10,875 bases of DNA from a virus, in UHGV virus genome UHGV-0301773, one strand, 5' to 3'. Both the position numbers and the translations under genes were made by a program. Under the pieces are notes generated by a model, which was given only the letters and a program-made list of their open reading frames with translations, did no database searches and had not been told where the DNA came from. This document shows positions 1-10,875 of the stretch, one piece after another (positions within the stretch are counted from its first letter, which is position 1; each line of letters starts with the position of its first letter).

Positions 1-106
1 CATAACGTTTACTGATGCGTCGGGTTAATTCTTCCTTTAACGCATCCACAGCACCGGTTGGCATTTTAGTCATTTTTTCTTTGGCTATGCAGATTTCAAT
101 ACGCAT
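1..106 (-). CDS. DinI-like damage-inducible protein (N-terminal 35 codons; 3' end lies outside the window)
   Basis: Reverse-strand ATG at 106..104 with RBS GAGGGA upstream; translation [35 protein letters not shown] resembles the DinI N-terminus as I recall it. LexA box immediately upstream. Confidence 0.6.
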
Positions 107-119
107 AAAAGTCCCTCTA

Positions 120-139
120 TACTGTGTTTGTATACAGTG
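120..139. promoter_or_regulatory. LexA (SOS) box, taCTGT-N8-ACAGtg, in the promoter of the DinI-like gene
   Basis: CTGT at 122-125 and ACAG at 134-137 with AT-rich 8-bp spacer (gtttgtat), matching the CTGT-N8-ACAG LexA consensus; sits 16-33 bp upstream of the dinI-like start codon. Confidence 0.55.
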
Positions 140-167
140 TTATTTTTAACTGTATGGATAAACAGTG

Positions 168-1265
168 TCAAGAGGTCTTATTTCTGCTCCTTTGGAGCTC
201 TTCAAAACGATTATGTAAAGATTTCGGATACAGTTCGGTATATACCTGCCATAGCACGTTTAATGAACGATGCCCTGTGACCTGGGCGACTTCCTCAATA
301 CTAAAACCAGCCTCAAATAAGCGACTTGCCCCTTCTCTACGCAAATCATGGTATCGCAGATCCTTAATACCTAATTTGCTTCTTACCCTCTGAAATCCCG
401 CAGTAACAGAAGTGCTGTTATATGGAAAAATGAATTCCGATTTTTTGGGCTGTCGTTGGACGATATCCCAGGCTTCCCCAAGCAAGGCTACTTTCATGTG
501 GTTGCCTTCCTTTTTGCGTGGATCTTTCCTGTCTCTTACGAGTATAGATTTTTGTTCCTGGTCGAGATCTTCCCATCGTAACCGGCATACTTCTCCGATC
601 CGCATACAGGACCACACAGAAAATTTGAGGATATCAACGAACGGAATTTTTGAGCATTTATGAGTAGATCGTTGTTGAAGGCCTTCAATGAGCATGTCCA
701 GTTCATCAGATGCTGGTCTACGATTACGACGGTTTGATTTACCAATCAAACCAAGTTTAAGTAGATATGGGCGAGCGCTTTTCGCCGGGTTTGATGTGTA
801 ATTAATTCCGTATACAGGTTTGGCCGCATCCAGAACACTGCCAAGATAACTAACATCGTGGCTGACTGTTGCTGGACCTGCACCAGCGTTGTTTCTTAGC
901 CTGCAATGTTCAATTACGTCATTTTCTGTCAGTTCAGATAGTTTGATCGCGGAGATGTCACTATCCATAAGCAGTTCCAGCACATATCTTTTAGTACGGC
1001 CTGCTTTACCTCCGGCATTTGGGTCATTTAAATATTTGTGTAGTAAGTCACGGACTGTAAGTCCGTCAACTGCATTTGATGATGGAATGCCATATAGATC
1101 TAATTCCATCACTTTCTGTGTTCCCCATGTTTTGGCATGAGCATGTTTAGGGAATGTTTTGCTTTCCCTGTAAGTGATAACACCTTTTTCTTTGATAATC
1201 ACATTACAGCGATAGCGTGGTGTGCCATCGGATTTTAGTCGTTTCTCTATGTTATAGTACGCCAT
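168..1265 (-). CDS. int: Phage integrase, tyrosine recombinase family
   Basis: 365-aa ORF; C-terminal catalytic region contains HDLRREGASRLF (H-x-x-R) and a downstream conserved tyrosine (LWQVY), with an N-terminal arm-binding-type domain; typical phage integrase length. Confidence 0.9.
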   Translation of the reverse strand: MAYYNIEKRLKSDGTPRYRCNVIIKEKGVITYRESKTFPKHAHAKTWGTQKVMELDLYGIPSSNAVDGLTVRDLLHKYLNDPNAGGKAGRTKRYVLELLMDSDISAIKLSELTENDVIEHCRLRNNAGAGPATVSHDVSYLGSVLDAAKPVYGINYTSNPAKSARPYLLKLGLIGKSNRRNRRPASDELDMLIEGLQQRSTHKCSKIPFVDILKFSVWSCMRIGEVCRLRWEDLDQEQKSILVRDRKDPRKKEGNHMKVALLGEAWDIVQRQPKKSEFIFPYNSTSVTAGFQRVRSKLGIKDLRYHDLRREGASRLFEAGFSIEEVAQVTGHRSLNVLWQVYTELYPKSLHNRFEELQRSRNKTS

Positions 1266-1284
1266 TACACGACCTCGTTATTTC

Positions 1285-1520
1285 GGGTTCCCATAAAACG
1301 TGGGAACCTGTGCGGGAACCTAACGCGAGAAAAATAGCCTGAAATGTTCAAAAATGCACGATAATCATGAAACACAAAAAATTAATCAAACCAGCGTGAT
1401 GCCTGAAAAAACTGGTGTTTGCTGGAATTCTCGGTTTAGCATTGCTCCTATGCTCGATAGGATGTATCGTTTTTGAAAAACAATTGGTTATGTGTTTTGT
1501 GGGAGCCTATTGGGAACCTA
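1285..1520. repeat. Cluster of short GGGAACC(T) repeats upstream of int; candidate protein-binding (arm-type) sites
   Basis: GGGTTCCC at 1285-1292 (inverted), GGGAACCT at 1302-1309, GGGAACCTAA at 1314-1323, GGGAGCCTA at 1501-1509, GGGAACCTA at 1512-1520. Confidence 0.4.
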
Positions 1521-1577
1521 TCAAAAGATTTTTTGTCATAACAGTGTGAGATGCAAAACACTGTGATGGTCGCTTTG

Positions 1578-1605
1578 TTGACATCGCAACTTCTGCAGGT
1601 ATAAT
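1578..1605 (+). promoter_or_regulatory. Consensus sigma70 promoter (TTGACA-16 bp-TATAAT) for the plus-strand two-gene module
   Basis: TTGACA at 1578-1583 and TATAAT at 1600-1605, both perfect hexamers, 16-bp spacer; predicted start near 1612, about 150 nt upstream of the first gene. Confidence 0.6.
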
Positions 1606-1621
1606 TCGCCACCAATTTGTA

Positions 1622-1641
1622 ACCTGTGTATATGTACAGTC
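1622..1641. promoter_or_regulatory. LexA (SOS) box, acCTGT-N8-ACAGtc, just downstream of the module promoter
   Basis: CTGT at 1624-1627, spacer gtatatgt, ACAG at 1636-1639; positioned about +11 to +30 relative to the predicted start, suitable for repression. Confidence 0.55.
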
Positions 1642-1762
1642 ATTTGCTGGTTATAAACACAGTGAATTGCTCTTGCAATCTTCCAAAACTTTTTTGTTCG
1701 TGTTAGGTTGAGATAACAGTGATGATACTGTTTGCACATTCAGTGTAATGAGGAGGGTGGTT

Positions 1763-2236
1763 ATGTACAGTCCGGTACAAATAGCCAATAAATTCATAAC
1801 GTTGGGAAACCAACATCATAATCCTCTGACCCACATGCAACTTCAGAAGCTTACTTATATTGCCCATGGTTACTATTTAGCATTAACAGGTAAGCCTTTG
1901 CTCAATGAATGTGTCTCCGCGTGGAAGTACGGTCCAGTTATTCCTGGAATGTACGATGCTTTCAAAGACTATGGGAATAAACCTGTTACGAATGTAGCAG
2001 TAGCTCCTTTTGGTGGCATCGTTACTATGGATCCGCAAGCAGAGAGCATTATAGGGGCTGTTTATAAGTTTTACGGCTCGAAAAATGGAATTGAGTTATC
2101 AACTCTAACTCATATGCCAGGTACGCCTTGGTCACAAGCTTATAATGGTATTGGCTCGTCGATCATCTCAAATGATGCGATCAAGGCTTATTATCATGAT
2201 TTATTGAATAACCGACAGCAATGTCAGGGCCTCTGA
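1763..2236 (+). CDS. Panacea-domain (DUF4065, PanA/SocA/GepA-like) protein; putative antitoxin or immunity component
   Basis: Strong RBS AGGAGG at 1751-1756, 6 nt before ATG 1763 (the in-frame ATG at 1748 has no RBS). Motifs THMQLQKLTYIAHGYYLALTGKPLL and WKYGPVIPGMYDAFKDYG resemble the Panacea/COG3600 signature as I recall it. Confidence 0.7.
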   Translation: MYSPVQIANKFITLGNQHHNPLTHMQLQKLTYIAHGYYLALTGKPLLNECVSAWKYGPVIPGMYDAFKDYGNKPVTNVAVAPFGGIVTMDPQAESIIGAVYKFYGSKNGIELSTLTHMPGTPWSQAYNGIGSSIISNDAIKAYYHDLLNNRQQCQGL

Positions 2237-2258
2237 AAAAGTAATATTCAGGGATGAC

Positions 2259-2807
2259 ATGTCTCATAATTCAGATATCTATAAACTGATCGGAGCGGCC
2301 GCAGGTGTTGAAAATGGTCGCTCTGAAGCATCCTTAAACTCTACTGACAGTCAAGAGCAGGCTTTTGAATCCGCATTTGAGCCGTCTAATCATGAGCGCG
2401 ATGATGATTCTTCTTCAGAAAATAAGGCTATTCTGGAGGCAGAAGAGTTTGGTTCTAATACTGGTGCATTGCATGAGTTTATGCAGCAGAACAGAATGGA
2501 CAGTCTTCAAGCTCAGCTTGATATGCTCAAGTCACAAGTACGGGATAAGATAGCTGACGCAACTGGTAAAGAAATAGACAATGAGCTTCGGACAAAAATG
2601 GCCTCATTCACGGTTTGGTTTATGTCGTGTTGGTGCTTATTTGTAGCCGGAATGTTTGTATCATTTCTTATTGCTCATGAAGGAAAGCCGCCAGTTGAAG
2701 CAATCGTTGCATTACTGGGAACAAGTACAATTAGTATTGTTGGTTTGGTTGGCTTCGTTGTTAGTGGATTGTTCAAATCTAGAAAAGATGGCGATAAAGA
2801 AAAATAA
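2259..2807 (+). CDS. Two-TM membrane protein with acidic, coiled-coil-like N-terminal domain; candidate toxin/effector partner of the PanA-like protein
   Basis: 182-aa ORF starting 22 bp after the upstream stop, RBS AGGGA; acidic serine-rich N-terminus, helical central segment (LQAQLDMLKSQVRDKIAD), two hydrophobic helices near the C-terminus (FTVWFMSCWCLFVAGMFVSFLIA; AIVALLGTSTISIVGLVGFVVSGLF), basic tail. No family recognised. Confidence 0.7.
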   Translation: MSHNSDIYKLIGAAAGVENGRSEASLNSTDSQEQAFESAFEPSNHERDDDSSSENKAILEAEEFGSNTGALHEFMQQNRMDSLQAQLDMLKSQVRDKIADATGKEIDNELRTKMASFTVWFMSCWCLFVAGMFVSFLIAHEGKPPVEAIVALLGTSTISIVGLVGFVVSGLFKSRKDGDKEK

Positions 2808-2825
2808 CCCGTATATACACGGGTT
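2791..2825 (-). terminator. Rho-independent terminator between the convergent module and the leftward early operon
   Basis: Perfect 7-bp stem AACCCGT (2806-2812) / ACGGGTT (2819-2825) with 6-nt loop; on the minus-strand transcript the hairpin is followed by AUUUUUCUUU. Weaker U-tract in the plus direction. Confidence 0.6.
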
Positions 2826-2840
2826 ATTCATGGTCTTAGT

Positions 2841-3113
2841 TTAGTTATATTTTTGTTTATCCGTTCTGACCTTTTCCCACTCAGCTCGTCCTTCTTCTCG
2901 TCTTTTGTCTATGTATTCCGCAAGATCCTGAATATTGATGCAACGTTTTGCTTTTTGTGATGTGCCGATGCGATATGTTGGAACGGGCAACTTACAAGCG
3001 TTTGCTTTTGCTTCTGCCGTGGCTGGACTCATGCCAAAGTACTTTTGGCTAACTGCTGAGAGTTCAATGTTAGGGGTATTGAATTCAGCCATCAGTAAAA
3101 ACAAGGTGTTCAT
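2841..3113 (-). CDS. Excisionase-like small DNA-binding protein (Xis/PrtN-type), tentative
   Basis: Last gene of the leftward operon, next to the int region; probable start ATG at 3113 with RBS GGAG 6 nt upstream (track ORF extends to a GTG at 3140). About 90 aa and basic; family assignment from memory only. Confidence 0.55.
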   Translation of the reverse strand: MNTLFLLMAEFNTPNIELSAVSQKYFGMSPATAEAKANACKLPVPTYRIGTSQKAKRCINIQDLAEYIDKRREEGRAEWEKVRTDKQKYN

Positions 3114-3149
3114 AATTTTCTCCATCAAAACCGGCTGCACCCGGGAAAA

Positions 3150-3722
3150 TCATAATTCTGTGCTGGTGGCAGGAATTAATTTCTGCCAGATAGCGGAAAC
3201 ATATTTTGCCTGATGACGGGCATCAGCCAGGGCGTTGTGCCGTTCGCCATCGAAAGGCATGTCCATTTTGGGGTCGAATCCGATGGAACGCCCAAGCGTA
3301 ACGATCGTGCGTACATCGTGGTCATTCCAGTACGCCCACGGGCAGATTTGTCCTGCTCGCTCGTAAGCTCCACGTAAAATTACGTTGTCGAAGGTGGCCC
3401 CGTTACCCCAGACTTTTAAATATTTTGTATTGTCTGCATGCTGATTAATGAAATGGCTCAGTTCAGAGAGTGCATCGCTGATCGACAAAGTATCATCAAT
3501 ACATATTGCAGCTCGTGCTTCAGAGCTCTGTTTCAACCACCACAGGATGGTATCGCCGTCAGGTGTAGCTCCTTGCTTCATAGCACTGTCCAAGCTGACA
3601 ACCGTATAGAATTCTTGTCCGATGTCTCCTGTTTCTAGGGTGAAGAACACCGCGCCAATGGAAACGATCGGCGCGTCCTTATTTTTCCCCATCGTCTCAA
3701 GGTCGATCATTAAGTTGTTCAT
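3150..3722 (-). CDS. DEDDh-type (DnaQ-like) 3'-5' exonuclease
   Basis: ATG at 3722 overlaps the upstream stop (TGATG) with RBS GGAGG; motifs MIDLET (D-x-E), GNGATFD and HNALADA (H-x4-D) are typical of DEDDh exonucleases. Confidence 0.8.
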   Translation of the reverse strand: MNNLMIDLETMGKNKDAPIVSIGAVFFTLETGDIGQEFYTVVSLDSAMKQGATPDGDTILWWLKQSSEARAAICIDDTLSISDALSELSHFINQHADNTKYLKVWGNGATFDNVILRGAYERAGQICPWAYWNDHDVRTIVTLGRSIGFDPKMDMPFDGERHNALADARHQAKYVSAIWQKLIPATSTEL

Positions 3723-4432
3723 CACTTCACCTCCTGCGGCGGTTCCGGTAGCGGCATCCAGTGAGTTGCTTGCTCAATACCATTACCCGGCTTAATCGTT
3801 GCATCTCCGCGCCGAAAGGTGCTTCCGGTATAGCGTGCGGAGCATATTAGCGGTTCAACCAGAGAGCTATCGAAATTCACCGAAATAAGCACGTTCTGGC
3901 CCTTTTCAGGCATTCGATCACTACAGCTTATCCAACTATCCGGAGTTACCGGAGAGTTGCCATTTACATCGAAGTTTGGCTCTGCGTCCTGAACCAGGAG
4001 GATGTAACCATTCTTGGCAGTATCAAGTTCTAACGCCTCGGTGACGGTGCCGAAATAGCGATTACCTAAATCAGCATCACAAGTGCTTACATCAATGGAA
4101 ACTTCCATGCCTTCGATTAATTCTGGCAAGTTGTAAGTTTGGTTTACAGGTTGGCCTCCCTGAAGCATGGCGGCGCGGTGACACCAGATAATCCAGCCAA
4201 GCGCCATATCCCATGCCATGTATTCTCTATCACCATTTTTCGCCCTGCGGCGATCTACAGATTCCCCGAAACGCTTCTCCATAAATAATTCATAGGCTGC
4301 TCGTTCATCCGATACTGCTGCCAGTGATGCCAGTGCAATTCGTGCCAGTTCCATTTGTTCGCCACGGGTAAGCCCGTTTTCAAGCGGATTTTTAATGAAT
4401 AATTCGATACGTTCTTTGGTAATAGAATTCAT
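3722..4432 (-). CDS. DUF551-domain phage protein with long N-terminal extension
   Basis: 236-aa ORF, RBS AAGGTG; C-terminal region WISCSDRMPEKGQNVLI...ATHWMPLPEPP resembles the DUF551 signature. Confidence 0.75.
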   Translation of the reverse strand: MNSITKERIELFIKNPLENGLTRGEQMELARIALASLAAVSDERAAYELFMEKRFGESVDRRRAKNGDREYMAWDMALGWIIWCHRAAMLQGGQPVNQTYNLPELIEGMEVSIDVSTCDADLGNRYFGTVTEALELDTAKNGYILLVQDAEPNFDVNGNSPVTPDSWISCSDRMPEKGQNVLISVNFDSSLVEPLICSARYTGSTFRRGDATIKPGNGIEQATHWMPLPEPPQEVK

Positions 4433-4433
4433 G

Positions 4434-4625
4434 CTATTTCACCTTAATCTCAACATTTCGCAGTTTTAGCTCTACTGGCAGGTCTGACTTTCCTGTTAAT
4501 GCTAATGCGAGATTTTCTGGAGTAATGAGAGCAGTTATTGTTTTCCCCCTCGCCAGACGAATAATCATGCGTATCTCGCGATCGTCACATGCTCCCGGTC
4601 GAACAATTGATATTTGTCCGTTCAT
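4434..4625 (-). CDS. Small hypothetical phage protein (63 aa)
   Basis: Tightly packed in the operon (stop 2 nt before the next start; own RBS GGAG); no recognisable motif. Confidence 0.55.
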   Translation of the reverse strand: MNGQISIVRPGACDDREIRMIIRLARGKTITALITPENLALALTGKSDLPVELKLRNVEIKVK

Positions 4626-4626
4626 C

Positions 4627-5223
4627 TCACTCTCCTTTGATGCCAGTGTTTACAACCTGGCAAGCCTCTTTGAGCACCCAGTCAACAGCGTCTTTCCATG
4701 CTCCGGTTTCGACTGGCGGATTTTCACGCTTAACCTGTTCATAGAAGCGCACTGCTTTAACCAGTCCTTCCGGTACTACTGGCGATGGCTGTTTAGCTTC
4801 TAAATCAGCAATTCTGTCAACCACGGCATCGACAGCATCTGAAAAGCCGAACCAGTTGCTCCACTCCGGCCTGTTACCGGTTGCTGCAAAGTACATATCA
4901 TCTAAAGCAGACTCAGCATGGTCACGCTCGTTAATGAGTTGCTCTTCGCTTTTCTCCAGTTCTGCAATACGCTTGTTTTGGGATTCCCGTTCATCCAGCA
5001 GCGCCTGCACTACTTCAGGGTTGAAAGCTGCGATATAACGAGCGTTGTTCTCTGCATTTTTCTGTCCATCAAAGCCGGTCCATTTGATAACGTCTTCACA
5101 TCGTTTATCACCGGGCGTATGCACCGCATACGTACCAGTACCCGGCGAAATAAATGCGACCCATTCGCTTTGTGTTGCCTGTTTTGCTATCTCACGCAGT
5201 GCCTGATAGTCAATCTCGCTCAC
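4627..5223 (-). CDS. Ead/Ea22-like early-region protein
   Basis: GTG start at 5223 preceded by perfect RBS AGGAGG at 6-nt spacing and overlapping the upstream stop (GTGA); N-terminus MSEIDYQALREIAKQATQSEW recalls the Ead/Ea22 family. Confidence 0.7.
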   Translation of the reverse strand: MSEIDYQALREIAKQATQSEWVAFISPGTGTYAVHTPGDKRCEDVIKWTGFDGQKNAENNARYIAAFNPEVVQALLDERESQNKRIAELEKSEEQLINERDHAESALDDMYFAATGNRPEWSNWFGFSDAVDAVVDRIADLEAKQPSPVVPEGLVKAVRFYEQVKRENPPVETGAWKDAVDWVLKEACQVVNTGIKGE

Positions 5224-5459
5224 TGGTTGCCTCCTTTACGGATCTGCGCAGCGATGCACGAAAAAAAAGACTCTCGCGTATGACTGTTAAGAGCTGGCGC
5301 GAACGCCGCGTTAAGAACGGCAGCATCACAGCCGTCATCGATATAGAGCGCAATTTTTTTCTCCAGGCGTGCTTTGGCTTCCTGCAACTGCATACCCCGG
5401 CACGCACGCGGGATATACTCAGCAATTTGAGCGATAGATTTTTCGTTCTGTTTAAACAT
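5220..5459 (-). CDS. Small hypothetical phage protein (79 aa)
   Basis: ATG at 5459 overlaps the upstream gene by 8 nt (ATGTTTAA); its stop overlaps the downstream GTG start; no recognised family. Confidence 0.6.
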   Translation of the reverse strand: MFKQNEKSIAQIAEYIPRACRGMQLQEAKARLEKKIALYIDDGCDAAVLNAAFAPALNSHTRESFFSCIAAQIRKGGNQ

Positions 5460-5655
5460 GCTTCACCTCGATAGGCTTGATGGTATCGATCAGCAGTCGG
5501 CGGCGAGTATTTTCTGCAAAGTGGCGGCGTCCGTTTTCTTTGTGGTAAAACTCGTTTTTTCCGACGACCCACATCCGCTTTGTCTGGTGCAGTTTTTTTA
5601 CCTGCGGACCGTCTCGGGTGATAACAATTCCTGTGTGAGTTTTTATCACGCTCAT
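5452..5655 (-). CDS. Small basic hypothetical phage protein (67 aa)
   Basis: ATG at 5655 overlaps the upstream stop (ATGA); lysine/arginine-rich; no recognised family. Confidence 0.6.
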   Translation of the reverse strand: MSVIKTHTGIVITRDGPQVKKLHQTKRMWVVGKNEFYHKENGRRHFAENTRRRLLIDTIKPIEVKHV

Positions 5656-6014
5656 TTCTTATTCTCCGGTGCTTTCGGCATTACTGCCCAGTGAGTGATA
5701 TTGACGTTTTCAAGGTCCCCGACCTGAAATGTCCACTGCCATTCTCCGGTTTCTTTTTGTCCCCAGGTGTACCAGAGAGAACGCCAGCCAATTAGCCAGC
5801 CTTCTCCGTTAGCATCAAATAACAGAACACTTTCATTTGCTGGTGGCAGTTCAGCTGACACTGGTATTATTTTGTTTTCCAGTGCCGCACATTTAGCTTC
5901 AAGCGCATCGAATTTACGTACCAGGTACTCAGCATTTGTTTCGTTCACTTTCAGATCTCGCGGTACACATTTCCCGCGAAGAAACCCTTCCATTTCGAAA
6001 ACATTCATGCTCAT
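5652..6014 (-). CDS. DUF551-domain phage protein (short paralog)
   Basis: ATGA-coupled start at 6014; C-terminus WQWTFQVGDLENVNITHWAVMPKAPE matches the DUF551 C-terminal signature also seen in 3722-4432. Confidence 0.7.
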   Translation of the reverse strand: MSMNVFEMEGFLRGKCVPRDLKVNETNAEYLVRKFDALEAKCAALENKIIPVSAELPPANESVLLFDANGEGWLIGWRSLWYTWGQKETGEWQWTFQVGDLENVNITHWAVMPKAPENKK

Positions 6015-6541
6015 TTGCGTAACTCCGATAACTCGTTAAAACGTTCCATAAACATCCCGTAGGCATGGCCCGGTGCCAGTGGAATCACGTTGAACATCTC
6101 TGTTGCCGGGATGCCTTCCAGTACAGGCCAGAAAGAGCCATCATCAAGCCCGAGATCGCGGCGTTCGGTTGCCAGCATGATGAGATCGGCATATTTCACA
6201 GGCGTGCTCATAACCGGGGGTAACCCGTATTTCTCACGGATTACGGCATCTATTTTTTCTTCCATCCGTTTATAGTCAGGAAGAAGGCGTTTCAGTGGAG
6301 CGGGGATGTCCTGGCAATATGCTTCTGTTGCATCATGCATTAACGCTTCAAAAGCAAATTCCTGCGGTACCAGCTGGCTGCAAAGCACCGCATGCTGGGC
6401 GACGCTGTAGAAGTGTGAAAGATGTCCTGCAAAGCGACAGATATTTGAAAGGGAAACTGCGATATCGTTAATCACGATGTCGTCTTTATTTATCTTGTCA
6501 TAATAAAAATGCTTCCCGGAAAAAGTTTTAATAAATGACAT
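6011..6541 (-). CDS. yfdR: HD-domain phosphohydrolase, YfdR-like 5'-deoxynucleotidase
   Basis: Probable start ATG at 6541 with RBS GGAG 6 nt upstream (track ORF begins at a GTG at 6553); HD motif (AQHAVL ... LMHDATEAY); N-terminus MSFIKTFSGKHFYY matches my recollection of E. coli CPS-53 YfdR. Confidence 0.8.
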   Translation of the reverse strand: MSFIKTFSGKHFYYDKINKDDIVINDIAVSLSNICRFAGHLSHFYSVAQHAVLCSQLVPQEFAFEALMHDATEAYCQDIPAPLKRLLPDYKRMEEKIDAVIREKYGLPPVMSTPVKYADLIMLATERRDLGLDDGSFWPVLEGIPATEMFNVIPLAPGHAYGMFMERFNELSELRK

Positions 6542-6635
6542 TTCGTTCTCCACTTTATATGCGCTGCACCGCGCTGAATTCTGCTAAAAGGAAGCTCTCA
6601 CCATCCGGTGATTATTGAGTTAATTACGTTTCCAT

Positions 6636-6657
6636 AAATGCCCCCGCAGGGGCATTT
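6636..6657 (-). terminator. Intra-operon hairpin (possible attenuator or weak terminator) between the yfdQ-like and yfdR-like genes
   Basis: Stem AAATGCCCC / GGGGCATTT with 4-nt loop (CGCA) in a 128-bp intergenic gap; only a short U-run follows in either direction. Confidence 0.3.
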
Positions 6658-6669
6658 GCAGTAATGAAA

Positions 6670-7494
6670 TCAGGCGGTGAAAGTACCAATAAAGGTTTCT
6701 ACTTTGCTGTCTTTGAATTTCTCAACAAGCAGATCACGAAATTCGTTAGCCATTTCTTCCTGCATCGCTTCCAGCTGAATAATGCGCAGAACCAGTACAG
6801 GACGATCGCCAGTGATAATGCTGAGGCGTAATTTAAACGGACGTTCTTTCAGACCTTCAAACGGAACGCATTTAAATTCAAATGCCACTGGCATAATGTC
6901 TTTGGTCTTCGCTTCGACAGACTCCATCAGAGAGCGTTTGCCGCTGAAGTCATTGTCTTCAAAATCAGCGGTCTGGTTTGCTTCAATTGTGATTTTACGG
7001 ACTGCCGCAGCCGCTTTGGTTGCCTGAATGGTGTCACCATTAGCATCAAAGCCCACAAGGTAGTCGGCCCAGTCTTCAATCCATTCTGCCAGTGACTTCT
7101 GGGAGTTACGCTCGCCATTAACAGACAACAGAGCAGAAAACGGTGCTGTCTTTTTCAGTTTGAGGGTGGCGGTGTTATCTGCGTGACCTGGTTCATCAAT
7201 AGTACCCAGGTTAAGCACACTGACGGCTCGCATATTATCGGCATCGATAAAGCAGCGGGTGCCTTCATCTGCAAGATCTTTAGAATAACGGGTAAAGTCA
7301 TCGATGCTGACAGTGGAAAGCGCACCACGGAAACGGAAGCGATTTAAATTAAATTTTTCCAGATCATGAATGCGGAAATTCTCAGGCAATGCCACAGCAT
7401 CGGCACCAATCTTACTGATAATTTCATTAACACCCTGAGCAGAAATAAGGGCATGGATTTGATTAATTGCGGTTGCGTCTAAGTTCTGAGACAT
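6670..7494 (-). CDS. yfdQ: YfdQ-like (DUF2303 family) prophage protein
   Basis: 274-aa ORF, ATG at 7494 with RBS GAGGA 7 nt upstream; N-terminus [25 protein letters not shown] matches my recollection of CPS-53 YfdQ. Confidence 0.75.
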
Positions 7495-7559
7495 AATAAG
7501 TCCTCACTATATAAAGATATTCAGTGATGAGATAAATAATCAGTTAATTAAGAACGATA

Positions 7560-7922
7560 TTAATGACCTGCTGCGCGGAGTTTTCCGTCAGGTTCACCGG
7601 CAAGAGTCAGTAATTGTCCCTGGTCTTCCTGCAGAATAGTCAGGCGACCACCGCGATTGACATACATCGGCGTTTCGGTGGTGTCTTCTTCGGAAATTTT
7701 CCCGCGGTTAGTCGGGCGAACATATGAGAGTTTGTGTTTGATTTTCACACGGTTCTCATCAAACGGTTCGATTTCCAGGTTGAGCGAGACCTTACCTTTG
7801 GTTTTCGTGTTCATCACACCGGAAGCGACTTCACTGAGAACAGCGCCGATTTTGGTTTCAAATACGCCGCCGTCCAGCTCCCCGATAAATGCCTGCACAT
7901 CAGTACTGCGTTCGCTAGCCAT
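7560..7922 (-). CDS. Hypothetical protein (120 aa), first gene downstream of the PL-like promoter
   Basis: Internal ATG at 7922 preceded by RBS GAGGAG at 7-nt spacing; the longer track ORF (to 8108) has no RBS and poor composition. Acidic, no arginine-rich motif, so not N-like. Confidence 0.65.
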   Translation of the reverse strand: MASERSTDVQAFIGELDGGVFETKIGAVLSEVASGVMNTKTKGKVSLNLEIEPFDENRVKIKHKLSYVRPTNRGKISEEDTTETPMYVNRGGRLTILQEDQGQLLTLAGEPDGKLRAAGH

Positions 7923-7970
7923 TTTGCTGCTCCTCATCATATCGACCCTGCAAGGTCGGTTGGTTTCTCC

Positions 7971-8105
7971 ACAAAACAGAGAAGAACACCTGCGGTGGCA
8001 GCCGCCCGGATGGATTGGGTTATGAGCCCGTCGTCCGGCGATGCTCTTCTCTGTTTTGTAAAAAGAGCGGTACCAGCCGGAAGCAAGTGTACAAACTGGT
8101 ACCGC
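7971..8105 (-). ncRNA. Structured untranslated leader of the PL transcript: two adjacent stem-loops (candidate cis-acting antitermination or processing element)
   Basis: 15-bp perfect inverted repeat ACAAAACAGAGAAGA (7971-7985) / TCTTCTCTGTTTTGT (8045-8059) around a 59-nt GC-rich loop; 7 nt later a 10-bp perfect inverted repeat GCGGTACCAG (8067-8076) / CTGGTACCGC (8096-8105) with 19-nt loop. Confidence 0.35.
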
Positions 8106-8263
8106 CAAAGCAGTGGCTGTTGTGGTGACCGGTGCTGATCTCCGGCTTGCGGTTATTTCAGACTCTCACGGGCGTTTAATTGCCCCGCCGAACAGCTCTT
8201 TTCCGCAATAGCTGCAATGTCTTTCGCGCATCAGCCTGCGCATTCACCACAACTCTAAAAACA

Positions 8264-8317
8264 AATGTAGGATATCCAACATGTGAGTGTCAAGAGTTTG
8301 TGTTGGATATCCTACAT
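8264..8317 (-). promoter_or_regulatory. PL-like leftward promoter flanked by two operator sites
   Basis: Operator ATGTAGGATATCCAACAT at 8265-8282 and its reverse complement at 8300-8317 (palindromic GGATATCC core); minus-strand -35 TTGACA at 8293..8288, -10-like TACATT at 8269..8264 overlapping an operator. Confidence 0.55.
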
Positions 8318-8333
8318 AAAAAGATAGGCTCAT

Positions 8334-8360
8334 AAAAAAACCGGGGATACCCCGGTTTTG
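8334..8360 (-). terminator. Rho-independent terminator downstream of the repressor gene
   Basis: CCGGGG-ATA-CCCCGG hairpin (8341-8355) flanked by AAAAAAA (8334-8340) and TTTTG; on the minus strand the hairpin is followed by seven U, 20 bp after the cI-like stop. Confidence 0.7.
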
Positions 8361-8379
8361 CGATAGTGAGGAAGATGTG

Positions 8380-9033
8380 TCAAAAATCCATTATTACTTG
8401 TTTGACAAGACCAACTATTCTGCAGTTCTCACCGCATTCAATAGTTTTATAGTTAGGATTTAGTGGGACGAGATACCTGTTCGGCCAGTCCTCAACAAAT
8501 TTTTTGAGTGTCGCTTCTTGCCCACCATTGATATGGGCAACAACGATTTTTCCGTTAATACACTCTGTATCAATAATATCTGGCTCTACGATAACGATAG
8601 AACCTTCTGGTATCGATGGTGAGCCGAGGGGATTGGTCATTGAATCACCACGGACCCGTAGTGCAAATGCCATTTCTGATACAAGGGCGGTAGTATAAAC
8701 CCACTCTTCAGCATCTTCTTTCCTGACACCAGGCTCCGTCATTGTCCATGAACCCGCCTGAACCCACGAGATGAGGGGGACTTTTTTAACTGCGAATATT
8801 TCAGGTTTTAGATTTATCTTTGGTTCAGGCGAGCCTTTTCCGCTAACAAGCCACAGAGGATCGCATTTAAGTGCGTTGGCTAGGGCTTGAAGGTTGGCTC
8901 CATTTGGTTGGTAGTCGTCCTTTTCCCATCCAGTAACCGTGACACGGTTCACACCAGTCAAATCAGCCAGTGCTTGTTGTGTCAGGTTCAGTTCTTTTCG
9001 CCTTTGGCGAATACGATCACTCATGTTCATCAT
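8380..9033 (-). CDS. cI: cI-like prophage repressor: N-terminal XRE-type HTH plus C-terminal S24 (LexA-like) self-cleaving peptidase domain
   Basis: HTH region RIRQRRKELNLTQQALADLTGVNRVTVTGWEKD; C-terminal domain with RVRGDSM (Ser nucleophile) and EATLKKF (Lys general base); start at 9033 or 9024, overlapping an operator. Confidence 0.9.
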   Translation of the reverse strand: MMNMSDRIRQRRKELNLTQQALADLTGVNRVTVTGWEKDDYQPNGANLQALANALKCDPLWLVSGKGSPEPKINLKPEIFAVKKVPLISWVQAGSWTMTEPGVRKEDAEEWVYTTALVSEMAFALRVRGDSMTNPLGSPSIPEGSIVIVEPDIIDTECINGKIVVAHINGGQEATLKKFVEDWPNRYLVPLNPNYKTIECGENCRIVGLVKQVIMDF

Positions 9034-9097
9034 GTAGGCAATCCTACCACATGCCCATGTAGGATTCTTGACATTGGTATGTTGGATATCCTACATT
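9032..9097 (+). promoter_or_regulatory. PR/PRM-like divergent promoter region with three operator copies
   Basis: Sites ATGTAGGCAATCCTACCACAT (9032-9052), ATGTAGGATTCTTGACAT (9057-9074), ATGTTGGATATCCTACAT (9079-9096); plus-strand -35 TTGACA at 9068-9073 and -10-like TACATT at 9092-9097, about 30 nt upstream of cro-like ATG 9129. Confidence 0.6.
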
Positions 9098-9128
9098 TCT
9101 GCTTAACGTAATTTAACGGGAGACAGAA

Positions 9129-9326
9129 ATGCGGAAATCCGACGTGATTAATTATTTCGGCGGAGTTTGTAAAACCGCCGAAGCCCTAGGTATTAAGCAT
9201 CCGTCTGTTTCAGAGTGGCCTGAGATTATTCCTGAAGGCCGAGCGTACCAGTTAGAAAAAATTACTAACGGGAAACTGAAAGTTGACGTGTCTTTATATC
9301 AAAAGACTAACAGTGCTGCGGCATAA
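9129..9326 (+). CDS. cro: Cro-like small HTH regulator
   Basis: 65-aa ORF divergent from the repressor, RBS GGGAGA 5 nt upstream; HTH-like segment GGVCKTAEALGIKHPSVSEW. Confidence 0.75.
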   Translation: MRKSDVINYFGGVCKTAEALGIKHPSVSEWPEIIPEGRAYQLEKITNGKLKVDVSLYQKTNSAAA

Positions 9327-9353
9327 AAACACCACAGAAATGAGGAATTAACC

Positions 9354-9938
9354 GTGGGTAAAGAACCTGAATGGAAAGTTGATAAACAACCAGCATGGCT
9401 GGTGGCAGCAATACGAAGAACGATTGCTGATTTACCTCATGGCTATGAGGAAGCAGCAGAAATTCTTGGATTGTATAAATCTGATGATATCACCCCAGCA
9501 AAAGATCAATTGCATAACAGACTGCGTAGCGGTGGGGATCAAATTTTTCCACTTGAGTGGGTCATGGTTTTACAGGATGCCAGTGGTACCAGGCATGTAA
9601 CAGATGCAATAGCCCGTCGTAGTAATGGGGTGTTTGTGCCGCTGGTGGTCATTGATGACATTGACAATGGTGACATTAATCAGCGGCTGATGGAGTCAAT
9701 AGAATGGATTGGCAAGCATTCCCAGTACTTACGCAAGGCAACTGCTGATGGAGTTATTGACCAGGCTGAGCGTGAGCAAATCGAAGAGAACAGCTACCAG
9801 GTAATGGCGAAGTGGCAGGAGCATTTAACACTGTTATTTCGTGTTTTTTGTGCGCCGGAAAAGAGTAACGCCCGCGAGTGTGCAGCTCCGGGCGTCGTGG
9901 CGTCGATTGCTTCTGGTTGTGGAGAAACTAACGCATGA
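9354..9938 (+). CDS. cII-like lysogeny regulatory protein (CP76/YdaT-like family, tentative)
   Basis: GTG start at 9354 with RBS GAGGAA at 6-nt spacing; 194 aa; position right after cro; family assignment from memory and uncertain. Confidence 0.6.
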   Translation: MGKEPEWKVDKQPAWLVAAIRRTIADLPHGYEEAAEILGLYKSDDITPAKDQLHNRLRSGGDQIFPLEWVMVLQDASGTRHVTDAIARRSNGVFVPLVVIDDIDNGDINQRLMESIEWIGKHSQYLRKATADGVIDQAEREQIEENSYQVMAKWQEHLTLLFRVFCAPEKSNARECAAPGVVASIASGCGETNA

Positions 9939-10875
9939 ACAGTTTAACGGCAAATAACCGTTTGTCGCAACAGCTGGTGGTCAGCGTCGCTGAACACCTG
10001 TTGTTACGGCATGAATGCAGATTACCAAATCACCTGGCTGTAAGTAACCACAGAGAACTTTACCTGACTGTGGGGGGCGAGTTGTGCAGGAACTTAACCG
10101 CTGGTTTCGTGACGGAAGAGGACTTTATGTTCATGTTATTCGTTGGGAGCCAGAAACACAGCGCGTTATCTATCTTCGCAAAGACTACCCGCATGAGTGC
10201 TTTAGTCCTTTGTGGAAATTCAGGCGTGATTTTGTTGAGTGTGAAGGACCACCAGCACATTGATTCTGCCATTCCGGGACGTTACACTGTTCAGGCACCT
10301 TATAAAGCGGGTGCCGGGATTGGCGTCCTGAAATTGATTACTGAGCATAACCGCGCTCATGCGGTTTTTTCGTGTCATGAGCATTGCTACGCCCAAATTA
10401 TGGTGGGGCGTACAGGGCCGACTTCGGTCGGGCCGGGTTCGGTAGTCTCCGGTAACGCCAACCCTGTACGTCTCACCACCTCTGTGATTGGCGTCCCATG
10501 TGGTGAGTTTTCTAAAAAACTGACTACCGGGGCTGTCACCATGACTACTCTCCCAACCCTCTCTCAACCTGAAATTGCCATCGTTGATGGTCAGGCTGTT
10601 ACATCTTCTTTGGCTGTTGCTGACTTCTTCTCTAAACGTCATGACGATGTTCTGAAAAAGATCCGCATTTTGGATTGTTCTCCAGAGTTTTGTGCCCGCA
10701 ATTTTGCGGAGACATCAATTTTGGTACGCCAGCCCAACGGCGGTACTCGCAAACTTCCTTGCTATCAAATAACCCGCGACGGCTTTGCGTTTCTTGCTAT
10801 GGGTTTCACGGGTAAACGTGCTGCCCAGTTCAAAGAGGCATACATCAATGCCTTTAACCAGATGGAGAAACAGCT
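9935..10875 (+). CDS. Long open reading frame, 3' partial, carrying a Rha-family phage regulatory domain from about 10541; 5' boundary unresolved
   Basis: ATG at 9935 overlaps the upstream stop (ATGA); frame stays open to the window end (more than 310 codons). From ATG 10541 the translation MTTLPTLSQPEIAIVDGQAVTSSLAVADFFSKRHDDVLKKIRILDCSPEF...ITRDGFAFLAMGFTGKRAAQFKEAYINAFNQME matches the Rha signature as I recall it. Missing from the ORF track because it has no stop in the window. Confidence 0.5.
   Translation, partial: MNSLTANNRLSQQLVVSVAEHLLLRHECRLPNHLAVSNHRELYLTVGGELCRNLTAGFVTEEDFMFMLFVGSQKHSALSIFAKTTRMSALVLCGNSGVILLSVKDHQHIDSAIPGRYTVQAPYKAGAGIGVLKLITEHNRAHAVFSCHEHCYAQIMVGRTGPTSVGPGSVVSGNANPVRLTTSVIGVPCGEFSKKLTTGAVTMTTLPTLSQPEIAIVDGQAVTSSLAVADFFSKRHDDVLKKIRILDCSPEFCARNFAETSILVRQPNGGTRKLPCYQITRDGFAFLAMGFTGKRAAQFKEAYINAFNQMEKQ

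Follow-up and report, generated by a model that had tools for sequence, protein, structure and literature searches.

The window, our term for the whole 10,875-nt stretch of DNA that was analyzed (UHGV-0301773), represents a lambdoid phage that integrates at dusA, here in its attP form; relatives of this phage include the Stx2d phage 1720a-02. Two plus-strand genes beside attP, which had been picked out as a candidate toxin-antitoxin (TA) or abortive-infection module, are best read as a known PanAT type II cassette, carried as swappable cargo and putatively gated by LexA; we put the probability of this reading at roughly 70%. The module itself is already known, and its putative SOS regulation is apparently the new part.

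The first gene, panA (1763–2236, plus strand), encodes a soluble, stand-alone Panacea-domain antitoxin of 157 aa, with no transmembrane (TM) segment by hydropathy. A search with the Pfam profile PF13274 (SocA_Panacea) gave 66.2 bits against a cut-off of 25.7 and covered profile positions 1–112 of 113, which confirms that the gene carries a Panacea (DUF4065) domain, as had been proposed. Its ribosome-binding site, GAGGAGG (1750–1756, plus strand), is strong, and the RefSeq start at 1763 agrees with this placement. The second gene, panT (2259–2807, plus strand), follows after a gap of 22 nt, has a weak ribosome-binding site (AGGGA) and encodes a membrane toxin of 182 aa. This protein consists of an acidic disordered N-terminus (net charge −12 over the N-terminal 115 aa), then a long helix, then a two-TM hairpin. 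The two hydrophobic segments, at ∼116–139 and 148–172, appear in both the hydropathy plot and the structure model, in line with the original prediction of a two-TM protein. Overall confidence in the model is low (pLDDT 57), with block means of ∼67–84 in the helical hairpin. The C-terminal segment, TM2, is nearly invariant in the family, and PanT has the features described for membrane toxin cluster T3.

Both products are 100% identical to database proteins (PanA to WP_000287252.1, PanT to WP_000019185.1), and by this measure the pair is the PanA/PanT toxin-antitoxin of E. coli STEC O31 described by Kurata et al. 2022 (PMC8832971). Because both proteins match the experimentally validated PanA(Esc. 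col.) and PanT(Esc. col.) in full, the TA reading is more than supported, and the novelty implied for the module falls away. Growth inhibition by the toxin and rescue by the cognate PanA have been published for these very accessions (Table 1 and Fig. 5 of PMC8832971). PanT(Esc. col.) halts growth, depolarizes the inner membrane and makes the membrane permeable to SYTOX Green; co-expressed PanA neutralizes it, with ClpXP and Lon being dispensable (PMC8832971). Direct toxin-antitoxin binding was seen in pull-downs of five other pairs, not of the E. coli pair (PMC8832971). The row for the pair in that dataset gives the order A|T, a 22-nt gap, the label 'TA' and, in the last column, 'NotPhage'. 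Proteins, antitoxin-toxin order and gap are all the same in the window, but here the cassette is clearly prophage cargo beside attP. In that study the ORFs were cloned under PBAD and Ptac, and the native promoter is not discussed. Across relatives, panA lies next to panT, and comes first, wherever the upstream sequence was long enough and the sequence search recognized a PanT ORF; this check spans 34–100% PanT identity, and three distant loci from metagenome-assembled genomes (MAGs; L018, L019 and L021) gave panA only.

The shared domain raises a different mechanism, of the SocAB kind (type VI), in which PanA would act as a ClpXP adaptor that destroys the toxin. SocA also carries a Panacea domain, and the best NCBIfam match of PanA is indeed SocA_antitoxin (NF047745), but the score of 96.8 is far under the equivalog cut-off of 190, and hence we do not file the pair as type VI. 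Moreover, neutralization by the PanAs tested is independent of ClpXP and Lon, and PanT is unrelated to SocB. These data bring the SocAB-type mechanism close to refutation.

The position of the cassette depends on the form of the phage. A phage-borne dusA 5′ surrogate (1354–1476) and attP both lie between int and panA. It follows that in lysogens the cassette sits at the prophage end opposite int, where the truncated host dusA directly precedes it. This corrects the original description of a module between int and xis. Homology to the dusA phages mEp460 and SKA5 stops after GGGAACC, at ∼1518, and we used this loss of homology to set the left edge of the cassette (1519–2835, plus strand; its right boundary, too, is approximate). 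These two phages have int-attP and xis in common with the window, yet carry different plus-strand cargo that runs up to the xis gene. On this comparison, the attP–xis slot of the phage group is a site of cargo swapping, and the description of panAT as an autonomous accessory module is borne out. So is its orientation against the neighboring genes: panAT is the sole plus-strand unit from int to the cI-like repressor gene. We found the module in 79 of 5426 complete E. coli genomes. One phage record already labels both genes PanA and PanT, and a literature search for the paper behind the PhiR47_1 record found none. Antibiotics that trigger the SOS response matter clinically where Stx phages are concerned. 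An identical PanT is encoded by the Stx2d phage 1720a-02, which serves in the Citrobacter rodentium mouse model of EHEC (PMC6328086), and so a tractable lysogen exists.

Transcription of panAT is predicted to start near 1612, from a sigma-70 promoter (1578–1605, plus strand) that matches the consensus at all 12 positions. As originally reported, TTGACA lies at 1578–1583 and TATAAT at 1600–1605, with a spacer of 16 nt; by simple arithmetic, ∼0.004 perfect matches would be expected in 10.9 kb. The promoter is invariant among eight aligned loci, and a homologous promoter, TTGACT-16-TATAAT, precedes the Enterobacter module.

Three LexA-type boxes, palindromes of the CTGT-N8-ACAG type with an AT-rich spacer, follow in the leader. 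Box 1, ACCTGTGTATATGTACAGTC (1622–1641; ∼+11 to +30), scores 17.4 bits and contains the CTGT-N8-ACAG core CTGTGTATATGTACAG (1624–1639) that had been noted earlier. Boxes 2 and 3 had been missed. Box 2, TGCTGGTTATAAACACAGTG (1645–1664), is the highest scoring of the three, at 19.7 bits, and its center lies 23 bp from that of box 1; box 3, TACTGTTTGCACATTCAGTG (1726–1745; 17.6 bits), lies just 5′ of the panA ribosome-binding site. We scored the window with a provisional weight matrix made from LexA box sequences, on which 30 known E. coli boxes span 12.3–27.4 bits, a range that includes the three leader boxes. Five matches of at least 17 bits were found, compared to 0.025 expected, three of them in the panAT leader and the other two upstream of the phage dinI. 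Similarly, there are four CTGT-N8-ACAG sites in the window versus 0.14 expected, and none of 200 shuffled sequences reached four. The fourth of these sites (10038–10053) falls within coding sequence and stays under 8 bits on the matrix, and we rejected it as a LexA box. When the full 20-mer LexA consensus was searched for across the whole window, allowing up to three mismatches, no match was found, each leader box being more than three positions off. The boxes are of middling strength, not near-perfect. The alternative cargo of mEp460 and SKA5 in the same slot is devoid of such LexA boxes; they belong to the cassette rather than to the slot.

From these sequence features we infer that LexA binds the leader and that DNA damage induces panAT. 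There is a rival reading, which we regard as unlikely though deserving of weight: the LexA-like boxes do not regulate panAT and represent chance matches, relics or hitch-hikers from neighboring SOS genes, while the consensus promoter is constitutive in lysogens and drives a classical addiction or defense module. The layout of the leader gives this reading some substance, since the three boxes lie downstream of the predicted start (∼+11 to +134), do not overlap the −10 hexamer, and each carry five or more mismatches to the 20-mer consensus. A box downstream of the −10 represses by roadblock, which is often leakier than occlusion of the promoter. The rival reading is harder to reconcile with three boxes in 125 bp, given the 0.025 expected over the whole window, and with the box-free cargo found in the same slot of related phages.

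We then turned to relatives. A scan of genome contigs returned eight loci, five of them from Alphaproteobacteria or unclassified MAGs, where one would not expect the LexA motif of E. coli; the useful set came from a scan of viral contigs and from exact-protein look-ups. In 22 of 28 dereplicated loci of the PanT family, the 1 kb ahead of panA contains a LexA box of at least 15 bits. In total, the regions upstream of panA hold 27 box matches in 27.6 kb, compared to 2 in 144 kb elsewhere. Much of this enrichment is nevertheless positional rather than specific to PanAT, because the upstream box in P2/186-like prophages belongs to the known tum/dinI SOS operon that flanks the gpA–gpQ hotspot, and most P2/186-like modules have a box-free promoter of their own (TTGATT-17-TATAAT). 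Such promoters are what the rival reading would predict. The gene just before panAT is dinI in Klebsiella, Salmonella and P2-like loci, and DinI is listed for most gpA–gpQ hotspot loci in Rousset's Table S5A. The window phage, too, encodes dinI; the gene has LexA boxes of its own and lies across int-attP from the cassette. No LexA box was found in the Providencia loci, and in the Klebsiella loci boxes occur only upstream of dinI, ∼720–740 nt before panA; both observations again favor a cassette that LexA does not control. Close relatives from E. coli share at least 96% identity over the whole leader; they are too similar to reveal selective constraint on the boxes, and hence are uninformative.

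More distant loci argue for regulation. In Enterobacter L009, where the module holding box 1 and the promoter is 67% identical, the counterpart of box 1 is TACTGTATGTATGAACAGTG, which scores 22.1 bits and lies at an equal distance from the promoter. Box 2 is not conserved in this locus, and box 3 is broken in Enterobacter by a 6-nt insertion. Box 3 aligns, however, with a Salmonella box, AACTGTAACTTTATACAGTA, at −33 from panA. Thus box 1 persists in Enterobacter and box 3 in Salmonella where the flanking DNA diverges, which speaks against the rival reading. In three further loci (L077, L080 and L081) a promoter-like site precedes panA, and its −10 is overlapped by a box; in L017 the box lies 247 nt upstream of panA. 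Between box and panA, we found no ATG-started plus-strand ORF of at least 30 aa in L017 and L077, and only one ORF of 31–36 aa in L080 and L081. We give about even odds to the broader claim that T3-type PanAT is a conserved LexA-regulon member of Enterobacterales temperate phages: a pore-forming TA with a protein antitoxin, silent in healthy lysogens and called into action only by DNA damage or prophage induction. If so, host LexA would replace the missing autoregulation by the antitoxin, and stand-alone Panacea systems would have in the SOS state at least a part of the activating condition that has long been sought for them.

The hairpin overlapping the panT stop codon (2802–2829) bears on the other end of the unit. 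It is stable on both strands (−13.9 and −14.6 kcal/mol; z about −3.8), so the predicted hairpin is real, but the U-tract that would follow it occurs in the minus-strand transcript only. For the leftward xis operon we therefore read it as a canonical terminator; for panAT it is a hairpin that lacks a U-run, and its original assignment as the panAT terminator is upheld only in part. An Rfam search of 1400–2900 returned no RNA family, and folding of the leader (1700–1770) showed no more structure than in shuffled sequences (z = +0.5); we therefore do not read the leader as a riboswitch or attenuator. A minus-strand promoter-like site pointing towards int (1749–1722; 9/12) was also dismissed, as such matches occur at chance frequency (4 found, 4.6 expected) and lysogens have int at the opposite end of the prophage.

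The favored reading, LexA gating of a known TA pair, can be laid out as follows. A single, very strong sigma-70 promoter would read the operon, and with three predicted LexA operators in its leader, host LexA would keep the cassette largely silent in an undamaged lysogen. RecA-stimulated cleavage of LexA would switch panAT on, and the same signal would induce the prophage via its S24-type cI repressor and turn on the phage dinI. Since the panA ribosome-binding site is strong and that of panT weak, more antitoxin than toxin would be produced. As PanA lacks a DNA-binding domain, transcriptional control would be supplied by host LexA and not by the antitoxin. This fits the view of Ernits et al. 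2023 that Panacea is probably no transcriptional autoregulator, its activating cue being unknown (PMC10440598). PanT would act only once PanA is outrun, titrated or inactivated by some cue, with loss of membrane potential and ATP from the cell as the consequence. Neither PMC8832971 nor PMC10440598 mentions LexA or SOS, and full-text searches linking LexA or SOS with DUF4065 or Panacea yielded nothing relevant. The PanA papers leave open how stand-alone Panacea systems are controlled, how they are activated and what purpose they serve. A native promoter with three predicted LexA operators offers a concrete and cheaply testable answer to the first two questions, and placement by dinI/tum SOS genes and in prophage cargo hotspots narrows the third to events of DNA damage or prophage induction.

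What the module does at such events is the least secure step. We favor a conditional suicide or de-energizing module that acts at DNA damage or prophage induction, either against competitor phages or to damp induction. One possible role is to damp the SOS response or promote tolerance, much as TisB does, alongside the phage DinI: damage-induced PanT would lower membrane potential and ATP in some cells and so limit RecA-dependent prophage induction and killing. LexA-controlled TisB has been found to cut prophage induction via ATP depletion (PMC12626290). The presence of dinI across int-attP in the window phage, and right before panAT in the Klebsiella, Salmonella and P2-like loci, points the same way, although the linkage in P2-like phages is largely positional. 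The large, SYTOX Green-permeable pores formed by PanT suggest killing rather than dormancy, and this counts against a damping role.

Abortive infection, or competition between phages, is a role we hold equally tentatively. Here PanA would sense a product of a competitor phage or satellite and free PanT, and the cell would die, with LexA gating limiting the killing to damaged or induced cells. Distant family members occur in the validated P2 gpA–gpQ antiviral hotspot, beside RT, AIPR and DUF4145 genes, and 'DUF4065 + hypothetical' is among the arrangements listed there by Rousset. [quoted passage not shown] On the other hand, a PADLOC 2.0 search gave only noise (E = 0.014–0.017), we found no defense phenotype in the papers examined, and a lysogen that is not induced would go unprotected under LexA repression. 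The abortive-infection part of the original prediction is thus left with no direct evidence. Silencing by LexA is atypical for prophage defense genes, which weighs against our favored reading as well.

A holin/antiholin-like pair that aids or times lysis after induction seems improbable. PanT is small, has two TM segments and makes large inner-membrane pores, and the pair would be co-induced with the prophage. However, no holin family in Pfam or PHROGs matches, the pair lies beside attP and outside the late lysis cassette, sibling phages lyse without it, and the long acidic N-terminal domain of PanT is unlike that of holins.

Several known systems resemble the window cassette in part. The PanT(D11/T12):PanA pair of Bartonella choladocola likewise combines a stand-alone Panacea antitoxin with a pore-forming toxin (Kurata 2022; PMC10440598), and its toxin has the same order of charged N-terminal region, helix and C-terminal TM segments. 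In the modeled interface, the PanA core contacts the toxin N-terminal region and pre-TM helix (PMC10440598). That toxin belongs to another cluster, whose homology to T3 the authors call uncertain, and the pair is not, as far as examined, a prophage cassette with LexA boxes. SocAB of Caulobacter also has an antitoxin with a Panacea domain, but SocB hits the sliding clamp and is removed via ClpXP, neither of which applies to PanAT.

The SOS operon of coliphage 186 is a LexA-repressed p95-tum unit, in which the C-terminal half of Tum is DinI-like. P2/186-like panAT lies directly downstream of a LexA-overlapped promoter, a small ORF and dinI (the relationship of the small ORFs to Tum rests on one PHROG profile overlap), and in a few loci it follows the LexA box with no sizeable ORF between. 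The cassette of the window differs: its promoter and boxes are its own, and the lambdoid phage that carries it lacks tum.

LexA control of type II pairs extends to dinJ-yafQ, yafNO and Caulobacter higBA. Such control was originally called unusual for a type II pair; it is uncommon but has a precedent in the ciprofloxacin-inducible, LexA-linked higBA of IncC plasmids (PMC8265657). These systems share with PanAT the type II pairing and a damage-responsive transcription, which in our case is predicted. [quoted passage not shown] TisB/IstR-1 offers a parallel in mode of action: a LexA box gates a small inner-membrane toxin, and membrane potential and ATP collapse after DNA damage. DinQ/AgrB and HokE are further LexA-controlled membrane toxin systems of E. 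coli. All three are chromosomal and of type I, the antitoxins being RNAs and the toxins only ∼30 aa long, whereas PanAT is phage-borne and pairs a protein antitoxin with a toxin of 182 aa.

The panAT module is already known. The protein of gene 1 (panA, plus strand, 1763-2236) is 100% identical to WP_000287252.1, the RefSeq accession in all inspected lysogens, and that of gene 2 (panT, plus strand, 2259-2807) is identical over 182/182 residues to WP_000019185.1, gene 2 of strain STEC1588. Table 1 of Kurata et al. 2022 lists these accessions as the pair of 'Escherichia coli STEC O31', and the dataset row of this pair (GCF_000281775.1) gives the order antitoxin then toxin, a gap of 22 nt and the status 'TA' (PMC8832971). 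The gap in the window is also 22 nt (2237-2258). Because both accessions and gap match, the toxin-antitoxin reading of the original prediction is correct. Its Panacea call for gene 1 was borne out by Pfam PF13274 (SocA_Panacea; 66.2 bits versus a cut-off of 25.7). By every testable criterion the module belongs to the PanAT family, which for the proteins is trivially true. A SocAB-type system was rejected, and panAT is not among the systems covered by PADLOC.

Kurata and colleagues found that expression of PanT shuts down transcription, translation and replication together, depolarises the membrane and admits SYTOX Green, which they interpreted as large-pore formation (PMC8832971). Growth is rescued by PanA, and ClpXP and Lon are dispensable for neutralisation by PanAs; pull-down complexes were reported for five other PanAT pairs, the E. 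coli STEC O31 pair not being among them (PMC8832971). The two membrane-spanning segments predicted for gene 2 are present as hydrophobic stretches, preceded by an acidic N-terminal region (115 residues, net charge -12). The AlphaFold model has low overall confidence, with a disordered N-terminus, a long helix continuing into TM1, and a TM2 helix whose pLDDT values range from the 70s to the 80s.

The window represents the attP state (excised or phage form) of a phage that targets dusA. Alignment with lysogens places the crossover region, where host and phage sequence merge, at about 1448-1456, and at 1354-1476 the phage carries a surrogate 5' end for dusA. The region matches Stx2d phage 1720a-02 (99.4%) and PhiR47_1 and phiSTEC1575-Stx2k (about 96%), dusA-integrated prophages and phages, and was found in 79 of 5426 complete E. 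coli genomes; the PhiR47_1 record already labels the two genes 'PanA antitoxin' and 'PanT toxin'. The dusA-targeting integrase system has been described by Farrugia et al. 2015 and in 1720a-02 (PMC6328086). Lysogens have host zur, DUF2713, truncated dusA', panA, panT and xis in this order, with int at the opposite prophage end. The truncated host dusA, presumably along with the dusA promoter, is directed into the panAT cassette, making readthrough possible. Since the last column of the row for the validated pair (GCF_000281775.1) reads 'NotPhage', this prophage setting, with cargo directly beside the att site, seems to have been missed in the published dataset (PMC8832971).

The panAT genes sit on the plus strand between a minus-strand tyrosine integrase gene (int, 168-1265) and a minus-strand PrtN/excisionase-family gene (xis, 2841-3140), which is followed on the same strand by a 3'-5' exonuclease (3150-3725), further early-left genes and an S24-type cI-like repressor (8380-9033). 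Two sibling dusA phages, mEp460 and SKA5, have int, attP and xis in common with the window and carry unrelated plus-strand cargo between attP and xis; homology to them stops at about 1518. Because the siblings share the flanks and differ in cargo, the interval from about 1519 to 2835 is a swappable cassette, in keeping with the autonomous accessory module proposed earlier. Their own cargo (mEp460, locus L084, 2706-3609; SKA5, L085, 2813-4014) consists of unrelated hypothetical genes, and by this comparison the attP-xis slot behaves as a cargo hotspot.

All sequence features named in the original prediction were found in the window, two with amendments. The hairpin terminator at the end of panT does correspond to a stable hairpin (2802-2829), but its U-tract is on the minus strand only; it probably serves mainly to terminate the leftward xis operon and to shield panAT from antisense transcription. 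A single LexA box was claimed; that box is present (CTGTGTATATGTACAG, the strict CTGT-N8-ACAG site of box 1, 1624-1639), but the leader contains three, two of which had been missed. They lie downstream of a plus-strand promoter matching consensus at 12/12 positions (TTGACA-16-TATAAT, 1578-1605), at about +11 to +134 from the predicted transcription start, box 3 being directly 5' of a GAGGAGG ribosome-binding site. With a weight matrix built from an uncurated, symmetrised set of 30 E. coli boxes (a limitation of all scores given here), boxes 1 (1622-1641), 2 (1645-1664) and 3 (1726-1745) score 17.4, 19.7 and 17.6 bits, compared to 12.3-27.4 bits for known E. coli LexA boxes.

Only two other matches of at least 17 bits occur in the window (120-139 and 148-167), upstream of a minus-strand phage dinI-like gene whose 5' end (1-112) is cut by the window edge. 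They come directly after the int stop codon. Thus, with boxes on the dinI side and on the panAT side, each prophage end has a gene preceded by LexA boxes; in temperate phages, DinI-like genes are recognised as LexA targets, a point cited for PhiKO2 (PMC7556043). The five matches of at least 17 bits compare with 0.025 expected from 200 dinucleotide shuffles; strict CTGT-N8-ACAG sites number 4 versus 0.14 expected, and CTG-N10-CAG sites 9 versus 2.6. The fourth strict site (10038-10053), within an ORF running off the window end, scores <8 bits and is probably a chance match.

Other elements were noted in and around the leader: an 11-nt inverted repeat, CATAACAGTGT / ACACTGTGATG (1537-1568), just 5' of the -35; three occurrences of AAACAC(T/A)GTGA (including region 1655-1665); and a perfect 6+6 inverted repeat, AACAGT-N6-ACTGTT (1716-1733), 5' of the ribosome-binding site and kept in the Enterobacter module (L009, about 2463-2480). 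The repeats at 1537-1568, 1655-1665 and 1716-1733 were ruled out as LexA-type sites by their order, ACAG...CTGT. Inside panA, the minus strand has a terminator-like hairpin and a weak promoter-like site (9/12), at 1794-1821 and 2142-2171; these could yield an antisense RNA of ~330 nt, both elements being at chance level in scans. Rfam assigned isrK (10295-10371) and C4 antisense RNA (10396-10483) above gathering score; these are P1/P7-type immunity RNAs present in some lambdoid phages.

Is the LexA link specific to panAT? In mEp460 and SKA5 the cargo is free of LexA-type boxes; matches in these phages are confined to their dinI boxes. Because alternative cargos in the same slot are box-free, the boxes belong to the PanAT cassette rather than to the slot. 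An Enterobacter module (PanT 67% identical) has a homologous promoter, TTGACT-16-TATAAT, followed by a box (TACTGTATGTATGAACAGTG, 22.1 bits) at the same promoter distance as box 1 and with a higher score; neither box 2 nor box 3 has survived there. The Salmonella modules have a box at -33 relative to panA, in alignment with box 3.

The loci compared next came from look-ups with exact proteins, a single scan of genomes and a single scan of viral contigs. panA is 5' of panT in all loci with enough upstream sequence and a search-recognised PanT ORF. The 58 loci with 500 nt or more of upstream sequence formed 28 clusters; in 22 of them the 1 kb 5' of panA contains a box scoring at least 15 bits. 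At this threshold there were 27 matches in 27.6 kb upstream of panA versus 2 in 144 kb elsewhere, both of the latter being the window's own dinI boxes. The box-free exceptions are four Alphaproteobacteria/unclassified-MAG loci, Providencia, and one contig that breaks off immediately 5' of dinI. Alphaproteobacteria are expected to use another LexA motif. In Providencia (L026, L027), panAT is flanked by a Q-type antiterminator gene and a type I restriction-modification system, and among Enterobacterales these loci break the SOS association most clearly.

The distant clusters are mostly P2/186-like prophages in which panAT occupies the interval between gpA and gpQ (portal gene), which Rousset et al. 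2022 defined as an antiviral hotspot (PMC9122126). Here a promoter whose -10 is overlapped by the LexA box serves first a ~60-aa ORF (phrog_698 or phrog_1993, both unannotated; L023 1649-1837, L028 1863-2051, L063 2326-2508 and others), often followed by dinI, and panAT itself is usually preceded by a separate, box-free promoter, TTGATT-17-TATAAT. This arrangement is reminiscent of phage 186 and its tum SOS operon. One such ORF (L075 2418-2642) weakly matches phrog_189 (DinI/Tum-like; positions 5-43 of 151), and the ~60-aa ORFs may be short Tum-type antirepressors. Table S5A of Rousset et al. has DinI in most P2 hotspot loci and 'DUF4065 + hypothetical' among the arrangements (PMC9122126). As any hotspot cargo would sit downstream of that box, the P2/186-like part of the 22/28 association is largely positional. 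Four clusters depart from this pattern. A promoter-like site 5' of panA has its -10 overlapped by the box in L077, L080 and L081; between box and panA, L017 and L077 have no ATG-started ORF of at least 30 aa, and the interval in L080 and L081 contains nothing beyond a 31-36 aa ORF. The evidence pointing specifically to panAT is fivefold: the three boxes of the window, the slot control, conservation in Enterobacter, conservation in Salmonella, and these four clusters.

The identical proteins of the literature permeabilise the membrane (PanT) and neutralise the toxin (PanA) (PMC8832971). We suggest that a very strong panAT promoter is kept in check by host LexA, and that DNA damage would derepress panAT along with the phage dinI and the prophage itself, whose cI repressor has an S24 autocleavage domain. 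PanA would be made in excess over PanT, because its ribosome-binding site is strong and that of panT (AGGGA) weak. Pointing the same way, two P2-like relatives have a GC-rich hairpin plus T-run between the panA stop and panT start (L023 2975-2996, L028 2972-2993), which looks like a built-in attenuator lowering toxin relative to antitoxin; the 22-nt spacer of the window has no such hairpin. PanA is a stand-alone Panacea protein without a DNA-binding domain, and Panacea is probably not autoregulating and may sense unknown cues (Ernits et al. 2023, PMC10440598); LexA would fill the regulatory gap so left. The pair may act in conditional suicide or competition at induction, a role supported by the hotspot and cargo-slot context. 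By analogy with TisB, PanT might instead damp induction via ATP loss, a somewhat unlikely role for which there are a precedent (PMC12626290) and the recurrent dinI neighbourhood. Neither Pfam nor PHROGs gave a recognisable holin match for panAT, and we consider a helper function in lysis very improbable.

Neither PanA paper (PMC8832971, 2022; PMC10440598, 2023) mentions LexA or SOS, and full-text literature searches for LexA or SOS with DUF4065 or Panacea returned nothing relevant. Candidate SOS control of panAT, together with its recurrence close to SOS genes of phages, is an addition of moderate interest that seems not to have been reported and can easily be tested. Among type I systems, membrane toxins under LexA control are well known. 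LexA-responsive type II toxin-antitoxin systems exist as well, for example IncC higBA (PMC8265657).

Follow-up and report, generated by a model that had tools for sequence, protein, structure and literature searches.

The toxin gene panT of a published PanA-PanT pair in the int-xis slot of a lambdoid Escherichia coli phage

The open reading frame at positions 2259–2807 of the window (the whole 10,875-nucleotide stretch of viral DNA analysed, UHGV-0301773) is, with a probability that we put at about 0.93, panT of a two-gene PanA-PanT type II toxin-antitoxin module, carried as cargo by a dusA-integrating lambdoid phage of E. coli. The gene is a rediscovery of a characterized toxin. As a discovery it is small, the toxin, the antitoxin and the disruption of the membrane having been published in 2022 for the exact sequence. 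What is corrected is the genomic context: the pair, which matches that of the Stx phage 1720a-02 at 100% identity, travels as cargo of a lambdoid phage that integrates into dusA. The question of role can also be framed: does panAT defend lysogens against other phages or does it stabilize the prophage, and what triggers the release of the toxin?

Identity with the pair from E. coli STEC O31

A RefSeq WP accession stands for one exact sequence. By direct comparison, the product of the open reading frame and that of the gene upstream of it show zero residue differences from two coding sequences of NZ_CP129263.1, WP_000019185.1 and WP_000287252.1, respectively; these are the accessions that RefSeq gives the two genes in E. 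coli STEC1588. At the nucleotide level, positions 1600–2900 of the window agree fully (100% identity) with Escherichia phage 1720a-02 and to 99.9% with the STEC1588 chromosome. Kurata et al. (2022, PNAS 119:e2102212119; PMC8832971) list WP_000287252.1/WP_000019185.1 in their Table 1 under the name 'PanA Esc. col.-PanT Esc. col.' (E. coli STEC O31; mode 'Membrane'), and Dataset S1 of the same paper assigns the pair to toxin cluster T3, with the order A|T, a spacer of 22 and the status 'TA'. PanT Esc. col. was one of nine PanA-neutralized toxins validated there in 2022 (PMC8832971). Since PanT and PanA are identical to this validated accession pair, the finding of panT is a rediscovery, and the suggestion of the initial annotation that the protein may be a new effector class is refuted by the identity with WP_000019185.1. 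PanT thus belongs to T3 by identity, by its Panacea neighbor, by the order and spacing of the genes and by the conserved pairing described below.

The antitoxin gene panA (1763–2236, plus strand) encodes a 157-aa stand-alone Panacea-domain protein, identical to WP_000287252.1, the cognate antitoxin of the published pair (PMC8832971). It matches Pfam PF13274 (SocA_Panacea) with E = 6e-18 and 66 bits, the cut-off being 25.7; a sequence search of solved structures gave no match to PanA. From the sequence, the start is likely the ATG at 1763, five bases 3′ of the Shine-Dalgarno stretch GAGGAGGG, because an earlier ATG at 1748 lies inside that stretch. The panA-panT spacer (2237–2258, plus strand) is 22 nt long, equal to the Dataset S1 value for the pair (PMC8832971), and has a purine-rich AGGGA four bases 5′ of the panT ATG, which is a plausible ribosome-binding site. 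The genes of the STEC O31 and window pairs are thus alike throughout, with both proteins identical, the antitoxin first and the spacer likewise of 22 nt; the pairs differ in the 'NotPhage' tag of Dataset S1 as against the lambdoid int-xis location found here (PMC8832971).

In E. coli, PanT Esc. col. is toxic and growth stops, and co-expression of the cognate PanA, encoded upstream, rescues the cells (PMC8832971, Figs. 2B and 6A). In a 10 × 10 cross-neutralization experiment, only the cognate antitoxin among the wild types protected against PanT Esc. col., while an evolved PanA Vib. har. variant, T36M Q131L, gave partial rescue (PMC8832971). Metabolic labeling revealed that transcription, translation and replication are inhibited together, as they are by HokB or CCCP (PMC8832971). 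The inner membrane is strongly depolarized (DiSC3(5)) and SYTOX Green enters the cells, which the authors read as the formation of a large pore, a reading deduced from dye entry and not from structure or conductance (PMC8832971). The mechanism comes from one paper's assays, by over-expression from pBAD33 (PMC8832971). The initial annotation had proposed a membrane-depolarizing toxin with a transmembrane hairpin under the control of an adjacent Panacea gene, and these experiments on the identical protein agree with it. The two hydrophobic helices of PanT likewise agree with the published membrane action. PanA-PanT pull-downs were done with five other pairs and not with that of Esc. col. (PMC8832971), for which we infer direct binding.

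An annotation gap surrounds this characterized toxin: RefSeq still names PanT 'hypothetical protein', and no model of Pfam, NCBIfam or PADLOC reaches threshold with it, so that sequence scans will go on picking it out. The initial annotation could, understandably, assign no named family, since none in these three collections claims the protein above threshold. In Pfam, the best scores of PanT stay below the gathering thresholds (DUF6463, 17.6 bits vs. 26; DUF2207_C, 16.5 vs. 33; DUF2975, 13.7 vs. 27), and no NCBIfam model reaches its threshold. PADLOC-DB v2, which includes the Rosmer toxin RmrT, gave only chance-level matches to PanT (CARF, E = 0.014) and no consistent match across 21 members of the PanT family; no PADLOC model matches PanA. 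DUF2975 is found at E ≤ 0.01 in six of the 21 family members (best E = 0.0014), and RefSeq calls some PanT homologs 'DUF2975 domain-containing'. A phage record of 2025, PhiR47_1 (from ECOR13), already names the pair PanA/PanT; a preprint that mentions phage PhiR47.1 has no word on PanAT.

Anatomy, conservation and proposed working of PanT

The panT reading frame starts with ATG on the plus strand and encodes 182 residues, as first annotated. The acidic, D/E/S-rich N-terminal region noted then is also borne out: residues 1–115 include 10 D, 13 E and 14 S (32% D/E/S) and have a net charge of −12, the bulk of the acidity being within residues 1–70 (net −11). In Kyte-Doolittle plots with 19-residue windows, two blocks exceed 1.6, with peaks of 2.17 (centered at residue 130) and 2.22 (centered at 158). 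By hydropathy, the hydrophobic helices are SFTVWFMSCWCLFVAGMFVSFLIA (residues 116–139) and AIVALLGTSTISIVGLVGFVVSGL (148–171), and HEGKPPVE (140–147) forms the loop between them. The tail, FKSRKDGDKEK, had been called basic; it has five K/R and three D/E, so that the net charge is indeed positive (+2) but the tail is of mixed charge and mildly rather than plainly basic.

An AlphaFold2 model, built from a 21-sequence alignment and of low to moderate confidence (mean pLDDT 59), has residues 16–57 disordered, a long helix (68–139) continuous with the first hydrophobic one and, after a loop, another helix (146–177). Confidence is higher in the hairpin, where ten-residue blocks spanning 111–170 have pLDDT values of 68–85. 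The model thus concurs with hydropathy on the two helices around HEGKPPVE that the initial annotation had described. Of the heptad-like helical segment also described there, the helix finds a counterpart in the model but the heptads do not stand out: in residues 68–115, the best a/d register is 50% hydrophobic, a value that 4087 of 5000 shuffles (82%) also attain. A sequence search of solved structures returned for PanT only a weak match to a lamin coiled coil (E = 0.039), which is the sole hint of a coiled coil in the protein.

A scan of one genome per species with the single PanT protein found no relative, the same scan with a PanT alignment found eight loci, and a profile search to which alphaproteobacterial relatives had been added gave 316 PanT matches. 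Alphaproteobacterial relatives include those of Caulobacter, Methylocystis and Niveispirillum. Across the homologs, the N-terminal ~75 residues differ greatly in both length and sequence. The motif G103-xx-I-D-N-x-L-R, ahead of the first hydrophobic helix, is invariant or nearly so, and so is almost the entire second helix, ALLGTSTISIVGLVGFVVSGLFK. (The invariance of GLVGFVVSG among loci L005–L064 is partly circular, as the search patterns included this peptide.) From the sequences, such a pattern fits a conserved pore-forming or oligomerizing hairpin joined to a fast-evolving region of antitoxin recognition.

Pairing with a Panacea gene is consistent in the loci that could be assessed. Just before each complete PanT-like open reading frame with enough upstream sequence, a same-strand open reading frame of ~150–320 aa comes to its end. 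All 26 of the upstream frames submitted to Pfam were Panacea, among them those of three alphaproteobacterial loci (Niveispirillum, a MAG labeled 'bacterium', and Caulobacter). In one Methylocystis locus (L011), the upstream frame extends into the start of panT, and Panacea motifs can be recognized in it by eye. A Panacea gene is thus directly upstream in 27/27 assessable loci (26 by Pfam and L011 by eye), a count that leaves out one locus (L010) cut by the contig end. The constant pairing, which the initial annotation had proposed as a check, therefore holds. The two downstream neighbors tested were unrelated RsfS genes.

How the two proteins might work together can be sketched from these features. 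The panA and panT genes would be co-transcribed from a strong promoter-like site (see below). The hairpin of PanT (116–139 and 148–171) would insert into the membrane with both termini in the cytoplasm, a topology expected because R111 and K113 stand before the first helix and a K/R-rich tail comes after the second, while the loop HEGKPPVE has a charge of about −1. Cytoplasmic termini would leave the long N-terminal region within reach of soluble PanA. The near-invariant second helix could then pack with itself into a pore through G162-xx-G165-xxx-S169-G170; oligomerization, like the topology, we infer. PanA in the cytoplasm may bind the variable acidic N-terminal region together with the conserved pre-membrane helix (G103-xx-IDN-x-LR) and thereby keep PanT from inserting or assembling. 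Such contacts are the most likely, and our favored, mode of neutralization by analogy to the PanT-PanA pair of Bartonella, whose toxin (T12/D11) is only a possible homolog of those in T3. In a model of the Bartonella pair from the NetFlax paper, Panacea touches an unstructured N-terminus and a short pre-membrane helix, with mutants in support (PMC10440598).

The int-xis slot and the transcription of panAT

In the window, panAT is located between int (integrase, 168–1265, minus strand) and xis (2841–3140, minus strand), the latter encoding a PrtN-type excisionase (PHROG 1300). At ~1351–1465 the window has a diverged version of the 5′-end of dusA, reading MPEKTGVCWNSRFSIAPMLD where the native gene reads MPEKTDVHWSGRFSVAPMLD. 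In lysogens, panA is immediately preceded by a native 5′ fragment of dusA, and in every chromosomal copy examined panAT is at the prophage edge, beside attL. The diverged copy in the window and the native fragment in lysogens together indicate that the phage integrates into dusA; the window is the phage form of this region, an int-attP-panAT junction.

Two related phages, mEp460 and Lys8385Vzw, have the integrase, the excisionase and downstream early genes in common with the window, the matched stretches being 96–97% identical, and they carry other small genes in the int-xis slot. Since the slot is filled differently in such close relatives, panAT is exchangeable cargo. Dataset S1 tags the Esc. 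col. panAT locus 'NotPhage' (PMC8832971), which its place in a lambdoid phage, flanked by int and xis, contradicts.

A candidate promoter of panAT, TTGACA-16 nt-TATAAT, is found at 1578–1605 (plus strand), ~155 nt upstream of panA. It agrees with 12/12 consensus positions, the call being a sigma-70 consensus match from a scan. The site is 100% identical in a chromosomal prophage copy (L003). Being to the phage side of the att core, it is not parted from panAT when the phage integrates. At the other end, a terminator-like scan picked out a hairpin with a 12-bp stem (2802–2829), which overlaps the panT stop codon and separates the convergent panT and xis. As its T-run is on the minus strand only, it scores as a terminator of xis; judged from the sequence, it may also stop transcription of panAT.

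Biological role and likenesses to other systems

That the reading frame arose by chance or encodes some housekeeping membrane protein with no relation to the gene upstream has a negligible probability. It could draw on the Pfam matches to membrane families (DUF6463, DUF2207_C and DUF2975), all of them below threshold, but PanT matches PHROG 13343, a family of unknown function, over the full length (E = 5e-112) and has 316 relatives in the database, consistently paired with Panacea genes where the pairing could be assessed. The exact sequence is present on 366 contigs and belongs to a 109-member cluster at 90% identity. The distribution is that of an accessory gene: the 1301-base stretch with panAT (1600–2900 of the window) is found in 79/5426 complete E. 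coli genomes (1.5%), on the chromosome and as a single copy each. Conservation and the phenotype published for the identical sequence, toxicity with neutralization (PMC8832971), led us to reject a chance reading frame. A phage holin, or a holin-like protein of lysis timing, is slightly less remote but still very improbable. Holins form large non-specific holes in the inner membrane; they are encoded with an endolysin in a lysis cassette, and an antiholin isoform sets the timing. Like holins such as lambda S, PanT is a small phage-borne membrane protein with a charged C-terminal tail, and its two transmembrane helices and pore-forming activity would suit the part. The gene, however, is flanked by int and xis on the far side of the early region, and not beside an endolysin in a lysis cassette, and its Panacea partner is there in 27/27 loci, including non-phage alphaproteobacterial contigs. 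PanT also has a cytoplasmic N-terminal extension of ~115 residues, which typical holins lack, and no holin family matches it (Pfam or PHROGs at E ≤ 0.1, NCBIfam at E ≤ 1). PanT is thus placed outside the holins by genomic position and by families, and the holin-like alternative raised in the initial annotation fits neither the int-xis position nor the pairing.

Two roles of the module itself have to be weighed, and a literature search on PanAT in defense, in addiction or in later work found nothing beyond the two Atkinson/Hauryliuk papers. In abortive infection, an incoming phage would inactivate the sensor PanA, PanT would collapse the membrane potential, and the cell would die before the cycle of the invader ends. 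To this candidate we give a little less than even odds. The swapping of panAT for different small genes in the slot of mEp460 and Lys8385Vzw argues for it, and lysogens could express the pair from the perfect sigma-70 consensus, which the prophage keeps on its side of the att core, but the promoter is a consensus match only. Panacea has been proposed as a sensor, and the membrane-depolarizing RosmerTA toxin encoded by Gordonia phage Kita protects E. coli from phages (PMC10440598). Against abortive infection, a literature search found no phage-challenge data for PanAT Esc. col., and PADLOC is without a model that matches PanT or PanA. Addiction, in which PanT, being stable, would outlast a labile PanA, kill the cells that lose the prophage and so keep the phage in dusA, seems possible but doubtful. 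It is the classical role of type II systems on mobile elements (discussed in PMC8832971). The position of panAT beside attL at the prophage edge in every chromosomal copy examined and the start of panA at contig position 1 in many IMG/VR prophage contigs are in line with it. Yet closely related phages manage without panAT, the pair is in only 79 of the 5426 complete genomes, and the relative stability of the two proteins is an assumption. The more specific proposal, that PanAT Esc. col. is a prophage-borne abortive-infection defense, constitutively expressed from the consensus promoter in lysogens of dusA-integrating lambdoid phages (Stx-converting ones included), with PanA sensing the invader and freeing PanT, we advance tentatively, as rather unlikely in its entirety. 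If true, abortive infection would give Panacea its first identified trigger, and the int-xis slot of dusA-integrating lambdoid phages would be a place where defense genes are swapped. Abortive infection is a claim about role, and it is compatible with the gene being panT.

Other membrane toxins offer instructive comparisons. Hok peptides, ~50 aa long, cross the membrane with one helix only and are regulated by an antisense RNA. PanT, in contrast, is a 182-aa protein with two helices and a large cytoplasmic domain, and its antitoxin is a protein; size, helix count and the antitoxin gene upstream place it outside the Hok/Gef type I family. The likeness is one of phenotype: HokB was the reference for the metabolic labeling of PanT Esc. 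col., and both depolarize the inner membrane (PMC8832971).

On the antitoxin side, PanA has the same PF13274 domain as SocA, the founding Panacea protein, of the type VI SocA-SocB system of Caulobacter. The NCBIfam equivalog SocA_antitoxin scores 96.8 bits with the window PanA, below its cut-off of 190, so that PanA is outside that equivalog. The toxin SocB, which inhibits the replication clamp, is soluble and not a membrane protein, whereas PanT has its two hydrophobic helices. SocA promotes the proteolytic degradation of SocB (PMC8832971).

The Bartonella apis/choladocola PanT (WP_077993242.1; T12 in PMC8832971 and D11 in PMC10440598) also causes depolarization and entry of SYTOX Green. It was not clustered with T3, and the homology was called only possible (PMC8832971); no Bartonella protein was among the best 120 of the 316 PanT profile-search matches. 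Finally, RmrT (node D5) of the RosmerTA system of Gordonia phage Kita is, like PanT, phage-borne and has a C-terminal membrane region (PMC10440598). It shares with PanT the rapid depolarization, the permeabilization and the shutdown of all three macromolecular syntheses, and differs in its partner, RmrA in place of a Panacea protein; for RmrTA, anti-phage activity has been demonstrated (PMC10440598).

Attachment site and phage setting of panAT

Between int and panA, the window carries a diverged substitute copy of the dusA 5′-end (1351..1465, + strand; MPEKTGVCWNSRFSIAPMLD), and in lysogens panA is directly preceded by a native 5′ fragment of dusA, a pseudogene. It follows that dusA is where the phage integrates and that the window shows the phage-form int-attP-panAT junction rather than the end of an integrated prophage.

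The PanAT locus of GCF_000281775.1 is labelled ‘NotPhage’ in Dataset S1 of the study that tested this pair (Kurata et al., 2022; PMC8832971), whereas in the window the identical pair lies inside a lambdoid phage. The 1301 bases that hold the pair (1600-2900) are 100% identical to Stx phage 1720a-02, and the pair is also present in about 30 IMG/VR viral contigs.

The int-xis slot and its signals

The cargo between int and xis varies between phages. The slot (1266..2840 in the window) was compared with those of the related phages mEp460 (1266..2555 of L065) and Lys8385Vzw (1266..2968 of L066). The flanking genes are common to all three, with matched stretches 96-97% identical, and the slots of the two relatives hold unrelated small ORFs (177 and 57 aa in mEp460; 190, 139 and 57 aa in Lys8385Vzw).

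About 155 nt upstream of panA is a perfect match to the sigma-70 consensus, TTGACA and TATAAT separated by 16 nt (1578..1605, + strand; 12/12). The chromosomal prophage copy has this candidate promoter with 100% conservation, and relative to the att core the site falls on the prophage side; panAT may therefore be expressed constitutively in lysogens. At the other end of the pair, panT and xis converge on a hairpin with a 12-bp stem (2802..2829), which overlaps the stop codon of panT and has a T-run only on the xis side.

PanT alleles and relatives

PanT varies between alleles at residues 61, 130, 131, 134 and 178 (2439..2792 in the window; loci L001 and L004), and the four records compared do not differ in PanA. 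Relative to the tested allele, the commoner E. coli PanT allele (WP_059274466.1 in strain MB06101, with a similar one in PhiR47_1) has the changes A130V, G131A and V134T, all in the first hydrophobic helix, and G178S.

Shorter relatives of PanT (129-149 aa) are found on alphaproteobacterial contigs (L008, L009, L011 and L012) of Niveispirillum, Methylocystis, Caulobacter and a MAG labelled only ‘bacterium’. The GLVGFVVSGLF motif at their C-terminus is retained, as is a Panacea gene upstream (319 aa in Caulobacter); the long acidic region at the N-terminus is absent. Since rsfS is directly downstream in two Caulobacter loci, a chromosomal rather than a phage setting is suggested there.

The remainder of the window

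An ordinary lambdoid early region makes up 3150..10875 and encodes an Rv2179c-like 3′-5′ exonuclease (3150..3725), a DUF551 protein (3722..4432), the HD-family 5′-deoxynucleotidase YfdR (6011..6553), YfdQ/DUF2303 (6670..7494) and an S24/LexA-like repressor (8380..9033), opposite which lies a small, divergently oriented HTH gene (9129..9326). In gene content there is mosaicism relative to every matched phage record, any one of which covers at most 70% of the window.

Follow-up and report, generated by a model that had tools for sequence, protein, structure and literature searches.

A conserved three-module RNA leader with an initiator-tRNA-like hairpin tip heads the early-left operon of N-less lambdoid prophages

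The early-left (PL) operon of a group of lambdoid prophages that lack N is headed by a long transcribed 5' leader made of three conserved RNA modules. The leader was analysed in a viral genome of 10,875 nt (UHGV-0301773; this whole stretch is called the window), an N-less prophage of the SfV / ST64B / mEp460 / LLS type, where it occupies the minus strand from about 8256 to 7923. In the order of transcription, the modules are a cloverleaf-like domain (A), an intrinsic terminator (T) and a hairpin (H) that lies between T and the ribosome binding site of the first gene, yfdP (Table 1). The tip of H reproduces the anticodon stem-loop of initiator tRNA exactly, an unusual mimicry. The best explanation for this arrangement, in which confidence is about evenly balanced, is that T attenuates PL and a leader RNA of about 195 nt is released, while H serves as a post-transcriptional control or processing element on the read-through mRNA. 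The first-pass annotation of this DNA had described a long untranslated, cis-encoded structured leader heading the early-left operon of a lambdoid prophage without N, and this description is upheld; its fallback interpretation, "a processing site or a small RNA", is close to what the evidence favours.

N-less phages of this group are common, and include SfV, SfII, SfIV, ST64B, mEp460, cdtI, LLS and several Stx2 phages. On how they pass the early-left terminator, the literature offers only the guess "perhaps put-like" (PMC12315714). The hairpins that were flagged first are not a put element, and the antitermination question moves to the domain upstream of them. The leader consists here of a conserved terminator and, after it, a structured element of a new kind. 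This element, H, is a common undescribed RNA with no Rfam family, found in 2476 of 5426 complete E. coli genomes (46%) in up to five copies each. Even if H proves to be only a processing site, the three modules are separable in natural variants and make up a compact, testable system.

Table 1. Features of the PL leader and its surroundings in the window
Feature	Position	Strand	Basis
Two perfect 17-bp operator half-palindromes bracketing PL	8265-8281 and 8301-8317		100% complementary (I2)
PL promoter: -35 TTGACA, 18-nt spacer, -10 TACATT	-35 at 8293-8288, -10 at 8269-8264	-	10/12 consensus matches
Inferred PL transcription start (±2 nt), also the mosaic boundary between immunity module and leader	8256	-	7-8 nt past the -10; homology edge
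Domain A, 135-nt cloverleaf-like domain	8119-8253	-	long-range repeat I7; MFE; z = -1.98
25-codon ORF in domain A (MRRLMRER..., MRRLMRERHCSYCGKELFGGAIKRP), judged non-coding	8156-8233	-	ATG loss; no Pfam family
Unpaired linker or "seed" AGCCACUGCUUU joining domain A to T	8107-8118	-	fold prediction
T, intrinsic terminator: hairpin 8106-8066, tail UCUUUUU 8066-8060	8060-8106	-	-21.5 kcal/mol, z = -3.09 (10-bp hairpin with tail)
H, 89-nt three-way-junction hairpin	7971-8059	-	-45.2 kcal/mol, z = -6.83 (hairpin alone); covariation; covariance model
P2 tip GGG-CUCAUAA-CCC, copy of the tRNAfMet anticodon stem-loop (positions 29-41)	8017-8029	-	13/13 identical
Conserved GGAG-containing motif GUGGAGAAACCAAC directly after H	7959-7972	-	two exact copies in the window
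Small hairpin CGACCU-UGCA-GGGUCG, after H and ahead of the ribosome binding site	7943-7958	-	fold prediction
Shine-Dalgarno GAGGAG (7935-7930) and ATG (7922-7920) of yfdP, first gene of the PL operon	7922-7935	-	RefSeq: protein YfdP

A structured RNA begins at the PL start

The PL-like promoter that had been proposed at the head of the leader is confirmed, with TTGACA (8293) and TACATT (8264) separated by 18 nt and a 17-bp operator inverted repeat on its flanks. PR, on the plus strand (9068-9097), has identical hexamers and spacing, and the operator 16-mer occurs again there (9080-9095), along with a degenerate copy at 9033-9048. In mEp460 and in Stx2a phages, which carry other repressors, homology starts at query position 145, which is window position 8256. 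The PL transcript probably starts at about this nucleotide, exactly where homology to other immunity types begins.

Two adjacent perfect inverted repeats had been reported in the leader, and a repeat search recovers both at the same positions, 7 nt apart (8060-8066). The longer, I1, spans 25 nt (7971-7995 / 8035-8059) at 84% complementarity, with its outer 15 nt perfect; the shorter, I6, is 10 nt long and 100% complementary (8067-8076 / 8096-8105). RNA folding, which had been proposed as a check, finds the whole leader more stable than chance (z = -4.43, with 0 of 100 shuffles as good), as are the long hairpin alone and the 10-bp hairpin with its tail (Table 1). An Rfam scan of the window gives only noise over the leader, at gathering thresholds as well as over 7850-8400 with E raised to 10.

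The leader can be aligned across the Enterobacterales, in Escherichia, Shigella, Salmonella, Klebsiella, Citrobacter, Enterobacter, Kosakonia, Phytobacter, Leclercia, Mangrovibacter and others. H is either unannotated or overlaid by a hypothetical protein in the RefSeq records sampled. When the available literature was searched by sequence string, the tip of H matched only papers on tRNAfMet, and T and the stems of H matched nothing. The Pas sRNAs of EPEC all lie elsewhere than in the PL leader, PasB in the midst of structural genes and PasA, PasC and PasD close to Q and the lysis genes (bioRxiv 10.64898/2026.05.13.724894).

Hairpin H and its initiator-tRNA-like tip

The 15-bp repeat had been read as enclosing a GC-rich loop of 59 nt. 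The repeat stands, but the open loop does not: the helix, P1, runs to 20 bp (8059-8040 / 7990-7971) with a three-way junction, a P2 arm (8038-8006) and a short P3 (8005-8002 / 7995-7992). Covariation bears this structure out, with 10-12 pairs of H changed on both sides. Between 94.5 and 96.9% of cells are paired, against 42-52% with slid partners, and none of 500 shuffles attains the observed score. A covariance model of H scores 110 bits on the sense strand versus 41 on the antisense, and places one copy in each phage (the window, ST64B and mEp460), between T and the yfdP ribosome binding site. The length of P1 is invariant at 20 bp, and Providencia relatives retain the long stem with a different apex. 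A second H-like match in one locus (L052) was discarded as a chance match with one mismatch, within a moron. In relatives, the 5' arm of H is CA-rich and looks like the GcvB target consensus; mimicry of GcvB targets in the manner of AgvB was considered and rejected, the arm being fully paired and covarying. The PR' moron site is where anti-sRNAs of the AgvB type lie (PMC4104026).

The most sequence-invariant part of H is its tip, GGGCUCAUAACCC, which carries the anticodon CAU at 8024-8022 and folds at minimum free energy into a 3-bp stem with a 7-nt loop. The match to tRNAfMet, complete over these 13 nt, extends to 16 of 17 over CG(A/U)CGGGCUCAUAACCC (z = 5.9); the tRNAfMet reference was checked and is present at 100% in all 5426 E. 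coli genomes. An apical stem-loop identical to that of the tRNA, anticodon included, is the mark of an anticodon-arm mimic, and GGGCUCAUAACCC is predicted to form such a stem-loop. Neither ARAGORN nor the Rfam tRNA model finds a tRNA gene in the window, and the anticodon stem-loop is the only part of tRNAfMet that is copied. CUCAU is invariant across genera, except at a divergent locus (L029) that has no CAU, and the stem never covaries. Loop positions 37-38 may be AA, UC or UA, and four loci have only two G-C pairs; this imperfect constraint of the loop weighs against the best explanation.

The motif GUGGAGAAACCAAC is kept after H in all genera; its two exact copies in the window compare with 0.15 matches expected at a 2-mismatch threshold, and the second, on the plus strand (9919-9932), is followed after 3 nt by an ATG overlapping the stop codon of the CII-like gene. 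The small predicted hairpin downstream of the first has a counterpart at the same place in other genera with a different sequence, e.g. CGGCGGUGGCAGCCGCC. YfdP itself has no Pfam or NCBIfam family and no PDB relative, is listed as "unknown" in PHROGs, and yields a single-sequence AlphaFold model too poor to use (pLDDT 55.6).

A conserved terminator hairpin and the domain upstream of it

The 10-bp hairpin turns out to have a terminator tail, because the 7-nt spacer together with the last base of the stem reads UCUUUUU. Its stem comprises 13 pairs, with a perfect 10-bp core (8105-8096 / 8076-8067) and a 15-nt loop. In all 51 distinct variants (111 loci) the hairpin, at -13 to -36 kcal/mol, has 5-8 U behind it; the stem sequence has been replaced several times among them by unrelated stems, with the signature retained. 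On sequence grounds T is a terminator, a G+C-rich hairpin with an immediate U-tract that is conserved, and it is the sole terminator-like site on the minus strand from PL to xis. The loop of about 15 nt is large for an efficient terminator, which weighs against the best explanation. A pairing of 8202-8192 with 8071-8061 (I5) would use the 3' strand of T and was considered as an antiterminator; it is A/U-rich, has no comparative support and was treated as chance.

Four different sequences occupy the linker slot across loci, all of them preceding one conserved terminator, a pattern known from sRNA families. In sister phages it is filled by AUUGCUGUGUGUAGUCUU, which matches the 3' part of the host sRNA RprA exactly, and in Eeyore and LLS the seed and the start of the terminator stem are identical to the RprA 3' end at 24 of 24 nt. 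The best relative scores 41 bits with the Rfam RprA model (RF00034; E = 0.07) against a threshold of 70, and the window, from which the RprA seed is absent, does not belong to the RprA family.

Domain A is closed by a helix of its own, in which GUUGUGGUGA (8253-8244) pairs with UCACCACAAC (8128-8119), a third perfect 10-bp repeat that was absent from the first-pass annotation. Within it are three arms: on the 5' side a hairpin (GCGCA-GGCUGA-UGCGC), in the middle a long arm, and on the 3' side a hairpin (CCGGA-loop-CCGG) lying directly against the closing helix. Seven distinct arm pairs of this helix, with G.U and compensatory changes, surround at least six different interiors, and in Phytobacter a complete tRNA-like gene sits in the same frame. 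The ST64B domain gives a sub-threshold match to Rfam STnc100 (35.1 bits versus a gathering score of 47), limited to the core, and the STnc100 model (RF02076) has no match in the window even at E up to 10. The weak fold score of the window's domain A, its lack of an Rfam family and the absence of an RprA-like seed from the window count against the best explanation. Several loci (L006, L007, L009, L025 and L027) carry T and H without any domain A, and no single upstream module always accompanies T.

A model for the leader

How might the modules work together? Transcription from about 8256 would immediately yield the 135-nt domain A, closed by its 10-bp helix, and next the 12-nt single-stranded linker and T. 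A large share of PL transcripts may end there, T acting as an attenuator or insulator ahead of yfdP-yfdQ-yfdR...xis. The product would be a stable leader RNA of about 195 nt with an STnc100-like layout of cloverleaf body, linker and terminator, and it might act in trans. Polymerases that pass T would transcribe H, with its rigid 20-bp helix, three-way junction and tRNAfMet-like tip, and after it the GGAG-containing motif, the small hairpin and the yfdP ribosome binding site. H would then act after transcription, on the read-through mRNA, as a processing and stability site for a double-strand-specific enzyme of the RNase III type, and would offer docking to a factor able to recognise the anticodon arm of initiator tRNA. 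Helices of at least 20 bp are of RNase III substrate size, and the 20-bp P1 has the roughly two turns or more of uninterrupted double-stranded RNA that this entails; helix geometry and analogy with the lambda N leader suggest that H may be cleaved in this way. If T is efficient, the operon needs a way past it.

Alternative explanations

Could the leader itself supply that way? The first-pass annotation had likened its two tandem stem-loops to an antiterminator of the HK022 put type. The comparison is not supported, the first stem-loop being a conserved intrinsic terminator and the second, H, being unable to carry RNA polymerase through T because it lies downstream of it. Any cis-acting antiterminator in the leader would have to be the upstream 135-nt domain A, which had not been described. 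That domain A, in place of the flagged hairpins, is a processive put-like RNA that binds its own RNA polymerase is unlikely, despite several points in its favour. No N-like gene is present, as had been noted: with Pfam and PHROGs, no antiterminator was found among the scanned PL-operon ORFs to xis or in the CII-like gene of the PR operon, and in the RefSeq annotation of a 99.4%-identical prophage the sole antiterminator is of the Q family, far to the right; yet a conserved terminator precedes the first gene. ST64B-type leaders hold two terminator-like hairpins, an argument that the group has some mechanism of antitermination. Domain A begins no more than 3 nt from the inferred start, as HK022 putL does (PMC9378689), and the authors of phage LLS, whose leader is of the same type, propose a put-like mechanism because N is absent (PMC12315714). 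However, putL is not similar to the leader (Smith-Waterman z = -0.78) or to the promoter-proximal module of relatives (z ~0), and putR does not resemble the leader either, whereas putL and putR do align together. Domain A has 135 nt and three arms, against about 70 nt and two stems in put, and it is missing from the five loci that keep T and H. In the PR operon, where a put system has its related second copy, neither a copy of H (by the covariance model) nor a frame like the closing helix of domain A was found. Cloverleaves of the STnc100 type are also present in late operons, in which antitermination is already provided by Q. Very unlikely is a nut-like site at which a protein antiterminator encoded elsewhere in the phage, or a host Nus-factor complex, would load; a nut-like site had also been suggested. 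The boxA consensus is CGCUCUUUAACAA, and a boxA-like string, CGCUCUUUUUACAA, can be found at 8068-8055; relatives have GUGCUCUUUCC or UGCUCUUUAAAAAU ahead of domain A and a GU-rich, boxC-like string ahead of T. However, the boxA-like string of the window is simply the 3' strand of T with its U-tail, other genera differ there (CGCCCUUUUUACA, GCAAUUUUUUACA), and the GU-rich string is the RprA seed that the window lacks. No 15-nt hairpin of the boxB type was seen on reading the leader by eye, and no arginine-rich N-like protein is encoded, the first PL gene being yfdP.

Two further alternatives concern the nature of the element and its target. That the leader encodes a missed small protein, or that its repeats act as DNA, for example as a protein-binding palindrome, is highly improbable. 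The 25-codon ORF in domain A does have an arginine-rich N terminus (MRRLMRER), and hypothetical ORFs are annotated across the mEp460 and Eeyore leaders in GenBank. However, these annotated ORFs vary between records, and no ORF overlapping the leader on either strand belongs to an NCBIfam family. The 25-codon ORF has no family, its only Shine-Dalgarno-like sequence (GGTGA) directly abuts the ATG, and that ATG is lost in two natural variants (ATA in L037, AGG in L060), in keeping with the earlier statement that the leader has no convincing ORF; attenuation through a leader peptide was rejected on the same loss. The helices are upheld by G.U pairs and compensatory changes, and with the covariance model the transcribed strand outscores the other by 70 bits, a strand specificity which argues that the element acts as RNA, not as DNA or protein. 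The other alternative takes the tip of H at face value: H would be a decoy, sensor or operator that works by initiator-tRNA mimicry, its tip bound or cut by a factor that recognises the tRNAfMet anticodon arm, such as a VapC-type anticodon nuclease, MetRS or the 30S P site with IF3, and it would set early-left gene expression or shield the host initiator tRNA in lytic growth. This is doubtful, though much about the tip fits it. The 13 nt include the G-C pairs that mark initiator tRNA, they are displayed on a rigid arm of conserved length, and their invariance without covariation suggests sequence-specific recognition over mere pairing; the thrS operator provides a precedent. Enteric VapC toxins, as Winther and Gerdes are said to have found in 2011, cut tRNAfMet between A38 and C39, and the sole variable loop positions, 37 and 38, adjoin that bond. 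On the other hand, a decoy would be kept scarce by the terminator just ahead of it, position 37 may be U, which is found in no tRNA, some loci have only two G-C pairs or no CAU, and the gene downstream is apparently not a tRNA-related enzyme, YfdP and YfdQ having no assigned function. Such mimicry is compatible with attenuation at T and post-transcriptional action of H, and does not exclude them. We tentatively entertain, while thinking it improbable, that H represents a phage leader element of a new class, through which a factor recognising tRNAfMet (a VapC-type nuclease, the 30S P site/IF3 or MetRS) is sensed, titrated or deflected. If this were true, early-left expression, or the survival of initiation in lytic growth, would be coupled to the state of the host initiator tRNA, and the PL leader of N-less phages would be a battery of tRNA mimics. 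Such a battery would also take in the domain A cloverleaf, the Phytobacter tRNA at the same site and the T-arm-like hairpins of ST64B-type leaders.

Comparison with known systems

Domain A, linker and T together have the same three-part layout as STnc100 (RF02076), a prophage-borne sRNA related to PasD, in which a cloverleaf core is likewise followed by a linker and then an intrinsic terminator. The two share a (U)GGUG/CACCA closing helix, a 5' hairpin right after GGUGAAU and a 3' hairpin, CCGGGAGGCACCCGG, abutting the closing helix, and ST64B-type domain A aligns to model positions 31-147. STnc100 is also present in the same lambdoid phages as the leader: a bona fide copy (153.8 bits), with cloverleaf core, linker and intrinsic terminator, occurs in an Stx2a phage that carries the leader too. 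However, it sits in the late operon, 75 nt after stx2B (PMC12370729), whereas the leader opens the PL transcript. The terminator and linker of STnc100 bear no relation to T, and its model does not detect the window's domain A. The likeness is one of shape, not of mechanism.

A single-stranded seed directly before a Rho-independent terminator with a U-tail is the classic Hfq-binding 3' module, as at the 3' end of RprA; the window has this arrangement with another seed (AGCCACUGCUUU) and another stem. In 3'ETS-leuZ a tRNA-like body is followed by a trailer that ends in a terminator, and the leader is arranged like tRNA 3'-trailer sRNAs of this type. With putL and putR of HK022 it shares a promoter-proximal structured RNA in an early operon of a lambdoid phage without N, and a terminator before the early genes. 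The put elements are about 70 nt long, with two stem-loops and related copies in both early operons, and the leader differs from them in size and fold. They are located upstream of the terminators that they suppress, a position which domain A has and H does not, and they act on RNA polymerase by way of the beta' zinc-binding domain.

For H, the closest parallels are found in other leader hairpins. The thrS operator mimics the anticodon arm of tRNAThr, and H resembles it as a leader hairpin whose apical stem-loop is the anticodon arm of a specific tRNA, anticodon included. The tRNA copied in H is the initiator, though, and the gene downstream is apparently not the cognate synthetase; the tip of H lies about 90 nt from the start codon on a long arm, while the thrS mimic adjoins the Shine-Dalgarno sequence. 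To our knowledge, no bacterial or phage mRNA leader is known to mimic initiator tRNA. In the lambda N leader, nutL is followed by a large RNase III-sensitive hairpin ahead of the N ribosome binding site, and H is likewise a long hairpin between a promoter-proximal control element and the ribosome binding site of the first PL gene. The window has neither nutL nor N, and the lambda hairpin lacks the conserved three-way junction and the tRNA-like tip, both of which H has.

Structure of the leader and the comparative set

The PL leader runs on the minus strand from about 8256 to 7923 and comprises a 5' domain (domain A), a short hairpin (T) and a long hairpin (H). Two perfect inverted repeats had been reported in the first-pass annotation, and both are confirmed: the 15-bp repeat (7971-7985/8045-8059) is the base of H and the 10-bp repeat (8067-8076/8096-8105) is T. 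The 59 nt inside the former, described as a loop, prove to be internally structured. Against shuffled sequence, the fold gives z = -4.43 for the whole leader, -6.83 for the long hairpin and -3.09 for the short one. Three further features had likewise been overlooked: a U-rich tail at the 3' side of the short hairpin, a third 10-bp long-range repeat (8253-8244/8128-8119) that closes the 135-nt 5' domain, and a mosaic boundary at 8256, the expected transcription start. The leader indeed lacks a convincing ORF, a 25-codon ORF in domain A not being conserved as coding.

The comparative set consists of 31 loci from YfdP homologues, at one genome per species, 80 further loci from IMG/VR, and the annotated phages ST64B, Kp4866-6, phiNP, Eeyore, LLS, mEp460 and Stx2a_1447. 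The leader is alignable across many Enterobacterales genera at 70-87% identity.

Features of the leader and its surroundings (window positions unless a comparative locus, L, is named)
Feature	Position	Strand	Remarks
S24/HTH repressor gene	9033-8380	-	
Repressor terminator	8359-8337	-	
PL-type promoter	TTGACA 8293, TACATT 8264	-	18-nt spacing; between two 17-bp operator palindromes
Domain A	8253-8119	-	
T	8106-8060	-	including tail
H	8059-7971	-	
GUGGAGAAACYAAC, copy 1	7959-7972	-	directly after H
yfdP	7922-7560	-	first PL gene
yfdQ	6670-7494	-	second PL gene, DUF2303
P22-Cro-like gene, CII-like gene, isrK and C4 RNAs		+	the two RNAs ahead of Rha-type antirepressor gene
GUGGAGAAACYAAC, copy 2	9919-9932	+	3' end of CII-like gene, 3 nt before the ATG overlapping its stop (ATGA)
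isrK	10295-10371	+	Rfam, 59 bits
C4 antisense RNA	10396-10483	+	Rfam, 82 bits
RprA-like segment	L118 1455-1506 and L119		phages Eeyore and LLS; also noted (seed) for L003, L117 and others

The long hairpin carries a copy of the initiator anticodon arm

The alignment of 29 distinct H sequences supports four helices: a 20-bp P1 of constant length, an arm P2 tipped by a 7-nt loop on a 3-bp stem, and P3, a short hairpin. Between 94.5 and 96.9% of cells are paired, versus 42-52% with the partners slid; 10-12 pairs show changes on both sides, and the observed covariation score was reached by 0/500 shuffles. A covariance model built from this alignment scores the transcribed strand at 110 bits versus 41 for the opposite strand. 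Its hits in the window, ST64B and mEp460 number exactly one apiece, and every one lies after T and ahead of the yfdP ribosome-binding site. H alone occurs in 2476 of 5426 complete E. coli genomes, in up to five copies, and also on 38 plasmid or phage-plasmid records. Five sampled records mostly leave it unannotated, one placing a hypothetical protein over it.

The tip of H (8029-8017), GGGCUCAUAACCC, equals positions 29-41 of E. coli tRNAfMet, and the identity extends to 16 of 17 nt (CG[A/U]CGGGCUCAUAACCC; z = 5.9 versus shuffles); the tRNAfMet sequence was verified at 100% in all 5426 E. coli genomes. In the predicted fold the tip has CUCAUAA as its 7-nt loop, on a stem of three G-C pairs. 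Its stem never covaries, unlike the other helices of H, and CUCAU is invariant in the loop except at one divergent locus without CAU; positions 37-38 read AA, UC or UA. Four loci are one G short; relatives in Providencia retain the long stem but end it in a different apex. Our conclusion is that the initiator anticodon stem-loop has a conserved copy in this tip, and that selection on the tip in Enterobacteriaceae is sequence-specific. H has no Rfam family and no sequence match in the literature searched, a text search with the invariant tip returning only papers on initiator tRNA, and it appears to be undescribed so far. It is both very prevalent and an exact mimic of the initiator-tRNA anticodon arm; T, and a structured leader as a general idea, are ordinary.

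On its 3' side H is followed by the conserved motif GUGGAGAAACYAAC, then by a small hairpin whose sequence varies, then by a Shine-Dalgarno sequence. The motif has two copies in the window, where 0.15 matches are expected at the 2-mismatch search threshold. It includes a GGA, 37 nt from that of the yfdP Shine-Dalgarno sequence, and the two could form a candidate CsrA-type double site. As a separate observation, Providencia has a GUGGAGUAAU version of the motif ahead of a csrA-like ORF; the PL leader of Providencia prophages (L028 2621-2806, L030 2645-2830) encodes, directly 5' of T, a CsrA homologue of 61 aa (Pfam CsrA, E = 1e-25).

The short hairpin and its seed

All 51 distinct versions of T in 111 loci are hairpins of -13 to -36 kcal/mol followed directly by 5-8 U. 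The stem sequence has been swapped several times (GGCGGUACCAG, GCGGCGUC, GCGGCACC, GUCGGCGUC, UGCCCAUC and others), and loop sizes run from 3 nt up to more than 40 nt. T is a predicted intrinsic terminator, the sole terminator-like site on the minus strand from PL to xis. In many relatives the T loop is expanded, with an apical hairpin that shows AGGAGGA or GAGGA and with a conserved GAUAAUGUUCUG bulge. The boxA consensus is CGCUCUUUAACAA; the string CGCUCUUUUUACAA (8055-8068, minus strand) resembles it but consists of the T 3' strand plus tail, and other genera do not conserve it. One E. coli leader type has UGCUCUUUAAAAAUCA after a hairpin (L052 ~1275-1292).

Hfq-type sRNA 3' modules are marked by a variable single-stranded seed followed by a conserved terminator with a U-tail. 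Eeyore and LLS share 24/24 nt with the 3' part of the host sRNA RprA (AUUGCUGUGUGUAGUCUUUGCCCA), from 18 nt 5' of the T stem into the stem, and the Rfam RprA model aligns there (E = 0.07). Most other relatives keep the RprA-type seed UUGCUGUGUGUAGUCUU ahead of unrelated T stems; AGCCACUGCUUU takes its place in the window and in two further E. coli leader types. Early in lytic growth, phages with the RprA-type seed may produce a mimic of RprA.

Domain A and the modularity of the leader

At least six unrelated interiors share the closing helix of domain A (GUUGUGGUGA/UCACCACAAC), which shows G.U and compensatory variants. In Phytobacter ursingii (L018 2722-2800, L023 1186-1264) a complete tRNA-like gene (ARAGORN, tRNA-Ile(AAT); Rfam tRNA, 52.8 bits) sits exactly in this frame, with the same GUUGUGG/CCGCAAC closing helix. 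An interior of the ST64B type reaches 35 bits on the Rfam STnc100 core, under the gathering score, and a genuine STnc100 (153.8 bits) was found in an Stx2a phage that also carries the PL leader. In this STnc100 a 7-bp helix closes the cloverleaf core, and a linker and an intrinsic terminator follow, which is also the layout of domain A, linker and T. Rfam does not recognise the window's own domain A, which we regard as a distant, hitherto unrecognised relative of an sRNA family that is known without being characterised. No function is known for STnc100 or its relative PasD, both of them prophage sRNAs (bioRxiv 10.64898/2026.05.13.724894; PMC12370729). One Superficieibacter leader holds two different domain A-type cloverleaves in tandem (L015, 2290-2423 and 2634-2763).

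Each module is present or absent independently of the others: Buttiauxella has domain A without T and H, a 'Martelella' assembly lacks just H, and Mangrovibacter, Enterobacter and Kosakonia have T and H without domain A. The leaders of ST64B and phiNP measure 0.7-1 kb and include several extra modules. Among PL leaders of 0.6-1 kb with more conserved modules (L115 2520-3000, ST64B; L117 800-1450, phiNP; L116, L118, L119) are seen a promoter-proximal element CAGCGAACAGGCAGGACGCC...GGAUGAUUCGCUG, a pseudoknot-like element CCACCUCGCCUGAUGUGGCUAAAAGCAGGCAC, a second terminator-like hairpin with 3' end CCAGCUUUUUCAGGGCACAAC, a module with two T-arm-like hairpins (GGUUCGAUUCC), and a long hairpin CACAACAUGAAAGCGCACUCC...GGAGUGCGCUUUCAGUUGUG. 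The 3' arm of this last hairpin overlaps the 5' strand of the domain A closing helix, so it could be a switch. GCAC(A/C)CAAC tends to stand at module ends.

Gene neighbourhood

The window covers the immunity and early-left region of an E. coli lambdoid prophage, carried at 99.4% identity by many STEC and ETEC chromosomes and Stx2c phages. The yfdQ product matches PDB 9o7m, 'YfdQ Protein' (E = 4e-44), whose 36 chains indicate that YfdQ forms, or was solved as, a large assembly; the literature searched gives it no function. Downstream of yfdQ come a gene for an HD-domain 5'-nucleotidase and small unknown genes, then one Ead/Ea22-like and one DUF551 gene, an exonuclease gene, xis and int. Directly after xis and before int, a strong terminator-like hairpin (2802-2829, minus strand; GAATAACCCGTGTATATACGGGTTATTT then TTCTTT) recalls by position the lambda tI/sib region. 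A sigma-70 promoter with 12/12 consensus (1578-1605, plus strand; TTGACA, 16 nt, TATAAT) reads into plus-strand ORFs 1748-2236 and 2259-2807, between int and xis, probably a moron with its own promoter. In the PR operon, isrK and C4 stand in tandem just 5' of the Rha-type antirepressor ORF (start ~10542), as a pair also present in ST64B, mEp460 and Stx2a_1447; similar RNA control of an antirepressor is known from P1 immI, here inside a lambdoid early-right operon.

Transcription of the leader and comparison with known systems

How might polymerase pass T? The first-pass annotation likened the two flagged hairpins to antitermination RNAs of the HK022 put type, with a nut-like site, a processing site or a small RNA as alternatives; the put reading fails for these hairpins on geometry, similarity and copy number. 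Its observation that no N-like gene is present holds (family searches of the scanned PL-operon ORFs and the CII-like gene; annotation of a near-identical prophage), and no boxB-type hairpin was seen on reading the leader; a nut/N system appears to be absent. An action of upstream leader modules in cis-antitermination stays alive as a rival because ST64B-type leaders hold two terminator-like hairpins; the LLS authors raised this guess without evidence (PMC12315714).

The best-supported picture is one in which PL transcripts would open on a cloverleaf-like body and for the most part stop at T, yielding an STnc100-like leader RNA of ~195 nt and keeping the early-left operon attenuated. Transcripts reading through T, by leakiness, domain A or a factor as candidate ways, would carry H. 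By position and geometry H is likened to the RNase III-sensitive hairpin of the lambda N leader, which lacks its added junction and initiator-tRNA-like tip; these two additions would imply a specific ligand.

Follow-up and report, generated by a model that had tools for sequence, protein, structure and literature searches.

The window analysed here is the whole 10,875-nucleotide stretch of the UHGV virus genome UHGV-0301773, and all the features described below lie on its plus strand. The region of interest is the junction of the early-right operon (cro, ymfL) of a prophage resembling e14, mEp460 and ST64B with an RNA-controlled antirepressor gene. It opens with a ymfL-type gene (9354..9938) coding for a CII/CP76-like protein (Pfam Phage_CP76, E 1.7e-6), a homolog of which is named ymfL by PGAP. 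The TGA of this gene overlaps, as ATGA, the ATG at 9935 that opens a long frame (9935..10875). As an earlier reading of the sequence alone had pointed out, this coupled frame runs to the window end without a stop; its translation gives 313 codons, the two other frames of the same stretch being rich in stops. The frame is cut by the end of the window, and in an E. coli relative of 99.6% identity it reaches 387 aa (CDS of 1164 nt). Along it lie the unique N-terminal coding part of a ymfM-type ORF (9935..10083, MNSLTANNRLSQQ...LRHECRLPNHLAVSNHRE), a gene of the DUF4222 family nested in its -1 frame (10084..10263, 59 aa and a stop), an RNA immunity cassette translated under the Pfam name "Ash", and a gene of the Rha family (10541..10875). 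We consider it likely that the locus comprises four coding layers, namely the ymfM-type ORF, the nested DUF4222 gene, the P4/P1-type RNA cassette and Rha, and that it is subject to an eta-like control. A tRNA scan of the window found no tRNA.

The nested DUF4222 gene and the long frame

The sequence-only reading had regarded the protein-like ORF in the alternate frame as an anomaly, to be explained by a homopolymer indel, a phase-variable or frameshifted gene, a true fusion or overlapping genes. The 59-aa ORF that it described exists, together with its stop codon, and its GTG start lies at 10084 and not at 10085. When the alternate-frame segment is searched by itself, as that reading had proposed, it gives a full-length match to Pfam PF13973 (DUF4222), with 51.1 bits against a cut-off of 27 and profile positions 4-51 of 53 covered. 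Overlapping genes are indeed what the comparison of relatives reveals, both frames carrying signatures of selection. A continuous main frame in the homologs and no conservation of the alternate peptide had been named as the observation that would speak against an anomaly; the continuous frame is found in homologs, but the alternate peptide is conserved in them as well.

In the DUF4222 frame, pN/pS is 0.03 among members of the clade and 0.30 when several genera are compared, and 19 of the 28 variable sites in the gene fall on its third codon position. The homologs, mostly 57-62 aa long, all begin at the same Met, and 22 residues are invariant among 18 of them. The AlphaFold2 model of the product is a small beta-barrel (pLDDT 85), for which a fold search against the PDB gave nothing more specific than small barrels of the SH3/KOW/Tudor-like kind (best E 0.05) and no functional lead; NCBIfam holds no family for DUF4222. 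DUF4222 is thus supported as a real, conserved gene, which in the four-layer explanation, judged to be probable as a whole, would initiate independently at GTG 10084. As for the ymfM-type ORF, its unique part (9935..10083) has a pN/pS of 0.41 in the long frame within the clade, and of 0.35, versus about 1.2 in the other frames, among 19 relatives from several genera. Its product displays an amino-acid motif common to the relatives, and YmfM of K-12 begins likewise.

The overlap leaves its trace in the codons of DUF4222. At codons 4, 18 and 28, where NTA or NTG would interrupt the ymfM frame with a stop, only NTT or NTC is used (purine-ending codons: 0 of 146); codons 14 and 31 pose no such danger to that frame, and GTG and CTG are used there without restriction. 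An exact calculation gives a chance of 0.02-0.10 per sequence that the ymfM frame would stay open under synonymous recoding of DUF4222, and the frame is open across the gene in 14/14 diverged representatives.

Could the long frame nevertheless be open by chance, a conserved and G+C-rich RNA sequence being stop-free without any translation upstream of 10400 or 10541, and the gene callers simply taking the longest ORF? A cassette without amino-acid constraint, the short forms used in some annotations and the Gifsy-1-like cassettes that do without a long frame would all agree with this explanation, which we hold to be distinctly improbable in view of several observations. Over 10264-10540, the long frame has no stop column, while one of the other frames has 13 polymorphic columns and the other 13 polymorphic and one fixed (stops gained or lost at 26 positions in all), counts that come from related, recombining sequences and hence do not represent independent events. 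The indels found upstream of 10541 are of four types, of 6, 3, 3 and 3 nt, all multiples of 3. The synonymous choice in DUF4222 avoids stops in the long frame, as described above. Furthermore, of 141 unique cassette contexts, 137 have the frame open across the cassette and a start codon ahead of the sRNA, and in 92 of these 137 an upstream ORF ends no more than 12 nt from that start. The frame is open in 68/69 unique relatives (82-99.6% nucleotide identity), the sole exception having stops only from codon 243, within the downstream gene. These observations confirm that the odd open frame is genuine and more than a product of chance.

The G6 run

The start of the DUF4222 gene is preceded, with a 6-nt spacer, by a run of six G. 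The earlier reading had placed this run at 10069-10074; in the sequence it occupies 10072..10077. It is kept in 66/69 unique relatives, and GGAGG, AAGGAG or GGGGG is found 6-12 nt before the DUF4222 start of the relatives. In distant relatives, GGAGG or AAGGAG takes the place of the run and is followed by ATG, which identifies the run as a site of ribosome binding. It is best read as a Shine-Dalgarno-like site for GTG 10084, and neither as a slippery nor as a phase-variable tract.

The competing proposal is that the real product is a fusion of about 109 aa between the 9935 ORF and DUF4222, obtained through a sequencing error, phase variation or a programmed -1 frameshift at G_GGG_GGC. Formally, the run fits X_XXY_YYZ in the 9935 frame, of which the DUF4222 frame is the -1 frame. 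In addition, the prediction that one extra G would fuse the two frames is correct: the G7 allele encodes exactly a 109-aa product and occurs in nature (P0052), in 47 collection blocks and 5 complete genomes. This allele is nonetheless rare, with five exact records and one near match among the 987 matching E. coli complete-genome records, about 980 of which are without it, and its carriers share linked SNPs, giving the appearance of a single lineage and not of active switching. Frequent polymorphism of the tract length was not found among these 987 records. In ST64B and in a Citrobacter relative (L088), a TGA stands between the run and the GTG, which makes a fusion impossible there, and the common start of the DUF4222 homologs is equally at odds with a fusion. 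Finally, the 9935 frame remains open for 52 codons beyond the run, which would be superfluous if ribosomes shifted frame at it. We therefore hold the fusion to be highly improbable, and none of the three options that involved the G tract (homopolymer indel, phase-variable or frameshifted gene, true fusion) is retained. The G7 allele cuts the long frame off from its start, yet persists in complete genomes, which weighs against the eta-like reading.

Two forms of the proposal were considered separately and rejected. A sequencing error is ruled out by the identical G6 found in hundreds of independent genomes. Programmed -1 frameshifting was considered since a constrained N-terminal part precedes a constrained domain in the -1 frame; it is ruled out by the conservation of the Shine-Dalgarno sequence and start codon and not of the slippery site, and by the stops that, in several relatives, interrupt the -1 frame ahead of the start codon.

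The RNA cassette and the Rha gene

The segment 10264-10540, in which the first reading had seen only the main frame, contains two Rfam RNAs and a terminator. A putative constitutive promoter (10260..10288), in the position of PisrK and of P4 PLE, is read from a -35 TTGATT (10260-10265) and a -10 TACACT (10283-10288) separated by 17 nt, with a start near G10295. Neither hexamer varies among 69 relatives, and the TGA of the DUF4222 gene falls inside the -35. The site scores 8/12, under the threshold of the promoter scan; its position matches that of the experimentally defined isrK promoter of Gifsy-1 (PMC4825925), from which we infer that it would be active. Downstream lies an sRNA of the IsrK/P4 seqA type with its intrinsic terminator (10295..10371; Rfam RF01394, 59.3 bits vs 50), the terminator scan placing the stem at 10349-10366, followed by a T run. 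It is followed by an antisense RNA of the C4/P4 CI type, equivalent to STnc1160 (10396..10483; Rfam RF01695, 82.3 bits vs 45), and by a seqC-type target region (10486..10532) recognizable by the direct repeat D3 and the inverted repeats I5 and I9.

The boxes of these elements are complementary. The C4 loop box CGGTAGTC (10440-10447) pairs with GACTACCG (10522-10529) of the seqC region, and the C4 bulge box ACGCCAA (10455-10461) with TTGGCGT at two sites: the seqA box (10319-10325) and the seqC copy contained in GATTGGCGTCC (10486-10496), a repeat of 10318-10328. Among 108 cassettes, which comprise 29 box types, the C4 boxes co-vary with their targets, the C4 loop matching its own seqC over a mean of 9.1 nt and the seqC of another element over 5.9 nt. 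By these sequence criteria, the two regulatory RNAs of a P4/P1-type immunity cassette sit in the segment.

Across this cassette, the amino acids of the long frame are unconstrained: pN/pS over 10295-10540 is 0.8-1.1 in all frames within the clade. This has a direct bearing on the idea that the long frame encodes a true multi-domain protein (YmfM-N, Ash, Rha) whose Ash part is active as a protein, the RNA motifs being incidental within a coding sequence. Pfam Phage_ASH does match the window (E 2e-10) as well as P4 Eta, a product of 381-387 aa is called by many annotators and the frame is kept open; moreover, such a protein would be compatible with the explanation we prefer if the fusion product were also made. 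Against it, every frame shows the same relaxed pN/pS, and the changes observed are those expected of an RNA. The C4 stems undergo compensatory changes among the relatives, and the substitutions follow the RNA pairing (for instance CCGAC-TTCG-GTCGG vs GCATC-GAAA-GATGC) and alter the peptide radically. In addition, the Ash "domain" is joined to unrelated downstream genes and, in P88, lies out of frame across a real gene. We consider an active Ash protein unlikely, and retain the reading in which the cassette acts as RNA and is merely traversed by the long frame.

The gene that follows the cassette, in the position of P4 kil and Gifsy-1 anrP, begins at the in-frame ATG 10541, that is 606 nt or 202 codons downstream of 9935, exactly where a Rha-like domain had been noticed earlier. 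It would encode the short form of a Rha-family antirepressor (Pfam Phage_pRha, E 4e-27, and also TIGR02681), likewise cut by the window end, the Pfam Rha domain corresponding to aa 223-312 of the long frame. An SD-like GGGG run lies 8 nt before this ATG, GAGG or AAGGAGG precedes it in relatives, and the N-terminus of Rha aligns with the start of P4 Kil. A further AUG of the orf45 type (10400..10402, ATGGTGGGG) precedes ATG 10541 by 141 nt (47 codons); it shares the frame of the Rha start, with no intervening stop, and could begin a Rha isoform longer by 47 aa. Most contexts have an orf45-type AUG at +102, +105 or +114, in frame with Ash.

Relation to known systems

The arrangement of nested frames and RNAs is already described for the satellite phage P4. 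According to the account of Forti 1999 given in PMC10111431, the translation of a long ORF (eta) on the upstream transcript prevents termination. Nonsense mutations in such an ORF are reported to be polar. P4 itself gives the same two Rfam matches, isrK and C4, and its eta ORF spans both in the same reading frame. Pfam Phage_ASH covers exactly the RNA-bearing part of P4 Eta, as it does in the window. In both elements, the long ORF is coupled to the preceding gene, and the internal constitutive promoter (putative in the window) lies downstream of its start codon. A shorter product begins in the same frame immediately behind seqC, and the loop boxes of a CI-type RNA are complementary to seqA upstream and to seqC downstream. 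The shorter product differs, being a Rha-family antirepressor in the window and the Icd-like Kil in P4; indeed, the NCBIfam Icd-like family matches aa 145-192 of P4 Eta and does not match the window protein. In contrast to that of P4, the long ORF of the window opens with a ymfM-type segment, its start lying 360 nt ahead of the sRNA, and overlaps a second, independently conserved gene, and it resides in a lambdoid prophage and not in a satellite. The window adds a second nested gene to the P4 eta-type arrangement.

In the immI operon (c4-icd-ant) of P1 and P7, the C4 RNA is said to be a two-box antisense RNA that pairs with repeated targets. The pairing reportedly occludes the ribosome-binding site of the leading gene, which precedes the antirepressor, and the latter is reportedly produced in two in-frame sizes. 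The order of the elements and the leader gene (icd) of P1 differ from those of the window, and we know of no description in P1 of an IsrK-type terminated sRNA or of a long spanning ORF. The lambda Rz/Rz1 pair offers the classical case of a small gene with its own start lying wholly within another frame of a longer translated ORF. The window shares this style of embedding, the proteins and their function being unrelated and just one of its two overlapping frames being constrained in amino acids.

The isrK-orf45-anrP locus of Gifsy-1 in Salmonella, the only lambdoid cassette studied experimentally, resembles the window in the succession of an IsrK sRNA with its terminator, a C4-like stable RNA (STnc1160) and a downstream antirepressor gene. 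Its leader AUG lies at +107 from the isrK start, versus +106 in the window. In Gifsy-1, orf45 is translated, the translation of the antirepressor depends on it, and the sequence of the orf45 peptide shows no conservation (PMC4825925). This leader ORF is in another frame than anrP and overlaps the start of anrP as AUGA, a coupling by termination and reinitiation, whereas the window frame continues into Rha without a stop. Furthermore, Gifsy-1 carries antQ upstream and its cassette frame is open only from -21 to +147; since Gifsy-1 has no long upstream frame, the eta-like layer is dispensable for the function of the cassette.

Proposed model

How the locus is built, which RNA families it contains, the complementarity of their boxes and the signatures of selection are observed directly, and the model that we derive from them rests on the analogy with P4 eta/kil. 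The hexamers at 10260-10288 would drive the synthesis of the IsrK/seqA sRNA, which would stop at the terminator, and read-through of the terminator would yield the C4/CI-like RNA, whose loops would pair with the IsrK boxes and with those that immediately precede the ribosome-binding site of Rha. In the lysogen, the internal promoter alone would be active; its transcripts would not include the 9935 start, and the cassette RNAs would hold Rha silent. Upon the loss of the CI-like repressor, transcripts from the upstream promoter would include the 9935 start, and the ribosomes loaded there would traverse the nested gene, the terminator and the RNA cassette and continue into rha. This traffic would suppress termination and evade the RNA control. 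From the P4 precedent we infer the start codons actually used, the read-through of the terminator and the effect of translation on termination; the 387-aa protein is the product predicted from the sequence. Such a read-through translation would place selection on the openness of the frame and not on the encoded peptide; the avoidance of stops in a frame whose amino acids are unconstrained lends the effect on termination indirect support.

Distribution and annotation

Part of the stretch is matched in 2329 of 5426 complete E. coli genomes, and the stretch is carried by thousands of E. coli and Salmonella prophages. The annotations are split three ways: a "Rha" or "peptidase" of 381-387 aa, DUF4222 with a shorter protein, or ymfM. 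In none of them are the two RNAs marked, nor is the Pfam "Ash" domain identified as their translation. A P4 eta-type override of an RNA immunity cassette by translation from an upstream operon appears to be widely distributed ahead of the antirepressor genes of lambdoid prophages, relatives of the Stx phages among them.

The ymfM/sfiC locus

In E. coli K-12, ymfM of the e14 element (b1148) is reported to be SfiC, an SOS-inducible inhibitor of cell division (bioRxiv 10.1101/2020.11.19.390815). Like the window ORF, it follows ymfL with an ATGA coupling, begins with MNSLT and harbours, in its -1 frame, a nested DUF4222 ORF. Between the two, the N-terminal segment differs in sequence and also in length (149 nt in the window vs 179 nt in K-12). 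The K-12 ymfM ends with a stop at +157 of DUF4222, and the next gene opens in frame with an ATG 9 nt further on; this stop is present in 31/31 relatives devoid of the cassette; in the window, a GTG occupies this position (DUF4222 Cys53 being encoded by TGT) and the frame consequently continues. It is possibly new that the K-12 ymfM holds the same unannotated DUF4222 gene and that purifying selection acts on the DUF4222 frame. A search of a literature collection found no paper connecting DUF4222 with ymfM. Neither Pfam nor NCBIfam has a family for the K-12 YmfM or for other YmfM translations.

That a second frame of the K-12 ymfM holds a much better conserved gene, absent from the annotation, bears on the identity of the long-sought division inhibitor. 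The inhibition of cell division by YmfM is reported for the K-12 clone only, and this clone also includes 53 of the 59 DUF4222 codons. We put forward tentatively, as a possibility less likely than its contrary, that the effector of ymfM/sfiC is the nested DUF4222 beta-barrel, the annotated YmfM frame being mainly a translated conduit from ymfL to the next gene, which has here merged with an eta-like ORF. If DUF4222 were the effector, the assignment of SfiC to YmfM would need a frame-specific re-testing.

As a conduit, YmfM would be constrained in its N-terminal 50-60 residues and merely stop-free in its overlapping tail. As for the merger, in this clade it would allow prophage induction to override the RNA immunity acting on the antirepressor.

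The long frame and its setting

The window covers the left-hand part of a lambdoid prophage, whose nearest match among complete genomes is E. coli T309.Ta3 (99.6% identity). It carries an integrase (168-1265, minus strand), a CI-like HTH and S24 repressor (8380-9033, minus strand), a promoter-like site (9068-9097), Cro (9129-9326) and the CII/CP76-like YmfL (9354-9938). The sequence-only reading had described a frame of more than 300 codons opened by an ATGA-coupled ATG at 9935, and both features hold: the ATG overlaps the TGA of the 9354-9938 ORF, and translation gives 313 codons without a stop up to the window end, the two other frames containing many stops over the same stretch. The Rha domain (Pfam, residues 223-312) lies downstream in this frame, as does the ATG at 10541, which had been suspected of being an N-terminus and is a real start, since the corresponding ATG of relatives is preceded by GAGG or AAGGAGG. 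The comparison of homologs proposed at that time had a double outcome: the main frame is continuous in 68 of the 69 unique relatives (82-99.6% nucleotide identity; the window clade), the sole exception having stops from codon 243 on, within the downstream gene, and the alternate-frame peptide is conserved as well.

A nested DUF4222 gene

The 59-aa length of the alternate ORF was correct and its start had been placed one base too late: the ORF runs from a GTG at 10084 to 10263 on the plus strand. It matches the Pfam DUF4222 profile over its full length (51 bits, cut-off 27). Its third codon position accounts for 19 of the 28 variable sites among the 69 relatives, and its pN/pS is 0.03; over 19 sequences from several genera the value is 0.30, versus 1.39 in the main frame. 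This nested frame is the one under purifying selection across genera. The homologs, mostly of 57-62 aa, all start at the same Met, and the AlphaFold2 model is a small β-barrel (pLDDT 85) for which a fold search against the PDB returned no specific match.

In the relatives compared, a purine-rich Shine-Dalgarno-like motif (GGAGG, AAGGAG or GGGGG) always precedes the DUF4222 start, and the G6 run, which lies at 10072-10077 and not at 10069-10074, is therefore best read as the ribosome-binding site of this gene. DUF4222 starts independently. The addition of one G to the run does join the frames, as had been calculated, into a product of 109 aa, and such a G7 allele is found in nature (sequence P0052). 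Of 987 matching records from complete E. coli genomes, 5 contain it exactly and one is a near match; linked SNPs accompany it, so that these records look like one lineage. The allele shows that the fusion is tolerated; it is no demonstration of switching, and the suggestion of a phase-variable tract was not borne out. The carriers (loci L246-L248; E. coli 2014C-3011, SMN013SH2, SMN152SH1, SMN197SH3 and OkiPb01679) are mainly cattle and STEC-type strains, in which the N-terminal part of ymfM is fused to DUF4222 and the long frame is severed from its own start.

The ymfM-type frame upstream of the cassette

The RNA cassette is missing from 31 relatives (Citrobacter, Enterobacter, Kluyvera, Kosakonia, Raoultella and others), and in these an ORF overlaps DUF4222 in the same relative frame as the long ORF of the window. 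Counted from the DUF4222 start, 29 of these ORFs begin at -167, -176 or -179, all in phase with the -149 of the window, with an ATG coupled as ATGA or ATGG, and loci L089 and L108 have their first ATG further in; the end is always at +157 (+160 or +163 with codon insertions). The counterpart in the e14 element of K-12 is ymfM (b1148, 112 aa), inside which a DUF4222 ORF with a TTG start and an AAGGAG motif is nested and is absent from the reference-genome annotation. The locus spans 1322-1680 of L101, a K-12-like e14, and 1203822-1204180 of NC_000913.3 (L245); the nested ORF has 59 aa, and only ymfM ('cell division inhibitor YmfM') is annotated there.

The unique N-terminal part of the ymfM-type ORF is itself under purifying selection, with a pN/pS of 0.35 versus about 1.2 in the other frames (19 sequences, several genera) and of 0.41 in the window clade. 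The part overlapping DUF4222 is kept open although its amino acids show no constraint. DUF4222 codons 4, 18 and 28 are NTT or NTC only, NTA or NTG at these places putting a stop in the ymfM frame, whereas codons 14 and 31, at which GTG, CTG and TTG do that frame no harm, often take these forms. Under synonymous recoding the ymfM frame would stay open with a chance of 0.02-0.10 per sequence, and it is open in 14/14 diverged representatives.

In the cassette-less relatives, the ATG of the next gene follows the ymfM stop by 9 nt in the same frame (exactly 9 nt in 29/31 loci). Its Shine-Dalgarno sequence overlaps the ymfM stop, and the DUF4222 stop overlaps its first codons; in phage relatives that are annotated, this ORF of about 280-455 aa (L089-L119, +157 to +171 from the DUF4222 start) is the O-type replication gene. 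In the window clade, residue 53 of DUF4222 is a Cys (TGT), so that the ymfM-frame stop is absent and the frame runs on.

The study that assigned SfiC to ymfM cloned the ymfM ORF (bioRxiv 10.1101/2020.11.19.390815), which as cloned contains 53 of the 59 DUF4222 codons, and the deletion made in that study takes out both genes (bioRxiv 10.1101/2020.11.19.390815). The block of cell division may therefore be due to either ymfM or DUF4222. Our literature search found no paper linking the two.

The RNA cassette and its open frame

Between 10264 and 10540, Rfam matches above the curated thresholds identify isrK (10295-10371, 59 bits) and a C4 antisense RNA (10396-10483, 82 bits). A terminator-like hairpin (10349-10366) followed by a T run forms the 3' end of isrK, upstream of which lie the putative promoter hexamers TTGATT (10260-10265) and TACACT (10283-10288), separated by a 17-nt spacer; neither hexamer varies in the 69 relatives. 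The DUF4222 TGA (10261-10263) falls within the putative -35 hexamer; in contexts without DUF4222, this hexamer still makes a conserved stop in the corresponding frame. Complementarity links the C4 loop box CGGTAGTC (10440-10447) with GACTACCG (10522-10529), 12 nt ahead of ATG 10541, and the bulge box ACGCCAA (10455-10461) with two copies of TTGGCGT, one at 10488-10494 and one within isrK at 10319-10325. Over 108 unique cassettes of 29 box types, the match between a C4 loop and the downstream target of the same element averages 9.1 nt, and that with the target of another element 5.9 nt; stem changes in relatives are compensatory (CCGAC-TTCG-GTCGG versus GCATC-GAAA-GATGC, for example).

Indels 5' of 10541 in the 69 relatives measure 6, 3, 3 and 3 nt. 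No stop column occurs in the main frame over 10264-10540, versus 13 polymorphic ones in the second frame and 13 polymorphic plus one fixed in the third, a pattern that holds on both sides of AUG 10400, and pN/pS in the window clade is about 1 in every frame. The frame is thus selected to be open and the encoded peptide is unconstrained. In a wider survey, 137 of 141 unique cassette contexts are open to at least +400, the exceptions including the Gifsy-1-like type; in each of these 137 a start codon precedes the sRNA start, and in 92 of them that codon lies no more than 12 nt from the end of an upstream ORF.

Comparison with P4 and a model

Profile searches of the separate segments, advised by the sequence-only reading with slightly different limits, gave DUF4222 for 10084-10263 in the alternate frame, Phage_ASH (Pfam, E 2e-10) for 10265-10540 in the main frame, and Rha from residue 223. 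In P4, a minus-strand ORF (8812 or 8764 to 8168) spans isrK (8692-8615) and C4 (8507-8420) in the same frame; its residues 21-145 are Phage_ASH and residues 145-192 are NCBIfam Icd-like, that is Kil, whose start (..EAAIMATTLTPSHPEF) aligns with ..GAVTMTTLPTLSQPEI of the window at ATG 10541. Phage_ASH (PF10554), like the 'ash family protein' of PGAP, therefore represents the conceptual translation of the seqA-CI-seqC RNA cassette. The equivalent stretches are 10265-10540 in the window and 8330-8704, minus strand, in P4 (L244).

The cassette is the isrK-orf45-anrP module known from Gifsy-1; the Gifsy-1 study compares IsrK with P4 seqA, and the stable RNA that lies downstream with P4 CI (PMC4825925). 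In the passage of PMC10111431 devoted to Forti et al. 1999, CI is encoded within eta, Kil is a truncated form translated upon read-through, and full-length Eta, translated only from the upstream promoter and coupled to the upstream gene, prevents termination by its translation. The window has the same anatomy, with Rha where P4 has Kil. P4 already provides both the cassette and the nesting of a short product in a long one, and Gifsy-1 and P1 share part of this; the finding is real, and these systems largely explain it. Three features set the window apart: its short product belongs to the Rha antirepressors, that product shares its frame with the leader AUG, and the long ORF has a ymfM-type segment at its start and also overlaps another conserved gene.

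The observations made here comprise the layers, the RNA families, their complementarity, the independent DUF4222 start and the selection for an open frame; the model combining them is an analogy drawn from P4 and Gifsy-1. In the lysogen, the internal promoter alone would be active, and the sRNA and the C4-like RNA would be made with Rha left untranslated. The loss of the CI-like repressor would result in transcripts from the promoter upstream of cro that carry the 9935 start, and ribosomes coupled from ymfL would translate on through DUF4222, terminator and cassette until they reach rha. This translation of the long frame would lower termination and bypass the RNA control.

Annotation and further observations

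A single protein of 381-387 aa is called in mEp460, ST64B (Sb41), Lys8385Vzw and T309.Ta3, whereas in phage 1720a-02, and by PGAP in other genomes, a 59-aa DUF4222 protein and a shorter Rha or 'ash' protein are called instead. Some viral contigs carry two or three tandem isrK-type cassettes, mostly spaced by exactly 656 nt (L126 at 6536 and 7192; L138 at 3563 and 4219; L149 at 9874, 10530 and 11186; L191 at 4703 and 5359; L194 at 6925 and 7794), which suggests arrays of RNA-controlled small genes. In Shigella phage Ss-VASD (L123, 2537-2620), an Rfam sRNA-Xcc1 match (79.6 bits) lies directly 3' of a Rha-type gene and 5' of an antitermination gene. In the P2-like phage P88 (L120, 1453-2073), a cassette precedes the gene of a 76-aa 'derepression protein', which the Ash-frame ORF crosses out of frame, running on for 206 codons. 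Finally, a SocA/Panacea antitoxin-domain protein (1748-2236) and, after it, an unassigned 182-aa ORF (2259-2807) stand beside the integrase of the window, and this pair (1748-2807) may be toxin-antitoxin or defence cargo.
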